Part shown: piece after piece, positions 1-64,000 of the stretch
Layout of the letters: the number at the start of each line of letters is the position of its first letter
Position numbering within the stretch: position 1 is the first letter of the stretch
NCBI GenBank assembly: GCA_963714085.1
Contig: OY970229.1
Coordinates: 928,001-992,000 of the forward strand
Source of the DNA: an uncultured Candidatus Micrarchaeota archaeon
GTDB taxonomy: Archaea; Micrarchaeota; Micrarchaeia; Anstonellales; Bilamarchaeaceae
Length of the DNA: 64,000 bases
Direction of reading: 5' to 3'
Notes under the pieces: generated by a model
The model's database searches: none
What the model was told of the DNA's origin: nothing
What the model saw: the letters and a program-made list of their open reading frames with translations, nothing else
Position numbers and translations under genes: made by a program

Positions 1-2
1 GG

Positions 3-2372
3 ACTTACAGCGACGGGCAACACACCCTCATCGCATACGCGAACGATACGCTCGGAGATAACTCAAGCGTCAGCGTCTCATTCACAGTGGACACGACCCC
101 GCCGATTGCCAACCAGATATTTCCCCTGCAAGGTTATCTCACCAATGCTTCGGCAATAAACTTCAGCTTCACAGCTGTCGACAACCTGTCAACAACCATG
201 AACTGCTCGTTGTACATCGACAATTTCCTGAATCGGTCGAATGCAACGACTCAGAACAATACGCTAACTAATTTTTCAGTCTTGGGCATACCAGACGGCA
301 GGCACAACTGGAGCATAAGCTGCACCGACCAGGCGAACAATACCAATATGAGCGCGACCAGTAATTTCACAGTGGACACAACGCCCCCAAGCACCATCCA
401 AATATTCCCTTTGCAAGGCTACCTCACCAACGTCTCAACGATAAACTTCAGCTTCACCGCAGTAGACAACCTGGCCTCGATAATGAACTGCTCGTTGTAC
501 ATCGACAATTTCCTGAATCGGTCGAATGCAACGACTCAGAACAATACGCTAACTAATTTTTCAGTCTTGGGCATACCAGACGGCAGGCACAACTGGAGCA
601 TAAGCTGCACCGACCAGGCGAACAATACCAATATGAGCGCGACCAGTAATTTCACAGTGGATACGACCGCCCCGATGATCATCCTCAACTCACCCGCCAA
701 CCTATCCTTGTTCAACATCCAGAACGTAACCTTCAACTTCACCACGGTGGACAATCTGGCTCCACCAATGAACTGCTCGATTTTCCTAGACAACGTCCTG
801 AACTCGACCAACCCATTGGTGAACAACGACACAGCGGCCAGCTTTCTGATTAGTGGCATAAGCGACGGCAACCACACCTGGTACGTTGCGTGCACTGATA
901 ACGCCAATAACACAGGCCCGAGCGCAACCTGGAACTTCAGCGTCGGCACGATTCCGCCAACAATCTCAGGCATCTCAAACATAATCCAGACAGCGACCAA
1001 CCTGACTTCGAACGTGACTTACAGCCCCACCGCAAAAGACGAGTACAACGCCTCCGTCAACGTGTCATGCACACCTGCTTCCGGCTCACTATTCCCAATC
1101 GGAACTACTATGGTGAACTGCACCGCAACCGACGCCTACAACAACGCGGCTAATGAATCATTCAACGTGACCGAGAACCCGGGCGCAACGGCCCCGACAA
1201 TCTCAAACATCCAGAACATAACTGATACCGCAGTGACTCCTGCCGGAACTATAGAGAATTACACCCCCACAGCGGAGGACGAGTACAACGCATCGGTCAA
1301 CGTGTCATGCACGCCTCCATCTGGGTCACTCTTCCCGATAGGGACTACGCATGTGAACTGCAGCGCGACGGACATCTACGGCAACACGGCCAATGCGGCA
1401 TTCAACGTGACGGAGAACACAAACCCACCGAACATAGCGCTCAGCAGCCCTGCAAACGGAGCTTCTTACACGTCAAGCGCGCCCCTCAACGTGACCTTCA
1501 ACTTCACGGCGACTGAACCGGCGACTCCAACAATGAACTGCTCGCTTTACCTGGGCGGGCTGCTCAACTACACTAATGATAGCGTCGTAGGTGGCTTCCC
1601 CAACCAGATAATCGTGCTGATGGAGCTCGGAAGCCATATCTGGAACGTCACCTGCCAGGATATCTACAATAATACGAACTCATCAGCGACCTACGGCTTC
1701 ACGATAGCTGCACCTGCGCCGGCCCCGGCGCCTTCGTCCGGAGGAGGCGGGGGTGGCGGAGGAGGCGGCGGTGGGGGTGGTGGAGGCGGTGGCGGAGGTG
1801 GCGGCGGCGCAGCGATCGCACCCACGGCGAACATCACACTCGAGCATCCAATCCCTTCGGCAAACGCGTGCAAGCTTGACAGAGACTGCAATAGCAGCGA
1901 TGCCTGCTTCGGCGGCATATGCAGGCAGCTGAACGGCACATGCGGTTTCGCCGCCAACCATACCTGGAATTCGTATCAATGCTGCTCCGACGCCATGTGC
2001 CCCACGGACTCCGAGTGCAACAACAACTCCTGCGTCATCTACGAGGCGCCCCAGGTCCAGCCTGAGGTCGAGAACAAGACGGTGTATGTGACGGAGCAGC
2101 CGTGCCAATGCAGGCTCTTCGGGATGTGCTCGCCGACCGGCTCGCCGACTATAGCAGGCAGCTGCTGGTACAACCCCGCGATTGCCGCCATCGTTGCAAT
2201 CATAATACTCGGCTTCGCGTACCGCATCGCGACCATGATAAATATCGGGCGCGGGAAAGCGGAGACCAATACCCAAGAGCCCAAAGGCGGGGGAACACCT
2301 GGCAAAAAGCACAAGAGGAAGAGGAAAGCGCAAACTGCAGCGTCTTCCACGCCGCCCATGAGCGGGGCATAG
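3..2372 (+). CDS. Cell-surface glycoprotein, 5'-partial: Ig-like repeats, HYR-like repeats, poly-Gly linker, Cys-rich domain, C-terminal TM helix
   Basis: Frame is open from position 3, upstream of the tracked GTG at 87. Repeated (V)DTTPP...G(R/N)H(N/T)W..C.D units, two CTP.SGSLFPIGTT.VNC.ATD units, many NxS/T sequons, 23 Gly codons at 1740-1808, TM helix plus basic tail. Confidence 0.85.
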   Translation, partial: TYSDGQHTLIAYANDTLGDNSSVSVSFTVDTTPPIANQIFPLQGYLTNASAINFSFTAVDNLSTTMNCSLYIDNFLNRSNATTQNNTLTNFSVLGIPDGRHNWSISCTDQANNTNMSATSNFTVDTTPPSTIQIFPLQGYLTNVSTINFSFTAVDNLASIMNCSLYIDNFLNRSNATTQNNTLTNFSVLGIPDGRHNWSISCTDQANNTNMSATSNFTVDTTAPMIILNSPANLSLFNIQNVTFNFTTVDNLAPPMNCSIFLDNVLNSTNPLVNNDTAASFLISGISDGNHTWYVACTDNANNTGPSATWNFSVGTIPPTISGISNIIQTATNLTSNVTYSPTAKDEYNASVNVSCTPASGSLFPIGTTMVNCTATDAYNNAANESFNVTENPGATAPTISNIQNITDTAVTPAGTIENYTPTAEDEYNASVNVSCTPPSGSLFPIGTTHVNCSATDIYGNTANAAFNVTENTNPPNIALSSPANGASYTSSAPLNVTFNFTATEPATPTMNCSLYLGGLLNYTNDSVVGGFPNQIIVLMELGSHIWNVTCQDIYNNTNSSATYGFTIAAPAPAPAPSSGGGGGGGGGGGGGGGGGGGGGGGAAIAPTANITLEHPIPSANACKLDRDCNSSDACFGGICRQLNGTCGFAANHTWNSYQCCSDAMCPTDSECNNNSCVIYEAPQVQPEVENKTVYVTEQPCQCRLFGMCSPTGSPTIAGSCWYNPAIAAIVAIIILGFAYRIATMINIGRGKAETNTQEPKGGGTPGKKHKRKRKAQTAASSTPPMSGA
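198..661 (+). repeat. Intragenic direct repeat, 285-nt period
   Basis: 198-376 and 483-661 read identical by eye. Confidence 0.9.
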
Positions 2373-2465
2373 CGCTGCGATATGGTTTATATTCCTAACT
2401 GGAGACTTCCTTTAGTAGTCCCGATGCAAAACGGATGATCGTATCAAAAAGAGGCATGTGAGCGT

Positions 2466-3437
2466 ATGGCGATAATCAGCTGCAAGGCCCTCACGAAACG
2501 GTATGAGACCAAGGTCGTCGCAGTGGACGCGCTGGACCTGGACATAGAGGAGGGTGAGGTCTTCGGCCTGCTGGGCCCGAACGGCGCAGGCAAGACTACG
2601 ACCATCTCCATGCTCTGCACGCTCATACATTCCACTTCGGGGCAGGCCCTGGTGGCCGGCTTCGACATAAAGAAGCAGCCCTCCGAGGTGAGGCGGAACA
2701 TAGGGATCGTGTTCCAGGAGCCCAGCGTGGACGATTTGCTCACCGGCAGGGAGAACCTCGAGCTCCACGGCAGGCTCTATAACATGAAGGACCTGGACAG
2801 GAACGCGCGCATAAAGGAGATGCTCGAGCTGGTCGGGCTCACCGACCGCGCGGACGACCTTGTCAGGGAATACTCAGGAGGCATGCGCAGGCGCTTAGAG
2901 ATCGCCCGCGGCCTCATGCACAGGCCGAAGGTGCTTTTCCTCGATGAGCCTACGCTGGGCCTGGACCCGCAGAGCAGGACGCACATCTGGGATTACATCA
3001 AGAAATTGTCCAAGGAGCACGGCACGACCATGGTGCTCACCACCCACTACATGGAGGAGGCGGACCTCCTCTGCAACCGCATAGGCATTATCGATTTAGG
3101 CAAGATAATCGCGCTCGGCACCCCGCGCGAGCTCAAGAGCAAGATCGGGGAGGACATCGTCAGGCTGAAAGGGGTGGTGGACCCGGCCCCGATCAAGAAG
3201 CTCAAATTCGTGAAGAAGGTCGCCCAGTCGGACGGCGTGACCACGGTCGCGCTGGTGGACGCGCCCGCGAATCTCCAGGCCCTGCTGAAAGTCATAGGCA
3301 AGGTCGACTACGTGGAGGTGCGCGAGGTCACGCTCAACGACGTGTTCCTCCATTACACCGGCAAGGAGATACACAAGGAGGAGGGCGAGGGCGGCTGGTT
3401 CGAGCGCGTGGCGCGCTCAGGTGGTAACCGTGCTTGA
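2466..3437 (+). CDS. ABC transporter ATP-binding subunit (DrrA-like)
   Basis: GPNGAGKTT Walker A, YSGGMRRR signature, LFLDEPT Walker B. Confidence 0.95.
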   Translation: MAIISCKALTKRYETKVVAVDALDLDIEEGEVFGLLGPNGAGKTTTISMLCTLIHSTSGQALVAGFDIKKQPSEVRRNIGIVFQEPSVDDLLTGRENLELHGRLYNMKDLDRNARIKEMLELVGLTDRADDLVREYSGGMRRRLEIARGLMHRPKVLFLDEPTLGLDPQSRTHIWDYIKKLSKEHGTTMVLTTHYMEEADLLCNRIGIIDLGKIIALGTPRELKSKIGEDIVRLKGVVDPAPIKKLKFVKKVAQSDGVTTVALVDAPANLQALLKVIGKVDYVEVREVTLNDVFLHYTGKEIHKEEGEGGWFERVARSGGNRA

Positions 3438-4194
3438 ATTCCATGGCATATACGCGGTGTGGAAGCGCGAGCTGCTGGTCTACCTTAGGGAGAAGGAGAG
3501 GGTGATAGGCTCCTTCGTGTCCCCGCTGCTCTGGCTCTTTGTGTTCGGGAGCGGCGTAGGCGCCAGCATGTACGCCGGCACAGCGATAACCGGAAGCTAC
3601 CAGGCGTACATATTCCCGGGCATACTCACGATGTCCGTGCTCTTCGTGTCCATGTTCTACGGATTGTACATCATCTGGGACAGGAGGCTCGACTTCCTCA
3701 AGGAGGTCCTCGTTGCGCCGGTCTCGCGGAGCAGCATATTCGTCGGGAAGGTGTCCGGAGGGATGTCCGATTCGCTCATCCAGGGCTTCATAATCATGGT
3801 CATAGGCGCGATTTTCATAGTCAGCCTCAGCCCGCTGCAGTTCATCGGGACGCTGCTCATACTCGCGCTGCTGACCTACTTCACGACCAGTCTCGGCCTG
3901 ATAATAGGCGCCAGCCTGGAGACCCAGGAGGGCTTCGCGCTTGTGATGAACTTCGTCATGTGGCCCATGTTCTTCTTCAGCGGCGCGCTGTTCCCGGTCT
4001 CCCAGCTTCCGGCGTACCTGAAGCCCATCAGCCTGATCAACCCGGTCACCTACGCTGTGGACGCCCTGCGGACCGTGGTCCTCGGGCAGTCCATCTTCCC
4101 GTTCTATCTGGACATCGTCATCCTGGTTGCGTTCTCCTTCGTGGCCTCGATAATAGGGGTAATGTCCTTCGGGAACCTGCAGCAGGCGAAATAG
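3421..4194 (+). CDS. ABC-2 type permease
   Basis: About six TM segments, FFSGALFP and NPVTYAVDALR motifs; overlaps the ATPase gene (start may be GTG 3430). Confidence 0.9.
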   Translation: MVTVLEFHGIYAVWKRELLVYLREKERVIGSFVSPLLWLFVFGSGVGASMYAGTAITGSYQAYIFPGILTMSVLFVSMFYGLYIIWDRRLDFLKEVLVAPVSRSSIFVGKVSGGMSDSLIQGFIIMVIGAIFIVSLSPLQFIGTLLILALLTYFTTSLGLIIGASLETQEGFALVMNFVMWPMFFFSGALFPVSQLPAYLKPISLINPVTYAVDALRTVVLGQSIFPFYLDIVILVAFSFVASIIGVMSFGNLQQAK

Positions 4195-4195
4195 G

Positions 4196-4663
4196 CTATC
4201 TGAGCTTCGCTGCGAAATCCCTGATCTTTATCCGGAAAGAGTCTTTCCCGGCCTCGCTGGCGGAGAGCGCGAGCGTGGCCAGGGGACCGATTCCGCACAC
4301 GGAGGCCATCTCGCGGAACGCGTCCTCGCTTCCTGTGCTGCCCTGCGTGCAGAAGAACGCGACTTTCCTCAGCGATGCTTTATTGGCGCTCAGATACGTC
4401 CGTATGGGCGTGGAGACGTTCCATCCCCAGACCGGGGTCCCGATGATCACGAGCTCGTATCGCGACGGATCTGACCTCATCTCCTTGATCCTCGTCAGGG
4501 CCTTCGTGCTCGAGTCCTTGCCGGCCATGATGAACCCCATCACGCCGTTCCTGTCCTTGGTGTCGAAAATCTCCTCGATATCGCATTTGAGCTCCGCAGC
4601 CAAGGCCTCCGCGACTTTCTTCGTTGTTCCGGTCCTGGAGTAATATATTATCAGGGTCTTCAT
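4196..4663 (-). CDS. Flavodoxin family protein
   Basis: MKTLIIYYSRTGTTKKVA FMN loop, IIGTPVW, AFFCT; ATG at 4663 inside the longer tracked ORF. Confidence 0.88.
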   Translation of the reverse strand: MKTLIIYYSRTGTTKKVAEALAAELKCDIEEIFDTKDRNGVMGFIMAGKDSSTKALTRIKEMRSDPSRYELVIIGTPVWGWNVSTPIRTYLSANKASLRKVAFFCTQGSTGSEDAFREMASVCGIGPLATLALSASEAGKDSFRIKIRDFAAKLR

Positions 4664-4717
4664 GCAATCCCTTTCTCCTGCCTGGTTTTTATCGCTTATG
4701 TGCCAATATAACGATTT

Positions 4718-5263
4718 ATGGGAACCGGTTGCATGCGCTGCGGGAACTGCTGCACGCGCTTCGTGGTCTGCGTGACTCCTTCGGACGTGCTCCGAATAGC
4801 GCAAGCCACGGGCAAAAAGCCCGGATCGTTCGTATCCGTGGTCCAAGAGCCGCTCGAGCGCGAGCGCGAGGAGCCGGCGATACTCATCGATGCAGAGCCC
4901 TGCCTGTTGGTCCTCAAGCGCATGGCAGGTAACGTGTGCATGTTCTACAATGGCGAAGGCTGCGGCGTCTACGATTCGCGGCCCATGCTCTGCAGGACCT
5001 ATCCGTTCCACCTGGAAGGCGCTTCCCTTCCGAGCATGAAATCGCGCGTATGTCCAGAACGCTGGCAGCCCTCTGCTGCGGAAAAGAAGCGCTATATCGC
5101 GGATTGCAGGAGATACGAATCCCAAATCCGCACCTACTGGAAAATCGCAATGCAATGGAACCAAAATGGGGGCAGCCTCGAATCCTTCCTCGCATTCGCG
5201 CTCGCAAACAGTTCTCCTACCCCTGAATCCAGAATCGCAAAAGCCATTGAAACGAATAAATAG
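4718..5263 (+). CDS. YkgJ-family (CxxCxxCC) cysteine-cluster protein
   Basis: CMRCGNCC, CMFY...CGVYDSRPMLCRTYPF. Confidence 0.85.
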   Translation: MGTGCMRCGNCCTRFVVCVTPSDVLRIAQATGKKPGSFVSVVQEPLEREREEPAILIDAEPCLLVLKRMAGNVCMFYNGEGCGVYDSRPMLCRTYPFHLEGASLPSMKSRVCPERWQPSAAEKKRYIADCRRYESQIRTYWKIAMQWNQNGGSLESFLAFALANSSPTPESRIAKAIETNK

Positions 5264-5285
5264 CTTTCCGGTTCTATAACACTTC

Positions 5286-7817
5286 ATGTCTGCTAAAACA
5301 TCTAGCGAGAGGCATCAGACGCTCGGAGACAACGTAATCCCCCTCAGGTATCTCCTTGTCTTCGAGCCGGACCTCAAGACCTTCAAATCCAAGGGCAGCG
5401 AGGTCATAGAATGCACGGTTCGGGACAGGACAAAGGCCATACAGCTCAACTCGAAGGAGATCGATATCAAGCGCGCAGCCATAAAATCGAAAAACAGCCT
5501 TCAGAACGCGCGCATAAGGAAAAACGAGAAACTGGAGCGGATCGAGCTCGTCTTCGATAACGCGGTGAAAGGCCCGATAGAGATACGGATAGATTTCGTC
5601 TGCACGAACAACGAGAAGATGTACGGGTTCTACAGGAGCAGGTACAGCGTGGGCGGCAAGCAGAGATACATGCTCAGCTCGCAGTTCGAGGCCGCCAACG
5701 CGCGCGCCGCGTTCCCCTGCTTCGACGAGCCGGAGTTCAAGGCGGCGTTCAAGGTCTCGATGCGGATCGACAAGAGCCTGAGCGCGATCTCGAACATGCC
5801 GATAAAGAAAGAATCCCTTTCTTCAGGCAAGAAGCTCGTGGAATTCGACGAGACCCCGAAGATGTCGAGCTACTTACTTTATTTGTCAGTAGGCGAATTC
5901 GAGTTCATCGAAGACAGGCTCGGTAAGCTCAGGCTCCGCGTCATAACCACGCCCGGGAAAAAGCGATTCGCGAAGCTGCCCATGGAATACGCTAAGCGGT
6001 CGGTTAAGTGGCTGCAGGATTATTTCGGCATCGATTATCCGCTGCCGAAGCTCGACCTCATCGCCATACCGGATTTCGCCGCCGGAGCCATGGAGAACTG
6101 GGGCGCGATGACCTTCAGGGAAATCGCCCTGCTCTGCGATGAGAAGACCGCGCTTTTCAACAAGCAGTACATCGCGACCGTTGTCGCGCACGAGATCGTC
6201 CACCAGTGGTTCGGGGACCTGGTGACCATGGAATGGTGGAACGACACCTGGCTCAATGAGAGCTTCGCGGAGTTCATGAGCAACAAGGCGATAAACGAGA
6301 TCTACCCCAAGTGGCGCATAGAGACGCAATACGTCGCGAACACTTTCGGGACCGCGTTCGCAGCCGATTCCCTAAAGAGCACGCACCCCATAAGCGTGAA
6401 GGTCGACACGGTCGGGGAGGTCGTATCCATCTTCGACGCCATAAGCTATCAGAAAGGCGGAAGCATCCTGTACATGCTGGAGGACTACGTCGGAAAAGCC
6501 GTCTACAGGAAGGGGCTCCATCTTTACCTGAAGAGGCACGCATACTCCAATGCCACCAAGCGTGACCTCTGGGACGCGATCCAGCAGGCGGCGAAGGAAT
6601 CCGGGAAGAGGATCCAGGTCTCGGATGTCATCGAGAAATGGGTCACTAAGCCAGGCCACCCACTGATTCACGTCAGGAAGGCGCCGGGCGGGTTCTCGCT
6701 CAGGCAGGAGAGGTACACGCTGCTCGGCAGGGAGGATGATTCCTGGCCGATACCGCTGCATTACATGGCATCGACCGGGGTCTCGAGCACGTTGATGAGA
6801 AAGAAGGAGCAGAAGCTAAGCGTGAAGGGGGACTGGGTGAAGCTGAACTACGGGCAAAAGGGCTTCTACAGGGTGAAGTACGAAGCCGTCCTGCTTGCCG
6901 GGGTCGGGAAGCGAATAAAAGAAAACAGGATAGGCGACATCGACACCTGGGGCATAGAGAACGACCTTTTCTCATTCGTCCGGTCCGCCAGGATAAGCGT
7001 CGAGGAATACCTGGATTTCGTGAGCGATTACTGCACGGACAAGAGCTATCCGGCCAACTCGAGCATCTCCGGGCATCTCAACTGGCTCTGCAACATGGGC
7101 TATGGCCACGGTTTCGGGGAGAAGGCGAGGAAGGCAAGCATCAGCTTCCATAGGAAGGTGCTATCAAGGCTCGGATGGGAGAAACAGGACGGCGACGACA
7201 CCATCAAGGTGATGCTCAGGAACGCCGCGATATCAAGCCTCGGATTGGCCGGAGACAAGGCCACCCTCTCAAGGGCGAAAAAGGAATTCGAATCATATCT
7301 CAAAGGCGGGAAAGAGATAGACGTGAACATACGCGGTGCGATCTACGCGTTGAACGCATGGCAGGGGGATGAAAAGACCTTCGGCTTCTTCCTCAAGAGG
7401 TACAAGGAGGAGAAAGCCCCGGACGAGCAGAGAAGGAACCTCAGGGCCCTGGCCTTTTTCAGCGATCCGGCCCTGCTCCGCAGGACGCTCGACCTGAGCA
7501 AATCCGGCGAGGTGAGGCTGCAGGACTCCTTCCTGCTCCCAGCGGTGCTTTCCGAGAATACGATTGGAAAAGCGCTCATATGGGGCTGGACCAAGAAGAA
7601 CTGGCATGCGTTAATGAAGAAATACGACTCCGGCGCCCACATGCTCGGAGGGCTTGTCGACAACCTGTCCTACGTCTCGGACGCGAGGACCGCCTCGGAA
7701 ATAAAAAAATTCTTCGCCCGCAAGAGCAACAGGCGCGATGACATGAAGATGGAACTGACCCATGCGCTCGAGAGGATACAGACCAACATCAAGCTGATGG
7801 AGAAGAACCGGGACTGA
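5286..7817 (+). CDS. M1 family zinc aminopeptidase (tricorn-interacting factor F2/F3-like)
   Basis: GAMEN motif, HEIVH...E zinc motif, ERAP1-like C-terminal helical region. Confidence 0.95.
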   Translation: MSAKTSSERHQTLGDNVIPLRYLLVFEPDLKTFKSKGSEVIECTVRDRTKAIQLNSKEIDIKRAAIKSKNSLQNARIRKNEKLERIELVFDNAVKGPIEIRIDFVCTNNEKMYGFYRSRYSVGGKQRYMLSSQFEAANARAAFPCFDEPEFKAAFKVSMRIDKSLSAISNMPIKKESLSSGKKLVEFDETPKMSSYLLYLSVGEFEFIEDRLGKLRLRVITTPGKKRFAKLPMEYAKRSVKWLQDYFGIDYPLPKLDLIAIPDFAAGAMENWGAMTFREIALLCDEKTALFNKQYIATVVAHEIVHQWFGDLVTMEWWNDTWLNESFAEFMSNKAINEIYPKWRIETQYVANTFGTAFAADSLKSTHPISVKVDTVGEVVSIFDAISYQKGGSILYMLEDYVGKAVYRKGLHLYLKRHAYSNATKRDLWDAIQQAAKESGKRIQVSDVIEKWVTKPGHPLIHVRKAPGGFSLRQERYTLLGREDDSWPIPLHYMASTGVSSTLMRKKEQKLSVKGDWVKLNYGQKGFYRVKYEAVLLAGVGKRIKENRIGDIDTWGIENDLFSFVRSARISVEEYLDFVSDYCTDKSYPANSSISGHLNWLCNMGYGHGFGEKARKASISFHRKVLSRLGWEKQDGDDTIKVMLRNAAISSLGLAGDKATLSRAKKEFESYLKGGKEIDVNIRGAIYALNAWQGDEKTFGFFLKRYKEEKAPDEQRRNLRALAFFSDPALLRRTLDLSKSGEVRLQDSFLLPAVLSENTIGKALIWGWTKKNWHALMKKYDSGAHMLGGLVDNLSYVSDARTASEIKKFFARKSNRRDDMKMELTHALERIQTNIKLMEKNRD

Positions 7818-7883
7818 CGGCATACTTCCATCCAACTGCAAAAAAACGCGGGATTATATTTTTTGCCTAATCCATCCCTTGCC

Positions 7884-9056
7884 ATGGCAGATGAGAAACG
7901 CATCAGCCCGATCGTCTACATCCTGGGGGTCGTCAGCTTCCTCACCGACATCTCGAGCGAGATGATATTCCCGATCCTCCCCCTGTTCATCACCTCCATC
8001 CTGGGGGCGGGTACGGCCATCCTCGGCATCATAGAAGGTGTCGCGGACAGCACGGCCAGCCTGGTGGAGATATTCTCCGGCTATTTCTCGGACAGGCTCG
8101 GGAAAAGGCGGCAGTTCATAATCGCCGGCTATGGGATATCGTCGCTGGTGAAGGTGGTCATCGCGCTGTCCACGACCTGGTGGCAGGTCCTAATAGCCCG
8201 CGGCCTGGAGCGGGTGGGCAAGGGCGTGCGCGAATCGCCGCGCGACGCGCTCATATCGTCGTCCACCGGAGCGGAGGTGCGGGGCAAGGCGTTCGGCATC
8301 CACCGCGCAATGGACAGCGCGGGCGCAGTGATAGGCCCGATAATCGCATATCTCCTGCTCCTGAAGTTCGGCAGCATGGAGCCGGGGTTCCGCACGGTCT
8401 TCCTCGCGGCCCTTATACCAGCGTTCCTGGCGGTGCTGGTCATAATCCTTTTCGTGAAGGAGCCTGAGAAGGCGGCACCCCCCAAGGTCAGGCCGCGGTT
8501 CTGGGACGCGCTGCGCCAGATGACGCCAAGATACAAGACGTTCCTCAAGGTCTCCCTGCTGTTCTCCATATCGTACTTCAGCTTCGCCTTCTTCATCGTG
8601 CGCGCCGCGGACATGGGGATCAACACCGCGAGCGTGCTGCTGATGTACGTCCTCTACAATATCATGTACGCGCTTGCCTCGGTCCCCGCGGGCGTGCTCT
8701 CGGACAGGATCGGCAGGAAGCCGGTGATAGCCGGGGCGTTCGCGCTCTACGGGCTGGTCTGCCTCGGGTTCGCTTTCTCGAGCCAATGGTGGCAGGCAGC
8801 GGCCCTCTTCGCGCTCTACGGGATCTTCGTGGCCGCAGACGACAGCGTGAACAAGGCGTTCATCGCGGACATCACCGACGAGGACAAGCGCGGCACCGCC
8901 CTGGGCGCGTACAGCACCGCTATCGGCGCAGCATACCTGCCCGCGAGCATAATCGTAGGCGCGCTCTGGGCGCTCTCTGGCCCTGTCGCAGGATTCACGC
9001 TCGCCGCGGCCATCGCGCTGCTCTCGGCGCTCCTGTTCGTGAAATACGTGAAATGA
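7884..9056 (+). CDS. MFS transporter
   Basis: GYFSDRLGKRR and GVLSDRIGRK motif A copies; about 12 TM segments. Confidence 0.92.
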   Translation: MADEKRISPIVYILGVVSFLTDISSEMIFPILPLFITSILGAGTAILGIIEGVADSTASLVEIFSGYFSDRLGKRRQFIIAGYGISSLVKVVIALSTTWWQVLIARGLERVGKGVRESPRDALISSSTGAEVRGKAFGIHRAMDSAGAVIGPIIAYLLLLKFGSMEPGFRTVFLAALIPAFLAVLVIILFVKEPEKAAPPKVRPRFWDALRQMTPRYKTFLKVSLLFSISYFSFAFFIVRAADMGINTASVLLMYVLYNIMYALASVPAGVLSDRIGRKPVIAGAFALYGLVCLGFAFSSQWWQAAALFALYGIFVAADDSVNKAFIADITDEDKRGTALGAYSTAIGAAYLPASIIVGALWALSGPVAGFTLAAAIALLSALLFVKYVK

Positions 9057-9069
9057 ACGAGGTGATGGA

Positions 9070-9528
9070 ATGGTATTGGGAATCGGGGAAGGGAAGATCG
9101 AGATAACCACTGAAAAGCAGAGCTATGCGCCCGGGGAAAAACTCAAGGGGAAGGTGACGCTCACCCTGAACCAGCCGAAAAAGGCCAGGGAGCTCAGGAT
9201 ACTCTTCTACGGGGAGCGGAGAGTCAAGGGGCCAACGATGTACACCGCCGGCTCGTCGAATAGAGGCAATGTCGAGCGGATATACCCGCAGGACATACAA
9301 CTCGCAGGGGAGCAGGAATACCCGGCCGGGGCGAGCGAATACGACTTCGAGTTCACGCTCCCGAGCCCGCAACGGATCACGCCCCAGGCGGACAATCCGC
9401 TCGCAGGGATGGTCGGCATGCTCGTGGGAGACCCCTGGGCGCGTGTCAAGTGGAAGCTCGACGCGTCGCTCAACCTCCCGATGTCCTTCGACATCAACAA
9501 CAAGATGCAGATAAATCTCGTTTTCTGA
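9070..9528 (+). CDS. Arrestin-N/SpoOM-like beta-sandwich protein
   Basis: YAPGEKLKGKVTL and EYDFEFTLP patterns. Confidence 0.6.
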   Translation: MVLGIGEGKIEITTEKQSYAPGEKLKGKVTLTLNQPKKARELRILFYGERRVKGPTMYTAGSSNRGNVERIYPQDIQLAGEQEYPAGASEYDFEFTLPSPQRITPQADNPLAGMVGMLVGDPWARVKWKLDASLNLPMSFDINNKMQINLVF

Positions 9529-9555
9529 ATTATTTTTTCAATATTTCCCAGGCAA

Positions 9556-10065
9556 TCATCCGATCGACAGCCGCGCGATGTTCTTCAGTTCCCTGATCCT
9601 CAGGAAAGCGGCGGGAGGGAGCTTTTTTTCGAGCACTACGGTCAGTTTCGGGTTCGGATAGATGTCAGGGTCGTCGCAGACCAGCTGCCTGATGCTGATC
9701 CTCGCGTCCGCGATTATGGCGGTCACCGAGCTCACTATGCCCCTGGCATGGGGCTCGGCCTCTATCTCTATGACCTCGAACCCAAGGCTCTTCGCCACTC
9801 CCCGGATGGATGCCGTGGGTTCCAGCGCCCGGAATATGCCGAAAAGCTCCGGCACGTCGCATATCAGCTGGCCGGTCTCCAACACGACTCTCCGGTCCAC
9901 GCCGAGAGCCCGCGCTATCTTCACCGGGCTTATCTCGATATCGCCCGAAAATATGCGTCCGTTCTTGTCGACGCGCATGCCCTGCCTGAGGAGGAGCTCG
10001 GCCACCTTTTTGCGCATCGGATAGCGCAGGAACGCATCTTCCAGGATAGGATACATAATGCACAT
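9556..10065 (-). CDS. Archaeal ACT-domain regulator of amino-acid metabolism (COG2150-like)
   Basis: KIARALGVDRRVV HTH-like segment plus C-terminal ACT-like domain (ISIRQLVCDDP). Confidence 0.8.
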   Translation of the reverse strand: MCIMYPILEDAFLRYPMRKKVAELLLRQGMRVDKNGRIFSGDIEISPVKIARALGVDRRVVLETGQLICDVPELFGIFRALEPTASIRGVAKSLGFEVIEIEAEPHARGIVSSVTAIIADARISIRQLVCDDPDIYPNPKLTVVLEKKLPPAAFLRIRELKNIARLSIG

Positions 10066-10112
10066 TTTTGTACGTAAAAGCTATAAATATATCATTGATG
10101 CCAATACTGCTT

Positions 10113-10814
10113 ATGCAACCGGCAGAAAAAATGCGCTCGGAGCGCCGCGGTCCGTATTCCTCCGGAGTCCCCACGTTCAGGCGCGCCTCCCCGCTCGCGG
10201 AAAAGCCGCGCGTGCTGCTCATAGACAACTTCGACTCGTTCACCTTCAACCTCTACCAGCTGTTCGGCATGCTCGGCGCCGAGCCGCTCGTTAAAAGGAA
10301 CGACGAGATTTCGCTCGCGCAGATAAGGGAATTCGATCCCCAGGCATTGGTGATCTCCCCAGGCCCTGGCAACCCGTCATTGAAAAAGGATTTCGGGGTG
10401 AGCGGTGATGCGATCCTGGAGTACTCCGGAAAAATCCCGGTGCTCGGGGTTTGCCTCGGCCACCAGGGCATAGTGCATGTCTTCGGCGGAAAAATCGTGC
10501 GCGCCAAGTGCCTCATGCACGGAAAGACCAGCCAAATCGCTTACCAGCGGAAAGGGATACTGTCCGATATCAGGGGCGGGCTCACAGCCATGCGCTACCA
10601 CTCGCTCGTGGCTGAGAAGGATTCGCTGCCATCGTGTCTCGAGGTCATCGCAACGAGCCGGGGCGATGGCGAGATAATGGCGATACGCCACAAGGAGCAC
10701 CCGACTTTCGGCCTGCAATTCCACCCGGAATCCGTGATGACTGAAAAAGGCCCGCTCATGATAAGCGCGTTTCTCAGCTACATCAACGGCGCTGGCCCGA
10801 GGCGAGAGTCATGA
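10113..10814 (+). CDS. trpG: Anthranilate/aminodeoxychorismate synthase component II (glutamine amidotransferase)
   Basis: IDNFDSFT, SPGPG, GVCLGHQ, RYHSL, QFHPES; start uncertain. Confidence 0.9.
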   Translation: MQPAEKMRSERRGPYSSGVPTFRRASPLAEKPRVLLIDNFDSFTFNLYQLFGMLGAEPLVKRNDEISLAQIREFDPQALVISPGPGNPSLKKDFGVSGDAILEYSGKIPVLGVCLGHQGIVHVFGGKIVRAKCLMHGKTSQIAYQRKGILSDIRGGLTAMRYHSLVAEKDSLPSCLEVIATSRGDGEIMAIRHKEHPTFGLQFHPESVMTEKGPLMISAFLSYINGAGPRRES

Positions 10815-12175
10815 CCACGATGCAGAAAAAACTCAGGACCAACCTGCAGCCGCATGAGATATACGCCAAGGTCCATCCACGGTACCCTAGCTCGTTCCTT
10901 CTCGAGTCTGCGGAAAAGGACGGTCAGCTCTCCCGATACTCGTTCATAGGCTTCAAGCCGGAAAAAACGTTCACTTACCGGAGGGAAAAAGGCAAGAGGG
11001 GAACGGCGTCGTTCAACTGCTGCGACATCGAGACGGAAGACCCGCTCGGCATCATGCGCAAGCTGCTCCAGGACGAGCGGGTGAGCAATGCGGTTCCGCC
11101 CGGATTCATGGGCGGTTACGTCGGGTACGTTTCCTACGACTTCATAGCTGAGCTGGAGAGGACGATAAGATTCGCCGCGCCGCCCTCGAATTTCCCGCTC
11201 CTCGAGTTCGGCCTTTACCTCGACGGCATAAGGATAAACAACCGCACCGGGGAGGCATATTACGTATCCGTGGGCCCCGACCGCTCGAAACAAGCGGAAA
11301 GCATGCTATCGGAAAGCGCAGCGCCGGCAAAGCCGCTCAGGCTCGGTGCCCGGAGATGCAGCTTCTCGAAGCAGGAATTCGAGGACGCGGTGCGGAAAAT
11401 CAAGGAGCACATACTGTGCGGCGACATATTCCAGGCGGTGCTCTCCAAGCAATACGAGATAGAGTTCACAGGAAGCCTCCTTGATTTCTATTCCAGGCTG
11501 AGGCAGATCAACCCTTCGCCATACATGTATTTCCTGAAATCCGGGGAAAGGCAGATAATCGGCTCAAGCCCGGAGAACCTGGTCAGGGTCGAGAACGGGA
11601 GGATAGACAGCTTCGCAACACTCGCAGGCACGAGGCCCAGGGGGAAAACGGACCGGCAGGACGCGGCGCTGGAGAAAGAGCTGCTCGCAGACCCGAAGGA
11701 AAGGGCGGAGCACCTGATGCTGGTGGACCTCACGCGGAACGATGTCGGCCGCGTCGCTGAGATCGGGACCGTGAGGGTAGAGGAGCTCATGCGCATACTG
11801 AAGTTCTCGCACGTCCAGCACATAATGTCGCATATATCCGCCCACCTCAGGGACGGGCTCGACGCGTTCGACGCCCTCAAGGCGATATTCCCCGCAGGCA
11901 CGCTGAGCGGCGCCCCGAAGGTGCGCGCCATGGAGATACTGGGCGCCATGGAGCCCGTCGCGCGCGGCCCCTACGGCGGCGCGGTCGGCTATTTCGGTTT
12001 CAATGGCAATGCTGATTTCGGGATATGCATCCGCACGCTCGTGGCTGACAGGAACAGGATATACGTCCAGAGCGGTGGCGGCATAGTCGCGGATTCGGTG
12101 CCTGAAAGGGAGTATGCCGAGACCGAGCACAAGGCCGGCGCCATGATGAAGGCGCTGGAGAGCTCCAGGGGCTAG
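10811..12175 (+). CDS. trpE: Anthranilate/ADC synthase component I
   Basis: LLESA, NPSPYMY, SSPE, AGTRPRG, EHLMLVDL, PAGTLSGAPK. Confidence 0.9.
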   Translation: MTTMQKKLRTNLQPHEIYAKVHPRYPSSFLLESAEKDGQLSRYSFIGFKPEKTFTYRREKGKRGTASFNCCDIETEDPLGIMRKLLQDERVSNAVPPGFMGGYVGYVSYDFIAELERTIRFAAPPSNFPLLEFGLYLDGIRINNRTGEAYYVSVGPDRSKQAESMLSESAAPAKPLRLGARRCSFSKQEFEDAVRKIKEHILCGDIFQAVLSKQYEIEFTGSLLDFYSRLRQINPSPYMYFLKSGERQIIGSSPENLVRVENGRIDSFATLAGTRPRGKTDRQDAALEKELLADPKERAEHLMLVDLTRNDVGRVAEIGTVRVEELMRILKFSHVQHIMSHISAHLRDGLDAFDALKAIFPAGTLSGAPKVRAMEILGAMEPVARGPYGGAVGYFGFNGNADFGICIRTLVADRNRIYVQSGGGIVADSVPEREYAETEHKAGAMMKALESSRG

Positions 12176-12224
12176 CGGCAGAACCGCGCCGCCAGAACTA
12201 TTATATAAGTTCACGTGCCATTCC

Positions 12225-12367
12225 ATGCATACGAAACACATCGGTGCTCTGATGCCTGGCAAGATTGGAAAACGCCTAATCCGCATTAGGCTCGTCGCGA
12301 AGGCAGGCCAGACTGATTCTTGTTCCCGATGCCGGCGGACCAGGCGCATAAGAGGGTAGGGGATGCC
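12225..12367 (+). promoter_or_regulatory. Long structured 5' leader of mgtA; candidate Mg2+-responsive element
   Basis: TATA-like ttatataa at 12201; several complementary segments; partial resemblance to ykoK/M-box; 44-codon uORF at 12225-12359. Confidence 0.4.
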
Positions 12368-15046
12368 ATGGAGCTGCCGGACCTCTTTTCCATGTTCAAG
12401 AAAAAGGAAAAGCCGGAGCACAAGATATACACCCAGCTGTCGCAGAGCATGATCCAGGCTTCGGAAAGCGAGGTCGCGGACGTCCTCAGGAAGGTGAAAA
12501 GCAGGACGACCGGCCTCACGCCTTCGGAAGCCAGGACCAGGCTGATGAACTATGGGGACAACCGCCCGGTCCATCAGATAAAGAAATCCAACCTGCAGAG
12601 GCTCATCGAGGCCTACAAAAACCCGCTGAACGGACTACTGACCCTGCTCGCTATCATATCCTATGCGACCGGGGACCTGGCTTCCGCAGGCATCATCGTG
12701 TTCATGGTCGTGGTCGCGGTGGTGCTCAGGTTCATCCCGGAGCTGAGGGCCGAGGAAGCTGCCGAGAAGCTCAAAGCCATGGTAAGGACGACCTCCACCG
12801 TTATCCGGGACGGGAAGCGGAAGGAGATCCCGCTCGCCAACGTAGTCCCCGGGGACGTGCTGGTGCTCTCAGCCGGGGACCTCGTCCCCGCGGACGCGCG
12901 GATAATCGAGTCCAAGGACCTTTTCGTGAACCAGTCGGCCCTGACCGGGGAGTCCATACCTTCGGAGAAGCACGCGCTCAAGCTGGGCCACGAGGTGAAG
13001 AGCCCGTTCGAACTCCAGAACATGGTCTTCCAGGGCACGAACGTGGAGAGCGGCACCGCGACCGCCGTCGTCCTGCTTACCGGAACGAACACCTATTTCG
13101 GAGCCATCGCGATGCGGGTAGTGAGCGAGCAGGGCCTCACGGAGTTCGACAGGGGGATCCAGGGATTCACGAGCCTGATGATAAAGTTCATGCTGGTGAT
13201 GGTCCCCCTCGTCTTCGTGATAAACGCCCTGAACAAGCACAACCCGTTCGAGGCGTTCCTCTTCGCGATATCGGTCGCAGTCGGCCTCACGCCTGAGATG
13301 CTGCCGATGATCGTGACCGTGAACCTGGCCAACGGGGCCACCAACATGTCGAAGAAGAAGGTGATAATCAAGAAGCTGAGCTCCATACAGAATTTCGGCG
13401 CCATAAACATGCTCTGCACGGATAAGACCGGGACTCTCACCCAGGGCAAGGTGATATTGGAGAAGCACATAGACATACACGGCCATGACGCCCACGACGT
13501 CCTGGTGTACGCCTACATGAACAGCTATTACCAGACCGGGCTCAAGAACATAATGGACCTCTCCGTCATAGACTACGGGGACAAGGAGAAGCTGGGCAAC
13601 CTGGCCAAGGGTTACAAGAAGGTGGACGAGGTCCCCTGGGATTTCAAGAGGCGCAGGATGTCCGTCGTCGTAGATGAGAATGGCAAACGCAGGATCCTGA
13701 TATGCAAGGGAGCCGTGGAAGAGGTCCTCAAAGTCTGCAAACAGACCGAATGCGACGGGAAGGTCTTCACCCCGAAAGAAAAGGACAGGGAGGTCGTGCG
13801 GCAGCTCGTCAAGGACCTCAACGACGACGGATTCCGGGTCATAGCCATCAGCTACAAGGAGACGCCGAAGGACAAATCCGTCTATTCGCTCAACGACGAG
13901 AACGACCTCACGCTGCTGGGCTTCATCGCCTTCCTGGACCCGCCCAAGGAATCCGCGAGGAAGGCCATAGTGAGCCTCAACGAGCAGGGGATCGAGGTCA
14001 AGGTATTGACGGGAGACAACGAGCTCGTCACGAACAAGATCGCCAGGGACATAAACCTGCCGGTGAAGGGCACGCTGCTGGGCAGCGACATAGAAGCAAT
14101 GGACGACGACGCGCTGGCCATAGCCGTGGAGAAGAACACGATATTCGCCAAGGTGTCCCCGATCCACAAGGAGAGGGTGATCAAGGCGCTCCAGCGCAAC
14201 AAGCACGTCGTCGGCTTCCTCGGTGACGGCATCAACGACGCCCCGGCCCTGCGCGCCGCTGACGTCGGCATATCCGTCGACAGCGCGGTGGACATCGCGA
14301 AGGAGTCCTCGGACATCATCCTCCTTGAGAAGAGCCTTCTCGTTCTGGAAGACGGGATAACCGAGGGACGGAGGGTCTTCGCCAACATAATCAAATACGC
14401 CAGGATGGCCGCAAGCTCGAATTTCGGGAACATGTTCAGCGTCCTGGGAGGGAGCATATTGCTCCCGTTCATCCCGATGAACCCGCTCCAGATACTGACC
14501 AACAACATGCTCTACGACATGTCGCAGGCTGCGATACCATCGGATAACGTGGACAAGGAATGGCTCGCCAAGCCCCGGAAGTGGAACTTCAAGGAGATCA
14601 CGAATTTCATCGTATTCATCGGCCCTATCAGCTCCATATTCGATTACACGACCTGGGGCGTGATGGTGTTCTACTTCGGGGCATGGAACAACATGCCGCT
14701 TTTCCAGACCGCGTGGTTCGTGGAATCGCTGCTTACGCAGTGCCTCATCATCCATGTCATCCGCACGAAGAAGATACCGTTCATAGAGAGCAGGGCCAGC
14801 AACCAGCTGCTGTTCGCGTCATTGGCGATATGCCTCATAGGCATCTGGCTCACGATCTCCCCGTTCGCGGCCACGTTCGGGTTCGTATCCCTGCCATTCC
14901 TGTTCTGGCCGTTCCTGCTGCTCACGCTGATATGCTACGTCGCCCTGACACAGATCGTGAAGGTCTGGTACGTGAGGAAATACGAGTCGGAAGATGCGCC
15001 TGTCGCAGCGAAACCGGTTTCCCCGGCACAAATCCTGTCAGCCTAG
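12368..15046 (+). CDS. mgtA: Magnesium-translocating P-type ATPase
   Basis: TGES, AVGLTPEMLP, DKTGTLT, GDGINDAP, SSNFGN and WFVESL motifs. Confidence 0.95.
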   Translation: MELPDLFSMFKKKEKPEHKIYTQLSQSMIQASESEVADVLRKVKSRTTGLTPSEARTRLMNYGDNRPVHQIKKSNLQRLIEAYKNPLNGLLTLLAIISYATGDLASAGIIVFMVVVAVVLRFIPELRAEEAAEKLKAMVRTTSTVIRDGKRKEIPLANVVPGDVLVLSAGDLVPADARIIESKDLFVNQSALTGESIPSEKHALKLGHEVKSPFELQNMVFQGTNVESGTATAVVLLTGTNTYFGAIAMRVVSEQGLTEFDRGIQGFTSLMIKFMLVMVPLVFVINALNKHNPFEAFLFAISVAVGLTPEMLPMIVTVNLANGATNMSKKKVIIKKLSSIQNFGAINMLCTDKTGTLTQGKVILEKHIDIHGHDAHDVLVYAYMNSYYQTGLKNIMDLSVIDYGDKEKLGNLAKGYKKVDEVPWDFKRRRMSVVVDENGKRRILICKGAVEEVLKVCKQTECDGKVFTPKEKDREVVRQLVKDLNDDGFRVIAISYKETPKDKSVYSLNDENDLTLLGFIAFLDPPKESARKAIVSLNEQGIEVKVLTGDNELVTNKIARDINLPVKGTLLGSDIEAMDDDALAIAVEKNTIFAKVSPIHKERVIKALQRNKHVVGFLGDGINDAPALRAADVGISVDSAVDIAKESSDIILLEKSLLVLEDGITEGRRVFANIIKYARMAASSNFGNMFSVLGGSILLPFIPMNPLQILTNNMLYDMSQAAIPSDNVDKEWLAKPRKWNFKEITNFIVFIGPISSIFDYTTWGVMVFYFGAWNNMPLFQTAWFVESLLTQCLIIHVIRTKKIPFIESRASNQLLFASLAICLIGIWLTISPFAATFGFVSLPFLFWPFLLLTLICYVALTQIVKVWYVRKYESEDAPVAAKPVSPAQILSA

Positions 15047-15098
15047 CCAGTTCGCGAAGAAAAGCGGATATCGAAGAAAGGAAAAAATAGAGAAGAAC

Positions 15099-15530
15099 TT
15101 ATTGGTATTTTATCTCGCCCTTCACGCCCATGAGCTGCGAGATCTCCTCGGTGTGCTCCTGCTCGTCCATGAGGTTGTGGCGGATCGCGTGCTCGAGGAG
15201 TGTGTTGTCCCTGCACAAAGGCAGTATCTGCCTGTAGATCGCAATCGCGTCCTTTTCAGCCTGCAGGTTCATCTTCAGGACCGGCTGGATCTCATCAGCT
15301 ATGCCGACCTTCTGGGGGACGGTCTCCGGGACCCCGCCCAGCATGGAGATCCTCTCCCGCAGCCTCTCGGCGTGCTTCTGCTCGTCGCCGGCTATCTCCA
15401 GCAGCCTCGCCCTCACGGGCTCGTAATCCTCGCCTGCTATGAGCTCGGCGTGAGTCTGGTACTGTATTATCGCCTGGTACTCCATTGACAGCGCCTTGTT
15501 CAACAACTCCAGCAATTTCTTATCCGCCAT
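15099..15530 (-). CDS. Ferritin-like/bacterioferritin-type protein
   Basis: E..A..QY, DEQKH and DEQEH diiron motifs; GGTGG RBS-like sequence before ATG 15530. Confidence 0.85.
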   Translation of the reverse strand: MADKKLLELLNKALSMEYQAIIQYQTHAELIAGEDYEPVRARLLEIAGDEQKHAERLRERISMLGGVPETVPQKVGIADEIQPVLKMNLQAEKDAIAIYRQILPLCRDNTLLEHAIRHNLMDEQEHTEEISQLMGVKGEIKYQ

Positions 15531-15592
15531 AAAAACCACCGTTTTTCCTATCACCGATAAGGAATAAAAAGCGCCGCTTCCCCATTATCCCC

Positions 15593-16843
15593 ATGATCCG
15601 CTTCTACGACACCGCTTCCCGCAGAGTGAGGGAGTTCCGTCCTCTCCGGAAAGGCGAGGCGCGCATCTACTCCTGCGGCCCCAGCGTCTACGACGCCCCG
15701 CATCTGGGCAACTTCCGCACCTATGTCTTCGAGGACGCGGTGAAAAGGGTGCTGCTATCTGGCGGCTACCGCGTGCGGCACATCATGAACATCACGGACA
15801 TAGAGGACAAGTCCGTGCGGGCGGCCAGGGGCAGCATGAAGCGCATGCGGACGCTCACAAGACGCAACGAAGCGGAGTTCATGCGCACCGCGTCGCGGCT
15901 CAACATGCTCCAGGCCACCAGGTACCCAAGGGCGACCGAGAACATCCGTTTCATGGAGAGGATGATAAGGAGGCTGCTCGCGAAAAAGCTCGCGTACCGC
16001 GATGGAAGAGGCAACGTGTTCATGGATGTCTCGCGCGTGCGCGGCTACGGCGCTTTCTCCCGCTCCAGCTTCGTCCACGGCCTGGACCGCCGCGTCATGA
16101 AGGACGACTACTACCAGCGGGAGGCCGGCGACTTCCTGCTCTGGAAGGCGTGGCGCAAAGGCGACGGGGACATCTTCTGGAAGACCCCGCTCGGCAAGGG
16201 CAGGCCGGGCTGGCACATAGAGTGCAGCGCGATGGGCTCGAGGTTCCTCGGAGTACCGTACGACATCCACGAGGGCGGAGCGGACAACATCTTCAGCCAC
16301 CACGAGAACGAGATCGCGCAGACGCAGGGCGCGACCGGGAAGGAGCCCGCCCGCTACTGGCTCCACTGCCGCCACCTTCTCGTGGAAGGGAAGAAGATGA
16401 GCAAGTCGCTCGGCAACTTCTACACGGTCGAGGAGATCCACAAGATGGGCTTCGGCTACGACGCGATACGCGCGCACCTCCTCGGCACCCATTATCGGAG
16501 GAGGATGGATTTCACGTTCAAGGGGCTGCGGAAGGTCGCGGAAGACCTGCGCAGGTGCAGGCGCTGCCTCTCCATAATCTGCGGATACAAATCCGGCGAA
16601 GAGAACCCGGGCGCGGACCAGCTCGCCAGGGATAGCCTCGCTTCGTTCCGCGGCCATGTTTCCGATGATTTCGACTTCCCTGCGGCCATGGATGATTTCT
16701 GCCACTACGTGCGCAGGGTGGAGAAGCTGGCGAAAAGCCGCAGGTTCGGGTCTAAGAACGCGAAGCTCGCGCGAAAGACCATGCTCGCCATGGACGAGGT
16801 GCTCGGATTCATAGTGAGAGGAGGTTTTTGCCATGGAGACTGA
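15593..16843 (+). CDS. cysS: Cysteine-tRNA ligase-like protein, C-terminally short
   Basis: CGPSVY..PHLGN, DFLLWK, GRPGWHIECS, HHENE, KMSKSLGN; ends soon after the helical domain. Confidence 0.8.
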   Translation: MIRFYDTASRRVREFRPLRKGEARIYSCGPSVYDAPHLGNFRTYVFEDAVKRVLLSGGYRVRHIMNITDIEDKSVRAARGSMKRMRTLTRRNEAEFMRTASRLNMLQATRYPRATENIRFMERMIRRLLAKKLAYRDGRGNVFMDVSRVRGYGAFSRSSFVHGLDRRVMKDDYYQREAGDFLLWKAWRKGDGDIFWKTPLGKGRPGWHIECSAMGSRFLGVPYDIHEGGADNIFSHHENEIAQTQGATGKEPARYWLHCRHLLVEGKKMSKSLGNFYTVEEIHKMGFGYDAIRAHLLGTHYRRRMDFTFKGLRKVAEDLRRCRRCLSIICGYKSGEENPGADQLARDSLASFRGHVSDDFDFPAAMDDFCHYVRRVEKLAKSRRFGSKNAKLARKTMLAMDEVLGFIVRGGFCHGD

Positions 16844-17378
16844 GAAAGCGATATATGGAAGGCGTTCAGTGCGGGATTACGAGGACAAGCCGGTTCCGGA
16901 GGATGCGGTGGAGCAGATACTCAAGGCAGGCGCCATGGCGCCCTCTGCCATGGACGCACAGCCCTGCAGGTTCACGGTCGTAACTGACCGGAAAAGGATA
17001 AAGGAGCTCTCGGACAAGGTGAAGGGCAGGCTGGGCGCGCTCGGCTCAGGTGCAAGATTCGTGGAGAGGATGAAGCTCAAGGAGGACGTGATATTCTACG
17101 GTGCGCCGCTACTCGTACTCGTCTGCGCGGAAGAGAGCAAGTGGACACCGATAGACTGCGCGCTCGCGGCCCAGAACATGATGCTGCGTGCATACGACCT
17201 GGGCCTCGGGAGCTGCTTCATAGGCTTCGCGGCTTCGCTGCAGGACGACCGCGAGACCCTCAGGAGCCTCGGCATAAAGGATTCACAGGCGCTCTATTGC
17301 CCGCTGATATTCGGCTATCCGAAGAAATGGCCTGCCCCGAAATCGCGCGAGGCGAAGGTGCAGAAGGCGACGGGCTAG
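16833..17378 (+). CDS. Nitroreductase family protein
   Basis: RRSVRDY, APSAM, QNMMLRAYDLGLGSC. Confidence 0.92.
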   Translation: METEKAIYGRRSVRDYEDKPVPEDAVEQILKAGAMAPSAMDAQPCRFTVVTDRKRIKELSDKVKGRLGALGSGARFVERMKLKEDVIFYGAPLLVLVCAEESKWTPIDCALAAQNMMLRAYDLGLGSCFIGFAASLQDDRETLRSLGIKDSQALYCPLIFGYPKKWPAPKSREAKVQKATG

Positions 17379-17466
17379 TGGCAATCTGGCCTCACGGCAG
17401 GGTTCAATGGAAAGTCACGCTTATTCTTAATCATTTCAGCGCATATACATAAGATATTGTGGTTTT

Positions 17467-18276
17467 ATGCAGCTTGCGAGGAAAGATGGAAGCATCGCCT
17501 ATTCATTCGCCACCCCCTATGAGAAGGGCGCAACGCCGATTTACATCAACGTCATACCGAAATATCTCTGCCCGAACGACTGCCGCTTCTGCGGCAGGCG
17601 CGATGCGCTGGTAGACAGGCCGAACATCTATGAAAGGAAAGCGGGCACCTCCCTGTACCTGGGAAGAGCGCCGAAAGTGGAGGAAATAATCAGGGCGGTC
17701 AAGGCCATGGCGCCCGGCATGTCCCCGGAATTCGTGGGCTACGTCCCAGAAATCGCCTTTGTAGGGCTCGGCGAGCCCCTGTCGCAGTTCGACCTGGTCT
17801 GCGATACCATCCGCGCACTTAGGCGCGCAGGCCACGTGGGAAAAACGCGGGTGGATACTGACGGGCTGGTAAAATGCATGGCAGCCGGGCAATGGCCTGG
17901 GTGCACGCGCGCGGGCATAGACCCTGCGCGCGAGCTTGCTGCGGCGAACCTTAATGAAATACGGATTTCAGTGAACGAGACGAACCGGTCTGATTACGAA
18001 CTTCTTTGCAGGCCGCGCTTCGCCAACGCTTTTGAAAATATCTGCAGTTTCGTGAAAGATTGCATCTCAGCGGGCATCGATACCTCGGTGAGCTTCGTGG
18101 TGAATTTCGCCGACGAAGTCGCCAGGACGAAAAGCGCGGGCGAATACGCGGAGTTCGCCAGGTCGTGCTTCGGGCTGAGGCTGGAAAAAGTAATCATACG
18201 GGACCACATAGCCATGGATCCTAGCAGCGATCGCGTCGGTGCTAGTGGGGCGGATGCTTCGAGTGCCTCTTCTTGA
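17467..18276 (+). CDS. Radical SAM protein (TatD-associated type)
   Basis: YIN....CPNDCRFC (CxxxCxxC), AFVGLGEP, DTDG. Confidence 0.75.
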   Translation: MQLARKDGSIAYSFATPYEKGATPIYINVIPKYLCPNDCRFCGRRDALVDRPNIYERKAGTSLYLGRAPKVEEIIRAVKAMAPGMSPEFVGYVPEIAFVGLGEPLSQFDLVCDTIRALRRAGHVGKTRVDTDGLVKCMAAGQWPGCTRAGIDPARELAAANLNEIRISVNETNRSDYELLCRPRFANAFENICSFVKDCISAGIDTSVSFVVNFADEVARTKSAGEYAEFARSCFGLRLEKVIIRDHIAMDPSSDRVGASGADASSASS

Positions 18277-20050
18277 AGACCAGGAAATAGACCGCCGCGC
18301 ATGCGGCAGCTATGATGACGACGACCACGATGAAGATGCCGCATACGAGCAGTCCGGTCATGTCGCTCTGCACCGTCACCGTGCGGACGACCTCGTCGGC
18401 CTTGTTGCCAGAGGAATCGGAAACGTCATAGGTGATGTTGTAGACTCCTGAGGCATTCGTATCCACCTGGCCCCCGACCACTATCTTGGATGTCAGGTTG
18501 CCGTCATAGTTGTCCCAGGCCGTAGCACCGTCATCGGTGTAGTTCGAGTTGGCCTGGATCGTGACCGAGGAGTTGCCCAAAAGGGTTATCACGGGCTTGG
18601 TGGTGTCCACGACATCCACGGTCCGTGTCAGCTCCACCGCCTTGTTGCCCGCGGCATCCGTCACGTCATAGGTGACGGTGTAGCTGCCGAGCTTGCTGGT
18701 GTTCACAGGATTGTTCACGGTTATCTTGGAGGTCAGGTCCCCGTCATGCTTGTCCGTGGCCGCCGCGCCCGCGTCGCTGTAACTGGAGAACACCTGCAGA
18801 CTGACCGAAGCGTCGCCGTTGAGCGTCAGGACCGGCTTGGTGGTGTCGATCCCAGCCACCGCGTTCGACATATTGTACGCGGTGTTGCCGAGCGAGTCGC
18901 TCACCTTGTAGCAGATCCGCTTCCCGTTGTCGGATTCATTGCTGAAGGTGACGGACGCGTAGGGCACGAACGTCTGCGAGGAATCGCACGTCGAACCGGT
19001 GATGACCGCCATCGAAACTGTCCCTGACGACACGGACGCCGAGACGGTCTTGGATTGCGCCGGGGAGGCGTCCGGATTGGAGATGGTTATGCCAGGCGCC
19101 GTGGTCACCCACTGCAGCGTGAAGCTGCTGCTGCCCACATTGCCCGCCAGATCCGTCACCGTGAGTCTTATCACGTAAGTGCCGTCCTTGCTCGCGCTTA
19201 TCGTGGTGCTCGCCGAGCCAGGGCTTCCGAAGCTTATCGTTCCAGGTCCGGAACTCTGGGACCACAGATAAGACGCGATCCCGCTTCCGGAATCCGACGC
19301 CATCCCGTTCTGCGTGAATCGCGAATTCACGGTCTGGTTCGGGCCAGCGCTCACAATCGGCGGCGTGGTGTCGAGATATTGTATCCTTGAGGAGACGGCG
19401 TAATTCTTGTTGCCCACGTTGTCGATCGCCCTGAAGCAGATGTAATCGCCCTGATAGCGCGTGTCGTTGTTAGCCTCCATGGACGTGTCGTTCGTTCCGG
19501 AATTGAGGCTGCTGTCCTGCGACGAACCGCAGTTCGAGTTCGACTCCGCCACCCAGGCGGTGTTCGCCACTCCGGACTCGTTGTCCGACACGCTCGCTGT
19601 TATCGTATCCTGGTTGCTCCAGGTGCCGGTCGCATCCCTGGTTATATTGATGACCGGCGGGGTCGTGTCTATCTCCACGGTGCTGGAACCCGTGTCGCCC
19701 CAGTTGCTTGCGCTGTTCTCGCTTGCGTAGCGTATATAGGAGACCCCCTCGGTCGATACCATGATGGGCGTGCTGTAAAGAGTCCCGTTGTTTGTGGGAT
19801 CGCAGATGTTCGTCGTATCGGTGCAATACGTAGTGTTCGCGCAGTTCGAGCCTCCGGGGACGCACGTGAGCGTGACGTACACCGGATACCTTGTCCAGGT
19901 GCCGAAATTATATGCGGTGCTATTCGCAGTCCCGCTGGATGTCGTCGTCGGGTCCGTTGCGTATGAAAGCGCCGAGAACAAGATGATAGCGAGGGCAAAG
20001 AACATCAGATGTCGGGAACCGCTCGACCTCATATGCACCATGGTGGGCAC
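18242..20050 (-). CDS. Secreted, membrane-anchored Ig-like repeat protein (PKD-like and two DUF5011-like domains)
   Basis: Signal peptide; two DTTKPV(L/I)TL.G...D.GA.A.D..DG.LTSKI units; C-terminal TM. Confidence 0.85.
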   Translation of the reverse strand: MPTMVHMRSSGSRHLMFFALAIILFSALSYATDPTTTSSGTANSTAYNFGTWTRYPVYVTLTCVPGGSNCANTTYCTDTTNICDPTNNGTLYSTPIMVSTEGVSYIRYASENSASNWGDTGSSTVEIDTTPPVINITRDATGTWSNQDTITASVSDNESGVANTAWVAESNSNCGSSQDSSLNSGTNDTSMEANNDTRYQGDYICFRAIDNVGNKNYAVSSRIQYLDTTPPIVSAGPNQTVNSRFTQNGMASDSGSGIASYLWSQSSGPGTISFGSPGSASTTISASKDGTYVIRLTVTDLAGNVGSSSFTLQWVTTAPGITISNPDASPAQSKTVSASVSSGTVSMAVITGSTCDSSQTFVPYASVTFSNESDNGKRICYKVSDSLGNTAYNMSNAVAGIDTTKPVLTLNGDASVSLQVFSSYSDAGAAATDKHDGDLTSKITVNNPVNTSKLGSYTVTYDVTDAAGNKAVELTRTVDVVDTTKPVITLLGNSSVTIQANSNYTDDGATAWDNYDGNLTSKIVVGGQVDTNASGVYNITYDVSDSSGNKADEVVRTVTVQSDMTGLLVCGIFIVVVVIIAAACAAVYFLVFKKRHSKHPPH

Positions 20051-20101
20051 CTCTTCGCCAGCGTGCCTGGCTCGTGTATGTTAACGTAACTTCCATATAA
20101 A

Positions 20102-20830
20102 CTAATTGGTCTTGAGGAACTCCCGCACCTTCTCGGCCGCGCGCGGCATCAGCGGCTCGCCATGCCCGCTCAGCATCGTGTCGAAATCGAGGGATGCTAT
20201 CCTCTGCATGGACTTCTTAGCCAGCTCCGGATCAAGGGTGAACCTCTCCGGCGGGCCTTCGACTCCGTCCTTGCCGACCCGCAGCGTGTCGCCCACGAAG
20301 ATTGCGCGCCGCTTCTTGTCCAGGAGCGCGATGCTTCCCGGGGTGTGGCCGGGCGTATGCATGACTAGGAGGCCTGATATATCGCTGCCATCGTCAAGTA
20401 GCGCGTCGGGCTGCACCGGCGGCGCCTTCATAATCGTGCCGACGGCCTTGATGAGCACCGCCATGGCGCCCTTTGGCATCGGCATCTGCTCCTTGCCCGA
20501 GAGGATGAGCGCCTCGCTGCGGTGCACCGCGACCTTCGCGCCGGTCGCCTCCTTCACCGCGCTGAGGCTTCCGATGTGGTCGATATGGCTGTGCGTGATG
20601 ATTATGGTTTTGACATCGTGCGGTTCCCTGCCCATCCCCTTGATGTATCTGAGGATCGCGTCGCCATTGTTCGGCATCCCGGTGTCTATCAGCGTCAGGT
20701 CCTTATCGCCGACGATGTAGCAATTCGCATTCACTCCGTCTACTCTGTGGATGCCCTTGGTGATCTCCATGGCATTGCCAATGACTTCGCAATTCCCATC
20801 AACTTTGTGGATGCCCTTTGTGACTTCCAT
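20102..20830 (-). CDS. Metallo-beta-lactamase fold hydrolase
   Basis: THSHIDHIG, TPGHTPG, GD, GHG. Confidence 0.92.
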   Translation of the reverse strand: MEVTKGIHKVDGNCEVIGNAMEITKGIHRVDGVNANCYIVGDKDLTLIDTGMPNNGDAILRYIKGMGREPHDVKTIIITHSHIDHIGSLSAVKEATGAKVAVHRSEALILSGKEQMPMPKGAMAVLIKAVGTIMKAPPVQPDALLDDGSDISGLLVMHTPGHTPGSIALLDKKRRAIFVGDTLRVGKDGVEGPPERFTLDPELAKKSMQRIASLDFDTMLSGHGEPLMPRAAEKVREFLKTN

Positions 20831-20881
20831 GCTCCCACCACCTATCGCTAGCCCGTGCTAGAATTATATCCGTTCCGGTGA

Positions 20882-22615
20882 TTAATGCATCGCAGAAGCC
20901 CCGTGCGCGTGATGATGTCTCTTCTTCTCCTTGCCCCTCATGGACGACACGACCGCGGCGATAAGCGAGACCACCGCGCAGATGGCGAACGCCAGTTTGG
21001 TGCCGTCGATGAACGCCGGGGAGATGAGGTTGGGGAAGAACGTGGTGCCTATCACATTCTGCCTTACCGCGCTTGAAAGGTTGTTCAGTTCGGTCTGGGG
21101 CAGGAGGCTTCCCAGCGGGTTGTAGCCCAGGAATGTGGCGAACAGCATGCCTGTCGGAGGGAGATTCGACACGACTGCTGCGGCCTGGGAGCTGATGCCG
21201 GCGGTTGTCAATCCGGCGTACATGGTCGCCGGAAGGTTCGTTGCCATGCCTACGGTAAAGAGCGTGAATATGATGCTTATGCTCAGGGCGCTCGCGGCGT
21301 TCTGGAACGTCGCCCGCATGCCTGAAGCCACGCCCCGCTGGTGCGAGGGCACGGAGCTCATTATCGCGGAAGTGTTCGGAGCTGCGAACATGCCGGTCCC
21401 GGCGCCGATCAATGCGAGGACGCATGCGAATTCCCAGTAGGCGAAGTTGGCCGGCAGCAGCATGAGGCCGAAAAAGCCTATGGCCATGAGGACGCTTCCG
21501 GCTGTTGCGAGCAGACGCGGCCCGTGCTTGTCCGAGAGGTAGCCTGAAAGCGGGCCGAACACCAGGAACGCTATCGTCAGGGGGAGCAGGTATATGGCGC
21601 CCCACAGCGGCGTATCCTCGAATGCAAAGCCATGGAGCGGCAGCCATATCCCCTGGAGCCAGATGATGAGCATGAACTGCAGGCCGCCCCGCGCGAGGGA
21701 ATAGAGGAATCCCGCGGCGTTGCCTGTGGCGAACTCCGTGATGCCGAAGAGCTCCAGGTTGAAGAGGGGGTGTTTCACCCTGGTTTCGTGCCAGGCGAAG
21801 ATGCCGAGCAGCAGTATGCCCAGCAATATGCCACCGATGACGAAAGGATTGCCCCAGCCCATGGCAGAGCTGCCATATGGGATAATCCCGTATGTGATCG
21901 CCACGAGTATCGCGCTCAGCCCTCCGGCTAGCAGTACATTCCCTGCTATGTCGAGCTGCTGGTTTGGCCTGATCTCGCCCTTTTCCTTGAGCATCATGTA
22001 GCCCCAGATCGTGCCGAGGAGGCCGAACGGGACGCTGACGAAGAAGACCAGCCTCCAGGAGATCACGGCCAGGAAGCCGCCCAGCAATAGGCCTATGAAA
22101 CTGCCTGCTATGAAGGCGATCTGGTTCACTCCGAGCGCGAACCCGCGCTCGTTCGCGGGGAAGGCGTCGGTGAGGATGGCCGCGGAATTGGCGAGCAGTA
22201 TCGCGCCTCCTATCCCCTGTATCACCCTGAAGAAGATTATCTGGAGCGCAGCGGAGTTCCCGGTCCCCTGCACGAAGAACAGCAGTATCGAGCCGATGCT
22301 GAAGATGAGGAATCCGAAATTGTACATGCGCACCCTTCCGAATATGTCGGACATCCTGCCAAGGCCCACGAGGAGGACGGCAAGCACCGTGATGTAGCTC
22401 ATCAGCGTCCAGAGCAGGTAGTTTATCTCCCCGGGTGCCAGCGGATTGATGCCTATGCCGCGGAAAATGGCCGGCAGGGCGATGAGGAGTATGTTGGCGT
22501 CTATCCCCGCCATCAATGCCCCTAGCGTGGTGTTCGAGAGCGCGATCCACTTGTAGTCGAACCTCTCGATCGAGGCTAGCACTTCCCTGGTTTTCTTGGA
22601 GAACAAATCAATCAT
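20882..22615 (-). CDS. MFS drug:H+ antiporter-2 (14-TM) type transporter
   Basis: GRMSDIFGR, QGIGGA, FP.NERG.ALG. Confidence 0.9.
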   Translation of the reverse strand: MIDLFSKKTREVLASIERFDYKWIALSNTTLGALMAGIDANILLIALPAIFRGIGINPLAPGEINYLLWTLMSYITVLAVLLVGLGRMSDIFGRVRMYNFGFLIFSIGSILLFFVQGTGNSAALQIIFFRVIQGIGGAILLANSAAILTDAFPANERGFALGVNQIAFIAGSFIGLLLGGFLAVISWRLVFFVSVPFGLLGTIWGYMMLKEKGEIRPNQQLDIAGNVLLAGGLSAILVAITYGIIPYGSSAMGWGNPFVIGGILLGILLLGIFAWHETRVKHPLFNLELFGITEFATGNAAGFLYSLARGGLQFMLIIWLQGIWLPLHGFAFEDTPLWGAIYLLPLTIAFLVFGPLSGYLSDKHGPRLLATAGSVLMAIGFFGLMLLPANFAYWEFACVLALIGAGTGMFAAPNTSAIMSSVPSHQRGVASGMRATFQNAASALSISIIFTLFTVGMATNLPATMYAGLTTAGISSQAAAVVSNLPPTGMLFATFLGYNPLGSLLPQTELNNLSSAVRQNVIGTTFFPNLISPAFIDGTKLAFAICAVVSLIAAVVSSMRGKEKKRHHHAHGASAMH

Positions 22616-22684
22616 CCTTGTAATCGTTTAGGTATTTTGACTCGCACCAACCCGGTGCTATGGATAACTGACGGAATCACTGGT

Positions 22685-23074
22685 CTATTTCTTGTTGATG
22701 CTCATGATCCCGACCCAGATGCCGTTGGGATCCTTCACCAAAGCCATGGAGCGTTCCTTTCCTTCGAACGGCCCCATCGCTACCGGTGCGCCGCTCTTAA
22801 CCAACTTGTCGAACGCCTTCTTGAAATCCTTGACCTGGAACATGAGGTGGTCGAGCTCCACCCCGTCTTTCTTGTACGGGGTGTAGAGCTTGCAGCTCTT
22901 GGTGTAATGCATGATGTTCATGCGCACGCCGGTGTCAGGGCTGACCAGGCTCACGATCGTCTCTCCGGGCCAGTGGCTCCTCGTGCCCGTGACCTTCATG
23001 CCCATCAGCTTGGTATAGAAAGCCAGGGTCTTCTTCAGGTCGTTAGCCCGTATGCTAGTATAGATTAGTCCCAT
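22685..23074 (-). CDS. VOC/glyoxalase family protein
   Basis: DL.K...FY..L.G, DHLMFQV, KDPNG. Confidence 0.88.
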   Translation of the reverse strand: MGLIYTSIRANDLKKTLAFYTKLMGMKVTGTRSHWPGETIVSLVSPDTGVRMNIMHYTKSCKLYTPYKKDGVELDHLMFQVKDFKKAFDKLVKSGAPVAMGPFEGKERSMALVKDPNGIWVGIMSINKK

Positions 23075-23152
23075 ATTCTCACTGCTCTTAATCAGCCGCG
23101 AATATTTTTATATTTTTCGTGCCGCGTGCCTCTCCGCTAAAAGAAAACCCAT

Positions 23153-23185
23153 CATTAGCCCGGGCTCCCTGCGGGCAGGCTAATG
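23153..23185 (-). terminator. Hairpin followed by a T-rich tract on the minus strand
   Basis: cattagcc (23153-60) pairs with ggctaatg (23178-85); minus strand continues ggttttctttt. Confidence 0.35.
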
Positions 23186-23245
23186 TTGTCAGACCGCGCA
23201 TTCCGTAGACATCTGTTTTATAAAAGTTACTAACCATACGGATAT

Positions 23246-24568
23246 ATGGTGCTAATTATGACCAAAGCTACAAGAAAAGACTTCGGCATAGATTACGGTG
23301 GAACGAGTGTACGGATCGGACCTGTTGACCGCAGCAGCGGCAGACTGACCGACAAGGTAATAACCATGGATTCACGGCAATTCCGCACCAACGAAAGCCT
23401 TACCAGAGCCATCCGCGACCTGCTGCCTCCAAAGTGCAATGTTTTTACTGGCGCAGCGGGCAAGATCGAAGGGCTGCAGATCAAACATTCCCCGAATTCT
23501 TCCATAGTCGGGCCAGTGACATTTCCGGAAGACCTGAAGCGCGACGGCTATCACGTCGCGCTTGTCAACGACATGGGCGCTGCCATTAGCGCAGTAGTCC
23601 TATGGGGGCCCGGAAGAGGCCGCAGGGTGTCGGCCGTCGGCACGTACTCCTCTGGCTCCAATTTCGCAGTATATCGTGAAAATCTTCTGATTCAGATGGA
23701 GGCCAGCCATATGCAGGGGCCTGCTGTAGCCGGCTGGCCGGATAAGGTCCCCATCTCCGCCCAGGTGTGGCAATACTGTTTCAGGAGAGACGTGGACTTC
23801 AGCTCTGCCACGGTGGCAATGCAAGGCATGGAAGCTTACAATTCAAAGCACAGTCCAGCAGAGTTAGCGCGATTTGGATTGCATCCTCTGACAATGGAAG
23901 ATTTGGCCACACAGGACGGTCTTGCGCGTGCACTGTTCGCTTTGGACACCTATCCCGACCACATTGTGTTAAACGAGAGGACTCTCAGCGCCGCAGAACT
24001 CGCTTCAGATAAGCGCTTCTTCTGTGGTTGCGGAGGCCAAGGGCATTTGGAACCCCTTGTCACTGGCAATGGAGCTGCCTGGATGGCCCAGCGCCATTTC
24101 CTGTTGAATCGCGCACCTGGTCACAAAATCATGCTCATGGCGCTTGCGGATTATAATAAAAAATTCGGAACGGATATCGCCTTCTCCAGCCTTAGAGACG
24201 ATTCCATCTATCCTGTAATCGTCAGCCATATCTCAGCTAAACACATATATGAAGCATACCGGCTGGCTCCGGAAGAAATGCCGCAGGCATTCATCAGGGA
24301 CACGCAGGTCAACATGATAGCGGCTTCGATCGGCATTCTTGCATCCTACCATATGCCCGAAGTGCTGGTGTGCATGGGAAGCATGACAAATGATTGGGAT
24401 ATCATATTCGAGCCCGCGATAGCGCTGATAACCCCGGGTTCCCCTGTGCATAAGCCAGGTTATTATTACTTCGACGCCGTTACGCCGCCCGAGGTTCTAA
24501 AGAACGATATCAAAGAACTGGGGCTCGTCGGTGCCGTGGCTTACGGGGTTATGCAGGAAAAACGCTGA
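23246..24568 (+). CDS. ROK-family sugar kinase-like protein with a large internal insertion
   Basis: GIDYGGTSV, VNDMGAA, EASHM...CGCGGQGHLE, GLVGA; visibly less GC-rich than neighbours. Confidence 0.7.
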   Translation: MVLIMTKATRKDFGIDYGGTSVRIGPVDRSSGRLTDKVITMDSRQFRTNESLTRAIRDLLPPKCNVFTGAAGKIEGLQIKHSPNSSIVGPVTFPEDLKRDGYHVALVNDMGAAISAVVLWGPGRGRRVSAVGTYSSGSNFAVYRENLLIQMEASHMQGPAVAGWPDKVPISAQVWQYCFRRDVDFSSATVAMQGMEAYNSKHSPAELARFGLHPLTMEDLATQDGLARALFALDTYPDHIVLNERTLSAAELASDKRFFCGCGGQGHLEPLVTGNGAAWMAQRHFLLNRAPGHKIMLMALADYNKKFGTDIAFSSLRDDSIYPVIVSHISAKHIYEAYRLAPEEMPQAFIRDTQVNMIAASIGILASYHMPEVLVCMGSMTNDWDIIFEPAIALITPGSPVHKPGYYYFDAVTPPEVLKNDIKELGLVGAVAYGVMQEKR

Positions 24569-24597
24569 GCAGCATCCCAGATTCTTCTCCTTAAAGG

Positions 24598-24688
24598 TTT
24601 GTCAGACCGCACATCAATCTTCATCGTTTCGTCCGTGGCTTTTAAGGGCTTAGGGACTAGCTCGGTGATCACCGTGGTCATCATCCAT
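24598..24688 (-). ncRNA. Box C/D guide sRNA candidate
   Basis: AUGAUGA (24684-78), 12-nt guide, CCGA, GUCC/GGAC stem, ACGAUGA, 15-nt guide, CUGA (24605-02); TTAAATA about 25 nt upstream. Confidence 0.6.
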
Positions 24689-24804
24689 AACCATTATGCC
24701 CGCCACAATATTTAAGGCGTTCGCTTGGGCCGCGGCATCGCTCCATGCTGCCCGCACGGCCCCCGGCTAGGTATTAATCCCTTTCCCCGCAATAACATCC
24801 AACG

Positions 24805-27102
24805 ATGATAAAGTCCATCCGGCTTCTCAACTGGCGCTCGCACGCTGACACGAAACTCGAGTTCAGCGAAGGCGCCAACCTGCTCATAGGCCACATGGGC
24901 GCTGGCAAGAGCTCGGTGATGGACGCCATCTCCTTCGCGCTGTTCGGCACTTTCCCCGCGCTCGAGCGCAGGAAGCTGAAGCTCCAGGACGTCTTCAGGC
25001 TGAACGAGGACAAGGCGTCCGTGATCCTGGAGTTCGCATGCAACGGCTCGGACTACACGGTGGAGCGCACGCTCACGAAGGGGAAATCCAGGGTGGAATC
25101 CGAGGCGCGGCTCTTCCGCGGCTCTTCGATGCTCGAGAGCGGGCCGGAGCCCGTGAAATCCTACATCTCCGGACTGTTGGCAGTGGACTACGACCTCTTC
25201 ACCCGCGCCATCTACTCGGAACAGAACAACATAGACTATTTCCTCAGCCTCGACCCGCGCAGGCGCAAGGAGGAGCTGGACGCGCTCCTTGGGCTGGACA
25301 GGTTCGAGACCGCCAGGCAGAACGCGGTCTCCGTCATAAACAGGATGAGGTCCGAGAAAAAGATGCTGGACGGGACGTTCAGCCAGGAGGCGCTGGAAAA
25401 GACGAGGAAGGATCATGCGGAGCAGAAGGAGCTGCTCGTGTCTCTGGGCGCTGCGCTCGCATCCGCCTCGCTGCAGGAGGAAACTGCGAAGAAGTCTCTC
25501 CAGGAGGCCGAGAAGGCGCTATCCGCGCTCGCGCTCAAGAAGGAGGGCCACGAGCGTCTCTCCAAGGAGAAGATGAGGCTGGAAGTCCTCTCAGGCCAGC
25601 TCAGGGCCGAGCTGGAGGGAAAGCCCTTTGACAGCGGGGCGCACGCACGGGCGAAGGCGTCGCTCTCCGAGAAAAGGCAGGCCCTGGAATCCGGCAAATC
25701 AGGGCTCAAGGCGATCGACACCGGCTTATCCGACCTCTCCAGGCGCGCGGGTTTCGCGAAAGCCAGGCTGGAGCAGGCGCTGCGCGCCAGCAAGGAGCTG
25801 GAAGCGAGGGGGAACGAGCTCTCATCGCTGCTCGAAGGGAAAAACGCAGCGGAGATGGAGTCCACGCTCCGCTCGGCGGAGAACGAGTGCCTCGTCCTTG
25901 CGTCGGAGCAGAAGTCCCTGCTCTCGTCCATAAAGGACACGGAGGAGCTGGTCCGCGGCCTCAAGCCGGGCGCGTCCGAGTGCCCGGTGTGCGGCGGCCC
26001 GCTCGGAGAGAGCGGCATCGAGCACGTGATCAAGGAGAAGAAGGCGCGTGCCGCGGACATGCACGAGCGCGCGAAGGCGCTTGACAAACCGCTGGCGGAC
26101 AAGAGGAAACTCGCCTCCGACCTCTCGCTCAGGCTGAAGCGGCTCTCGTCGCTGCAGGACGCTCTGTCCAGGCTGGAGAAGGAGGCCTCGGGGAGCGCGG
26201 CAGCGGAATCCGAGCTCAAGGAGCTGGGCGCGAAGCTGTCCTTTGAGCAGGAGGCGAAAACTGCGCTGGAAGGCGGGCTCGCTGTCCTTGCCCAGGAGGT
26301 CCAGTACCTGCTGCTCGAATGCAGCCGCATGGAGGAGCTGATGGCCAAGAAAACCAGGCTCACGGAAGCGGAGAAGGCGCTCGCCATCGCCACGGAGCAG
26401 CTCTCCGCGCTCGGATTCGACCCGCTCGAGCACGAGGCGCGCAGGAAATCCGCAGAAGAGGCGCGGCTCGCCCTCGACCGCGCGCTGAACGGCCGCAAAT
26501 CGTTGGAATTGCAATTCTCGATGAACAAGGCGGCCGGAGAGAAGCTGGAGAAGGAGCTCGCGCGGCTGGAGCAGGCGAGGAAGGGTTCGGAACGCTGCGC
26601 AAGGCTCGAGGAGCAGCTCACGATCTACCGGGACGCGCTGCTGGACACCCAGGCCTCCCTGCGTTCCGAGCTCGCGGCGGCCATAAACTCGGCCATGGCG
26701 GAGGTCTGGCCCATATTCTATCCTTACCGGAATTATCCCTCAATAAGGCTCAGCGCCACAGAAAAGGATTATCTCATAGAGATAGAGGACCGTTCATTGT
26801 GGAAGCCGCTGGAATCCGTGGCGTCCGGAGGGGAGCGTGCATGCGCGGCGCTCACCATCCGCGTCGCCCTCGCCGCGGTCCTCACGCCCAACCTCTCGTG
26901 GCTGGTGCTCGACGAGCCTACCCACAACCTGGACGCAGAAGCAGTCCGGCTGCTCTCCGACACGTTGCAGACCAGGGTGCCTGACGTGGTGAAGCAGACA
27001 TTCGTCATAACTCACGAGGAGGGGCTGATCGGCGCGGACTTCTCTTCGGCGTACCGTCTGAAGAGGGATGAAACCGGGCCTACCAAAGCCGAAAAAATCT
27101 GA
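24805..27102 (+). CDS. rad50: Rad50 SMC-like ATPase
   Basis: GHMGAGKSS Walker A, coiled coil with central CPVCG zinc hook, ASGGE signature, LDEPT. Confidence 0.88.
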   Translation: MIKSIRLLNWRSHADTKLEFSEGANLLIGHMGAGKSSVMDAISFALFGTFPALERRKLKLQDVFRLNEDKASVILEFACNGSDYTVERTLTKGKSRVESEARLFRGSSMLESGPEPVKSYISGLLAVDYDLFTRAIYSEQNNIDYFLSLDPRRRKEELDALLGLDRFETARQNAVSVINRMRSEKKMLDGTFSQEALEKTRKDHAEQKELLVSLGAALASASLQEETAKKSLQEAEKALSALALKKEGHERLSKEKMRLEVLSGQLRAELEGKPFDSGAHARAKASLSEKRQALESGKSGLKAIDTGLSDLSRRAGFAKARLEQALRASKELEARGNELSSLLEGKNAAEMESTLRSAENECLVLASEQKSLLSSIKDTEELVRGLKPGASECPVCGGPLGESGIEHVIKEKKARAADMHERAKALDKPLADKRKLASDLSLRLKRLSSLQDALSRLEKEASGSAAAESELKELGAKLSFEQEAKTALEGGLAVLAQEVQYLLLECSRMEELMAKKTRLTEAEKALAIATEQLSALGFDPLEHEARRKSAEEARLALDRALNGRKSLELQFSMNKAAGEKLEKELARLEQARKGSERCARLEEQLTIYRDALLDTQASLRSELAAAINSAMAEVWPIFYPYRNYPSIRLSATEKDYLIEIEDRSLWKPLESVASGGERACAALTIRVALAAVLTPNLSWLVLDEPTHNLDAEAVRLLSDTLQTRVPDVVKQTFVITHEEGLIGADFSSAYRLKRDETGPTKAEKI

Positions 27103-27105
27103 TAA

Positions 27106-27990
27106 TCAGCTGAATATCTCGGTCTCGAGCCTGTCGGTTATCTCGAGCGCTTCCTTCGCCGGGGCGCCCGTCTTCTCCATGTACCATTCGACGCAGGCCT
27201 GCTCGTTCGCCGCGTGGTAGGTGGCTATCGCCAGGTACCTGTCCTCAGCGCCCATCATGCCTAGCGCGAAGAGGTACTGCATCAGGGACTTGAACTCCTC
27301 AACGCAGAAGGAGCGCTTCCTGGTGGCGCGCAAGCCCCTCAGGTCGGTGAATTTGATGCCGTCGTTCTTGATGAGCACGGAGTTGAGCGTGAACTTCCCC
27401 AGCACCAGGCGCCTGGAATGCAGCGCCGCTAGGTTGTTTATTATCATGTCGCAGAGGTCCCTCTTCTGCTCCGGCCCGAGGGAGTCGGACTCCACGAAGT
27501 TTATGTTGTCGTGCCTTGCGAGCCTCCGGTCGAAGCACCAGGCGGTCTGCTCCACCTTGGAGATCACGTAGGCGCTGCCGAGCACGGTCACCATCCAGCC
27601 CACGATGTTCTCGAGCCCTGCCTGGACCTTTGAATAGGCGTTGTAGAGCGCCCTCGCAATGTCCTTGGTGGTCTTCCTGAATATGTAGACGACGTTCCCG
27701 TGAGCGAGGGACACGGTGTCGATGCCATCCCTGGCGTTGAGCATGTGGATCTCGCCCAGGGTCTCGCCCTGCCTGAATTCAAGCACCTTGGCCCTGATGT
27801 TCTCGCATTTCGTGTCCTTCCAGGTATGCTCAAGGGTGATCGTGTCGTTGCTCCGGCTCGTCCTGGTGGACACCGGCACCTCTTTCGTGAACTGGGGCAG
27901 GCCCTGCTCCTCCTTCTTCTCTGCGTCGAGCTCCAGCCTCCTCTCTCCTGCATCGGGAACATGGACTTCCGCGTACTCTGTTTTCTTCAT
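27106..27990 (-). CDS. Hypothetical protein with degenerate kinase-like C-lobe
   Basis: LAALHSRRLVLGKFTLNSVLI...IKFTDL resembles LH..gi.HgD....Nil....i.fiD. Confidence 0.55.
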   Translation of the reverse strand: MKKTEYAEVHVPDAGERRLELDAEKKEEQGLPQFTKEVPVSTRTSRSNDTITLEHTWKDTKCENIRAKVLEFRQGETLGEIHMLNARDGIDTVSLAHGNVVYIFRKTTKDIARALYNAYSKVQAGLENIVGWMVTVLGSAYVISKVEQTAWCFDRRLARHDNINFVESDSLGPEQKRDLCDMIINNLAALHSRRLVLGKFTLNSVLIKNDGIKFTDLRGLRATRKRSFCVEEFKSLMQYLFALGMMGAEDRYLAIATYHAANEQACVEWYMEKTGAPAKEALEITDRLETEIFS

Positions 27991-28093
27991 GGGTGCAATC
28001 CTCTGGATTACCCTGGTCCCCCCTTTCGTAACACTATATTATAGCGCAAAACTCTATTTAAACATATGTCTTGTAGTCTTTCATTGATAACAC

Positions 28094-28978
28094 ATGGACG
28101 TAGAAGACCTCAAGAGCGGCAGGCATGATTACCTCTCCACCGGATTCCAGGCCACGAACGTCGGCAGGGCCATTGAGCTGATCAAGCGCATGAAGGAGGA
28201 GAAAGCGACGGTGTTCCTCTCGTTCACCGCGAACATGGTGGCCAGCGGGCTAAGAGGCGTGTTCGCCGAGATGTGCAGGCGCAGGTTCGTCAACGTGGTC
28301 ATCACCACGGGCGGTTCCCTGGACCACGACGTCATACGCACCAAGATGGATTACGGGGTCGGCGATTTCACCATGGACGACGCCGCGCTCCACAAGAAGG
28401 GCGTGAACCGCCTCGGCAACGTCCTGATAAAGAACGAATGCTACGAATTCCTGGAAAAGGCGGTCCGGCCGGTCTTCGAGCGCCTCTACAACGACGAGGT
28501 GGTCACCTCGCCGAGCTCGGTCGCGGCCGCGCTCGGCTCTTCAGTTTCCGACAAGGGTTCTTTCCTCTATTGGTGCTCGAAGAACAGGATTCCCGTGTTC
28601 TCCCCAGGCATAACCGACTCCGCCATCGGCCTCCAGACGTATTTCTTCAAGCAGAGGCACCCGGATTTCGGCATAGATGTGACCAAGGACATGAAATCGC
28701 TCGCCGACATAGCGCTGAACGCGGACAGGACCGGAGCCATCGTGCTCGGCGGCGGCATATCCAAGCACCACACCATAGGGGTGAACCTGCTACGCGGAGG
28801 CCTGGATTACGCGGTCTACGTCACTACGTCGTCTCCTTGGGACGGCTCGCTCTCCGGCGCCCGCACCAACGAGGCGGTGTCCTGGGGCAAGATCTCTGAG
28901 AAGGCGAGGCACGTCACCGTGGACTGCGACGCGACCATCGCGTTACCGCTCATAATGGAGAAATTCTTGGGTGATTGA
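28094..28978 (+). CDS. dys: Deoxyhypusine synthase
   Basis: GFQA, TANMVASGLR, NRLGN, GGGISKHH, DGSLSGA...EAVSWGK. Confidence 0.95.
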   Translation: MDVEDLKSGRHDYLSTGFQATNVGRAIELIKRMKEEKATVFLSFTANMVASGLRGVFAEMCRRRFVNVVITTGGSLDHDVIRTKMDYGVGDFTMDDAALHKKGVNRLGNVLIKNECYEFLEKAVRPVFERLYNDEVVTSPSSVAAALGSSVSDKGSFLYWCSKNRIPVFSPGITDSAIGLQTYFFKQRHPDFGIDVTKDMKSLADIALNADRTGAIVLGGGISKHHTIGVNLLRGGLDYAVYVTTSSPWDGSLSGARTNEAVSWGKISEKARHVTVDCDATIALPLIMEKFLGD

Positions 28979-29525
28979 CTTGATAAGCATCATGGCTATG
29001 GCGGCGCTGCTTTTCTGCGCAGGCCTCACCGTCAAGGCGGTGGACTGGATAGACGACGAGAGGAATGGCAAGAACCTGCTGAAATGGCCCATGGCAGTGC
29101 TCTACGGGGCGTTGCTCGGCTATCTAATATCCGAATCTGCCATCGCCATGCTGCTCCTGGGCGCCCTGTTCGCGCAGGTCTTCGCCAGGAAGATCGACAC
29201 CCACACCCACGTGCTCGGGTTCGCGATAGCCATGCTCTCGCCGTTCGTGCTCGGCTTCCCGCAGTTCGACCCGCTGCTCTTCGTGCTCTTCGCCCTGCTC
29301 GCGTTCGTGGACGAGATGGTGTTCGTCGGGAAGCTGGGCTGGCTCACGGAGCACAGGGTGTTCCTGATCCTGGGCTCAGCGCTGCTCATACCGTTCTACG
29401 GCTTCGCCTACTTCGTGGGCATACTGGCGTTCGACGTCGGCTACGTGCTCTTCAGCTGGGTCGCCAGGCGTCTGGTCCCGGCGCCCGGGCCTTCGAGGCG
29501 CCGCCCCGCGCCGTCAGCCTTTTAA
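28971..29525 (+). CDS. Integral membrane protein of unknown function
   Basis: Multiple TM segments, KIDT.TH motif; overlaps dys. Confidence 0.75.
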   Translation: MIDLISIMAMAALLFCAGLTVKAVDWIDDERNGKNLLKWPMAVLYGALLGYLISESAIAMLLLGALFAQVFARKIDTHTHVLGFAIAMLSPFVLGFPQFDPLLFVLFALLAFVDEMVFVGKLGWLTEHRVFLILGSALLIPFYGFAYFVGILAFDVGYVLFSWVARRLVPAPGPSRRRPAPSAF

Positions 29526-29549
29526 TCCAAAACCAGCACAATACCACAT

Positions 29550-30479
29550 ATGGATGACCTGGATTTCGCGGTACGCTACCCTTTTTCTCCAGAAGCCAAG
29601 GCTGCGCTTGATTCCAGGGCGACCCAGCTCAACGAGTCCATCGTGCTCATGGGGTCCGAGAGGATAAGGCGGGCGTTGAAGGGCGAGTCCGGCAGGAGCG
29701 CAGCGCTGCACGAGAGCGACAAGATAAACGAGATCGCGTCCTTCGCAGCAGCCCGCATGCTGCTCGCGTTCCTGAACAACAGGTTCATCACCAACAAGTT
29801 CGCGGTCTCGGAATCCAAGCGCGTGAGCGCGTACCTGGACAGCGAGAGGGACGAGTCCGTGATAATCCGCGTCGGGCACGAGCTGGGGTTCGTTGCCGAG
29901 AAGCAGGGCGCCTCCTATCTGGTCCCCATCCCGGTGTACCTGATGTTCTGCAGGCGCGACCCGAATTACAAGCTCATAAACCGCGAGATCAGCAACGGCA
30001 GGGTACTGGTGAACCAGCACGAGCGGGTGAGGCTGATGGAGGAGGCGGCGAGGAAGCGGATAGAACGCGTTCCTCTTCTCAAGGACCCGCCGAAGATCGT
30101 GGCCGATGCCGGCAAGAGGCTCGTCGCCGAGCTACCGAAAAGCGACCTTCCCCAGATACAGGTGAAGCCAGGGGATTACCCGCCGTGCATAATCAAGCTC
30201 CTCGACAGCGTGAAGAAGCACGAGAACCTCAACCACCAGGCCAGGTGGCTGCTCTGCGTCTACCTCATGGCCGCGGGCCTGAGCGACGAGGAGATAATCG
30301 GGCTGTATTCCAATCTTCCGGACTTCTCCGAGAGGATAACCACCTACCAGGTGCAGCACGCCAGGAAAAAGGGGTACACCGTCCCGGCGTGCGCGACCAT
30401 AACGACTTGGGGCTTCTGCTGCGCCGACTGCAGGATCGGCTCGCCGCTCTACTGGCGCGGGAAGGGAGTTTCCAAATGA
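29550..30479 (+). CDS. priL: DNA primase large subunit
   Basis: RYPF, PPCI, NLNHQAR, PDF.E..T.YQV.H, PAC. Confidence 0.9.
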   Translation: MDDLDFAVRYPFSPEAKAALDSRATQLNESIVLMGSERIRRALKGESGRSAALHESDKINEIASFAAARMLLAFLNNRFITNKFAVSESKRVSAYLDSERDESVIIRVGHELGFVAEKQGASYLVPIPVYLMFCRRDPNYKLINREISNGRVLVNQHERVRLMEEAARKRIERVPLLKDPPKIVADAGKRLVAELPKSDLPQIQVKPGDYPPCIIKLLDSVKKHENLNHQARWLLCVYLMAAGLSDEEIIGLYSNLPDFSERITTYQVQHARKKGYTVPACATITTWGFCCADCRIGSPLYWRGKGVSK

Positions 30480-31570
30480 ACGCCAATGAAATCGTGCTGG
30501 CCACGTTCCGCAAATACTACGAGAACGCGGAATTCGACATCCCCTCCATAGAGCAGAGGGAGTTCGGCATAGGCAACAGGAAGAAGATAGACTCCAGGCA
30601 CCTGAATTTCGCCAGCACGGCCGAGTTCAGGAGCTATCTGGTGTCCAACACGCCGCTGTTCGTCTCCTTCTCCACTGGCTATTACCGCTATCCCGGGGCG
30701 ACCCCGATGCAGAAGAAGGTGTGGACCGGGGCTGACCTGGTCTTCGACCTTGACATCCACGCGGAAGGCAAATACGGGGCATATGCGTTATTGGACAAGG
30801 TCAAAGCGGACGCGATACGGCTCATGGACATGCTGAAGGACGATTTCGGCATCTCCGGGAAGGAGATCCACGTGAACTTCTCCGGCAACCGGGGCTACCA
30901 CGTCCACGTCCGGGACAGGTCGTATCTCGAGATCGGGTCGGACGAGCGCAAGGAGATCGTCGACTACATAATGGGCATCGGGCTGGATTATCGGGCTTTC
31001 TTCGAGCCTGACTCCAAAAGGCCCAACGACAGGATAGAGCGCGGTCCCAGGCCAGACGAATGCGGCTACCGGGGCAGGTTCAGCCGCGCGGTGATAACGG
31101 AACTTGAAAACGATCCGAAGTCCCTATCGCGCGTTTTCGCGAAAGAGGAGACGAGGAAGCGCCTCATCGACGGCATAACGGCCGGGAACTGGAACAGCCA
31201 GCCGTTCAAGGTCAATGATTTCCTCGGCCGGCTCGCGCCGATTGCGGCGAAACTCGGATTGTCCAGCGTTAACACGGACGCGGGCGTGACCCAGGACCTC
31301 TCCAAGCTCATAAGGGTGCCGGAGTCCGTGCACGGCGACACCGGCCTGATCGCCAAGAAAGTGAGCGATATCAACAAGTTCGAGCCGTTCAGGGACGCGA
31401 TGCTGCCCGGGCCTAGCGGATCGTTGAGACTCAAGTTTATAGAAGACGTTCCTCAATTGGTTCTGGCGGGCGAGAGCGTCGGACCGTTCAAGAAAGACGA
31501 GGAAAAAGAATTCGAAAAATCCGCTGCCCTTTTCTATGTGCTCAAGGGCAGCGCGGAAATAAAGGAATAA
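30476..31570 (+). CDS. priS: DNA primase small (catalytic) subunit
   Basis: QREFG, ADLVFDLD, FSGNRGYHVH, D..VT.D...LIR.P.S.HG.TG; ATG 30476 overlaps the priL stop. Confidence 0.93.
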   Translation: MNANEIVLATFRKYYENAEFDIPSIEQREFGIGNRKKIDSRHLNFASTAEFRSYLVSNTPLFVSFSTGYYRYPGATPMQKKVWTGADLVFDLDIHAEGKYGAYALLDKVKADAIRLMDMLKDDFGISGKEIHVNFSGNRGYHVHVRDRSYLEIGSDERKEIVDYIMGIGLDYRAFFEPDSKRPNDRIERGPRPDECGYRGRFSRAVITELENDPKSLSRVFAKEETRKRLIDGITAGNWNSQPFKVNDFLGRLAPIAAKLGLSSVNTDAGVTQDLSKLIRVPESVHGDTGLIAKKVSDINKFEPFRDAMLPGPSGSLRLKFIEDVPQLVLAGESVGPFKKDEEKEFEKSAALFYVLKGSAEIKE

Positions 31571-31571
31571 A

Positions 31572-31970
31572 CTATTTCTTGTCCGACTTCTTCGGCATCT
31601 GTATCCTCTGCGGGAGGTACGGGGCCGCGAGCCCGAGCACCCTGGCCACCAGCGTGCCGTTGACAGAGCCCGAATAGTTCACGGTGGTCAGGATGCTGTC
31701 GGCATAGCCCTCCGGCAGCCTGTGGTTCCTGTCCCACTCGTTCTTTATCTGGTCCGCGAGCTTCTTCTCCTCCTTGGCGTATAGGATGCCCTTTATGGTG
31801 ATGTAGCCTATCTTATCCTCGTAGTTGGCCGTGTACTGGTATCTCAGCTCAATGTCCCCGCCTTCGACCTTGACGTCCATTATGGAGATGTCGACATTAA
31901 GGTTGGTGTATCCTTCCGTCTTGTCCTTTTTGCTCGACACTTCGAGTATCCTCTCTCCTGTTATTGGCAT
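31572..31970 (-). CDS. Conserved archaeal protein (SecB/arcadin-1-like fold suspected)
   Basis: Beta-rich N-half, W....LP and C-terminal helix plus LGLAAPYLP pattern. Confidence 0.55.
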   Translation of the reverse strand: MPITGERILEVSSKKDKTEGYTNLNVDISIMDVKVEGGDIELRYQYTANYEDKIGYITIKGILYAKEEKKLADQIKNEWDRNHRLPEGYADSILTTVNYSGSVNGTLVARVLGLAAPYLPQRIQMPKKSDKK

Positions 31971-32079
31971 ATTTATCCCTCCTTGATTCGTGGAATACGT
32001 ATCCCAGGAAAGGTATTAAAACGATTAGGGAACCCGGACTTCCACTATTCTTATTAAACCTTGCGTGAGAAATCACCCC

Positions 32080-33264
32080 ATGGTTTCTTTTGATCAAATC
32101 CTCTCAAGGCAATCCATCTTCAGGGATCAGTCCGTGCTCTCGCCGCACTTCGTCCCCAGGGTGCTGCCGTTCAGGGACATGCTGATCTCCGAGATAATGA
32201 CCTCCGTGTCCCCGGCCCTGAAAGGGAGGAAGCCGAGGAACCTCATACTATACGGGGCGACAGGCACAGGCAAGACCGTGAGCATGAAGCGGGTGATGGA
32301 GGAGTTCCAGGCGCAGAAGGCCGGCATACCCATGTTCTACCTCAACTGCAGGATATACAACTCACGCTACCGCATATTCCAGAAGGTGCTCAAGGAGCAT
32401 GTGCCAGAGATCGAGAAGTCCGGCTTCGGGCTGCCTTTCCTCTATGAAAAACTGCTCGAGCTGGCGAACCAGGGCCGGCAGCTGGTGATCGTGCTCGACG
32501 AGATAGACATGGTGAAGGACCTGGACGACCTGGTGTACACGCTCACCCGCGCCAATGACGAGCTCAAGGCCGGCGGGATATCCATAGTCGGCATATCGAA
32601 CAAGATATCATTCAAGGAGAAGCTGGACCCCAGGAGCCTCTCGAGCCTGTACGAGACCGAGCTCATGTTCCCGCCATACACGTCCGACCAGCTGCAGAGG
32701 ATCCTGTCCCAGAGGGTGAAGGACGGCTTCCAAGACGGGGTGGTCGAGCAGTCAGCGGTGAACCTGACCGCGGCCATAACCGCGCAGGACTCCGGGGACG
32801 CCAGGTACGCGCTCAAGCTCCTGCTAAAGGCGGGCGAGATGGCGGAGCAGGGCAACAGGAAGAAGCTGACAGACGAGGACGTGGAGGCGGCACGGCGCAA
32901 GGTCGAGCTTGACCTGGCAGCTGAGACCATGTCCACGCTGCCGGAGAACCACCAGGTGGTGCTCTATGCCATAGCCAAGCTGTCTCTCAGCGGCTCGAAA
33001 TACTCCCGTTTGGAGGGCATGGACGACTCGTTCCTGTTCTCCGGGGAGATATACGACGAATACGAGGCCCTCTGCAAGAAGCTCAGGAAAAGGCCGCGCT
33101 CGCTGCGCTGGTACAAGGAGTACCTCAACGACCTGGAGATGCTCGGCCTCATAACGACCACGCCGTCGTCCAAGGGCATACGCGGCCATACCACGCTGAT
33201 ACGTCTCGGGCACAACCCCAAGGACATAGAGAAGCTGCTCAAGGGCAAGCTGTCGCTGGACTGA
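32080..33264 (+). CDS. cdc6: Orc1/Cdc6 replication initiator
   Basis: YGATGTGKT, VLDEID, FPPY...QL..IL..R, GDARYAL, winged helix with LEMLGLI. Confidence 0.95.
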   Translation: MVSFDQILSRQSIFRDQSVLSPHFVPRVLPFRDMLISEIMTSVSPALKGRKPRNLILYGATGTGKTVSMKRVMEEFQAQKAGIPMFYLNCRIYNSRYRIFQKVLKEHVPEIEKSGFGLPFLYEKLLELANQGRQLVIVLDEIDMVKDLDDLVYTLTRANDELKAGGISIVGISNKISFKEKLDPRSLSSLYETELMFPPYTSDQLQRILSQRVKDGFQDGVVEQSAVNLTAAITAQDSGDARYALKLLLKAGEMAEQGNRKKLTDEDVEAARRKVELDLAAETMSTLPENHQVVLYAIAKLSLSGSKYSRLEGMDDSFLFSGEIYDEYEALCKKLRKRPRSLRWYKEYLNDLEMLGLITTTPSSKGIRGHTTLIRLGHNPKDIEKLLKGKLSLD

Positions 33265-33348
33265 TTGGCCGGAATGCACACATTTTAATATTCTTTTGCG
33301 CACATATATGTATACAACGAAACTCCCAAATATACCCAAGGCGAGAGC

Positions 33349-34533
33349 ATGGAGAGTCCGAACCGGCAGATTGTATTGAAACGCAGCGACATGCGGCTGG
33401 ATCGGAGCTGCTTTGCTCCCTGGAGAAGGGATTTGCCCGAAAAGTTCCTGCTGCAGATTGCAAGGCAACAACCATTCCTGATCGACCCGCTCAAAGACTA
33501 TCTCACATGCGGCAATGACGTGATTGTGCGCCAGGTAGCCGAGCACATCAGTGCGCACGGCCCGCTCCAGCATCCGAATCCATCAAAGAATGGTTATGTT
33601 ATCGGAATAAAGGAATGTACCGACTCCAGGGCGGTGACTACCGACTTGGCATTCCTGCTCGAATATGAGACAGTCCATCAGAGAACTGCCGGCAGTAGTA
33701 TCCGCAAGGCCAAGATATTCAAAACGCTTGCTCCCGGTGGCCTCGCGGTTGTCACGAGTCACCTCGCCTGCGGCGCAACCGATATTGCTCATAAGCTTGT
33801 GGGCCATGAAAAACCGGACATAGACCCATATGTTCTATCCCTAATAACCAGCATCCCATACCATGTGCGGGCCGAACCAAACCCGGCCATCCGCGATCCT
33901 GAGAACGCGATTGCGCACGCTTTCTCTGCGACAAGATTGCTCAAGCTCGCTGGCAGGGAAGATATCATCGTATGCCCTTCATATCTCGATTGGACACAAC
34001 CCGAGCCTTTCAATTGGCTTGAGTGTGCCCCACAATCCCCTTGCGCCGCGCGTTTGAAGGAGACTGCCAAAAGAATGACTGAATATGCCATGGCAGAGGG
34101 CAGGGATTTCAACACCCAGTACGCTATGCTCACGTTGCTCTGCGATGCTTGTCGTTTTGGCCGTATTGACGGCCCGCGCGAGGTATTCGGTGAGCTCGGC
34201 GACGCGATATTCTGCGTAAATGCCGACTTCCGCAGCTTTGATCCGTCATTGCGTCCCCGGCAGAAGCACATATCAAACACTGCCATGGGTTCTGTGATGT
34301 ACGCCGCTTATGACCACTTCCACGGTAATTATGGCCATGTGGCTGGAGTCGGAGGGCGTCAAGGCACTCACATACTCGGCATCATGGATGTATGCGCTAC
34401 AACTCTCCACAACGTCAAGAAGCATCTGCTGGATAACTACCCTTTGATACGCGACCTCACAGAGTACGGCAAGCGGATACTCCTCATACACTACGATAGG
34501 GGTACGGCTAAAATCACGTTCCTGAATGACTGA
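33349..34533 (+). CDS. Divergent beta-carbonic-anhydrase-fold protein, probably two domains
   Basis: CTDSR, RTAGS, SHLACGA; second half has a degenerate copy (P.EVFG..G.AIF, GSVMYA). Confidence 0.5.
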   Translation: MESPNRQIVLKRSDMRLDRSCFAPWRRDLPEKFLLQIARQQPFLIDPLKDYLTCGNDVIVRQVAEHISAHGPLQHPNPSKNGYVIGIKECTDSRAVTTDLAFLLEYETVHQRTAGSSIRKAKIFKTLAPGGLAVVTSHLACGATDIAHKLVGHEKPDIDPYVLSLITSIPYHVRAEPNPAIRDPENAIAHAFSATRLLKLAGREDIIVCPSYLDWTQPEPFNWLECAPQSPCAARLKETAKRMTEYAMAEGRDFNTQYAMLTLLCDACRFGRIDGPREVFGELGDAIFCVNADFRSFDPSLRPRQKHISNTAMGSVMYAAYDHFHGNYGHVAGVGGRQGTHILGIMDVCATTLHNVKKHLLDNYPLIRDLTEYGKRILLIHYDRGTAKITFLND

Positions 34534-34893
34534 TTATTTCCTTCCCGCGAGCCAATAGGCCCCGCCGAAAACAAGCATCCCCAGCACCGCCACCGGCGCA
34601 TAGACCCTGAACACCGGCGATACGACGGCAATCATCAGGAGCCCCACGAACACTATGGCCAGCTTGCCGCTCAGGCCCCTTATGTCGAGCACATCAGTGC
34701 TTTCAGGCTCCGGTGCGACGGCCTCCTCGGGCATCTCCTTCTTCGGAAGTTCCTTCGCCTTCTGGGTGAACTGTGGCTTGTCGGTCGGCATGCCCTGGTA
34801 GCCGCATCTGGGGCAGTCAGCCTTGCCGCTGATGAACACGTTGCTCAGGTCCATCTCCGCGCCGCACTTGGGGCAAAATTTCTGATCCACCAT
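34534..34893 (-). CDS. Zinc-ribbon membrane protein
   Basis: FCPKCG and CPRCGY plus two C-terminal TM helices. Confidence 0.7.
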   Translation of the reverse strand: MVDQKFCPKCGAEMDLSNVFISGKADCPRCGYQGMPTDKPQFTQKAKELPKKEMPEEAVAPEPESTDVLDIRGLSGKLAIVFVGLLMIAVVSPVFRVYAPVAVLGMLVFGGAYWLAGRK

Positions 34894-34972
34894 GTGGTAC
34901 CAACTTTTTAAGCCTCATAAAACTACTTAATATTATGTGTCACGACCCTGAATGAAAAAAGAAAAATGAATC

Positions 34973-35251
34973 CTACTCCGGTATCAGCGGGTTCCTTTCG
35001 TCGGTGATCAGCAGCTGGTACGCACTGGCCTGCGCATGATAAACGCAGTACTTCTTCAGCCAACCGGTGAGGGTCGCGTTCCTCTTGCCCGTGAAGAGGA
35101 TAAACAGCCACTGTAGTGCAAAACATATGAGTGCTATTATTGCGAAGAAGAACAGGACGATGCACGTGATTATCGCCCACACCCACCTCACTATCAATTC
35201 TACGCGCGAAGCCTTATCATCGCTTTTGAGGTCGACCTTGACCGTGTTCAT
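34973..35251 (-). CDS. DUF4389-like small membrane protein
   Basis: QWLFILFTGKR and Y..L.TDERNP; ATG at 35251. Confidence 0.7.
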   Translation of the reverse strand: MNTVKVDLKSDDKASRVELIVRWVWAIITCIVLFFFAIIALICFALQWLFILFTGKRNATLTGWLKKYCVYHAQASAYQLLITDERNPLIPE

Positions 35252-35359
35252 AAAACACCACCCACGTAGCGATTCGGAGATAAATTTAATAAGAATGCAG
35301 TTTACGACCCGCTTCCGGCCCACTGCCCCTTCCGGCCGTACGGCATTTCCACGTTAAAT

Positions 35360-35425
35360 GATGTCAGCTCTCAAGATCTTCGTCACAGGGTCGCCCCTCA
35401 GAGGTATTGCATTTTCATCACTGAT
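35360..35425 (-). ncRNA. Box C/D guide sRNA
   Basis: GUGAUGA (35421-15), 13-nt guide, CUGA, gggcgaccc hairpin, GUGACGA, 12-nt guide, CUGA (35367-64); TTTATTTA about 25 nt upstream. Confidence 0.8.
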
Positions 35426-35485
35426 TATTATTAGGGGGCTAAGGATAAATAAACCCGCCGGGAGAAGGCGGCAAACGATGATGGA

Positions 35486-35550
35486 CGGTTCAGATGTGAT
35501 AATTTCCTCATCGGACTGAGTCCTCGGCCTGTCGAACAGTCATCATGTAG
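35486..35550 (-). ncRNA. Box C/D guide sRNA candidate
   Basis: AUGAUGA (35546-40), 12-nt guide, CCGA, ggac/gucc stem, GAUGA, 14-nt guide, CUGA (35493-90); TTTATA at 35579-74. Confidence 0.7.
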
Positions 35551-35607
35551 GATGAGATAAGGTAGAACGAGAATATAAACAGGAGTAAAAAGGAAGAAAA
35601 GGAAAAA

Positions 35608-36534
35608 TCAGAGGTTGACCTTGAGGCCGAGCTCCTTCTTGAGCTCGCGGTACCTGTTCCTGATGGTGACCTCGGTCACTCCTGCGACGTCGGCGACCTC
35701 CTTCTGGGTCTTCTTCTCTCCGAACATCGCGCTCGCGATGTAGAGCGCCGCGGCGGCCACGCCGGTCGGTCCCCTGCCTGAGATCAAACCTTTCTTGAGC
35801 GCCTTCTTTATTAGCCTGGTGGCCTCCTCCTGCACCTTGCCGCCCAGCCTGAGCGCGGTCGCGAACTTCGGCACGTACTGCGCCGGGTCGGTGAGCGGGA
35901 CGTTCACGTCCAGCTCGGTCTTCAGGAACCGGTATGCCCTGCCGATCTCCTTCTTCTCTATGCCGGACGCCCTGGATATCTCGTCCAACGTCCTGGGTAT
36001 GCCCTGCATCCTGCAGATGGCGTAGATGACCGCTGCGACCACGGATTCGATCAGCCTTCCGCGGATGAGCTCCTCCTTAACCGCCCTCCTGTAGAGGAGC
36101 GCGGCGGACTCCTTGATGTTCTCCGGAAGCCCCAGCGAGGATGCCACGCGGTCGAGCTCTGCTAGCGCGATGACCAGGTTCCTCTCCATGGACGTTGCGA
36201 TGGACACCCTCTTGTGCCATTTCCTCATCCTGTAGAGCTGGGCCTGCTTCTTGGGCGATATCTTCCCGCCCCTGATGTCCCTGTTATATTGGTCGATCTC
36301 GGTCACGAGTCCCTTGTTCGGCCTCATGTACTTTATCGGAGCGCCGCCCCTGGCCCTCTTGCCCTTCTGCTCGGCGTCGAAGGCGCGCCACTCCGGACCT
36401 AGGTCTTGGATGTTCTCGGCGATGATGAGCCCGCACTGGGCGCAGAGTACCTCTCCTTTCTCGTAGTCCCTGATGAGCCTGCTCCCCTTGCACTCAGGGC
36501 ATTTTGATACAGTCGTAGCTGCTTGTGTTGCCAT
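35608..36534 (-). CDS. tfb: Transcription initiation factor IIB
   Basis: CPEC..C..CG zinc ribbon, GPEWRAF B-reader, two cyclin repeats, VTEVTIRNRY; GGAGG RBS. Confidence 0.97.
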   Translation of the reverse strand: MATQAATTVSKCPECKGSRLIRDYEKGEVLCAQCGLIIAENIQDLGPEWRAFDAEQKGKRARGGAPIKYMRPNKGLVTEIDQYNRDIRGGKISPKKQAQLYRMRKWHKRVSIATSMERNLVIALAELDRVASSLGLPENIKESAALLYRRAVKEELIRGRLIESVVAAVIYAICRMQGIPRTLDEISRASGIEKKEIGRAYRFLKTELDVNVPLTDPAQYVPKFATALRLGGKVQEEATRLIKKALKKGLISGRGPTGVAAAALYIASAMFGEKKTQKEVADVAGVTEVTIRNRYRELKKELGLKVNL

Positions 36535-36602
36535 GTCAAAACCTCCCGATTCGCATAATAAGTTTTATAAATGTTACTCAGACGGGGTTTATATACCTGC
36601 GC

Positions 36603-36663
36603 TTTTTTCGGGCCTTGCACATAAACTATGGCCTGCACATAAATTGGGGGGTTTGCACATAAA
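36603..36663 (+). repeat. Left end: TTTTTTC duplication plus three TGCACATAAA motifs
   Basis: Motifs start at 36616, 36634 and 36654. Confidence 0.9.
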
Positions 36664-36685
36664 TTAAGGGAAAAAAATAATAACT

Positions 36686-36925
36686 TCATATCCGGTGTTT
36701 CTCAATGAAGGTAAGGAGTTCTCCTATTGAGTGAAACATTGCGCTATCCCCGCTTTGGGCGTGTTCGACACTTCCTTCCCAAAAGTGTCTAGTGAACCTT
36801 TTGCTCAGGGCGTTTGAGCGTATGTCGTGCCCTCTTGCCGATAGTTTAGCCTTGCTCATATCCCAAAGCCGGATTACAAATTTCGGCATGTCGCCCTTTC
36901 TTTTTACTTCGATTGTACTCTTCAT
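36686..36925 (-). CDS. Small hypothetical protein (element cargo)
   Basis: 79-aa ORF with GAGG RBS-like sequence; directly follows the 135-aa gene. Confidence 0.6.
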   Translation of the reverse strand: MKSTIEVKRKGDMPKFVIRLWDMSKAKLSARGHDIRSNALSKRFTRHFWEGSVEHAQSGDSAMFHSIGELLTFIEKHRI

Positions 36926-36935
36926 GTAATCGCCT

Positions 36936-37343
36936 CTAAACTTTCCCTTTTTTCGCCTTGAAGCTCTTCGCGTACTCCTCCAAAGACTTGCCAGTCAGAT
37001 CCTTGACTTGCTTGTCTGCCCAATAGCTCAAACTGACCTTATTGTCATGAGTCCACTGGAGGCTCGCACGCTTTCCGGTGAAAAATCCGGCAGATCCCTT
37101 CTTATCCTTGCCCATCTCGACCCAAAGTTCGTCGACCCGCTCTTTTGGTATCGGAGCTCCGTTAGCCTCGTTGTAGATTCGGCTCCAGAGCTCCATGCGG
37201 TCCTTCATCCAGCTAGGAATCTCGGCTTCGAGTCCCTCCTCCTGAACCTGCAATTCGGCCAAAAGAGTCGACGCTTCTTCCAACAGTCCCTGTATTTTCT
37301 CGATTTTTTCTTTTTCCTTGGTCATAAAATCCTCCTCCGCCAT
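36936..37343 (-). CDS. Hypothetical protein (element cargo), coiled N-terminus
   Basis: 135-aa ORF downstream of an AT-rich, TATA-containing region. Confidence 0.65.
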   Translation of the reverse strand: MAEEDFMTKEKEKIEKIQGLLEEASTLLAELQVQEEGLEAEIPSWMKDRMELWSRIYNEANGAPIPKERVDELWVEMGKDKKGSAGFFTGKRASLQWTHDNKVSLSYWADKQVKDLTGKSLEEYAKSFKAKKGKV

Positions 37344-37480
37344 ACTTATTTTCTTATTAATATTATATAGTATAGATATACTGTTTTATAAATATATCAT
37401 TTTTATCAAGTTTTGAGAATAGAACAATAAAAAAGAATGTCGTCTAAAAGTGTTTTTAAATCTCTTCTTCGTAAGATTAT

Positions 37481-37567
37481 TGGTGTTCGGTACCTTTGGG
37501 GAACCCAAGGCCCCTAACGGGTTCGATCGATGAGATCGCCAACGGTAATGAGCCAAAGGGTGCACCA
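37481..37567 (+). promoter_or_regulatory. Multi-branched structured leader or ncRNA upstream of the RNase H-PIN gene
   Basis: Pairings tggtg/cacca, cctttgg/ccaaagg, gaaccc/gggttc, gatc/gatc; TTTTTAAA about 25 nt upstream. Confidence 0.45.
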
Positions 37568-37577
37568 CATTGTATTC

Positions 37578-39065
37578 ATGGCATCCAAAGTCTACAGCAT
37601 CCCCAGCAAGGATGCATTTCTCGCCTTTAAACAGAGCATTTCGACTCGTTTCACTTTAGATAGTCTGGCGCCCAAACAGCACATGGAAGATTCTTTTTCA
37701 ATCAAGTCCCCGAGCGGCAATCTCAAGGTCGATTACTATGCGTCCGGAAAGCTCGTTTTACAAGGCAACGAAGGCATGCCGGTTTTTATAGCAATGAAAT
37801 CCGAGTTGGACAAGGCGTTCACACCTCTAGAAAAGCAAAGCCCCGCAGAAGCGGCAATCGACTTGTTTTTAATAGATAAAAAGTTCTTTATAGGAGGAGA
37901 TGAAGCAGGAACCGGAGAAACGTTTGGGAGCGCCTTTGTCGGCGTCATTGCATTCGAAAAAGAGTCCCTAAAGCAGCTCGCCGATTTCATTAAAGTGCGC
38001 GATGTGAAAAATGAGGGTAGGCAGGGCATCGGAAGCTTATTCCGTGCTGCCAAAAAACACATGTCAGCTTACAGAATAACCCCGATTACGGCATACCAGC
38101 TCGACATAAACAACAAGAATGTTCTTTTGGACGAGACATATGTTTCGCTTTTAAAAGAGCTGAAAGAGTATCTGCCCGCTTCCTGCATCATCATAGATGA
38201 TTACGGCGCAGGCCCACACTTACGTAATTTTTTGAAGAAATGCGAAGCAGAAGGCGCCCGCGTAATATTGGTCAACAAAGCCGATGCAACATACCTACCG
38301 TCGATGCTTGCTTCTGTTGTTGCCAGGGATGCGCGCCTGGAGGACATGGAGAAGTTGTCAGCAGAAAATGTCCTGATTAATAACGAGACAAACGAAAGCA
38401 TCGCCTTCACAAGCGGAAGCCCCTCAGATTCCAGCACGGAAAAATGGCTTCGGGAGTATAGGAAGATTAATCCGCACTCAGATTTTCCGCCTTTTGTCAG
38501 GAGAAAATGGGCTAATGTAATTCGGATTGAAAAAGAAGTCCCCAAGTCCAGCTTCGAGTACGCTTATACTTGCGCAAACTGCAAAGAAAAGGTGGGCAAA
38601 TCGTATTTTACCTTTCATAAAATAAAGAACGCGACTGAAATGCTATGCGCATGCGGTGCACCCATCGGAAAAAGCGAGATTACTACGACGTTCGGTAAAT
38701 GCTCGTTGGTACTAGATACGAGTGCCGTGATTGGCCGGATTCTTTCAAAGGACTTAGAGACATCGAGGTTAACGGCGGGCATGAAGGTTATACTACCTTC
38801 GTGTCTATATGAAGAATTAGACAAAAAAGAACCGGACAAAAGAAGGGGGGCTCTTCGCGAAATCGATTTTCTGAAGAAGAAAAGCGACGAAGGACTTATT
38901 CGGTTTGAAGAAGCGGATGTGTCTGCATGGGTTGGCATGTCATATGATGATCAAATCAAATATCTAGCGCAAACAAAAAAGGCAATTCTTTTGACCCAAG
39001 ACCGGAATCTCGCTGCTTGGACCGCCCTGGGGACATTCGTGTTCGAGATTAAGGTATTCGGCTAG
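37578..39065 (+). CDS. Fusion: TBP-like domain, RNase HII/HIII nuclease, Zn finger, PIN domain
   Basis: YYASGKLVLQG; IGGDEAGTGETFG, IIDDY, KAD....SMLAS..AR, SGSPSD..T..WL; CANC/CACG; VLDTSAVI...EEL...DD...LLTQDRNL. Confidence 0.8.
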   Translation: MASKVYSIPSKDAFLAFKQSISTRFTLDSLAPKQHMEDSFSIKSPSGNLKVDYYASGKLVLQGNEGMPVFIAMKSELDKAFTPLEKQSPAEAAIDLFLIDKKFFIGGDEAGTGETFGSAFVGVIAFEKESLKQLADFIKVRDVKNEGRQGIGSLFRAAKKHMSAYRITPITAYQLDINNKNVLLDETYVSLLKELKEYLPASCIIIDDYGAGPHLRNFLKKCEAEGARVILVNKADATYLPSMLASVVARDARLEDMEKLSAENVLINNETNESIAFTSGSPSDSSTEKWLREYRKINPHSDFPPFVRRKWANVIRIEKEVPKSSFEYAYTCANCKEKVGKSYFTFHKIKNATEMLCACGAPIGKSEITTTFGKCSLVLDTSAVIGRILSKDLETSRLTAGMKVILPSCLYEELDKKEPDKRRGALREIDFLKKKSDEGLIRFEEADVSAWVGMSYDDQIKYLAQTKKAILLTQDRNLAAWTALGTFVFEIKVFG

Positions 39066-39153
39066 TTTGTTTGTCTATAAAAGACTGGCGATGCGGGCTC
39101 CAAGTAACCAAAAACTAAACTAACAAGAAGCCAGGCGCGGTTATTCTACTCCC

Positions 39154-39178
39154 AACGACTTGACGAACTCCAGTCGTT
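39154..39178. terminator. Hairpin between convergent cargo genes
   Basis: aacgact (39154-60) pairs with agtcgtt (39172-78). Confidence 0.4.
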
Positions 39179-41855
39179 ATTTTGGTGGTTTAAACGCCCT
39201 AAGAATGAATTGTGCTTCGGCAGTATCAAGTTTTAAGGTGGATTCTAGTTTATGCCTCGCATCTATCCTCTTTTTCTTGGCTTCCTGCTCCAACTTCTGA
39301 GCGTCCATCAAGTTATTAACAAGCTCTCTAGAAAGATCTGCTGGGGGTAGAGGCATTTTAATAGAAGAAATTGTGTTCCATTTAACCCTTGTTCTATTGA
39401 CTCCAGTTGCAGTTAATAGTAAATCTGCCCGAACTTCTGGTGTTCGTAATAGCATCCATACGATGTATGGATCAAAACCAGCTTTTGCTTTCAAAATAGT
39501 GAATTCTTTAGCTACTACACAACCGTCAAATTCGGGCAGAACTACTGCCGCCGCACCATACGTTGCGCTGATGTGGCTAATAACAATTTGGCCAGTATGA
39601 ACACGATACAATTCTGGATATTTGCAATCCGATGCTAACTGTTCATCTCCCTTTCTTGCAAATCCGTCATATGTAACTAAGAGAAACGAGACACTTTCAC
39701 TAGATTCAGAAGTATCGATAACATCTTCTTCACTTGGTTCAATAGGTTCGACAAGTTCGGATAGACTAGCTACTCGAAGACCCATATTAGTCCAGTTACG
39801 AATCTGACGGCCTGGAGTTTCAAGGCACGATTTTACATCCATTCTATCGGCGATGCGGGAGGACGGCACTACGAATTTCCTGACTGATGGGTCACCATTT
39901 AGGAATCGGTGGAATAGTTCGACAACCGTTTTTATTTCAGAAATGGCGTTTTGCCGATTAATCGCATCAATGGGAAGAATTCTTTGACGTGCAGGGTCAT
40001 CAAGTCCGATATGTATGCAACCATACATGAATACAGAACCTTGCTCTTGCATGGCTCCCTCTGTTTTAGCATCGTCTTCATCAGCTTTTTTTTCGAGGTA
40101 TAGTAGAGAGGTTTTTACTCTTGCTTGTGAACGCTGAAATGCATCTCCGGGTAGGGAGATGACTGCTTTGACAATGAACTTTTTTCGTATAAAATCTCTA
40201 ACCCAACTCATATCAGAACCACTAAGTATGCCGTCATCGATAACTGTTACCATCCTTCCGCCAGTTTTCAGGAGGTCATAGTATCGTTCGAGAAACATGA
40301 TGCTTGATTTCAAACCTTCTCTCGGAGTTTTCTGGCCATTTTCTAAGTTAAAACCTAGTTCATATTGATCAAGAACCTTAGCCTCGGAAGGCGTTTTTCG
40401 GTCATACGTTTTAGCAAACGGTGGGTTGGTTATAACTACATCTGCAAATCCCTTGCGCCCGATTAATTTCGCTAGTTCTTTTTTTTCAACTTTGACTTCT
40501 AAACTATCATTAGTCAGTATCGTCAGCTCTTTGTCTAGCACATCAGCTTCAAAGATTTTACTTGCTCCATCTCCGTGCAAATGCATATTCATCCGAGTTA
40601 AACGGGACATGTTGGGTTCTTTGCCAGCATCCACTCCGAATAGCTGATTATCGGCAATCGCTTTTTTCATCTCTGCTTTTTGTTTTTGGGATAACGACGA
40701 GTTTGCATCTATTTTAGCCCATATCTCTACCAATGCCTCGATTAAGAATCCGCCCGTTCCGCAACACGCATCTAAAACAACATCACAACGATTTCGTTCG
40801 AGTTGAATGTCTGCAAGGCGTGTCCCCAGCTTAACTATGCTTCTTGGAGTAAAGAATTGACCCAAATCTTTACCTCGCATTGTTGCGTTCAGGAACCTTT
40901 CAAAGAGACGACCATTCAAGTCTGCTTCGATACCGAAAAGATAGATGTGTTCTAATTTCCCTACGACTCCACTTATGATTTCCGGGCTGAGATTGATGTG
41001 ATCATTAGCCTCAAAAATGCGTTTCGTAGTCCCATCTCGGATGGCCTTTTCAAGTTCTTCTAATAGTTCATGGAATTGAATCGTATCCATGGGATTTTGG
41101 GCATCACTTTCTCTGCTTTTAATCCATGAAGAAGAAAAATGAACATCCTCAGCTTTCACATTAAACTGTTTTAGATTAACTAACTCAGGATATTTCGCTC
41201 TGATAAAGCGGTCAGATAAAAGCTTCAGAAAGACTAGCTTTACAAATTCTTCAAAACCCGCAGCTTGACTGATATTACCTTTCTTGTAGATATACTGATG
41301 GCACCAAGCAAAAGTGGCATTGAGTGATTCGAGGGCGGTGGGCTTAAGAAGTTCGTGCATGTCCGTAGCTGGCATTGGCTCTTTCGCTACTAGGTTTTCT
41401 CTGCTCATTAGCCGCTGCAAGTCTTTGAACTTGGGATTAGAGTCAGTAAAGTCATCAAAGTTCATCTTCACGAGTGGCTTATCAGAATCCCACTCATATA
41501 GTTCAGTAAAAACACCATTTGTGATGAGAAAAAACTGAACTGGATTTTCATTTTTGAACGTTTGATTTAGCATCAGGCAGTAACCTGCGCATTGTGACAG
41601 ATACTTGTGTATCGGCTCTGATGGGGATTTGGCATCAATTACTAATCGAGGTTTAGTTTTCAACTTTATGATGTAGTCCGGCGTATATGGAACCTTTTTG
41701 CTTCCCAAAGAAACAACGACGCTCTTAATCTGAGTTTTTGGGATTATCTCACTGTCTTTGAAGCCCAAATCTTGCAGCAATCGATTTAGAAAAAACTGTT
41801 CTACTGACGCCTCGTTCGATAGATTTGTCGAAGCGCAGTATTTGTTTTTGCTCAT
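39177..41855 (-). CDS. Single-chain restriction-modification enzyme (HsdR_N-like nuclease, N6-adenine MTase, specificity-like domain; Type IIG/IIB-like)
   Basis: PDY...IDAK, GQFFTPR, DACCGTGGFL, ITNPPF, C-terminal HsdS-like region. Confidence 0.88.
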   Translation of the reverse strand: MSKNKYCASTNLSNEASVEQFFLNRLLQDLGFKDSEIIPKTQIKSVVVSLGSKKVPYTPDYIIKLKTKPRLVIDAKSPSEPIHKYLSQCAGYCLMLNQTFKNENPVQFFLITNGVFTELYEWDSDKPLVKMNFDDFTDSNPKFKDLQRLMSRENLVAKEPMPATDMHELLKPTALESLNATFAWCHQYIYKKGNISQAAGFEEFVKLVFLKLLSDRFIRAKYPELVNLKQFNVKAEDVHFSSSWIKSRESDAQNPMDTIQFHELLEELEKAIRDGTTKRIFEANDHINLSPEIISGVVGKLEHIYLFGIEADLNGRLFERFLNATMRGKDLGQFFTPRSIVKLGTRLADIQLERNRCDVVLDACCGTGGFLIEALVEIWAKIDANSSLSQKQKAEMKKAIADNQLFGVDAGKEPNMSRLTRMNMHLHGDGASKIFEADVLDKELTILTNDSLEVKVEKKELAKLIGRKGFADVVITNPPFAKTYDRKTPSEAKVLDQYELGFNLENGQKTPREGLKSSIMFLERYYDLLKTGGRMVTVIDDGILSGSDMSWVRDFIRKKFIVKAVISLPGDAFQRSQARVKTSLLYLEKKADEDDAKTEGAMQEQGSVFMYGCIHIGLDDPARQRILPIDAINRQNAISEIKTVVELFHRFLNGDPSVRKFVVPSSRIADRMDVKSCLETPGRQIRNWTNMGLRVASLSELVEPIEPSEEDVIDTSESSESVSFLLVTYDGFARKGDEQLASDCKYPELYRVHTGQIVISHISATYGAAAVVLPEFDGCVVAKEFTILKAKAGFDPYIVWMLLRTPEVRADLLLTATGVNRTRVKWNTISSIKMPLPPADLSRELVNNLMDAQKLEQEAKKKRIDARHKLESTLKLDTAEAQFILRAFKPPK

Positions 41856-42190
41856 TTCCCCGCCTTCCTTATCCGATCTTTCGACGCTTCAATAACCTTT
41901 TGTCCTACAGGGCAACTACTAAATTCCTTTTTGCTCCAATCAATCATTTTGTGCTCATCAAAGAGCATATCACAATCATCACAAATATACGCATGAGCTA
42001 TTATCGAAACAAGACCGGAATGCGCGTCACCTTCGGAATCCATGCTGCAAAAAGGGAAGTCGCCTCCATTTAATCTAGGAGAAGCATGGGTGCCACACCA
42101 TCCGGTTACATCTACGATACAGCCGCTTCCACAATTTGGGCATTTGCCTTCTAGAAATGCTTTTTTATTAAACTTTTCGTCACTTCCCAT
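41852..42190 (-). CDS. Cys-rich zinc-finger protein (cargo)
   Basis: CPNCG and CDDC; overlaps the R-M start by 4 nt. Confidence 0.6.
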   Translation of the reverse strand: MGSDEKFNKKAFLEGKCPNCGSGCIVDVTGWCGTHASPRLNGGDFPFCSMDSEGDAHSGLVSIIAHAYICDDCDMLFDEHKMIDWSKKEFSSCPVGQKVIEASKDRIRKAGK

Positions 42191-42195
42191 TTACC

Positions 42196-42426
42196 TCACC
42201 TAATCCACCAAATCCAGATACCTCTCCCGGCCTTCAGTTGTTTACCATTAATGCGGTTATCGCCTCGTAACATAAGTAAGCGATGAAAAACCTTGGTGCG
42301 TGTGATTTTCTTATCTTTAAAACGGTCTACGATTTCCATAGTTTCAAGAGGTTCTTGTGCCATTCTTATGATGGAATAAAGATTTTCACGAACAAGATCT
42401 TCTTTGCCGTACTTTTTTCCATCCAT
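42196..42426 (-). CDS. Small winged-helix-like protein (cargo)
   Basis: 76 aa, helical with a terminal GIWIWW beta-wing; heads the R-M operon. Confidence 0.6.
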   Translation of the reverse strand: MDGKKYGKEDLVRENLYSIIRMAQEPLETMEIVDRFKDKKITRTKVFHRLLMLRGDNRINGKQLKAGRGIWIWWIR

Positions 42427-42546
42427 AGATAAAAGTATATATTGATAGATTTATGAATCAACCTTTCCATAAATACTTCAAAATATTAATCGATGAATGT
42501 ATAGAACTAGCTATAACTCATAAAACAGAAGAAGGCACAAAGAGAG

Positions 42547-43335
42547 CTATGGTTTCTCGGGTTTTGGAGGGTAATAGACCCCGATTATTAGCCACTCATT
42601 CCAATTACTCTCTGTTCCTACAAAAAAGTACACGTCCTTTTTAGATAAAAATTCCGTCTTATACTTCTGGACACATTTTTGAATTGCGGTTTCTTCAGTT
42701 CCATATTTCTTTAGCATCTGCCGATATAACTCCAACAATTCCCAGTCTTCTACCATCATATCATGACCAGGACAGGTAGCATCACACCTAAACTTATATG
42801 CAAAACGGTAAGGGATTTTGTCTAATGGACTTTTGTATGGTTCCCCCCCCAATGTCTTCTGCTTTCCTTCGACCAAATCTTTTTCCCAACCTCTTGCTTT
42901 TTCAATTGGTTCGGCATAAAAGTCGTCGATAAATTCTGGGTGGATGAATCCCAAAGACGTGTGGTCCTTATCATACTCGGTTTTAAGTGCCTCTATTGAT
43001 GGCATTAAGAATGGTAATAAGAACGTGTTTCGTTTTTTCCAGTCGCCTTCTGTAGGGATATACTTTCCAGTACGTACAATCGTATCGTCCTTGACTTTAT
43101 GACTTTCTTTCCGTTTGAACTTTTCATTCGGGTTGTGCTCCGCATTTACCTCGATCAACTCGAATTTATGAGGTCTTTTTTCATAAGGTAAATCGAAAAA
43201 TCTTACCGGGTATATCCTAATCCATTCTTTAGCGTCAATGTCAATTCCGGCCATACAAGCCGTTCGTTCATATTTTCGACTAAGGTTGGGGTATGTTTTT
43301 ACCAAAAGAAGAACCTTCCTTCTTTTGAATGTCAT
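42547..43335 (-). CDS. Uncharacterised DUF488-associated protein
   Basis: VKTYP..S.KY..T.C.AGI, WIRIYPV.F, SLG, KF.C....C.GH....DWE, F.VGT; 4-nt overlap with the DUF488 gene. Confidence 0.7.
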   Translation of the reverse strand: MTFKRRKVLLLVKTYPNLSRKYERTACMAGIDIDAKEWIRIYPVRFFDLPYEKRPHKFELIEVNAEHNPNEKFKRKESHKVKDDTIVRTGKYIPTEGDWKKRNTFLLPFLMPSIEALKTEYDKDHTSLGFIHPEFIDDFYAEPIEKARGWEKDLVEGKQKTLGGEPYKSPLDKIPYRFAYKFRCDATCPGHDMMVEDWELLELYRQMLKKYGTEETAIQKCVQKYKTEFLSKKDVYFFVGTESNWNEWLIIGVYYPPKPEKP

Positions 43336-44135
43336 ATATCTACCACCCTGAACCCATCCCGAATCAATTTCTTTTTTATGATGCTCCTATGGCATTTGTT
43401 AACGTCCTTTTCAAAACACATCATCACCGTTTTCCTTACCTGAGCCAACCCTTCAAGATCCAACAACTGTTCTTGAGATTCGGGTTTTGATAGTGCTTCT
43501 TCGTACTCTTTAAAAAACTCAGGATAATCCCACCCCTCCCAAAGCTTATGTCTAAGTTCCCTTGGCGATCCTAAAAGCGGGAAGTGTTTGTATACAATCC
43601 CGTTTTCCTGAAGTGCTTTCGACAACGCTGATTTTGCAAAACCATTTTTCCTACTAAAAGCGAGTTCTCTTACGTCGATTACCTGCTGAACCCCATTTTC
43701 CTTCAAAACACCGACAAATTCTAATAGATTCTTGCCTTCGTATCCGATGGTAAATACTACAGTGTCGCTTTTATGCGGGAGATACCAGTAAGTCAAGGTC
43801 CCTTCCTTCCTTCTTTGAAGCTTAACCTCTTCTTCAAGTCGCCTAACCCATGAGTTGTTTGGGACTTCTTGTGGCAGACCGAGTTTGGTTTTTATATCAT
43901 GCCACGTCATGCCTGCCTTTGTTTTGTTCAATAAGTTCGTGATCTTAATTTTGAACTCTTCATACGTCAATACGTCCGATTTTATTACGACAAGTCCTTC
44001 CGTAGTTACATGAGTTTTGAGGTTTTGGCCTTCTTTCCATCCGAGTAATGCTATGTCGCTGGGTGGGATGGTTATTACCCATTTTGTATACTCTTTATCA
44101 TCGACCTTTCTGGATAGCTGTTTTTGTAATTGCAT
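43332..44135 (-). CDS. AbrB-like DNA-binding domain, HTH-like domain and DUF488 fusion
   Basis: ITIP......LGWKEG; FTIGYEG, IDVR....SRKNGF.K, LGSP, MCFE.....CHR. Confidence 0.82.
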   Translation of the reverse strand: MQLQKQLSRKVDDKEYTKWVITIPPSDIALLGWKEGQNLKTHVTTEGLVVIKSDVLTYEEFKIKITNLLNKTKAGMTWHDIKTKLGLPQEVPNNSWVRRLEEEVKLQRRKEGTLTYWYLPHKSDTVVFTIGYEGKNLLEFVGVLKENGVQQVIDVRELAFSRKNGFAKSALSKALQENGIVYKHFPLLGSPRELRHKLWEGWDYPEFFKEYEEALSKPESQEQLLDLEGLAQVRKTVMMCFEKDVNKCHRSIIKKKLIRDGFRVVDI

Positions 44136-44145
44136 ATCTCTGTCT

Positions 44146-44235
44146 TAGGTACCAATATTTATATATCTTGGTAGGTACCTACATAGTATTTAAATCAATA
44201 GGTACCTAATATATCTGTAAGCTGTTAGGTACCTA
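44146..44235. promoter_or_regulatory. Four palindromic TAGGTACCTA-type boxes in a divergent promoter
   Basis: Copies at 44146 (TAGGTACCAA), 44172, 44199 and 44226, spaced 26/27/27 nt, interleaved with TATA-like tracts. Confidence 0.8.
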
Positions 44236-44244
44236 AGATATGAA

Positions 44245-45471
44245 ATGATACACTGGATGATTGAAATGCCTGAACAAAACCCACCCTGCAAGCACTGCGG
44301 CTCTCCCTTCGTCATCCGAGACAGCGTAATCCAAACCGCCGAATGGGAGAACGGGATATACACCTGCTGCCGATGCATGAGGAGCTTCACCCAAAAGGTC
44401 GAGAAAAAGATGGAAATCGAAAGACCCGAAGGCTTCCAGTCCTTCCTCCCTCCGCCCAGCCCTACAGCGCCTATCCAATGGTCCCAATACAACGAGGCTC
44501 AGGTGCGCGAGAAGCTCCTGTTCCTCGAAATCCTCCAAGACCTGTGCTCCAGGCTTCCGGACGGAGAACCGGGCAAGGTAGGCCGTCCCAGGGCTTCCAC
44601 AAGAGAGATGGTCTTCTGCATGGTAGCCAAGCTCTACGAGGGACTGTCCTCCCGCAGGGTGTCTTCGGACCTCCAAATAGCCGCCCAAAGGGGCCATATC
44701 GCCAAGGTCCCGCATTTCAATACTGTCCTCAAGTACTTCAACGATCCCGGCATGGCGCCGCTCCTGACCGGGCTTATCCAGCTCTCATCGCTTCCTCTGA
44801 GGGACTTCGAGACCACGTTCGCGGTGGATGCAAGCGGCCTCAGCTCCGCGTTCTATTCGAGATGGTTCGATTACAGGTTCGGGCATCTCGACGGAAGGGA
44901 AAGCAAGGCCCACGACTGGATAAAAATCCACGTCGTCTGCGGGGTGAAGTCAAACATCGTGACCTCAATTGTTGTCACCGACGGCAAGACCAGTGACTGC
45001 CCCCAATTTCCCGCGCTCCTGAAGACCACGGCGGAGAACTTCGACGTCAAGGAAATCACGGCGGATAAGGGTTATTCAAGTCGGCGGAATATCGACGCGG
45101 CATTCGAGATCGGCGCCGTCCCGCTCATCCCATTCAAGTCCAATACTACGGGAAACGCGGGCGGAAGCCTAGCCTGGAGCAAGATGTACCATTACTACCA
45201 GCTGCAAAGGGAGGCTTTCCTGGCTCGGTACCACCAGCGGAGCAACGTAGAAAGCACGTTCAGCGCCCTGAAAAGGAAGTTCTCGACCAAGCTTATGCTG
45301 AAAAACGAGCCCGCCCAGGTCAACGAAGCCCTTGCCATGATCCTTTGCCACAACATCTGCGTCCTGATCCGGGAAGCGTTCGAGAACGGGATTTCTACTG
45401 AGTTCGAGGGGGTTGCACATAAAGTTCCGGTGCTGCACATAAAGGAGGGGATAACGTTTGGAAATCGCTAA
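44245..45471 (+). CDS. IS4/IS5-superfamily DDE transposase with N-terminal zinc ribbon
   Basis: CKHC/CCRC, GRP, AVDASG, KIH, ADKGY, Y(2)R(3)E(6)K signature YHQRSNVESTFSALK, CHNI. Confidence 0.9.
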   Translation: MIHWMIEMPEQNPPCKHCGSPFVIRDSVIQTAEWENGIYTCCRCMRSFTQKVEKKMEIERPEGFQSFLPPPSPTAPIQWSQYNEAQVREKLLFLEILQDLCSRLPDGEPGKVGRPRASTREMVFCMVAKLYEGLSSRRVSSDLQIAAQRGHIAKVPHFNTVLKYFNDPGMAPLLTGLIQLSSLPLRDFETTFAVDASGLSSAFYSRWFDYRFGHLDGRESKAHDWIKIHVVCGVKSNIVTSIVVTDGKTSDCPQFPALLKTTAENFDVKEITADKGYSSRRNIDAAFEIGAVPLIPFKSNTTGNAGGSLAWSKMYHYYQLQREAFLARYHQRSNVESTFSALKRKFSTKLMLKNEPAQVNEALAMILCHNICVLIREAFENGISTEFEGVAHKVPVLHIKEGITFGNR

Positions 45472-45548
45472 TTTGTGTGCAATGCCCTTTTTTCGGGATT
45501 TGCACATAAACTAGGGGCTGCACATAAATCGGGCTGCTTGCACATAAA
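45414..45548. repeat. Right end plus adjacent orphan left end: six TGCACATAAA-type motifs
   Basis: Direct copies at 45414, 45434, 45501, 45519, 45539; inverted copy TTTGTGTGCA at 45472. Confidence 0.9.
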
Positions 45549-45578
45549 ATAAGGGATAAAACAATCGACGTCCGGGCT

Positions 45579-46154
45579 CTATCTACCGAACCTTCTCTCG
45601 AGCAGCTCGGCGGGCGGCTTGGTGAAAAGATAGTACTTCTCGTGGCCCTCGAGCTCGTTGAGTATCCTGTGGCTGAAGACCGCTACCGGGTCGGCAAGGC
45701 TCGGCACCCTCTTGTGGAGGTCCGCGAAGCTCTCGAACGGAGTCTTCTCCCGCTCTGTGAGCAGCGCCTCCATGGTCTTCTTGCCTATGCCTGGGAGCAG
45801 GTCCAGGGTGTGCACCCTTATGGATATGGGCTTGGCCCTGTTGAGGAAGTCCACGAACTCCTTCTCCCGCTCCGTTATCGCCTTCTTCACTATGTTCGGC
45901 AGGAATTCCCTCGCGCCGTTTGTGAGGTCCTCGTATTTTATCCTGCCCTTGATGTGCTCGACCTCCTGCCTGCCCTCCTTGCCCACGCACACCTTCTGGC
46001 CTATCACTATGGCCGCTTCCGGCTTGACCGACGCCTCGAGCAGGGTGAAGAACCTTGTGCCCAGCAGCTGGACCATGGGCTCCCTCTTTATGGCAGCCGC
46101 ATGGCCAAGTGGCATGTATTCGACGACCCAGGCGTAGTCCTCCATAGTGAACAT
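45579..46154 (-). CDS. DUF655 family predicted RNA-binding protein
   Basis: FTLLE, H.LDLLPGIGKK HhH, PFESF; usual position after rpoF. Confidence 0.9.
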   Translation of the reverse strand: MFTMEDYAWVVEYMPLGHAAAIKREPMVQLLGTRFFTLLEASVKPEAAIVIGQKVCVGKEGRQEVEHIKGRIKYEDLTNGAREFLPNIVKKAITEREKEFVDFLNRAKPISIRVHTLDLLPGIGKKTMEALLTEREKTPFESFADLHKRVPSLADPVAVFSHRILNELEGHEKYYLFTKPPAELLERRFGR

Positions 46155-46155
46155 C

Positions 46156-46476
46156 TCATTTCTGCAATTGCTTTAGGATCTCTGCCGCATCCTCATCTTT
46201 CATCTCGATCTTGTTCTTGGCTATTATGGCCTTGAGCGTCTCCTGGTACTTCGGGCTGAGGTCCACGAGCTTGACCGCGGTCTCCCTGTCCACAACGCCC
46301 TTCTTGACCAGACCGTCCGCGGCCTTCTCGGCCTCCGAGGGCGTCCAGCGGGAGAACTTCTCCGCATGCTCGGCCGCCTGCGCCTGCTCGTATTCGAGCT
46401 CCTTGTCCTTCTTCCGCTCCTCGAGCAGCTCCTTGACCTCGGCTATAGAAGCCGGCCTTGATTTCACGATCTTCAT
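46156..46476 (-). CDS. rpoF: RNA polymerase subunit F (Rpo4)
   Basis: EVKELL, LEYEQ....EH..KF, AVKLVDL.P; lies between rpl21e and DUF655; ATG at 46476. Confidence 0.88.
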   Translation of the reverse strand: MKIVKSRPASIAEVKELLEERKKDKELEYEQAQAAEHAEKFSRWTPSEAEKAADGLVKKGVVDRETAVKLVDLSPKYQETLKAIIAKNKIEMKDEDAAEILKQLQK

Positions 46477-46487
46477 GTTGCAACACC

Positions 46488-46763
46488 CTACGCGGCTTTG
46501 AGATGTATCGGGCTGGCGATCAGCCGCTTCTCGAGTCCGCCGTCCTTTATCTTTATCACGTAGCATCCGCCCCTCTTCTCGACGATGGTGCCGTGCCTGC
46601 CCTTGTACCTCATGTGCGGCTGGCCCGAGGATGCCGCCCTCTGCTTGATGACGACCTTGGTGCCGACCTGGAAAGTCTTGACCTGATCGCACACCGTGAG
46701 GTTCATCCTGCCCCGGAGCTTCCTGGAATTGCCGCTCAATGTCCCTTTGGAATTTTTGACCAT
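46488..46763 (-). CDS. rpl21e: 50S ribosomal protein L21e
   Basis: GQPH.RYKGR.G, IKDGG..K.L...P.HLK. Confidence 0.93.
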   Translation of the reverse strand: MVKNSKGTLSGNSRKLRGRMNLTVCDQVKTFQVGTKVVIKQRAASSGQPHMRYKGRHGTIVEKRGGCYVIKIKDGGLEKRLIASPIHLKAA

Positions 46764-46934
46764 TTATCCCACCTTATCGTATGTACGGCATGGCACCGGA
46801 TGCCCATTAAAGCCTGTGGCTCCTGCGCACGTGCCCTGCACAACCCATTATCATGACGAAATGTTTTTAAAAGGCAGCCGCTCCTTTTAAAAGGTTCCTT
46901 TAAAAACGATTCCTTCCATTTAAAAATAGGTAAG

Positions 46935-47504
46935 GTGGTCTTTTTGTCTAAAAACCCCGAATTCGTAATCACGAACATGGTGGCTTCTGCGTCGCTCGGC
47001 CTCGAGCTCGACCTCTACTCGCTTGCGCAGAAGATAAAGGAGATAGAGTACGAGCCCGAGCAGTTCCCAGGAGCCATACTGAAGTTCAAGGATCCCAAGG
47101 CGTCGCTGCTCCTCTTCAAGAACGGCAAGGTCGTGTGCGTCGGCTGCAAGAAGCGCTCGCTCATAGAGAAGACCATAGAGAGGACCATAAAGCTCCTCAC
47201 GCCCTACGCCAAGAGGATAACCAAGACCAAGAAGCCCAAGATAGAGATAACCAACATCGTCGCCTCGGCCGCCCTCGGCATAGACCTGGACCTCTACAAG
47301 ATCGCCTACAAGGTCAAGGACGTGGAATACGAGCCCGAGCAGTTCCCCGGAGCCATACTGAAGTTCAAGGAACCGAAGGCATCATTGCTCCTCTTCAAGA
47401 ACGGGAAGGTCATATGCGCCGGAGCGAAGAACGAAGCGGACATACGCACCGTGCTCCGCAAGGCCAAGACCCTCCTAGAGAAATACAGCGAGAAGAAGAA
47501 ATGA
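46935..47504 (+). CDS. tbp: TATA-box binding protein
   Basis: Two N.VAS...YEPEQFPG...LLFKNGKV.C.G repeats. Confidence 0.96.
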   Translation: MVFLSKNPEFVITNMVASASLGLELDLYSLAQKIKEIEYEPEQFPGAILKFKDPKASLLLFKNGKVVCVGCKKRSLIEKTIERTIKLLTPYAKRITKTKKPKIEITNIVASAALGIDLDLYKIAYKVKDVEYEPEQFPGAILKFKEPKASLLLFKNGKVICAGAKNEADIRTVLRKAKTLLEKYSEKKK

Positions 47505-47520
47505 TCCCACGGTTGATGCG

Positions 47521-48078
47521 GTGAGGGGCCTATTCGCGCTTGGCATAACCATCCTGCTGCTTTTCGGCTGCATATCCAGCGACACCAAGGTCGGCCTCAC
47601 CACCGAGGCCGCGTGCGACAACCCCACGCCGCCCAAGCCCCCGTTGCGCGACTCCGAGAAGATCGCATGCTACCACCAGGCGGCGATCAGCGACGCCTAC
47701 CTCGTGGATAACAACGGCGCGCGCGATACATGCTCCGACATCATGAACAAGATAGGCGACAATCACCCGAACGACGACATCGGCGCGCAGGCCGAGACCG
47801 AGCGCAACCTCTGCTTCTTCGACATCGCGAAGATAATCGCCAGGCAGAACGGCATGCAGCAGTTCGCGCTCGACATATGCAGCAACATACGTGACAGCAC
47901 CGGCCACAGCCTGACCGGCGCGCAGGTCACGGAGGACACCTGCGCGAGCGAGGTGCAGAAGCAGGCGGCCGTAACCACGGAGCAGTACTACGCGAGCCCG
48001 AACAACATCTGCAGCCTGGCCCTAATCCTGCCCCTCATCCTCGCGTTCGCGCTGTTCGAATGGAAAAGGCGCGAATGA
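47521..48078 (+). CDS. Cys-rich lipoprotein-like protein with C-terminal TM
   Basis: LLLFGC signal, spaced Cys residues, terminal hydrophobic helix. Confidence 0.7.
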   Translation: MRGLFALGITILLLFGCISSDTKVGLTTEAACDNPTPPKPPLRDSEKIACYHQAAISDAYLVDNNGARDTCSDIMNKIGDNHPNDDIGAQAETERNLCFFDIAKIIARQNGMQQFALDICSNIRDSTGHSLTGAQVTEDTCASEVQKQAAVTTEQYYASPNNICSLALILPLILAFALFEWKRRE

Positions 48079-48142
48079 CGACTTTCCGAAGACAGCCTTC
48101 GGGCTGCGGGCCCTGGAATTCAATTGAAAAGAAGAAAACAAG

Positions 48143-48454
48143 CTAGTCCGGTTCGTTCGCTGCGGCTATGTCCATTATCTCGAGCGCCTTCTTCACGGAC
48201 ATCCCCTCGCGGATCCCGAGGTCCTCGGCCCATGTGGTCGTGGTCCTTATCTTCGCCTTGAGGAAGTCGTCCATACACTTCACGCCCGAGACGAAGGCAG
48301 CGACATCCCCGACCTTCTCCGCAGTCTCCTTGTCTATGTAGGAGCACGCGACATAGCCTTTCTTGGCCTTGACGACGATAAGCGGGAGGTTTCCGAGTGT
48401 CTGCCTGAGAGCGTTATATTTCCGACCGTCGCATTCCACGACGCTCTGTTCCAT
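48143..48454 (-). CDS. YunC/DUF1805 family protein
   Basis: KGYVACSY.D, AA.VSGV, LGI..GM....AL. Confidence 0.8.
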   Translation of the reverse strand: MEQSVVECDGRKYNALRQTLGNLPLIVVKAKKGYVACSYIDKETAEKVGDVAAFVSGVKCMDDFLKAKIRTTTTWAEDLGIREGMSVKKALEIMDIAAANEPD

Positions 48455-48705
48455 CAGAATCCCCCGGCGCGCTCCCTCCTGCGCTCAGCCTGCTCCCGTT
48501 TCTTCTCGAATATCCCTTTGTGTTTGGCGCAGCTTATGCAGTAGTAGACGTCGTTTTCAGAGAATGCCGTCACATTGTCTCCAGTCGGTAAGTCCGTTGA
48601 GAACCTGCTCCTTCTCGTATAGGAGATCGCCTTGTCGCGCGGTATGGTCCTGCCGCACGAGCAGCACGATTCAAGGCGTTCTCGCCCCCTTCTCTTTTTG
48701 CCCAT
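48454..48705 (-). CDS. rps26e: 30S ribosomal protein S26e
   Basis: C.SCGR.IPRDKAI and YCISCAKH. Confidence 0.85.
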   Translation of the reverse strand: MGKKRRGRERLESCCSCGRTIPRDKAISYTRRSRFSTDLPTGDNVTAFSENDVYYCISCAKHKGIFEKKREQAERRRERAGGF

Positions 48706-48710
48706 GGGAA

Positions 48711-49424
48711 TCAACCTTTGATGTCTTTCAGTTCGCCCAGCAATGTTCCATCAAGACGATATACAGATGCGGCGTCCATTTTAAATAGGTTATTGCTCAG
48801 CAGAGGGCCCATGCGCGCCCCGGAAGCCGTGAACGACGCTCCGACCAGTGGATTGAACGCCGGCATGAGCACGAGCTTTATTTTCCTGTTGAACTCCTTG
48901 TAATGCGCCGCGATGCTCTCCGGGTCCGGCTCGGCGATCATCCACACCGGCTCGCTGTGCCGCCTCCCGGACCTGTCCGTGAGCGAGAGCTGCGGGTGCT
49001 GGTGCGCGGACACGAGGTACTCCGCCTTCATGCATTCTTCAGAGGGCCAGCCGTGGCCGTGCACGAGCCCGAGCTTGCCGTGCACGAAACCATCCGACGG
49101 GACGATCCGCGCGGCGCACCCCTCTATCCCTCCGTCGTGGTTGCCGCGCACTATTGTAAGCTCGCAGAGCATGCTGAGCCTGGCGAGCATGTCCGCGGTG
49201 TTCGGGTCGAGCACGGTTATCTTCTCCTTCACGTCGCCCAGGATTATCAGCTTCTCCGCCTTGGTCTGCGCGAGAAGCTCCTTTATCCTCGTGAATATCC
49301 TTTCGCTGAAGCCCTCGTCGAATATGCCCTCCTGCCTCAGCCTGTCCTCCATGCCGAAGTGGGTGTCCCCGATGATCAGCGCCTTCCTGTGGAATATCGC
49401 AGGGGCGTTGTAGAGGAATCTCAT
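48711..49424 (-). CDS. Calcineurin-like metallophosphoesterase
   Basis: GDTH, LGD, GNHD, HGH, H.HP, MPAFN. Confidence 0.88.
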   Translation of the reverse strand: MRFLYNAPAIFHRKALIIGDTHFGMEDRLRQEGIFDEGFSERIFTRIKELLAQTKAEKLIILGDVKEKITVLDPNTADMLARLSMLCELTIVRGNHDGGIEGCAARIVPSDGFVHGKLGLVHGHGWPSEECMKAEYLVSAHQHPQLSLTDRSGRRHSEPVWMIAEPDPESIAAHYKEFNRKIKLVLMPAFNPLVGASFTASGARMGPLLSNNLFKMDAASVYRLDGTLLGELKDIKG

Positions 49425-50683
49425 CCGCGCCTCTTCCCCCAGACGCCTATGTCGTTTCTGGAGCGCAGGTTCCCGCGCACCGCACCCAGCGCGGCCTCCA
49501 CCCTGCGCGCAGCCTCGTCCAGGCCATCGCCTTTCGCGGCCACCGCCAAAGCCCTGCCCCCGCGCGCCACGTAGCTGCCCTCCACCCCGTCAACGGATTC
49601 GAAGAGCACACCCGCGCCGCTGTCCCACACCGCGCGCTCGTCGATCTCTATCGTTTCCGCCCTCTGCCTGCCGCGCGGATAGCCTGGATGCACCGCGAAC
49701 CGCGCCACGTTCGCAGCGCCGTCGAACGCGACGTGCTTCAGGTTGCCATGGACGACGGACTCGAGCGTCTCGGCGAGATCCCCCCAGAGCGAGCCCAGGT
49801 TGCAGATGGTCTCCACCGTGCCGAGCGTAGAATTGATATCGAGCATCTTGACATTCTTCCCGGACAAGAGGAATCTCCCGCACAACGCGCCGCGGTAATT
49901 TATCCCGCGCCTGCGCAACTGGTCCACGATCGCAGTCAGCGATCCCCGCGCGGCCTCGTAATCGCTCCGGCTCATGAAGGGGAGCAGCGCGCCGCTCGAG
50001 AAGCCGCCCATGCCTTCGGTTAGCGCGCCCTGCTCGTTCTCGTTCCTGCGGAAGGAGACGTGGACCGGCGGCATGGCGGACAGTTCCCTCCCGTCCGTGA
50101 ACGCCTGCAGCGAGAACATGCCGCCCTTCTCGGCCCGCTCGAGCACGACCGCGCCATGGCGCCTTATCAGCGCCTTGCAGTGGGCGGCCAGCTCATCCCG
50201 GCTCGTGAAGTCCATCTCGCTGAACATCGCGCCCCTGGCTTCCATGCGCAGGGCCGGCTTCACGACCACCGGTCCGAGGTTGCGGAGCGCCCTGCGGATG
50301 TCGGTCTCGTTCCTGCACACGCGCCGCTCGGGAGTCCGTATCTTCGCGGCCGCCATGAGCCCGGCTGCGTATAACGCGTTGTTACCCATGACCGCTCCCG
50401 CCGAAGTCGGGCATGCCAAGGGGATGCCGGCATCGGCGAGCGCGTCGGTCAGCCCGCACTGGAGCGCGGTCTCGCTTGTAACGAACGCGAGCTCTATCCT
50501 GTTCTGTATCGCCCATGTCCCGATAGCCTCCACCGCGGTGGCCGGGCAGAGGAACGAAGAGTGCGAGAGCGATGCGATGCCGGGGTTCTTCCTTCCCATC
50601 ACGGAGAACAACATGGCCCCGCGCGCGAGCCGCTTCGCGATGGCGTGCTCCCGAGCACCGTCCCCTACAAGGAGTATGCGCAT
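49421..50683 (-). CDS. PurD-like ATP-grasp protein with degenerate active-site motifs
   Basis: GDGAREHAI, VVKP, LTEGMG, GYP, R.DIG present; core motifs altered. Confidence 0.75.
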   Translation of the reverse strand: MRILLVGDGAREHAIAKRLARGAMLFSVMGRKNPGIASLSHSSFLCPATAVEAIGTWAIQNRIELAFVTSETALQCGLTDALADAGIPLACPTSAGAVMGNNALYAAGLMAAAKIRTPERRVCRNETDIRRALRNLGPVVVKPALRMEARGAMFSEMDFTSRDELAAHCKALIRRHGAVVLERAEKGGMFSLQAFTDGRELSAMPPVHVSFRRNENEQGALTEGMGGFSSGALLPFMSRSDYEAARGSLTAIVDQLRRRGINYRGALCGRFLLSGKNVKMLDINSTLGTVETICNLGSLWGDLAETLESVVHGNLKHVAFDGAANVARFAVHPGYPRGRQRAETIEIDERAVWDSGAGVLFESVDGVEGSYVARGGRALAVAAKGDGLDEAARRVEAALGAVRGNLRSRNDIGVWGKRRG

Positions 50684-50733
50684 GCGTGTATAAAACAGGC
50701 AAGACTTATAACGTTTGAGTCTCAGAAATATAC

Positions 50734-52593
50734 GTGGCCGAATTCTTCTTCAGGCACCATGCCCCCAGACCCCATCAGCAGGAGCTCATGGATGATGCTT
50801 TCGAGGCGCTCAGCTCGGGAAAGGCGCTGCTCGCCAACGCGGCAACGGGCTGCGGGAAAACGGACGCGGTGCTCTCCGCTGCGATATCCTACGCGCACGG
50901 GACGGATATGACGGTGTTCTTCCTCACCCCCAAGATCTCCCAGCACAGGATCGCGGTCGAAGTGGTGAACGGGATCGCGGCCAAGCACAATCTCGGCATC
51001 CGCGCGGTGGACCTAATCGGACGCAGGCACGCTTGCATAGACCCGGTGCTCAGCGACCTGGACCACGACGGATTCTACCAGTCCTGCGAGAAGAAGCGGA
51101 AGAAGGAGGCATGCGTCTTCTACGGGAACGCGAAGGGATTCAATAAAACGCAGGAAGCCAGGGCGAACATGCTGTTCAAGAAAATGCTCGACAACTACGG
51201 GGCCGCGCGTGCGCACCAGGACGTGGTCAGGCTCGGCGAGCAGACCGGGTGCTGCCCCTACGAATGGCTCATGAAACTGGCCGGCGCATCCAACGTGGTG
51301 ATCGCGGACTACTACCATTTCATGATACCGGAAATACGGGACATCCTGCTCCTCAAGACGAAGAAGAAGATAGAGAACTCCATAGTCATCGTGGACGAGG
51401 CGCACAACCTCGCGAGGCGCGTGCGCGAGCACCTTTCATCCAGCGTCTCAAGCTACGTATTCGCAAGGGCGGAGAAGGAGATGCGGTTCCTGGGCGCGGA
51501 GCAGATGCCGTTGGAGGAGGGGTTCAACAAGTGGGCGCAGGAGCGCCTCGGGAAGACCGGGGAGAAGCTCGTGTCTAAGCTCGGGTTCGACAACTTCCTC
51601 TCCGATCTCGGGAAGGAGCAGCTCGCGGAATATTTCGAGGAGCTGGGATCGGAGTTCGTGGAGCGCACGAACAGGAAGTCCGCCTGCCTGCGCATGGCGA
51701 GGTTCATAGAAGGCTGGAAGAGCGACGAGGAGGGCGTGGTCAGGATATTGAAGGGGAAGGGGGAATGGTTCTCGCTCTCCAAGCGCTTCCTCGACGCGTC
51801 CGTGGCGACATCCGTGCTCAACAGATGCCATTCCTCGATCCTCATGTCCGGGACATTGCTCCCGCTCGAGATGCACAGGGACACGCTGGGCCTGGATCCC
51901 GGGAACACCATAATGAGGAGCTATCCCTCGCCCTTCGACCGCGATAACACCGTGCACCTCATAGCCGAAGGCCACACCACACGCTACTCCAAACGCGATG
52001 CCGCGAATTACGCGGCTATGGCCGGGCAGATAGACCGCATAATCTCCGAGACCCCCGGAGGCACGGCGCTCTTCTTCCCTTCTTATGCAGTGCAGAACGC
52101 CGTGCTCCCATTCATCAAGTCCGGCGACCTCCACGTCCAGCACGAGAGCGCGAGCCCGGACGAGGTGAACGAGCTGCTGCGGAAATTCGGGAACGGCGGC
52201 GTGCTGGTGGGCGTGCAGGGAGGGAGCCTGTCGGAAGGGGTGGATTTCTGCAACGAGGAAATCAAGACCGTGGTCATCGTGGGCGTCGCGCTCGAGGAGA
52301 TGAGCCTGGAGGTACAGGCGCTCATAGACTACTACCAGGATAAATTCGGCAAGGGCTGGGAATACGGCTACATGTGGCCCGCTGTCATCAAGGCGATGCA
52401 GGCGGCCGGCAGGGGCATAAGGAAGGAGACGGACCGCTGCGCGATCGTGTACATGGACGAGCGCTTCGCATGGAAGAGCTACAAGAGCGTGTTCGATTCC
52501 GGAACAAGCTTTATTATGACTTCCGAGCCAGAGAAGTACGTTAGGGAGTTCTGGGATGATCATCATGCTTCTCACCGACAGATACGCGCCTAA
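50734..52593 (+). CDS. xpd: XPD/Rad3 Fe-S DNA helicase
   Basis: TGCGKT, Fe-S Cys pattern with CPYE, DEAH, SGT, SEGVD, QAAGRGIR. Confidence 0.92.
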   Translation: MAEFFFRHHAPRPHQQELMDDAFEALSSGKALLANAATGCGKTDAVLSAAISYAHGTDMTVFFLTPKISQHRIAVEVVNGIAAKHNLGIRAVDLIGRRHACIDPVLSDLDHDGFYQSCEKKRKKEACVFYGNAKGFNKTQEARANMLFKKMLDNYGAARAHQDVVRLGEQTGCCPYEWLMKLAGASNVVIADYYHFMIPEIRDILLLKTKKKIENSIVIVDEAHNLARRVREHLSSSVSSYVFARAEKEMRFLGAEQMPLEEGFNKWAQERLGKTGEKLVSKLGFDNFLSDLGKEQLAEYFEELGSEFVERTNRKSACLRMARFIEGWKSDEEGVVRILKGKGEWFSLSKRFLDASVATSVLNRCHSSILMSGTLLPLEMHRDTLGLDPGNTIMRSYPSPFDRDNTVHLIAEGHTTRYSKRDAANYAAMAGQIDRIISETPGGTALFFPSYAVQNAVLPFIKSGDLHVQHESASPDEVNELLRKFGNGGVLVGVQGGSLSEGVDFCNEEIKTVVIVGVALEEMSLEVQALIDYYQDKFGKGWEYGYMWPAVIKAMQAAGRGIRKETDRCAIVYMDERFAWKSYKSVFDSGTSFIMTSEPEKYVREFWDDHHASHRQIRA

Positions 52594-53749
52594 GAAGCTC
52601 GACGAGCTGATCGGCAACGACGACGCGCGCGCAAGGGTCCGGCAGTGGATCCTCAACTGGATAGCCGGGAATAAGCAGCGGCCGCTGCTGGTGTACGGGC
52701 CGGCGGGCGTTGGGAAGACCGCGACAGCCTGCGCGCTCTCCAAGGAGTTCGAGCTCGATTTGATAGAGATGAACGCGTCCGAGCTGCGCAACAAGGCGCG
52801 CATCGAGAAGGTGCTCCATGGGGCGACCATGGCCGGCTCGCTCACCGGGAACGGCAAGCTCCTGCTCATAGACGACGCGGACGCGTTCCAGGGCAGGAAG
52901 GATTTCGGCGGCGCGGGCGCGGTGGCGAAGATACTCTCGGAATGCGCGTGCCCCATGATCGTGACCGCTACCGAGATCTGGGACAAGAGCTTCTCCTCCA
53001 TACGCTCGGAGTGCGAGCTCCTGGAGATGAAGAAGGTCAGCAGGCCGACCATAAGGCGGCTGCTCGGGAAGATAGCGGACGCCGAGAAGCTCCCGGCGAG
53101 CGCCGAGCTGCTGGACGAGATATCGGACAACTGCGGCGGGGACGTGCGTTCCGCGCTCAACGACCTCCAGGCCCTGAATCCGGGCGTGCGGGACCGGGAG
53201 AAGGACATCTTCAACACCATACGCACGATATTCAAGGCAGCGACCATCAAGGAGGCCCAGGAGGCGACCCGCGGGGACCTGGACTACGAGTCCATGAAGC
53301 TCTGGATAGACGAGAACATACCCAACGAGTACACGAAGCCGGCAGACTGCGCCCTCGCGTACAACTATCTCTCGCGCTCCGACATATTCGACGGCAGGAT
53401 AAGGAAATCCAACTGGAAGTACCTCCGCTACTCCATAGACCTGGGAACCATCGGCGTCTCCATGGCCAAGGCCGAGCCGTACAGGGTGTTCACGAAATAC
53501 GCGTTCCCCAGCTACCTGCGCGAGATGTCCCGCAGCGTCGCGAGGAGGGCCATGCTCAAGGCCATAGGGCTGAAAATCGGCGGCCACGTGCACGCGAATC
53601 GGCGCGAGGCGCTTGAATATCTCCCGCTCATACAGGAGATGGGCAGGAAACACCAGGACGCGGTTGCCGACCACTACGGATTCGACGACGAGGAGACCGC
53701 GTTCATAATGGAGACAAGTCCGGGCAAGCTGCGCGCAAGGGAGAGATGA
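52556..53749 (+). CDS. rfcL: Replication factor C large subunit
   Basis: RYAPK, GPAGVGKT, EMNASE, GDVRSALNDLQ, WIDENIP. Confidence 0.92.
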   Translation: MIIMLLTDRYAPKKLDELIGNDDARARVRQWILNWIAGNKQRPLLVYGPAGVGKTATACALSKEFELDLIEMNASELRNKARIEKVLHGATMAGSLTGNGKLLLIDDADAFQGRKDFGGAGAVAKILSECACPMIVTATEIWDKSFSSIRSECELLEMKKVSRPTIRRLLGKIADAEKLPASAELLDEISDNCGGDVRSALNDLQALNPGVRDREKDIFNTIRTIFKAATIKEAQEATRGDLDYESMKLWIDENIPNEYTKPADCALAYNYLSRSDIFDGRIRKSNWKYLRYSIDLGTIGVSMAKAEPYRVFTKYAFPSYLREMSRSVARRAMLKAIGLKIGGHVHANRREALEYLPLIQEMGRKHQDAVADHYGFDDEETAFIMETSPGKLRARER

Positions 53750-53752
53750 ATC

Positions 53753-55249
53753 CTAGAAGAAATCGCTCATCTTCCTTTGGCCCGGGGGCGCTTTGGGTTT
53801 TTCGATTTCTGCAGCCACCGGTCTTTCCGAAGCATTGACCCTCATCTTCCTCTGCATGCCGGCCAGTATGCTCTTCATCATCTGCTCCTTCCGCGTGGAC
53901 GCCCAATGATAGTACTCGTCGCGCGTGCCCTCGGTCATGAGGATTATCACTTCGCCCTCCTGCAGCCTGGCTGCCCTGCCCCTGCGCTGGATGGAGCGTA
54001 TCTCGGACGGTATGGGCTCGTAGAATATCACGGAGTCCACCTTGGGTATGTCCAGACCCTCCTCGCCTATGGAGCTGGAGCAGAGAACGTCGAACTTCCC
54101 GGTCCTGAAGTCCATTATCGTCTGCTCCTGTATCTTGCGCGTCACGCCGTCCTTCTTGCCCACGAATATGTGCGCGCTTATCCCCTCTGCGTTCAACGTC
54201 TCCACTATCTTCTTGAGCTGGTCCCTGTACTGGGCGAACACTATGACCTTCTTGCCCTTCATCCCTTTCAGGAGCTCCACGAGCTTCTTCAGCTTCGGAT
54301 GCTCCTCCCCAGAGGCCGCGAGCTCCCTCACCCTTGCGATGCCGGGTTCTTTGAGGACTCCGATGGCCGACTTGCTCTCCTTCTCCTCCATCTTCTCCAG
54401 GTATCTGTTGAACGCGAAAACCCCCTGCGTCTCGAGCAGCTCGGACATGTGGAGCAGGTGCATCAGGGAGTAGTAGCAGAGCATGGCCGGGTATTTCACG
54501 TTGTGCTTCAGGTTCCGCAGCCGCTCCCCGAGCTTCATGAACTGCCCCTTGTGCTTGAGCGGGGGCGGGAAGCCCATGGCGGAGAGCCGCTGGGCGTATT
54601 TGCCGGTCATCGCCTCGAGCTCGCGCTTGATGAGCAGGAGCGTGGGGGAGAGCCTGACCGGCACCCATTTCATGGAGCTCTTCTGGATGTATGGCGCCAC
54701 GTCAGGGTCCAGCGACGTCCTTATCTCGATGTTCTTTATGAAAAGCGCGTCCAGCACCTCGCTTATCCGATCACGCCTGCCTCCTGGCGACGCGGTCAGG
54801 CCGACGAAAAGCGCCTCGTCCTTCATCTTCTCCGCTATGTACGTGTACGCGTAATCCCCTATCGCGCGGTGGGCCTCGTCGAAGATGACCAGCTTGAAAT
54901 CACTGCCGAACCTGTCGTGCATCATGTCGTTGCGGATGGTCTGCGGGGTGGAGACGATGACGTCCTTTCCGTACTCCTCCTTCCGCTTCGCAGGGGGCAT
55001 CTCGCCTGTCACGAGCGATACGCTCTTGTCGTCCAGTTCCAGGATCTCCTTTATGGAATCCGCGTGCTGTTTCGCGAGCGGCTTGGTCGGCGTGAGGAAA
55101 AGGCACCGCCCCTCCTTCATCTTCGCCCTTATCAGCATCAGCGCGATCAAGGTTTTCCCGAGTCCCGTCGGGAGCACGACCAGCGTGTTGCCCCTTGCCA
55201 TGATGGATTCGAATATGGAAAGCTGGTAGGCGCGGGGGATGAGTTGCAC
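53753..55249 (-). CDS. Hef/Mph1/FANCM-type helicase lacking a nuclease domain; C-terminal PIP-like box
   Basis: PRAYQ, PTGLGKT, DEAH, TASPG, EEGLD, QRRGR; ends QRKMSDFF. Confidence 0.9.
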   Translation of the reverse strand: MQLIPRAYQLSIFESIMARGNTLVVLPTGLGKTLIALMLIRAKMKEGRCLFLTPTKPLAKQHADSIKEILELDDKSVSLVTGEMPPAKRKEEYGKDVIVSTPQTIRNDMMHDRFGSDFKLVIFDEAHRAIGDYAYTYIAEKMKDEALFVGLTASPGGRRDRISEVLDALFIKNIEIRTSLDPDVAPYIQKSSMKWVPVRLSPTLLLIKRELEAMTGKYAQRLSAMGFPPPLKHKGQFMKLGERLRNLKHNVKYPAMLCYYSLMHLLHMSELLETQGVFAFNRYLEKMEEKESKSAIGVLKEPGIARVRELAASGEEHPKLKKLVELLKGMKGKKVIVFAQYRDQLKKIVETLNAEGISAHIFVGKKDGVTRKIQEQTIMDFRTGKFDVLCSSSIGEEGLDIPKVDSVIFYEPIPSEIRSIQRRGRAARLQEGEVIILMTEGTRDEYYHWASTRKEQMMKSILAGMQRKMRVNASERPVAAEIEKPKAPPGQRKMSDFF

Positions 55250-55381
55250 AAACGGTTATTGCCGTGACGAGTTTTTAACACTCTCCGCTGCAGCACCCTT
55301 TATAAACATTTTCACATAAATAGTAACAAAGAAAAGGACAAGGAAAAGGGGGATATTCTGGCTGATGAAAGCAAGGCGTCG

Positions 55382-55894
55382 TTGGACGCGATCCGCGAGT
55401 CCGAGGACTCGGCATTCCTCATAAGCGTTTTCCGCACAGGTAGAAAAGAGGAATGCGAGGCCGCAGCCGAAAGGTTCGTCAGCCTGCCAAGCTCCAAGCT
55501 CGTGCACCTCATTCCTGCGTTGAAGGATGCCGACGAGAACGTCAGGACGTGGTCAGCAGTTTCGATGGGCAGGATAAAAGACGCTTTCGTCACCGAGCAC
55601 CTCGTCGACGTGCTCAAAGACGATGACAGCGAGAGGGTGCGCGACGCCGCATTCGATGCGCTCAAGGCAATGAGGTCGACGGGCAATCTGATCGAGCTCA
55701 TCTCAGCTGAAAGGGCCAAGACCAGTTCCCTGGAAGGGAGCGCCAGGCTGGGTTCCTACTTGGACAGGATGCTGATCGATTCCCTGCCCGTGCACACGGG
55801 CCGGTATGAGGCGCCTGGGCAACCGTGCGCAGTATTGCTCATAGTGAGGCGCGAACCCCGGCCGCAAATCCGGAAGAGAACTTTGGCCAACTAG
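55382..55894 (+). CDS. HEAT-repeat protein
   Basis: LKDADENVR.W and LKDDDSERVRDAA; start uncertain because the frame is open further upstream. Confidence 0.7.
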   Translation: MDAIRESEDSAFLISVFRTGRKEECEAAAERFVSLPSSKLVHLIPALKDADENVRTWSAVSMGRIKDAFVTEHLVDVLKDDDSERVRDAAFDALKAMRSTGNLIELISAERAKTSSLEGSARLGSYLDRMLIDSLPVHTGRYEAPGQPCAVLLIVRREPRPQIRKRTLAN

Positions 55895-55895
55895 G

Positions 55896-56774
55896 CTATT
55901 CCAGTTCCTTATAAGCCATCGATATGTCCACGTTGCTTATGTCCTGCTTGACCAGCGGCTTGTCCTTTATCTGCGGCAGCATCTCCTCGTAGGTCGGCCG
56001 CTCCTCCTTGTAGAACAGCCCGATCGGGACCTTCTTGTAATTCGTCCTCGAGTCCTCAAGCGCCTTGTCCATGGCCGCGGCCTTGTCCTTGGGGTTGTGG
56101 CCGGCGGCCTCGAGCTTGTACACCCGCTCCTGGAACCACTGGTAGGTGTTGAGGTAATTGAACGTCACGCACGGCTGGAACACGTCCACCAGCGCGAACC
56201 CCTTGTGCGTGATCGCGCCCTTGATGAGCTCCTTGAGGTGGGGGATGTCCCCTGCGTAGCCCCGTGCCACGTAGGTCGCCCCTCCGTTGATGGCCGTGGA
56301 TATCGGATTGAACGGGACCTCGATCACGCCCCACGGGGTGGTCTTCGTCTTCATGCCCAGCAGCGCGGTCGGCGCGGCCTGGCCCGTGGTGAGGCCGTAC
56401 ACCTGGTTGTCGTGCACGATGTAAGTGAGGTCGTAGTTCCTCCTCATGATATGCACGAAATGCTGTACGCCTATGCCATAGCCGTCCCCGTCCCCGCCCT
56501 CGGCTATCACCGTCAGGTCCGTGTTCGCGAGCTTTATGGCGGATGCGACAGGAAGGGACCTGCCGTGCAGGGATTCGAAGCCATAGGTGCTGACATAATG
56601 CGATGTCTTCCCGGAACAGCCTATGCCTGTCACGATGACGGTCTCGTGCCTGTTCAGGCCGAGTTCTGACAACGCACCCTTGAGGGCGGCCAGCAGGCTG
56701 ATGTTGCCGCAGCCCGGGCACCACTGCACCCTCGGCTTCACTCCCAGTTCCTCGACAGTCGCCATCATGACCAC
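55896..56774 (-). CDS. 2-oxoacid:ferredoxin oxidoreductase beta subunit
   Basis: WCPGCG, GIGCS, HGR, GDGD, DN.VYGLT.GQ, QPCVTFN. Confidence 0.95.
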   Translation of the reverse strand: MVMMATVEELGVKPRVQWCPGCGNISLLAALKGALSELGLNRHETVIVTGIGCSGKTSHYVSTYGFESLHGRSLPVASAIKLANTDLTVIAEGGDGDGYGIGVQHFVHIMRRNYDLTYIVHDNQVYGLTTGQAAPTALLGMKTKTTPWGVIEVPFNPISTAINGGATYVARGYAGDIPHLKELIKGAITHKGFALVDVFQPCVTFNYLNTYQWFQERVYKLEAAGHNPKDKAAAMDKALEDSRTNYKKVPIGLFYKEERPTYEEMLPQIKDKPLVKQDISNVDISMAYKELE

Positions 56775-58583
56775 CTAAAGCCCGTACCTCTGTGGGCTGT
56801 AATACTCGTAATCGCTGTCCCCGATCCTTACCTCTTTCTTGCCCTTGAACCCCTTTGCCGCGAGCTTCGCCACCTCGTCGGCTACCTGCTCCGGGAAGAA
56901 CGGCCTGCCGTCGTATTTGAGCAGGTGGAAATCGAACTCCGCGCTTGCATATTCCTTGAGCAGGCCTGCCAGCTGCGCAGTCGCGTTGTTCTCCAGGAGC
57001 ACGGTCTTAGCGCATTTGGAGAGCGCCTTGCGCACCTCCTTCTCGTTCACAGGGAACATGTAGGAGAAATGGAGCAGGTTCGCCTTCACGCCCTTCTCCG
57101 CGAGCAGCTCCAGGCTGTCCAGGCAGGGGAGCTTCTGGCTGCCCCAGCACACCAGCGTCACGTCAGCGGTCTTCGGGCCGTAGAGCTTCGGGCCGGGTAT
57201 CTCCTTCATCAGGCCCTCCAGCTTGGACATCCTCTTGTCCACGTGCGCCTTGCGCACCGAGAAATCCTCCGAGCTGTAGCCGGTTTCGTCGTGCTCGTAG
57301 CTCGTGGCCACGTGCATGCCGTTGGGCTCGCCCGGGAACGGCCGCGCGGACACGCCGTCGGCTGAGAGCGCATAGCGCTTGAACCTCGTGTTCGGCGCGA
57401 GTTCCGGCAGCCCCCTTGCTATCTTGCCGCGCTCTATCCTCACCTTGCTTTCGTCGAAGCGCTCCGTGGAGAATATGCTCTCCCCGAGGAACTTGTCCAG
57501 CAGTATTATGACCGGCATCTGGTATTTGTCCGCGAAGTTGAACGCCCTCCAAGCCAGCTCGAAGCACTCGTCCACGTCCCCTGGCGCGAGTATCACGCGC
57601 AGGAACTCCCCCTGGGAGGCGTGCAGCGCGAACCTCAGCTCCGCCTGCTCGGTCCAGGTGGGCATGCATGTGCCCGGTCCTGGCCTCGAGACGAGCGTGA
57701 CGACCACGGGGGTCTCGGACTCCGCAGCCATGCCCATGGCCTCGACCATGAGCGAGAATCCCCCTCCGGAAGTGCCGGTCATGGCGCGCACGCCGGCGAA
57801 GTTCGCGCCGACCGCGTAGTTCATGGCCGCTATCTCGTCCTCGGTCTGCTTCACCACTATGCCGAAATCGCGCTCGTTCTCGCACAGGTAATGGATCAGG
57901 GTGGACGCCGGGGTCATGGGGTAGGCGACATAGAACTTCATGCCGGCCTTCACCGCGCCCAAGGACACCGCCTCGTTCCCCTCCACGAATATCTTCCTCT
58001 TGTCCGAGACCGGCTTCACGCTTTTTGAGAATCCCTTGAAATTACCCTTCGCATGGTCGTAGCCGGCTTTCGCCGCCGCTATGTTCTCCTTGACCACGTT
58101 CTCCCCCTTGCGCGTGAACTCGTCACGCAGCACGTTCTCGAGCTGGTCGAAAGGATAGCCGGAGACCGCGAGCGCGGCGCCGAGGGCGACCGTGTTCGCC
58201 ATCCTCGCGGCGGCCCCTGACTTGGCGAGGAGCTCCTCGGTAGGAAGGCGGAACAGCAGGATGTCCTTCCTTGGCTTGAACTTGGCCGCGTCTATCCTGG
58301 AATCGTATATCATGGCGCCTCCCTTTGAGACCGACTGCTCGTGGAAAAGCACCGCGTCCTGATTGAGCGCGACCACGATGTCGCTGTGCATCGTCGGGGA
58401 GTGCACCGGCTTGTCCGATATCACCACCTGGTAGGAATTGTGCCCGCCGCGTATTATGGACGGATATTCCGGATAGGCGACGACGTTCAACCCGCCCCTC
58501 GTGAAGCACTTTGCGAGCGAACGGCCTGTCACCATCACACCCGCGCCCGCCTGCGCGCCGATCTTTATGCTGAGAGCCAACAT
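56775..58583 (-). CDS. 2-oxoacid:ferredoxin oxidoreductase alpha subunit (gamma-alpha fusion)
   Basis: IRGGH, GNEA, YPMTP, EDEIAA, TSGGG.SLM.E. Confidence 0.95.
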   Translation of the reverse strand: MLALSIKIGAQAGAGVMVTGRSLAKCFTRGGLNVVAYPEYPSIIRGGHNSYQVVISDKPVHSPTMHSDIVVALNQDAVLFHEQSVSKGGAMIYDSRIDAAKFKPRKDILLFRLPTEELLAKSGAAARMANTVALGAALAVSGYPFDQLENVLRDEFTRKGENVVKENIAAAKAGYDHAKGNFKGFSKSVKPVSDKRKIFVEGNEAVSLGAVKAGMKFYVAYPMTPASTLIHYLCENERDFGIVVKQTEDEIAAMNYAVGANFAGVRAMTGTSGGGFSLMVEAMGMAAESETPVVVTLVSRPGPGTCMPTWTEQAELRFALHASQGEFLRVILAPGDVDECFELAWRAFNFADKYQMPVIILLDKFLGESIFSTERFDESKVRIERGKIARGLPELAPNTRFKRYALSADGVSARPFPGEPNGMHVATSYEHDETGYSSEDFSVRKAHVDKRMSKLEGLMKEIPGPKLYGPKTADVTLVCWGSQKLPCLDSLELLAEKGVKANLLHFSYMFPVNEKEVRKALSKCAKTVLLENNATAQLAGLLKEYASAEFDFHLLKYDGRPFFPEQVADEVAKLAAKGFKGKKEVRIGDSDYEYYSPQRYGL

Positions 58584-58682
58584 ACCACCTGTTCATCATG
58601 TCGTTTCGGGAGTCGTCTCCTGATAGGAAGAATAGCGCTTTTAATTTATCGTATTTTGCTATGGCGGATGACGAAGTAGGGG

Positions 58683-59507
58683 CTATCTCGAGAACCTCGG
58701 GACGTACTCCCTTATCACGCCGTTCAGCCTCTTGGCTTCCTTGAGCGCGGCATCTACCGGATTGCCCCCGGCTTTCTCGTATGCGTACGCGATGGACGAG
58801 CTCGCGCTTATGCGGTGGATGTGCGGATTGGGTTTGAGCGCCTCCATCACCATCTCCAGGTCGCCGCCCTGCGCGCCGATCCCTGGTATGAGGAACGGGA
58901 CTTCGGTCCCCACGCTTTTCGTGAGCTTCTTTATCGAGGCGCTCGTGGCGCCCACGACAAGGCCGCAGCCCCAGGCGACCGCCTTCTCCGCTACTATGTC
59001 ATAGAGGAACTTCCTGCCGCACCTCAGCTCCTGGAAATCCTTCGCCCCGGCATTCGACGTCCTGCAGAGCACGTAGGCGAGCTTCCCCTCGCGGACGAAG
59101 GGCCTCACCGAATCCTCGCCCATGTAAGGGCTCACGGTGAGCGCGTCCGCGCCCCAGAAATCGAACGCCTCGGCGGCGTAGGCGTCGCTGGACTTCCCGA
59201 TGTCGCCGCGCTTCCCATCCAGGATTATGGGTATCTTGTTCTTGTAGCGCTGCATTATGCCCTCGAGGACGTACAAGCCGTCGAACCCGTATCTCGCGAA
59301 ATACGCGTAATTCGGCTTTATGGCGGATATCTCGTTCTCCTCCAGCAGCCTATCCGTGATGTCATGGAAAAAAGGCTCTATGCGCTCCTCGATCGCGCCG
59401 GTCGCGGAGCCGACGTTCACCTTCTCGAGGACCGGGTCTATGCCGAAGCACAGTATGGTGTTGCGCTCCTCCGCGCTTCTCCTGAGGTACTCGGGCATGC
59501 TCGCCAT
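58683..59507 (-). CDS. pyrF: Orotidine-5'-phosphate decarboxylase
   Basis: GIDP, KPN, DGKRGDIG, SPYMG.D, RTSN, VVGAT, PGIGAQGG. Confidence 0.93.
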   Translation of the reverse strand: MASMPEYLRRSAEERNTILCFGIDPVLEKVNVGSATGAIEERIEPFFHDITDRLLEENEISAIKPNYAYFARYGFDGLYVLEGIMQRYKNKIPIILDGKRGDIGKSSDAYAAEAFDFWGADALTVSPYMGEDSVRPFVREGKLAYVLCRTSNAGAKDFQELRCGRKFLYDIVAEKAVAWGCGLVVGATSASIKKLTKSVGTEVPFLIPGIGAQGGDLEMVMEALKPNPHIHRISASSSIAYAYEKAGGNPVDAALKEAKRLNGVIREYVPRFSR

Positions 59508-59596
59508 GGTTGAATAAGAAAGTGGAACGGGTTAAAAAACAAGACGCCTGCCCAGATTGCGGCAACCCAAGGCCCGTCCGCCAACCCTTCCCCTGG

Positions 59597-60385
59597 CTAA
59601 TACCCTCCAGGATAATCGGATTCCGAGACGCAGACGAGGGTCAATGTGCCTTTTTTCACGGTCCCGTAGCACGGGTCCCCCCCGCAATTAGCGTTGTTGA
59701 AAGCAACGGCGCAGCTGTTGGCCCCGAGTGTGCACTGCCCGCATTCAACCCCTGCCGACGAGGGGCAATTCGTTCCGTAGGTCGAGGTATAGTCCGAAAT
59801 GACGTACCCGTTCTCGCACGATACGCCCGCAGTGTTCCCTTCGTTTACCGTGGAAGAAACGGTGTTGTTCGCTATCGGGGCCACTAGGTCGTCCGGCAGC
59901 GTCACCCAGGAATCCTGCGTCAATGCGCTTCCCCCGCCATCAGGCACGAAGCGCATGTTCGCCGTGCCGCTGGTGGAGGAGTAGTTGGATCTGTTCACAG
60001 CGCTGTACGGTATGTCCCAGTAGTAAGCGTAGGAAGTCGAGTTGAAGAACCCGTAGCTGGAGGTGGTCGCGTTGTAGTCCGCCGCCGCGACGTGGAACGT
60101 CGATTTGTACAGTTGCACGTTGCCGCTGTCCAGTATGGAGACCGTCACGGTTCCCGGCGCGGCCATGTCCTTGCCGTACTGGTCCTGGACGTCGAACTCC
60201 CCGGTGAAGTACTTCTGGCTCGCGTCCCAGCTGCTCGCCACGTCAAACACGTATATCTGCGAGGCCTTGCCCTCTGGCTTCGTGATGGTGGCGTTGATCG
60301 GCTTGGCCACGACCTTCCAGTCGGAGATGCAGCCGCAGAGCAGGATGAACGCCAGGGCGAAAGCCGCTATCAAGGGCTTGTTCAT
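59597..60385 (-). CDS. Secreted lipoprotein-like protein with Cys-rich C-terminus
   Basis: LLCGC signal motif; N-glycosylation sequons. Confidence 0.7.
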   Translation of the reverse strand: MNKPLIAAFALAFILLCGCISDWKVVAKPINATITKPEGKASQIYVFDVASSWDASQKYFTGEFDVQDQYGKDMAAPGTVTVSILDSGNVQLYKSTFHVAAADYNATTSSYGFFNSTSYAYYWDIPYSAVNRSNYSSTSGTANMRFVPDGGGSALTQDSWVTLPDDLVAPIANNTVSSTVNEGNTAGVSCENGYVISDYTSTYGTNCPSSAGVECGQCTLGANSCAVAFNNANCGGDPCYGTVKKGTLTLVCVSESDYPGGY

Positions 60386-61122
60386 TTTCTCACCAACATC
60401 ATGGCTGCGAACGCCAACACCGCAAGAACGACCAGCACGACCACCCCGAGCGCGGCCACGACGAACCAGTTTATGTCCTGGGACTCCACCACGATCGGCG
60501 TTCCGTTGTTCATCATCTGCAGGACATCGAAGTCCGCTTCTGTCGAGTTGAAAGTTTTCGCGCCTGCGGCCGAGGTTATGCTGCCCGGCATCGAGATGTC
60601 GTATTCGTATTCCACCCCGGCGGCCTTCAGTATGGAAGACGAAGCCTTGCTGCTGGGCGCAGTTATGCTAACGCTGCTGTAATCGCTGTACGGGCCCAGG
60701 GAAGCTGCCGAGCTTCCGAGAGCCGAAGTGTCTATCCGCGGGAGAGAGTCCACAGTGAGCCTGTACTCGGTCATGACTATGTCATCCTTTGTCTCGAAAG
60801 TGTAGAATGCATCCGAAGGCCCATAGGTCCTCTTGAGCGTTATCACGCCCCCGTTGCTCGCGGTGCAGTTCACATTCGGATTCTGCAAGGTGATGTTCGC
60901 GCAAAGGAGCCCCATCTCCGTGTCGATGTCCGACTCGTTGTAAGAGCTCCCATAGGACGACGCAAGGGCCATGAGGCTGCTCATGTCCAGCTTCTGCGTC
61001 ACGACTGCGCTCCCGTTGGCCAGCTGCGCGTGCGTGTCTGTGATCGTCACGCAGCCTGAGAGAACAAGTGCGGAAAAAAGCGCAAAAAGCAGAAAAATCC
61101 GGTTAACGTCATTCCCCCCCAT
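60382..61122 (-). CDS. Lipoprotein-like protein with C-terminal TM (LppM-like)
   Basis: VLSGC signal, MPGSI motif, TM tail. Confidence 0.65.
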   Translation of the reverse strand: MGGNDVNRIFLLFALFSALVLSGCVTITDTHAQLANGSAVVTQKLDMSSLMALASSYGSSYNESDIDTEMGLLCANITLQNPNVNCTASNGGVITLKRTYGPSDAFYTFETKDDIVMTEYRLTVDSLPRIDTSALGSSAASLGPYSDYSSVSITAPSSKASSSILKAAGVEYEYDISMPGSITSAAGAKTFNSTEADFDVLQMMNNGTPIVVESQDINWFVVAALGVVVLVVLAVLAFAAMMLVRK

Positions 61123-61183
61123 GAAGTGTGTTCTGGCAACAGCGTTTTAAAAAAGCTCCTTCCTTATTCCAAATCGTGGTCTT

Positions 61184-62767
61184 ATGCGCCAACCGACGCT
61201 ATTGCTCCTTCTCTGCCTCATGGTTTTTTTCGCAGCCGGCTGCCTGATGAAGCCACTCTCCGGAGGGACCGGCACTAACGCGAGCCCAGCGCCAAAGTCA
61301 GGCTGCGCGTACCAGAATCCTCCGTGCAGCCAGGGCTACGCATGCGTGAACAACACCTGTGCCGCAATTCCGGCCAACGCCTCCCCCGCGGTTCCGGCTC
61401 CAGCCAACGTCTCACCGCAGTCCGGCTGCGCCTATGATAATCCGGCCTGCGGTTCAGATTACGACTGCGTGAACAATTCCTGCGTGGAGAAGACGATATG
61501 CGGCAAATTCGGCTGCCAGGCCGGAGAGAACTATAGCAATTGCTGCACAGACTGCGGTTGCCCGGTAGGGTACACCTGCGGTACTGACAACGCATGCTCG
61601 CTGAGCGTGGGGCAGATAGTCGTAGAGAACGTGTCCGTGGTCCCGCTTTCGCCCGTGGTGCTGTACGCCGTGCCGCACAAGACCATAGAGAAGGGCGTGG
61701 GCCCGGTGATCCGGGTCACCCTGGAAAACAGCGGCAACGCCCCCATATCCGACCTGATCATCAAGCCCGAGGTCCAGGACTACACCGGGATAGACATATA
61801 CGATGTCGGAGCCATCGCGCCAGGGGCCTCGCTCGTGTTCAACTACACCCCGGCATTCGCCGAGAATCCATTGGCCGCTGTCGGCAACTCCACGGCAAGG
61901 CTCGAGCTCGGCCTGCAGTATTCCTCCCAAGGCGCGAACGGCACAGGCTCGTTCGCGGCTGAAATAGCCCTGCAGCCGGTGAATTATTTCGACTGGAGGG
62001 TCCCGGAGGCCGCCGCCGCATGGGCGGATTCAGACGACCCGAGCGTGAGCGGCCTGGCGCTCGACGCGACCCTCGGCGTCCAGCCTAAGACGGACGCCGA
62101 CACGGAGCGCGAGGCGCGGCAGATATTCGGAGACCTCCAGGCGCGCACAATCCAGGTCCGGGGCGGCCAGGGCGCGTGCTATTCGGACACGCTCGCCTTC
62201 CCTGCGGACGTGCTCAAGGCGCGCTCCGGGGACTGCGCCGGGCTGTCGGTGCTTTTCGCGGCCTCCCTAGAGGCGGCGGGGATCAGGAGCGCGGTGATAA
62301 AGACGCCGGACGCTGTGCTCGCCGCTTATGCAGATCCGGAAGGCTCGCTGGTACCTATAGACATGAGGGACCTCGTGGGCTCGAATTTCTCCGGTGCGCT
62401 GGCGGACGGGGCCTCGGAGTTCTCGAACTCGTCCTCTGACGCAGTGGTCGTCTATCCAGAGGACCAGTGGGGCCTTGGCGTGAAGAAGGTGATGCCCGGG
62501 ACCCAGGCGCCCTCGTCCATAATAACCACCACGGCGCAGACCTGCCGGCTGCTTCCAGGCACGCTCACGGTCAACTATTGGTTCGTCAACAACGGCTACG
62601 ACTCAGGAAGGCGTTGCGTGAATGCGACGGTCTACCAGGGCACCGATATCTATACATCCAAGCTGTCCTGCGTGGACGTGTACGTGAACGACAAGAAGAA
62701 CGTGACCTTCGACATAACCGGGCTGCCCACGAACACGAGCCTCGATGCGAATTGCTCGCTGGACTAG
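61184..62767 (+). CDS. Secreted Cys-rich protein with transglutaminase-like domain
   Basis: FAAGC signal, two GCAY.NP.C..Y.CVNN.C repeats, P.DVL....GDC...SVL.AASLEA.GI. Confidence 0.7.
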   Translation: MRQPTLLLLLCLMVFFAAGCLMKPLSGGTGTNASPAPKSGCAYQNPPCSQGYACVNNTCAAIPANASPAVPAPANVSPQSGCAYDNPACGSDYDCVNNSCVEKTICGKFGCQAGENYSNCCTDCGCPVGYTCGTDNACSLSVGQIVVENVSVVPLSPVVLYAVPHKTIEKGVGPVIRVTLENSGNAPISDLIIKPEVQDYTGIDIYDVGAIAPGASLVFNYTPAFAENPLAAVGNSTARLELGLQYSSQGANGTGSFAAEIALQPVNYFDWRVPEAAAAWADSDDPSVSGLALDATLGVQPKTDADTEREARQIFGDLQARTIQVRGGQGACYSDTLAFPADVLKARSGDCAGLSVLFAASLEAAGIRSAVIKTPDAVLAAYADPEGSLVPIDMRDLVGSNFSGALADGASEFSNSSSDAVVVYPEDQWGLGVKKVMPGTQAPSSIITTTAQTCRLLPGTLTVNYWFVNNGYDSGRRCVNATVYQGTDIYTSKLSCVDVYVNDKKNVTFDITGLPTNTSLDANCSLD

Positions 62768-63990
62768 CGCCTTTTCGAGTCGAGCAGCCGCTCTATTTCC
62801 AAAGGAGTGCCAAGCATCCTTAGGATTTCTGGGCGGCCTGTTGCCAGCGTCACCGCAGTTTCACCATGCTTGCCTTTGATCGCCGGGTCTGCGTCCAGGG
62901 AACTCAGAAAGAACACCATGAGAGTGTTTCCGGCCGAAGCCGCGAACATGAGCGGCGTCCATCCTACATCAGCGCCGGGTTTGTTGATATCAGCTCTCCA
63001 ATCCTTCAGCAGCTTCACCATGGACCTGCCCACCGTTGACTTATCCGCCATGGTTTGATTATCCATGATCACCGCGCGTATCATCGGGGTCCAAAGGCCC
63101 TTGTCCTCGGCATTCGGATTCGCGCCCTTGCCAAGGGCATCTTCAGCTCTTTCATGGTCCATCGCGTCTATCGCGGCGAACAGTTCCTTATCCAGCGCCA
63201 GCTGCGTTGGGTCCGGCGGATCTTCGACATCGAAGACCTCACCGATAAGAATCTCCTCCACCGAATCCTCTACCACTCCATGTGCGGGGCCTCCAGCCGT
63301 ATCCCCATGTGCTTCCACTGGATCCTCTGCCGTGTCGCGCACAGGGTCTCTTCCCGTAACCCGAGAATCAGCTACTTCATCCGGCAGGCCCGCTGGCTCT
63401 TCATGTGCTTCCACTGGATCCTTTGCCGTGTCGCGCACACTTTCCGTAACACATGCTCCGCCCGGGGGGAAAACCATGTCGGGTGGCCCATCCACAAGGT
63501 TCGGTATCCGCACAGAGGCGTCTACAAACGCATCTTCAAGCGCATCTACAAGCGCATCGAACCCGGTGGACCCCGGCCCAGCACCTTCGTCCCGGGTCGT
63601 TAATCGTGGCTCTCCCGCATCTATCGGCGTACCATAAGGCGGGGTATTCCCAGAATTACCGACATCTATCACGCCGCTTCTTTCGAAGGTCCCATTCCCT
63701 TCACGCGCTTCGCCAGAGAGCAATCTCCTCAATCCAGCCTCGTCCAGGTCGATTAGGCTGCTGGCGACCACGACCATCATCATCTTGTCCGGCTCAGCGG
63801 GGCTGTTGTGCGTCCTGATGAAGTCGGTAACCGCCCACTTCATGCTCGGGCATTGCGCGAGGCGTTCTTTTATGAGCCGCCTGGTCTCGCCGTCGGCTTC
63901 TCGCGCCATCTCCACCAGTTCCGCCACCACGCCCTTTGACGCGGCATGCCTGAGCGGATGCTCGCTCAACACGTCGTCCTCCATCAGCAT
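62764..63990 (-). CDS. Ankyrin-repeat protein with acidic low-complexity linker
   Basis: GANPN...G.WTPM, GWTPLMFAA..G, G.TA..LA. Confidence 0.8.
   Translation of the reverse strand: MLMEDDVLSEHPLRHAASKGVVAELVEMAREADGETRRLIKERLAQCPSMKWAVTDFIRTHNSPAEPDKMMMVVVASSLIDLDEAGLRRLLSGEAREGNGTFERSGVIDVGNSGNTPPYGTPIDAGEPRLTTRDEGAGPGSTGFDALVDALEDAFVDASVRIPNLVDGPPDMVFPPGGACVTESVRDTAKDPVEAHEEPAGLPDEVADSRVTGRDPVRDTAEDPVEAHGDTAGGPAHGVVEDSVEEILIGEVFDVEDPPDPTQLALDKELFAAIDAMDHERAEDALGKGANPNAEDKGLWTPMIRAVIMDNQTMADKSTVGRSMVKLLKDWRADINKPGADVGWTPLMFAASAGNTLMVFFLSSLDADPAIKGKHGETAVTLATGRPEILRMLGTPLEIERLLDSKRR
63306..63439. repeat. 38-bp direct repeat, 96-nt period
   Basis: 63306-43 and 63402-39 differ at one position (VRDTA(K/E)DPVEAH). 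Confidence 0.85.
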
Positions 63991-64000
63991 ATTGGTTATC

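Follow-up and report, generated by a model that had tools for sequence, protein, structure and literature searches.

The segment at 36611–45486 of the window, the 64,000-nucleotide stretch of DNA from an uncultured Candidatus Micrarchaeota archaeon that was analysed as a whole, is almost certainly a single autonomous, non-composite cargo transposon placed in a fixed register to a TATA box. Comparison of archaeal insertions of the same family showed that the target duplication (TSD) stops 6 bp upstream of a TATA-like motif, which corresponds to the predicted upstream edge of the BRE, and that the promoter faces away from the element and is left intact.

Boundaries, empty site and gene content

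The ends of the element were set from its homologues. As these share a 9-bp duplication and a TIR starting with GGC, the limits given by the first-pass annotation (36603..45494) were redrawn to 36611–45486 (8,876 bp), with CTTTTTTCG as the TSD (plus strand; copies at 36602–36610 and, from the sequence and homologues, 45487–45495). The TIRs are 15 bp long and identical at 13 of 15 positions (GGCCTTGCACATAAA at 36611–36625, plus strand; 45472–45486, minus strand, reading TTTGTGTGCAATGCC on the plus strand, from the sequence and homologues). The TIR pair noted previously was confirmed, its 16-mers differing at 2 of 16 positions (14/16 matches), with the limits corrected as above; the TTTTTTC reported outside both ends is also present, but the full 9-bp duplication had been overlooked. 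Three phased TGCACATAAA sites at offsets 5, 23 and 43 of the left end (36611–36663, plus strand; starting at 36616, 36634 and 36654) were confirmed, whereas two subterminal sites at the right end and a solo left end (see below) had been missed. The right-end sites start at 45414 and 45434, at distances of 73 and 53 bp to the terminus; they lie within the transposase ORF (45414–45443, plus strand) and are oriented like those of the left end. A search allowing at most one mismatch returned 11 TGCACATAAA matches against 4.06 expected, a number reached in 0 of 100 shuffles, and all nine exact matches were located at the two ends.

The left flank holds the intact host tfb gene (transcription factor B; 35608–36534, minus strand; Pfam TFIIB and Zn_Ribbon_TF), whose promoter is the target, and the right flank a host DUF655 gene (45579–46154, minus strand; PF04919). 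The two genes adjoin in both same-genus genomes (G001 and G002); G001, whose tfb orthologue is 99% identical, provides the empty site that the first-pass annotation had proposed to look for, namely a single CTTTTTTCG followed by GCAACA-TATTTAAA, without a motif array. In the window, the BRE-position segment CGCAGG (6 bp; 36596–36601, minus strand; assigned from the sequence and the family profile) separates the TSD from the predicted tfb TATA box TATATAAA (36588–36595, minus strand), where G001 has TATTTAAA. That the element supplies its own TATA box was ruled out, as the box lies outside the TSD and is already present at the empty site. Adjacency to tfb, previously taken as mere location, is real and is also the most informative feature of the locus, given the family's habit of inserting at a constant distance from TATA boxes, on their upstream side. 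If the TGCACATAAA arrays were instead regulatory elements of the host's tfb promoter, with an ordinary IS lying beside an unrelated island, a relative in which only the array lies between tfb and DUF655 (L175) would be readily explained; this reading is scarcely credible, however, since the locus in G001 and G002 contains no array, arrays of this kind flank cargo of unrelated content, with perfect 9-bp TSDs, at numerous different loci in archaea and bacteria, and no TIR-like match was found immediately upstream of the transposase gene. One sequencing run contains the stretch and may be its source sample; in read-derived contigs, all of low depth and thus uninformative about circular forms, element depth was about equal to flank depth and no joints were listed.

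Eight cargo ORFs with a GC content of 0.42 (flanks, 0.56 and 0.60) and a single DDE transposase lie between the ends, supporting the earlier description of an AT-rich, defence-carrying and non-composite element. On the minus strand, two ORFs of 79 and 135 aa (36686–36925 and 36936–37343) matched no family in Pfam, NCBIfam or PADLOC; an 892-aa chain (39177–41855) with HSDR_N-like, N6-MTase and specificity domains is predicted to be a type IIG-like R-M protein; and it is accompanied by a small zinc-ribbon protein of 112 aa (41852–42190; Zn_ribbon_8, weak, below cut-off), a possible winged-helix protein of 76 aa (42196–42426; weak Pfam match, E 0.084), a PDC-M19B-like candidate defence gene (42547–43335; PADLOC E 1.5e-62, weak DuOB) and a PDC-M19A-like DUF488 protein (43332–44135; Pfam and PADLOC) with a 120-aa N-terminal extension that has no Pfam family. 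The remaining ORF (37530–39065, plus strand; 511 aa from the first start) combines an RNase HII/HIII-like domain (PF01351, E 1.4e-16) with a PIN-like domain at the C-terminus, matched weakly by PIN_4 (E 0.014, below cut-off), and its first match in the ESM Atlas was a 240-member RNase_HII cluster (505 aa, 0.96). Four AGGTACC(T/A) palindromes spaced 26–27 bp apart (44147–44234, no strand), placed where the cargo genes and the transposase gene diverge, form a probable operator array, judged from their sequence; this interval holds four of the seven matches in the window, for which 1.28 are expected.

The transposase (44245–45471, plus strand; 408 aa; PF01609) has an N-terminal CxxC..CxxC zinc ribbon, and its stop codon (45471) abuts the right TIR (45472), as had been noted. 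Its catalytic residues D195, D274 and E336 are invariant in an alignment of 45 sequences. PF01609 was the only Pfam match and the NCBIfam matches were of IS5/IS4 type, with the IS5 model NF033579 scoring 118.7 bits, below its cut-off of 140, and the remaining IS5 models far lower; the protein did not class with the Mutator type. Top plasmid matches were IS5-like at ~25% identity, and hhalign aligned the transposase with that of ISPpa3 over 260 columns (24% identity, probability 98.5, E 2e-15). The alignment profile had no sequence match among solved structures, the AlphaFold model (pLDDT 85) gave only weak DDE matches in Foldseek (ISCth4 and Tn5, TM 0.33–0.44), and viral contigs yielded neither a transposase relative nor the left-end pattern.

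Register of insertions across the family

The family is widespread, and multi-site ends and variable cargo recur among homologues in archaea and bacteria, a point that the first-pass annotation had proposed to test. The 28 complete relatives range from 2.6 to 10.2 kb, and their cargo is mostly R-M, with an MTase in 19 of 28. Ends are asymmetric and helically phased, with right subterminal sites that are direct rather than inverted; left-end offsets 23 and 43 are kept in 15 and 14 of 22 complete elements, respectively. The right TIR adjoins the transposase stop at 33 of 46 archaeal and 22 of 48 bacterial loci, and therefore not all homologues share the architecture seen in the window. Members have N-termini of three kinds (zinc-ribbon, SWIM-type and short), occur also in Methanomicrobiales and Thermoplasmatota, and include MITE derivatives of 66–106 bp. 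Nearly all bacterial members fall into one clade of a quick, preliminary and unrooted tree, for which the outgroup branch was overlong for rooting.

To describe the target we used the motif TWTWWAWA with at most one mismatch, the gap being the number of nucleotides between TSD and TATA; the motif was picked after the first two flank sets had been viewed, and a further set of 37 flanks was gathered after both hypothesis and motif were fixed. A gap of exactly 6 was found in 43 of 80 pooled archaeal flanks, against a background of 2–4% (1.7% when measured within these flanks, 3.7% when measured at random intergenic positions in genome G000). The proportion was 21/43 at transposase-located archaeal loci, 22/37 in the set gathered after the motif was fixed, 23/46 in metagenome flanks and 0/34 in bacterial flanks; about half of the archaeal flanks lack the gap-6 motif. 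When both flanks of an archaeal element were known (n=23), the motif was on the left only in 12, on the right only in 6, on both sides in none and on neither in 5, and both orientations relative to the promoter were used. Beyond the small-genome archaea the rule was obeyed at 4 and failed at 5 of 9 sites (Methanomicrobiales and Thermoplasmatota), and no ends were found at 3 of 13 loci.

Random or AT-biased insertion followed by purifying selection that spares only insertions upstream of promoters might also place elements near TATA boxes, as gene-dense genomes (G000 is crudely 4% intergenic) must purge most insertions and survivors alone are visible. Selection would, however, permit any gap of 6 or more, yet among archaeal flanks with a TATA-like motif at gaps 6–40 it stood at exactly 6 in 43 of 56, compared with 9% at random intergenic sites; no other gap held more than 8 flanks per set, those at 4 and 8 being echoes of the periodic motif. 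We therefore consider selection alone very improbable.

The seven positions before the TATA box, which had not been selected, carry a BRE pattern: C at −7 (34/66), purine at −6 (52/66), A at −4 (43/66) and A at −3 (55/66). This profile, C(-7) R(-6) A(-4) A(-3), can be set beside the archaeal BRE consensus cRNaANt. As described in the relevant part of PMC2699501, the BRE sits upstream of TATA and TFB contacts the backbone beyond it. Host genes lie behind the TATA motifs, among them tfb, thermosome, rpoH, ribosomal protein, proteasome and gyrB genes; 25 of 49 scanned genes had a Pfam family, an ATG-started ORF 30–120 nt downstream was no more than modestly enriched (36/58 versus 23/55), and no tRNA gene was found within 400 nt behind 66 TATA flanks. 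The N-terminal zinc ribbon was ruled out as the TATA reader because members with SWIM-type (L110, L119 and L126) or short N-termini keep the same register.

A -35/-10 scan of 35 bacterial flanks revealed no common register. Three bacterial members (L125, L128 and L133) have palindromic target sites of the type CCCCTCT-n9-AGAGGGG. As a separate lead, the TSD of three Dehalococcoidales sites contains TTG(A/T)CA, and at two of these sites a good -10 is also present.

Stacked insertions and the proposed docking mechanism

Immediately outside the right TSD of the window lies a solo second left end (45496–45561, plus strand) with three intact sites and neither body nor right end. It forms a direct repeat of 79 nt with the left end of the element (86% identical), and these two and the L175 array are mutually nearest among 99 distinct left ends (6–11 mismatches per 67 positions versus a median of 22, with the 30 motif positions unchanged). 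To judge from these similarities, the solo left end was probably left behind by a copy that had entered this target before. A search of G000 for a distant partner right end found none, returning three loose matches, one of which was the element's own right end. Elsewhere in the family, same-site stacks occur, with 17 right end-9 bp-left end junctions, and 26 apparently solo left ends were listed with their downstream ORFs.

These observations could be accommodated by a model in which the transposase binds the 10-bp TGCACAYAAA sites and assembles a phased transpososome across both ends, and in which a 9-bp staggered cut would be made beside the kinked core promoter bound by TBP, or TBP and TFB, the promoter complex acting as the ruler. 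As promoter and 9-mer would survive, later copies could enter the same register and shove older ones outward, which would account both for the junction in the window, where right end, TSD and solo left end follow one another, and for stacks at other loci, while deletion between the direct-oriented left and right sites would give the 66–106-bp MITEs. The benefit would be a harmless docking site for defence cassettes in gene-dense genomes.

Stacks might alternatively arise by targeting of an existing transposon end or by local duplication, the solo left end being a landing pad or a recombination product; IS3, IS30 and IS26 elements are described as targeting transposon ends in a passage of PMC7986276, with IS911, IS30 and IS26 as the models for this route. 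Both the 17 junctions and the close kinship of the three left ends, with their unchanged motif positions, would fit. We nevertheless regard it as improbable: most lone insertions without a neighbouring end are also at gap 6, stacks with a known promoter share the TATA-adjacent 9-mer (the window, L072, L227, and the CCGCCCACC and GAATGGGAT stacks), and targeting of ends accounts for stacking alone, never for the first insertion.

How the register is read is a separate matter. With moderate confidence we favour a host-factor ruler, in which the transpososome would dock on TBP/TFB-bound promoters. The same element and register could also result if the transposase itself read the sequence or bendability of BRE-TATA without a host protein, which we consider possible but doubtful. 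IS903 prefers a flanking consensus and bent DNA, and the palindromic bacterial sites indicate that how a transposase reads its target can differ between clades; moreover, since bacterial members belong mostly to one clade, a single loss of intrinsic sequence preference explains the contrast between archaea and bacteria equally well as a host factor. Direct reading is disfavoured on three counts: archaeal targets have the motif on one side, whereas the bacterial sites are palindromic; positions of the BRE that concern TFB alone form part of the target; and the register persists across all three kinds of N-terminus. A structure prediction of the transposase in complex with host TBP and the TFB core scored 0.00, with controls not folded, and weighs on neither side. 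Returning to the host-factor ruler, its fuller form has roughly even chances of being right: the transposase would tether the archaeal family to the TBP-TFB-promoter complex, as a prokaryotic counterpart of Ty3 targeting, and housekeeping core promoters would be reusable docks at which R-M and defence cassettes accumulate in order of arrival.

Docking one BRE-length upstream of TATA would provide a model for how gene-dense archaeal genomes gain defence genes without gene breakage, at a site that can be reused. In addition, the family supplies a large reservoir of mobile cassettes with sharply defined ends, carrying R-M or candidate defence genes, in which new defence genes may be sought; if TBP-TFB tethering is true, it might yield a safe-harbour integration tool for archaea.

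Comparison with known systems

Elements of the Tn7, Mu and Tn5053 type have several transposase sites per end, asymmetric ends and large cargo, and Tn7 and Mu use an AAA+ helper (TnsC/MuB), a 5-bp TSD and TG...CA termini. The likeness to Tn7 and Mu suggested earlier extends to multiple putative transposase-binding sites at the ends, but Pfam and NCBIfam searches found no helper ATPase or target-selector gene among the eight cargo ORFs, the TSD is 9 bp, the termini are GGC and the right subterminal sites are direct, oriented as those on the left.

The first-pass view that no named family could be assigned was too cautious, as the element can be placed beside the IS903 group of IS5 by its transposase, the start of its TIRs and the length of its TSD, apparently as an unnamed and distant branch (24% identity). 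It shares the DDE_Tnp_1 transposase with that group (ISPpa3, ISVa2, ISEcl3 and IS903) and the GGC start with ISPpa3, whose locus was inspected by eye; its TIR length and 9-bp duplication agree with the group's 15–27-bp TIRs and 9-bp DR, as given in the Paracoccus IS table of PMC3281130. In contrast to IS903-group elements, which are ~1.05 kb with a transposase only and simple ends, the present element has 8,876 bp with cargo, phased subterminal sites, an extra zinc-ribbon N-terminus (SWIM in other members) and a fixed TATA-box register. With passenger genes and one transposase within a single TIR pair it corresponds to a unit transposon, or a tIS in the wording of that definition in PMC7986276. 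R-M genes bounded by TIRs with short TSDs were described by Furuta et al. 2010 (PMC2853133); the units in that description lack a transposase, have 8-bp TSDs and come from Proteobacteria, whereas the present family is autonomous, commonly carries an MTase and targets promoters.

We found no published description of promoter-register targeting by such a family. According to the relevant parts of Guerillot et al. 2014 (PMC3942029), the prokaryotic Mutator-like elements TnGBS, ISLre2 and ISKra4 insert 15–17 bp upstream of the sigma-A -35 box, which was proposed to limit harm, and for archaea the same paper says no more than that the motif duplicated by ISH6 is AT-rich and that this element may prefer promoters. 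The present family likewise inserts at a fixed distance upstream of promoters, here archaeal BRE-TATA at gap 6; TnGBS and ISLre2, as described there, have a transposase of another superfamily, use bacterial promoters and are mostly oriented, whereas both orientations occur here. For Ty3, the basal transcription machinery sets the integration register and the intasome contacts TBP within TFIIIB, as outlined in 10.1101/2021.07.27.453949; Ty3 as portrayed there is a eukaryotic retroelement with an integrase acting at Pol III genes, in contrast to a prokaryotic DNA transposon upstream of the BRE for which TBP contact is hypothetical. By analogy, TnGBS/ISLre2 and Ty3 may be taken as precedents for tethering to promoter machinery, and with the family described here promoter-guided transposition, known from Mutator-like elements of bacteria and from Ty3 of yeast, would reach the basal machinery of archaea.

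Boundaries and ends of the cargo transposon

A real, intact cargo transposon lies between the tfb and DUF655 genes. All the features listed in the first-pass annotation, which had placed it at 36603..45494 with terminal inverted repeats (TIRs) of 16 bp and TTTTTTC outside each end, are present in the sequence, and the element stands, but the boundaries had to be redrawn. Homologues share an end grammar in which a 9-bp target-site duplication (TSD) precedes GGCTTTGCACATAAA at the left and follows TTTATGTGCAAAGCC at the right; applied to the window, this grammar gives an 8,876-bp element at 36611-45486 with 13/15 TIRs and the TSD CTTTTTTCG. The 10-bp motif TGCACAYAAA has nine exact matches in the 64-kb window, every one at the element's two ends (11 matches versus 4.06 expected with at most one mismatch): left-end sites at 36616, 36634 and 36654, subterminal right-end sites at 45414 and 45434 within the 3' end of the transposase gene (44245-45471, plus strand), an inverted site at 45472-45481, and sites past the right end at 45501, 45519 and 45539. 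These last three belong to a direct repeat of the left end (79 nt, 86%) that the first-pass annotation lacked; the homologue grammar identifies their array (45496-45561) as an additional left end, a solo one. GC content is 0.42 in the cargo, 0.56 in the transposase gene, and 0.56 and 0.60 in the flanks, and the 1.57-Mb genome holds one transposase copy.

The transposase matched 3,203 proteins, with matches at E<=1e-20 in 72 of the 401 genomes of the phylum; the left-end pattern occurred in 32 of the 401 and a reversed control pattern in none (both tallies include the unpublished genome G214, on which no other result rests). Of 621 stretches from a genome-wide scan, 584 were confirmed and 80 kept, with small-genome archaea, Hadarchaeota, methanogens, Acidobacteria and Chloroflexi among the sources. 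In a set of 94 transposase loci (without 7 duplicates), the right TIR adjoins the transposase stop codon in 33/46 archaeal and 22/48 bacterial loci. Multi-site phased ends, first noted in the window, recur with variable cargo among complete elements: left-site offsets of 5, 23 and 43 were found in 22, 15 and 14 of 22, and the phased ends are asymmetric, the right subterminal sites having the orientation of the left sites and lying mostly 33, 43, 53, 63 or 73 bp from the terminus; most bacterial members have an inverted site at 54. All 12 miniature elements (MITEs) from a scan of 40-199 bp measure 66, 76, 86, 96 or 106 bp; by arithmetic, the predicted deletion product from left site 2 to right site 1 of the window element would be exactly 96 bp. 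Such phased sites may serve to assemble the transpososome.

Register of insertion to TATA-like boxes

The promoter of tfb, on the minus strand, has the sequence TSD-CGCAGG-TATATAAA. Once this 6-bp register had been noted, the motif TWTWWAWA (<=1 mismatch) was fixed, and new left ends were then gathered by pattern; redundant flanks and flanks abutting another end (for the four sets 6, 3, 6 and 1), as well as locus L234 and the offset left flank of L061, were left out of the counts. The motif occurred exactly 6 nt from the TSD in 21/43 flanks of archaeal transposase loci, 23/46 of metagenome loci and 22/37 of the newly gathered set, against a background of 1.7%, and in 0/34 bacterial flanks. About half of the flanks were negative, which counts against a fixed register; in Methanomicrobiales and Thermoplasmatota, 4/9 sites passed the rule and 3/13 loci yielded no ends. 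The target is one-sided (12 left, 6 right, 0 both and 5 neither in 23 elements), and the unselected positions between TSD and TATA carry a BRE pattern, recognised from the BRE consensus. The BRE position and its TFB contacts are described in PMC2699501.

Random intergenic sites of the host genome have the motif at this gap in 3.7% of cases. Survivor bias was ruled out as the cause of the register, since a TATA-like motif within gaps of 6-40 lay at exactly 6 in 43/56 observed cases versus 9% of random sites. An outward ORF follows the TATA box in 56/66 TATA flanks, and 25 of 49 ORFs scanned (7 doubtful ones excluded) had a Pfam family; the genes include tfb (the window, L175 and L270), thermosome (3), rpoH (2), S19e, S12, proteasome, GAPDH and gyrB. 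An ORF-start test was weak (36/58 versus 23/55).

Because the target is one-sided and includes BRE positions, and because the register is kept over zinc-ribbon, SWIM-type and short transposase N-termini in archaea and is absent in bacteria, a TBP(-TFB)-promoter complex probably acts as the ruler; the chances that the transposase is tethered to TBP/TFB are about even. Direct readout of the DNA by the transposase, with no host-factor ruler, is a less likely but plausible alternative, since the bacterial members fall largely into one clade in a quick tree and have palindromic targets of their own. The insertion point in three of these (L125, L128 and L133) is the middle of a palindromic CCC(C/T)TCT-n9-AGA(G/A)GG site reminiscent of REP-like repeats; the ends are the same but the target rule differs. 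Three Dehalococcoidales loci (L106, L132 and L134) have TTG(A/T)CA within the TSD, and in L132 and L134 a -10-like hexamer follows after 17 bp; sigma-70 promoter targeting is possible in this subclade. In the metagenome locus L178, the left flank by eye suggests insertion in or beside a tRNA-like sequence, not a TATA box.

Two further sites lie in the host genome outside the window. A 66-bp MITE of the same family (C1:223528-223593) has the TSD TCCAGACTG and a right flank of CAAACC followed by CTTTTAAT, a TATA-like box. In the region C1:175895-176570, a right-end-like TIR at 176570 has CAAGGC-ATTTAAAA outside; no matching TSD was found for it, and a 198-aa ORF lies between a short stretch before the TIR and a repeat of that stretch some 600 bp upstream. 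At both sites, an AT-rich box lies about 6 bp outward of the end.

Probable repeated use of the tfb site

The comparison took in 29 relative loci around DUF655. The same-genus genome G001 carries one CTTTTTTCG at the corresponding position, a clean empty site of the kind that the first-pass annotation had proposed looking for. It had also considered that the arrays might be host regulatory sites; at both same-genus loci, tfb adjoins DUF655 and the motif array is absent. In L175, a closer metagenomic relative (about 92% nucleotide identity), the order is tfb-TATA-9mer-solo left end-DUF655 without the body, which represents either the state preceding the present insertion or that after loss by recombination between both left ends. 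The window left end, the solo left end and the L175 array are mutually nearest among 99 left ends, with 30 motif positions unchanged across them; from these comparisons, we infer that one element lineage used the tfb site twice. On the right, 1.4 kb separate the element from the host TBP gene (46935-47504), and the insertion region thus has tfb on one side and tbp on the other.

Since promoter and 9-mer would survive insertion intact, a site would remain reusable, with older copies displaced outward, as at tfb. Right end-9 bp-left end junctions number 17 (18 listed, one artefact removed). L264 and L067 have stacks of at least three family elements with the same 9-mer between them; in L067, a full element stands together with an 86-bp MITE whose motif is a variant (TGCTCCTAAA) and a further left end.

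Cargo and relation to known elements

Alongside four small ORFs, the cargo of the window element comprises a type IIG-like restriction-modification (R-M) fusion, a PDC-M19A/B pair and an RNase H-PIN-like fusion. The RNase HII/HIII-like protein (37530-39065), with a cysteine-rich middle and a PIN-like tail, has a counterpart of equal length in an Atlas cluster with 240 members and is possibly an undescribed defence nuclease. The interval separating the divergent cargo and transposase genes has four AGGTACC palindromes (44147-44234), which suggest that the two may be jointly repressed. A survey of 28 complete elements (2.6-10.2 kb) took in 114 ORFs with a length of 90 aa or more. A DNA methyltransferase was carried by 15/21 archaeal or metagenomic and 4/7 bacterial elements, and PDC-S01 or ShosTA-like matches by two further ones; L066, L085, L105, L126, L087, L099 and L128 gave no match at E<=1e-8.

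Among literature listings and abstracts, mostly of open papers, we found no description of the family, whose members may nevertheless be present in ISfinder or in supplementary tables, and no account of TATA-registered transposition in archaea. ISPpa3, listed in a table of PMC3281130 as IS5 family, IS903 group, is 24% identical to the window transposase over 260 aligned columns, and its TIR start and 9-bp TSD agree with those of the window element (background on IS903, PMC9282650). The element is nevertheless IS903-like rather than an IS903-group member, because it differs in size, in its cargo, in an extra domain and in its multi-site ends, and its transposase did not reach the IS5 model cut-off. 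In the Thaumarchaeota mobilome paper, IS-like elements of archaea are described as having 1-2 genes (PMC6563490). The window element works like a tIS (PMC7986276) and resembles transposon-like R-M units (PMC2853133), and promoter targeting at a fixed distance is described for TnGBS/ISLre2/ISKra4 (PMC3942029) and Ty3 (10.1101/2021.07.27.453949).

Follow-up and report, generated by a model that had tools for sequence, protein, structure and literature searches.

The 64,000-nucleotide stretch of an uncultured Candidatus Micrarchaeota genome that we analyzed (hereafter, the window) carries, within a transposon, a gene for a four-domain double ribonuclease preceded by a conserved structured RNA leader. 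We lean slightly toward reading the gene, chiefly on sequence grounds, as a single-gene, horizontally spread antiviral or anti-mobile-element (anti-MGE) two-headed RNase that would be held in check, in an archaeal clade, by its own leader RNA. The fusion is not described in the literature searched, and subscription papers and bioRxiv supplements (defense-prediction tables) might list the family; the portions of PMC5499597 (including one supplement) and of PMC4158269 (by term search) that were covered make no mention of it. Feature coordinates are collected in Table 1.

Table 1. Features of the transposon island, in window positions.
Feature	Position	Strand	Details
Left 9-bp target-site duplication CTTTTTTCG	36602..36610	.	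Perfect match to right copy
IS5-like cargo transposon, 8,876 bp	36611..45486	.	Terminal inverted repeats and target duplication
Left end: terminal repeat and three TGCACATAAA boxes	36611..36676	+	Sequence
Putative archaeal TATA box TTTTTAAA	37453..37460	+	Predicted from sequence; ~21 nt upstream of the RNA
Conserved structured RNA leader, 87 nt	37481..37567	+	P1-P2-kink-turn-P3-three-way junction with UUC linker
Kink-turn	37500..37552	+	GGA 37500-37502 opposite 3-nt bulge and GA(G) 37547-37552
Four-domain double ribonuclease gene, 495 aa	37578..39065	+	Clade A; RNase H-to-zinc linker of 29 residues
TBP-like N-domain, aa 1-85, RNase H3/RnlA type	37578..37832	+	Profile and structure matches
Type 2 RNase H domain, aa 100-322	37875..38543	+	D108 E109 D207 D236; H3-type GxG-E114; archaeal-HII-type C-terminal helices without junction Tyr
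C4 zinc ribbon, C332 C335 C357 C359	38553..38693	+	Cys conservation; putative zinc binding
PIN domain, aa 374-493, PINA/YacL-like fold	38697..39056	+	D380 E413 D457 D475
Single-chain restriction-modification enzyme, Type IIG-like	39177..41855	-	Nuclease, N6 methyltransferase, and specificity regions; convergent with double ribonuclease gene
Dual-OB protein, PDC-M19B-like	42547..43335	-	Domain and PADLOC matches
DUF488 protein, PDC-M19A-like	43332..44135	-	Domain and PADLOC matches
DDE transposase, IS5-like	44245..45471	+	PF01609, E 1e-20
Right end: two internal boxes in transposase 3' end, then inverted terminal repeat	45414..45486	-	Sequence
Right 9-bp target-site duplication CTTTTTTCG	45487..45495	.	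Perfect match to left copy

The domain composition of the protein is supported by several searches. Pfam places RNase_HII at residues 105-314 (E 1.3e-16) and PIN_4 at 377-478 (E 0.013, below the cut-off), and a profile of 61 relatives matches RNase H2/H3 structures, the PIN domains 3i8o (E 1.2e-8), 3ix7, and 1o4w, and, at positions 40-87, the TATA-binding protein 1mp9 (E 8.5e-4). An AlphaFold2 model (61 sequences; pLDDT 94.1) matches RNase HII (Z 23.5), RNase H3 (Z 20.3), and PINA-type PIN domains (Z ~14). For residues 1-92 of the model, the matches are to TBP-like domains from two anti-phage RNases, RnlA (Z 9.2) and LsoA (Z 8.0), and the alignments to the RNase H3 structures 2d0a and 3vn5 cover both the N-domain and the catalytic domain. 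The C-terminal domain has the five-stranded fold and the four acidic residues of the VapC-like group of the PIN superfamily, where these residues lie after S1, after S2, at H4, and after S4 (PMC5499597). Among 189 full-length sequences of 470-540 aa (near-duplicates included), the four RNase H positions are acidic in 188 and the four PIN positions in 175, both active sites are intact in 174, and all four zinc-ribbon Cys are present in 182. The original prediction, which had proposed a TBP-like / RNase HII-III / Zn-finger / PIN fusion with intact RNase H acidic residues and a PIN-fold C-terminus retaining its D, E, D, and D, is thereby borne out by profile search, model, and conservation alike. 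As these comparisons of sequence and fold show, the N-domain and RNase H domain constitute an RNase-H3-like unit, and the PIN site is intact. An assembly artifact or chance fusion is ruled out by the more than 150 full-length relatives. An alternative start at 37530, giving 511 aa, falls within a loop of the RNA leader, and relatives start at the position equivalent to 37578.

Residues around the RNase H active site bear on its substrate. RNase H3 reads RNA 2'-OH groups through a GXG motif and Glu84, and a Tyr at that position in RNase H2 selects RNA-DNA junctions (PMC4132731). The Glu84 equivalent in this family, E114, lies six residues past the first Asp and is Glu in 188/189 sequences; the middle GxG position (112) is Lys in 157/189 (GKG) and Arg in 5/189, and the window protein has GTG-E. 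Because the junction Tyr is absent and an H3-type GxG-E is present, the domain looks like a hybrid-cutting enzyme of H3 type built on an archaeal-HII-like scaffold, and it should cut RNA/DNA hybrids and not single embedded ribonucleotides. A role in ribonucleotide excision is rejected, since Tyr and GRG are both missing. Two parts of the original prediction need adjusting here: the SGSPSD taken for an archaeal HII-like tail is of HII type, but Ser replaces the junction-sensing Tyr of GSGYPSD, and of the proposed hybrid or ribonucleotide sensing, the former fits the GxG-E signature while the latter seems unlikely with Tyr in 0/189 sequences.

The domain in the window protein fits neither equivalog model, scoring 75.8 bits against the RNase HII model TIGR00729 (cut-off 123.3) and 63.2 bits against the RNase HIII model TIGR00716 (cut-off 161.2). 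In a FastTree phylogeny of 183 RNase H domains, which holds just 3 HIII-like rows, the 132 family rows group apart from canonical HII. With RNase HIII (RNase H3; 4py5, 2d0a, 3vn5) the family shares the TBP-like N-domain, the type 2 RNase H fold, and a GxG followed by the Glu84 equivalent. Unlike that two-domain housekeeping enzyme, it mostly has Asp as fourth carboxylate, has archaeal-HII-type C-terminal helices, adds a zinc ribbon and PIN, and is accessory and mobile, with an RNA leader. Archaeal RNase HII (1uax, 1io2) is the best sequence and structure match for the catalytic domain and shares its DEDD site and its GSG..SD..T..WL..FPPFVR tail, whereas the family has no junction Tyr, has the GRG Arg in just 5/189 sequences, possesses the N-domain, and occurs in hosts that keep a separate HII.

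Comparison of the regions upstream of these genes revealed the RNA leader, a feature absent from the original prediction. Fifteen copies align with a mean column identity of 62%; a structure drawn by hand and one from RNAalifold contain the same 27 pairs, distributed over five helices. Pairing is seen in 93.8% of cells, and compensatory (double) changes occur at 22 of the 27 pairs. None of 500 shuffled alignments equaled the observed value, and pairing falls to 34-47% when partners are slid. The excess of G-U over A-C combinations (59 vs 10) places the RNA on the coding strand and disfavors a DNA hairpin or a minus-strand RNA. Kink-turns consist of a C-stem, a 3-nt bulge, tandem G.A/A.G pairs, and an NC-stem (PMC5539422); 14 of the 15 aligned RNAs have the bulge and tandem G.A without insert, and L082 has a 3-nt insert. 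The UUC of the three-way junction is near-invariant. Folding of the window RNA by itself is unremarkable in stability (z -0.47), and the support for the structure is covariation. The leader ends 10 nt before the ATG, and T/A-rich boxes similar to the putative TATA box precede most other copies (by eye), consistent with a kink-turn RNA that would form the 5' end of the transcript.

In the sequences searched, the RNA occurs only with this gene family. A search of Rfam 15 (including DUF3800 motifs, riboswitches, and C/D sRNAs) with the window island and six loci gave 0 matches at E<=1. A covariance model found 17 strong matches in 901 kb, every one directly 5' of a full-length gene; the held-out copy at L041 scored 90 bits and the next-best match 13 bits. 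The RNA is present in single copy in the host genome, was found in 0/150 other genomes of the phylum and 0/151 genomes of another class, and in a third group of 151 genomes occurred just in the known carrier, under strict filters that may lose weak matches. With filters off, nothing exceeded 13 bits in 21 negative loci. A general host element is rejected, since the host has one copy and the RNA was not found in the unrelated genomes searched.

The occurrence of the RNA follows that of the PIN domain within one clade. Linker length between the RNase H and zinc-ribbon domains is bimodal: 34 sequences (clade A) have 29 residues, and 155 (clade B) have 48-59, with a conserved 26-residue insert. 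Where upstream sequence is available, the RNA lies ahead of 16/17 clade-A genes that have PIN (the one lacking it, L051, is broken), 0/16 clade-B genes with PIN, and 0/40 PIN-less clade-A genes, these 40 being mostly close Nitrosopumilus-type relatives from about four lineages, contig-cut fragments included. RNA and PIN have therefore been lost together repeatedly, though not in 40 independent events. The RNA is not obligatory, as clade B keeps an intact PIN with no RNA detected, and in L091, L095, and L110 the upstream gene is just 16-30 nt away. Because the RNA is present only with a PIN and without the insert, a brake on a toxic PIN is indicated, and from this distribution we consider it reasonably likely that the RNA restrains the PIN.

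The kink-turn itself suggests binding of L7Ae, and the host encodes L7Ae-family proteins. L7Ae represses translation through kink-turns in 5' UTRs (PMC5539422), and the RNA begins at the presumed transcription start and in most copies ends ~10-40 nt before the start codon, over which some copies are able to refold. These observations would suit a protein that is defensive and an RNA that is an ordinary cis-regulatory leader, under L7Ae translational control or serving as a ligand switch, and never touched by the protein. We regard this as doubtful: a bare kink-turn would suffice for such control, yet the three-way junction and the UUC/GGC/CCC nucleotides are also conserved; the alternative folds are not conserved across copies; and the strict association with the PIN, along with the mutual exclusion of RNA and protein insert, suggests direct contact.

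The family is patchily distributed. A first homology search returned 66 relatives, of which 13 were full-length at 31-44% identity and many were 329-aa forms without zinc ribbon and PIN; a filter-free search gave 339 matches (50% clustering). Starting from a distant member added 168 matches, nearly all ~500 aa among the 120 matches listed. Named members come from Aenigmatarchaeota, Nitrosopumilus, Thermococcus, MSBL1, Thermoproteota, Thermotogota, Dictyoglomus, Anaerolineales, Goldbacteria, and Planctomycetota, with Kosmotoga pacifica, Dictyoglomus turgidum, and Thermococcus as named carriers. Apart from one weak lead, the ESM Atlas yielded just an unnamed cluster of 240 members, that of the family itself. 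Members are at present annotated as ‘ribonuclease HII/HIII’ or as ‘hypothetical’. A full-length match occurs in 1/301 genomes of the phylum, that of the host, and the short, PIN-less form in 10/301 genomes of the class containing Nitrosopumilus. Searches of viral, phage, and plasmid sequences found no copy of the gene or of the RNA leader. PIN-less genes are complete, and in 26 loci no trace of a PIN is left; these forms nest in clade A and have arisen several times (FastTree), and their persistence alone indicates that the RNase H unit is useful by itself.

The host genome (1.57 Mb, a single contig) and 5/5 other carriers encode a canonical HII separately. Given this, a patchy, mobile, and non-syntenic occurrence, and a clade of its own, a vertically inherited housekeeping RNase H is rejected; the gene is accessory and mobile, apart from HII. 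As the original prediction had it, the gene is transposon cargo: the element, at 36611-45486, is bounded by terminal inverted repeats and flanked by a perfect 9-bp duplication. The island lies between a TFB gene and a DUF655 gene, near further genes for TBP, primase, and Cdc6, and its cargo has 42% GC against 58-60% in the flanks. Eight perfect TGCACATAAA boxes cluster at its two ends, which presumably resemble those of the IS903 group. The best curated match of the transposase is NF033579 (118.7 bits, cut-off 140). Besides the double ribonuclease gene, the cargo comprises the single-chain restriction-modification (RM) enzyme, the PDC-M19-like pair, whose DUF488 member we take to have an AbrB-like N-terminus, and small ORFs, of which the two upstream of the gene have no match in any other fetched locus. 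Elements of related transposases share this end anatomy; among six sibling transposons examined, four have perfect 9-bp duplications and all six have PADLOC defense matches (RM genes in five, PDC-M19 in one). A 79-nt direct repeat, considered as an att or dif site, is instead two transposon left ends.

Relatives of the gene also lie near defense genes. From 36 loci with a PIN match we took 28 full-length loci with usable flanks and scanned 130 neighbors within six ORFs, each 120 aa or longer and the sole representative of its similarity cluster. Defense genes occur in 11/28 loci, or 10/20 once close relatives are merged: RM genes in eight (types I, II, and III alike), and an OLD-like nuclease, CBASS, and a DRT8-like reverse transcriptase in one each. 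Three further loci have PADLOC candidates, and seven have an integrase, a transposase, or Cas1 plus PolB. Neither defense nor mobility genes lie near L040, L046, L049, L052, L087, and L093 (6/28). In the control, which covered 150 neighbors at 17 canonical HII loci (20 were fetched and 3 dropped as near-redundant), RM, CBASS, DRT, or OLD genes occur in 0/17 loci; the only matches were generic cross-matches, discounted by judgment in both sets. The resulting Fisher p of 0.0006-0.003 overstates the difference, as the controls come from one archaeal phylum, the test taxa are mixed, and kin are non-independent. The association with defense genes thus holds against a rough control, so that the enrichment expected for the candidate antiviral or anti-MGE system of the original prediction is observed (11/28 vs 0/17), and the defense role itself, which we infer, is probable.

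The settings of individual loci are similarly suggestive. The gene is flanked, in L095 and L110, by the methyltransferase and specificity genes of an RM system. L103, L104, L106, and L112 each carry it as a single-gene integron cassette with an attC-like hairpin after it, in L112 as the first cassette, adjoining the integron integrase. Integron cassettes hold anti-phage genes, one of which encodes a PIN protein (bioRxiv 2024.07.02.601719). The gene is also carried by transposons, a casposon-like element, and integrative elements. No neighbor gene is conserved family-wide across 97 loci, and no protein antitoxin is conserved among the neighbors. No PADLOC 2.0 HMM family matches the window protein at E<=0.1; six family members gave one match (P0005, E 0.05).

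Could these genes instead encode a mobile enzyme of genome maintenance, acting as an RNase H3 substitute to remove R-loops and primers on behalf of hosts or integrated elements while its PIN trims the released RNA, with the location near defense genes reflecting shared vehicles? H3 is thought to substitute for H1 (PMC4132731), PIN-less forms persist in Nitrososphaerota, where 10 loci adjoin a Helicase_C_2 (DinG/XPD-type) helicase and 9 of them also a NERD protein, and some full-length loci sit among housekeeping genes (L040). Insertion between RM methyltransferase and specificity genes, stand-alone cassettes among defense-type integron cassettes, and a dedicated RNA lost alongside the PIN would all be unexpected of a repair enzyme, however, and the gene is rare in each lineage searched. 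We consider the maintenance role unlikely.

Several known systems with RNase effectors resemble this gene, and it belongs to none of them. One of these is the RNase LS family (RnlA/LsoA; RNase H-HEPN and TBP-HEPN ‘two-headed RNases’), anti-phage RNases with TBP-like domains, some with an RNase H module, that have been proposed to target RNA in hybrids (PMC3710099; PMC8266594). As described there, the RNase LS effector is HEPN, its RNase H is of caulimovirus/H1 type, and the RnlB antitoxin is needed, whereas here the effector is PIN and there is no RnlB counterpart. The anticodon nuclease PrrC is likewise an RNase gene inside a type I RM operon that acts as a second line of defense (PMC1484252; compare L095 and L110), but in that account PrrC, like RloC, is an ABC-ATPase-HEPN protein always linked to RM (type Ic), and the present family is RM-linked in 8/28 loci. 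AbiF with its RCd22/abiF ncRNA also pairs a toxic RNase gene with a dedicated ncRNA (bioRxiv 2025.04.15.648962), an arrangement shared with type III-like toxin-antitoxin systems and found here in clade A only (16/17); that report presents AbiF as bacterial and HEPN-type, with an unrelated RNA whose binding is demonstrated, while RNA binding is conjectured for our family. The DUF3800 RNA motifs (PMC5737381) are structured RNAs tied to one protein family, but they are rarely in a 5' UTR and can be found to either side of their gene; the leader is always 5', in sense orientation, and without Rfam match. Cosus/Brc24 is an integron-cassette PIN-domain protein that protects against phage, described as a stand-alone PIN12 protein without RNase H (bioRxiv 2024.07.02.601719). 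Unlike VapBC, the family has no conserved adjacent gene for a protein antitoxin (97 loci; single-gene cassettes).

In the mechanism that we propose for a defensive double ribonuclease, the RNase-H3-like unit would, as its H3 determinants suggest, bind RNA/DNA hybrids (R-loops, replication primers, or reverse-transcription intermediates of invaders) and cut their RNA, and the zinc ribbon and PIN would form a second, toxic endoribonuclease directed at structured RNA of the cell or the virus, leading to abortive infection or dormancy. The leader RNA would restrain the PIN, the likely route being that the protein binds its own leader (feedback in cis, possibly an antitoxin in trans), with L7Ae stabilizing the kink-turn; the nearest precedent for such a brake is the upstream ncRNA of AbiF, which represses in cis and neutralizes in trans (bioRxiv 2025.04.15.648962). 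In clade B, the 26-residue internal insert may take the place of the RNA. Infection might lift the brake through accumulation of hybrids at the H3 unit or through loss of the RNA after host shut-off, which is a guess. Either hybrid binding releases the PIN, a trigger that we hold tentatively and would not bet on, or both nucleases work side by side.

A more elaborate version is a ribonucleoprotein immune system of a new class, in which the kink-turn/three-way-junction RNA and L7Ae dock on the zinc-PIN region as an antitoxin, the RNase H3-like unit removes this RNA upon encountering RNA/DNA hybrids or invader single-stranded DNA and so frees the PIN, and the clade-B peptide has replaced the RNA. 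This is speculative, and we expect it to be wrong; if true, the enzyme would cut its own brake, and one family would contain a natural swap of an RNA for a protein inhibitor. A selfish addiction module, in which a PIN toxin and an unstable leader RNA antitoxin (type III-like toxin-antitoxin) stabilize the carrying element with any antiviral effect secondary, would fit the joint loss of RNA and PIN, the carriage on mobile elements, and the AbiF precedent, but is quite improbable given that clade B (155/189) lacks detectable RNA and often the room for it, and that the intact RNase H unit is left unexplained.

Should the defensive reading of the double ribonuclease be true, RNA/DNA hybrids would join the signals read by prokaryotic immunity, and a housekeeping RNase H2/H3 scaffold would have been recruited to defense, in a role that present annotations hide from current tools. 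The family is readily testable, consisting of one gene and an 87-nt leader, with natural PIN-less forms and a natural comparison of RNA and peptide. Its carrier in the window represents an apparently defense-dedicated family of cargo transposons of small-genome archaea, and archaea gain a new class of structured RNA, with strong covariation, tied to one toxin domain.

The IS5-like transposon that carries the gene in the window has siblings in this archaeal phylum (loci L144, L145, L147, L148, L149 and L151), which are 3–8 kb long, have triple-box left ends, and are bordered by 9-bp duplications. Their cargo comprises type II restriction-modification genes, Vsr, a ShosA/DprA-like gene, a pAgo-associated-like gene, and PDC-M19. 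Homologues of the transposase occur in 45 of the 301 genomes of the phylum set.

In the sibling at L151, the bases past the target duplication likewise start like a transposon end. Given this and the orphan left end in the window, the element may favour insertion next to its own end sequences. The host TFB gene has its TATA-like box about 17 bp downstream of the insertion point (window 36611), and its expression could be altered by the insertion.

Features of the transposon and its flanks
Feature	Window position	Strand	Remarks
TATA-like box of host TFB gene	36586-36593	minus	
Four small cargo ORFs	36686-37343 and 41852-42426		79, 135, 112 and 76 aa
Three palindromic TAGGTACCTA boxes	44172-44235		27-bp spacing; between transposase and divergent DUF488 gene
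Orphan second transposon left end	45496-45561		starts directly past right target duplication

The TAGGTACCTA boxes are likely operators. Similar boxes flank the transposase at L082 along with a small ORF, presumably AbrB-like, and further boxes resembling them are found at L134 and L141. The four small cargo ORFs have no confident family assignment, and none of the other fetched loci contains a match to them.

Relatives of the window protein occupy several other settings. At L041 (8642-15231), a full-length gene and its RNA, the structured kink-turn leader, have a solo Cas1 on one side and a family B DNA polymerase on the other, which places them inside a casposon-like element. Among the remaining cassettes of the integron arrays at L103 and L104 are a DRT8-like reverse transcriptase with a HEPN gene, a Hjc-like nuclease, and an HD-CE/eIF2B fusion. 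Four proteins (P0066, P0131, P0167, P0195), one labelled Planctomycetota, form a GC-rich bacterial branch in which the RNase H site is kept and the zinc ribbon and PIN are degenerate. The host's canonical RNase HII has a Cas12f/TnpB-like gene about 4 kb away (host contig G000:C1 near 1059500-1060500; L171:9654-10601).

PIN-less members lie directly behind a Helicase_C_2 (DinG/XPD-type) helicase at ten Nitrosopumilus-type loci (L029, L031, L033, L034, L062, L066, L069, L070, L084, L113), most of which also have a divergent NERD gene. These helicase-linked members possibly constitute a separate hybrid-processing or defence module.

Follow-up and report, generated by a model that had tools for sequence, protein, structure and literature searches.

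The 64,000-nt stretch of DNA analysed here (the window) comes from an uncultured Candidatus Micrarchaeota archaeon (GCA_963714085.1, contig OY970229.1, positions 928,001-992,000, forward strand), whose genome, G000, is a single contig of 1.57 Mb. Between the host genes for TFB (tfb) and a DUF655 protein lies an IS903-like DDE cargo transposon of 8,876 bp (36611-45486), followed 9 bp further on by a second left end. The features of the locus are:

35608..36534, minus strand: host tfb (TFIIB), whose promoter is the one targeted; intact, with Pfam PF00382 and PF08271
36564..36571, minus strand: proximal TATA-like box upstream of tfb, not abutted by the element; 13.9 bits with the host promoter matrix, also in G001 and G002
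36588..36601, minus strand: distal tfb TATA box (36588-36595) and 6-nt BRE position (36596-36601); 10.1 bits at the modal offset of the family
36602..36610, plus strand: left copy of the 9-bp target-site duplication (TSD), CTTTTTTCG; identical to 45487-45495
36611..36676, plus strand: left end 1 (LE1), with terminal GGCCT and three TGCACATAAA motifs in 18/20 spacing; same layout in relatives
36686..44135, no strand: low-GC cargo region with RNase HII/III-like, fused R-M and PDC-M19B/M19A genes and small ORFs
37530-39065, cargo: RNase HII/III-like protein, weak C-terminal match
39177-41855, cargo: fused HsdR_N-methyltransferase-specificity R-M protein
42547-44135, cargo: PDC-M19B/M19A pair, DUF488, candidate defence
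44245..45471, plus strand: DDE transposase of 408 aa, IS903-group-like, PF01609; 3' end overlaps the right end
45414..45486, plus strand: right end, with direct motifs at 45414 and 45434, an inverted terminal motif at 45472-45481 and terminal ATGCC; same layout in L031-L033
45487..45495, plus strand: right TSD copy, which is also the junction spacer; identical to 36602-36610
45496..45561, plus strand: orphan left end 2 (LE2), with GGATT and three intact motifs but not followed by any element body; its ortholog is the solo end of L169
45579..46154, minus strand: host DUF655 gene; adjoins tfb in the element-free relatives G001 and G002

Three relatives found through their transposases share the ends of the element, with GGCTT and three direct motifs on the left, and two direct motifs, one inverted motif and AAGCC on the right. 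The right end is thus no simple mirror of the left, and in G000 the motifs at 45414 and 45434 are oriented as the left-end motifs, only the terminal one at 45472 being inverted. Two of these three relatives are flanked by 9-bp duplications at unrelated loci, and the third stops at a contig edge. A duplication length of 9 fits best in 23 of the 28 end pairs listed; of the other five, one is a contig end, two are off by one and two do not match.

The transposase has an N-terminal zinc ribbon of cysteine residues, the residues D195, D274 and E336, and YREK. D195, D274, Y329, R332, E336 and K343 are invariant in all 60 of 60 aligned homologues. DDE_Tnp_1 was the sole Pfam result (PF01609, 74.6 bits), and the best curated model, the IS5-family model NF033579, which we assume to stand for the IS903 group, scored 118.7 bits, below its cut-off of 140. 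The best plasmid match was ISVa2, with approximately 25% identity over 81-90% of the length. A structure model of the transposase had a pLDDT of 87. Compared by Foldseek, this predicted fold gave its best TM score with Tn5 transposase (0.46), and ISCth4 came first by E-value with a TM score of 0.30-0.33. A sequence search of the PDB yielded no relative. Its closest named relatives belong to Candidatus Micrarchaeota, tblastn detected no further copy in the host genome, where it is single-copy, and a scan of viral contigs for the end pattern gave 0 matches.

The cargo is defence-like, with the R-M protein, the PDC-M19A/B pair and the RNase H-like protein as candidates. The RNase HII/HIII-like nuclease (37530-39065) has additional N- and C-terminal domains and no PADLOC match, and its C-terminal part presumably bears a weak likeness to a PIN-type domain. 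The DUF488 protein of the PDC-M19 pair has an additional N-terminal part. No tyrosine or serine recombinase was found among the nine ORFs of the element that were scanned. Elsewhere in the window, at 81-1570, 18377-18683 and 61296-61482, there are intragenic-looking repeats with periods of 285, 240 and 123 nt, probably in surface proteins.

Of the two boxes upstream of tfb, the element adjoins the distal one. This TATA box, 15-22 nt beyond the end of the element, is directed away from it. Its BRE is weak in G000, and the distal BRE-TATA box is kept in the element-free alleles of G001 and G002. In many relatives (L258-L286) the region upstream of tfb also appears by eye to hold two TATA boxes about 24 nt apart; these were scored in G000, G001 and G002.

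The duplicated left end and the alleles of the tfb site

An earlier note on this DNA had described positions 45487-45559 as a direct copy of 36602-36674, and the two do differ at exactly 10 of 73 positions. The repeated 73 nt consist of the TSD (9) and the left end (64). The motifs are intact, as the note had claimed: 0 of 30 motif positions are changed against 10 of 36 non-motif positions (P=0.0012 for random placement). The 18/20 spacing, too, is the same in both copies, with motifs at 36616/36634/36654 and 45501/45519/45539. The reported absence of cargo before DUF655 also holds, since LE2 is separated by 17 nt from the DUF655 stop (45579), and there is no right end either. No other 73-mer in the 1.57-Mb genome attains 40/73 identity, and TGCACATAAA occurs in exactly ten copies genome-wide, eight of them at the element.

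The junction of the right end with LE2 is likewise present, but not with the 7-bp spacer that had been proposed. The right end stops at 45486 and LE2 begins at 45496, leaving a spacer of 9 bp (45487-45495). A spacer of 7 bp is ruled out by the 9-bp duplication fits across loci together with the identity to 36602-36610. Because related elements define the same termini and 9-bp duplications, the junction spacer CTTTTTTCG is the target-site duplication of the element 36611-45486.

The locus supplies a set of natural alleles: element-free in G002, with a solo end in L169, and stacked in G000. In G001 and G002, which belong to the same genus, tfb and DUF655 are neighbours and no end array lies between them. 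The metagenome locus L169, from a close relative, carries the tfb promoter, 9 bp, a solo left end and DUF655, without cargo, and the solo end keeps a short tail before DUF655 similar to that in G000. Between this end and LE2, 6 of 36 non-motif positions are changed, which is in line with the host third-position divergence of 10/67 and 16/87. Since L169 has such an end by itself at this tfb site, with no cargo, the orphan end was inherited, predates the split of the G000 and L169 hosts, and is likely older than the present element. The same solo end bears out the suggestion of the earlier note that a sister element had used this target before. A separate observation concerns G001, where GGCTTT is found upstream of tfb (L233/L258) at the place at which the spacing rule puts a left end; this is a possible remnant of 6 bp, too short to carry weight.

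LE1 differs from the L169 end at 6 positions and from LE2 at 10, and the 75 other left ends among the matches listed differ from it at 11 or more (nearest 11, median 20). By these distances, LE1 is a close sister of the LE2/L169 end. The conservation of the motifs between LE2 and L169 has a nominal P of 0.004, which becomes about 0.03 in a hand calculation leaving out the 20 pattern-fixed positions, the search that found L169 having fixed 20 of its 30 motif positions. The two 9-mers flanking the G000 element are identical while LE1 and LE2 diverge by 28% (P about 0.05 if equally old), and this mildly favours a later transposition.

Position of the insertions relative to BRE-TATA promoters

Ends were collected by pattern from 35 of 401, 7 of 99, 10 of 29 and 14 of 68 genomes (overlapping samples of the phylum, the family and two orders), and metagenome ends came from at least 121 stretches. 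A promoter matrix, AA-nn-TTTWWAAA, was learned from 651 upstream regions of the host genome with the tfb locus left out. A promoter was called when the matrix reached at least 6 bits at one exact offset, with the TATA box 15-22 nt outside the end and 6 nt beyond the duplication. Junction ends were tallied separately. The count omits one of 51 genome left ends, whose terminus is more than 3 mismatches off, four of 30 right-end rows that are inner left-end motifs, and ends too short or too divergent; the sets retain a few doubtful ends and LE1 of G000.

A promoter is found at the exact offset at 27 of 45 left ends from Micrarchaeota genomes (background 0.0042 per offset). Genome right ends have one in 7 of 22 cases, and over all sets the background per offset is 0.004-0.007. 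For the metagenomes the counts are 26 of 75 left ends and 2 of 7 right ends, among the matches listed. The box at that offset is absent in 18 of the 45 genome left ends, and some of these elements have a box at their other end. Complete elements in genomes have a promoter at one end in 13 of 19 cases, at neither end in 6 and at both ends in none; for complete metagenome elements among the matches listed, it is at one end in 4 of 8 and at both in none. Either end can face the promoter, the left more often.

As the TATA core is nearly symmetric, orientation was tested apart from the matrix. The BRE faces the element: of 55 A/T-box flanks, 39 have AA between the box and the element, against 6 that have it beyond the box. 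The nearest gene is directed away from the element at 37 of 46 promoter-positive ends versus 24 of 53 negative ends (P=0.0004), whereas a looser test on ORF starts, which accepted internal Met codons, gave a non-significant 27/47 versus 18/46 in the control. The signal is one-sided, with AA in 26 of 37 promoter-side flanks against 5 of 27 other flanks, and T adjoins the TSD in 1 of 37. Related genomes are not independent, and the P values overstate accordingly. The layout agrees with that of Pyrococcus, where the BRE is placed at -36 to -32 and the TATA box at -30 to -23 (PMC6640164, in the part of the text available); on this scale the duplication would span about -45 to -37. Selection against gene disruption would not produce a register of a single base.

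Target specificity is thus a position relative to any BRE-TATA promoter and not tfb as such. The genes targeted in relatives, read by eye from translations, include rps19e, gyrB, proteasome alpha, rpl3, thermosome and rps2. Specificity for the tfb locus, as the earlier note had it, is contradicted by relatives lying at unrelated genes with different 9-mers; homologous elements at unrelated loci with different flanks are what the note itself had named as evidence against it. The survey it proposed of tfb-upstream regions found an end array in 0 of 29 other relatives, with two of the stretches short and one misplaced by a frameshift. No sigma70 -35/-10 register was found in 42 promoter-negative metagenome ends among the matches listed, and no tRNA gene lies behind promoter-positive ends in 70 flanks of 250 nt.

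The host genome contains a further insertion in the same register, outside the window. This mini-element of 68 bp (G000:C1:223528-223595) has TGCACCTAAA-type ends and a 9-bp TSD, is in register with a box of 9.3 bits, and sits upstream of an 859-aa ORF. Comparable fused-end elements of 66-117 bp were observed in many relatives. Also observed was an apparent hot spot: in several genomes (L106, L186, L217, L240) the insertions target the promoter of genes from one small family (about 140-165 aa). Three of its members cluster by BLAST and L186 was assigned by eye; some have palindromes downstream of the TATA box.

Stacked ends, order of events and alternative readings

The tandem accretion suspected at this locus is found at others. 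Among the matches listed (165 ends, 136 distinct 9-mers), 13 of the 136 distinct sites have another terminus at a distance of exactly 9 nt, giving end-9bp-end junctions, and other spacers occur once each at 7 and 16 (background 0.0004 per offset). In G063, G440, L106 and L130 the 9-mer of the junction is met again at an end, left or right, that faces a promoter, in G440 on another contig. In L301 (G183:C5, 589-4830) a single 9-mer goes with three features, namely a right end that is orphaned, a methyltransferase/Vsr-like element of 4.1 kb, and one more left end. In G434 and L087 the junction 9-mer is unlike the outer 9-mer, and the SWIM-type elements L101 and L108 have junctions without a promoter flank. 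A separate case is L292 (G389:C94, 178-188), where 9 bp separate two left ends that stand back to back and differ in motif subtype. Six junction sites in 55 genome sites exceed uniform choice among approximately 1,100 strong promoter-like sites, so that hot promoters or an attraction to resident ends must be added. Promoter choice does look uneven: among 820 pairs of driven genes, 8 are homologous, partly by descent.

Insertion by this family probably takes place at a constant distance directly upstream of BRE-TATA promoters, and later copies would then reuse the same 9 bp. The sequences show the ends, the 9-bp duplication, the solo allele, the single-base promoter register over many genes and genomes with its orientation and one-sidedness, and the recurrent junctions; the order of events and the mechanism are inferred as follows. 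An older sister element would have entered the distal tfb promoter site. Its body and right end would then have been deleted nearly to the DUF655 stop, before the hosts of G000 and L169 split. Finally, the present element would have entered between the promoter and the orphan end, duplicating the same 9 bp. The transpososome would be held on the TGCACATAAA arrays and positioned at the promoter. The core promoter is left intact and directed away, so even essential genes would tolerate the insertion.

The duplication need not be a new transposition if cassettes turn over by homologous recombination, the unit of left end, cargo, right end and 9 bp looping out between the 73-nt direct repeats or re-entering a solo TSD and left end from the circle of a relative. 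L169 would then be the post-excision allele. LE1, LE2 and the L169 end are indeed mutually nearest, with near-star distances of 10/6/6, and intact orphan motifs (0/30) are expected from turnover with active ends. However, L169 is no single-crossover hybrid, its pattern being LE2-like, LE1-like and again LE2-like, and the identical 9-mers beside 28% end divergence fit poorly. The element encodes no recombinase, and the promoter register across the family is left unexplained, making this reading unlikely. The alternative offered in the earlier note, a recombination core site with the unit moving as a cassette, is at odds with the lack of a recombinase in the element and with the 136 different 9-mers among the matches listed. 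Host recombination between the 73-nt direct repeats is possible as a secondary route beside insertion at promoters.

A reading that we consider somewhat less probable again is that resident TGCACATAAA arrays attract the transposase, which then inserts 9 bp beyond an end already in place, the orphan serving as landing pad and the promoter explaining the first insertion only. Junctions exceed uniform promoter choice and are present in promoter-negative SWIM-type elements, and the orphan motifs are conserved (nominal P=0.004, about 0.03 as corrected by hand). Yet for most insertions in the promoter register no other end lies nearby (27 of 45 non-junction left ends), and the promoter alone predicts the present site. 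Such attraction may well be an added bias instead of an alternative to promoter-positioned insertion.

The earlier note had also looked to reads spanning the junction. In the assembled contigs of run X1, possibly the source sample, tfb-LE1-cargo and LE2-DUF655 are matched apart from each other, so that each end is confirmed with its own flank; about 45365-45498, across the junction, is left uncovered, which by itself proves nothing. This gap is what speaks for a second end misplaced by repeat collapse in the assembly. Such an artefact is very improbable, as the copies differ at 10 of 73 positions, L169 independently places an LE2-type end beside DUF655, and the same type of junction exists at 12 other sites among the matches listed. 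Sequence-specific targeting of the tfb locus as an att-like site, which the two ends at this site in G000 and the one in L169 might suggest, has practically no probability left and is refuted as a family rule by the many different target genes, the 136 distinct 9-mers among the matches listed and the lack of arrays upstream of tfb in 29 other relatives.

Transposase clades, positioning and known systems

Eighteen transposases from the collected loci fall into two clades (100/100 support), the first mostly with an InsA-like zinc ribbon and the second with a SWIM finger. By our own tally, 10 of 11 rows of the zinc-ribbon clade are at a promoter; the eleventh, L032, has no promoter at its left end and lacks a right flank. 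Of the SWIM-clade elements with both flanks, 0 of 5 are at a promoter, including L215 and L216 in Micrarchaeota genomes. One promoter-positive member of the first clade, L212, has an N-terminus of the SWIM-like type. The association of clade with promoter amounts to two clades, not to sixteen independent cases.

As to how the transpososome finds its position, we lean slightly towards placement by the TFB-TBP-promoter complex. That the transpososome itself reads the BRE-TATA sequence or its bend has a smaller, though still considerable, chance of being right. A predicted complex of the transposase with the TFB core and TBP scored 0.02, too low to weigh either way.

With the IS903 group (IS5 family: IS903, ISVa2; composite Tn903/Tn602) the element has in common a DDE_Tnp_1 transposase with YREK. 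The ends of ISVa2 start with GGCTTTG, as do those of the present family, and the ends of the G000 copy differ by 1 base in 7. The G000 element also shares the 9-bp duplication given for IS903 in the table of PMC2577343 and in the available text of PMC9282650. In contrast to the IS903 target palindrome, WTTYA-N9-TRAAW in the portion of PMC2577343 at hand, the target signal of the family is a one-sided BRE-TATA. A compact IS has one near-perfect pair of inverted repeats, whereas the present unit is of 8.9 kb with approximately 7.5 kb of putative defence cargo. Its ends are asymmetric with 3+3 motifs, unlike those of IS903, and its transposase has an additional N-terminal zinc ribbon and scores under the NF033579 cut-off. 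Failing on the curated cut-off, the compact structure and the target palindrome, the element is not a regular IS903 member.

Promoter targeting itself is shared with the TnGBS ICEs, ISLre2 and ISKra4 as presented in the available part of PMC3942029, with an archaeal promoter replacing that of sigmaA. In that text (Guerillot et al. 2014), TnGBS, the ISLre2 family and the ISKra4 group (p-MULT 3/4) are bacterial, anchored on the sigmaA -35 box, and have Mutator-like transposases; the present family is instead anchored on BRE-TATA, with an enzyme of the IS4/IS5 type that has YREK and is not Mutator-like. As for the circular transposition intermediate of those systems, no joint was seen in the assembled contigs of run X1 (contigs, not raw reads). 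For archaea, the same part of PMC3942029 mentions only ISH6, which duplicates an AT-rich motif itself, and its Discussion names Ty3. The present element differs from Ty3 in being a DNA transposon that inserts upstream of the BRE (about -45 to -37). Ty3 is a retrotransposon that inserts at the start site, its integrase acting at TFIIIB-bound Pol III promoters. By analogy, what the two would have in common is a position set by a complex of the TBP/TFIIB family. In the text available of an archaeal Tn7 preprint (10.1101/2025.07.27.667033) the word 'promoter' is absent. Promoter-aimed insertion is known from bacteria and yeast, and no description of archaeal TATA-anchored transposition or of such ends was found in the literature searched, a body of work whose coverage excludes most subscription papers. 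To this the locus adds a series of alleles at a gene that is essential, together with a count of how often ends stack at one site.

A more far-reaching proposal, which we put forward tentatively and at slightly less than an even chance, is that transposases of the zinc-ribbon clade dock on the complex of TFB, TBP and promoter and insert, exact to the base, at the upstream BRE edge, as an archaeal DNA-transposon counterpart of Ty3. Orphan ends at strong promoters such as that of tfb would then be reusable ports, to which defence cargo is added by transposition and from which it is removed by direct-repeat recombination. Archaeal TBP and TFB are homologous to eukaryotic TBP and TFIIB, so the fixed TATA offset of one 408-aa enzyme makes factor-guided integration testable in a fully reconstitutable system. 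A possible use as a tool would be promoter mapping or integration at safe sites. For the organisms themselves, insertion of this kind would explain how cargo transposons persist in gene-dense DPANN genomes: they would land flush at the core promoters of housekeeping genes, leaving these unbroken, and defence modules would accrete at the same base.
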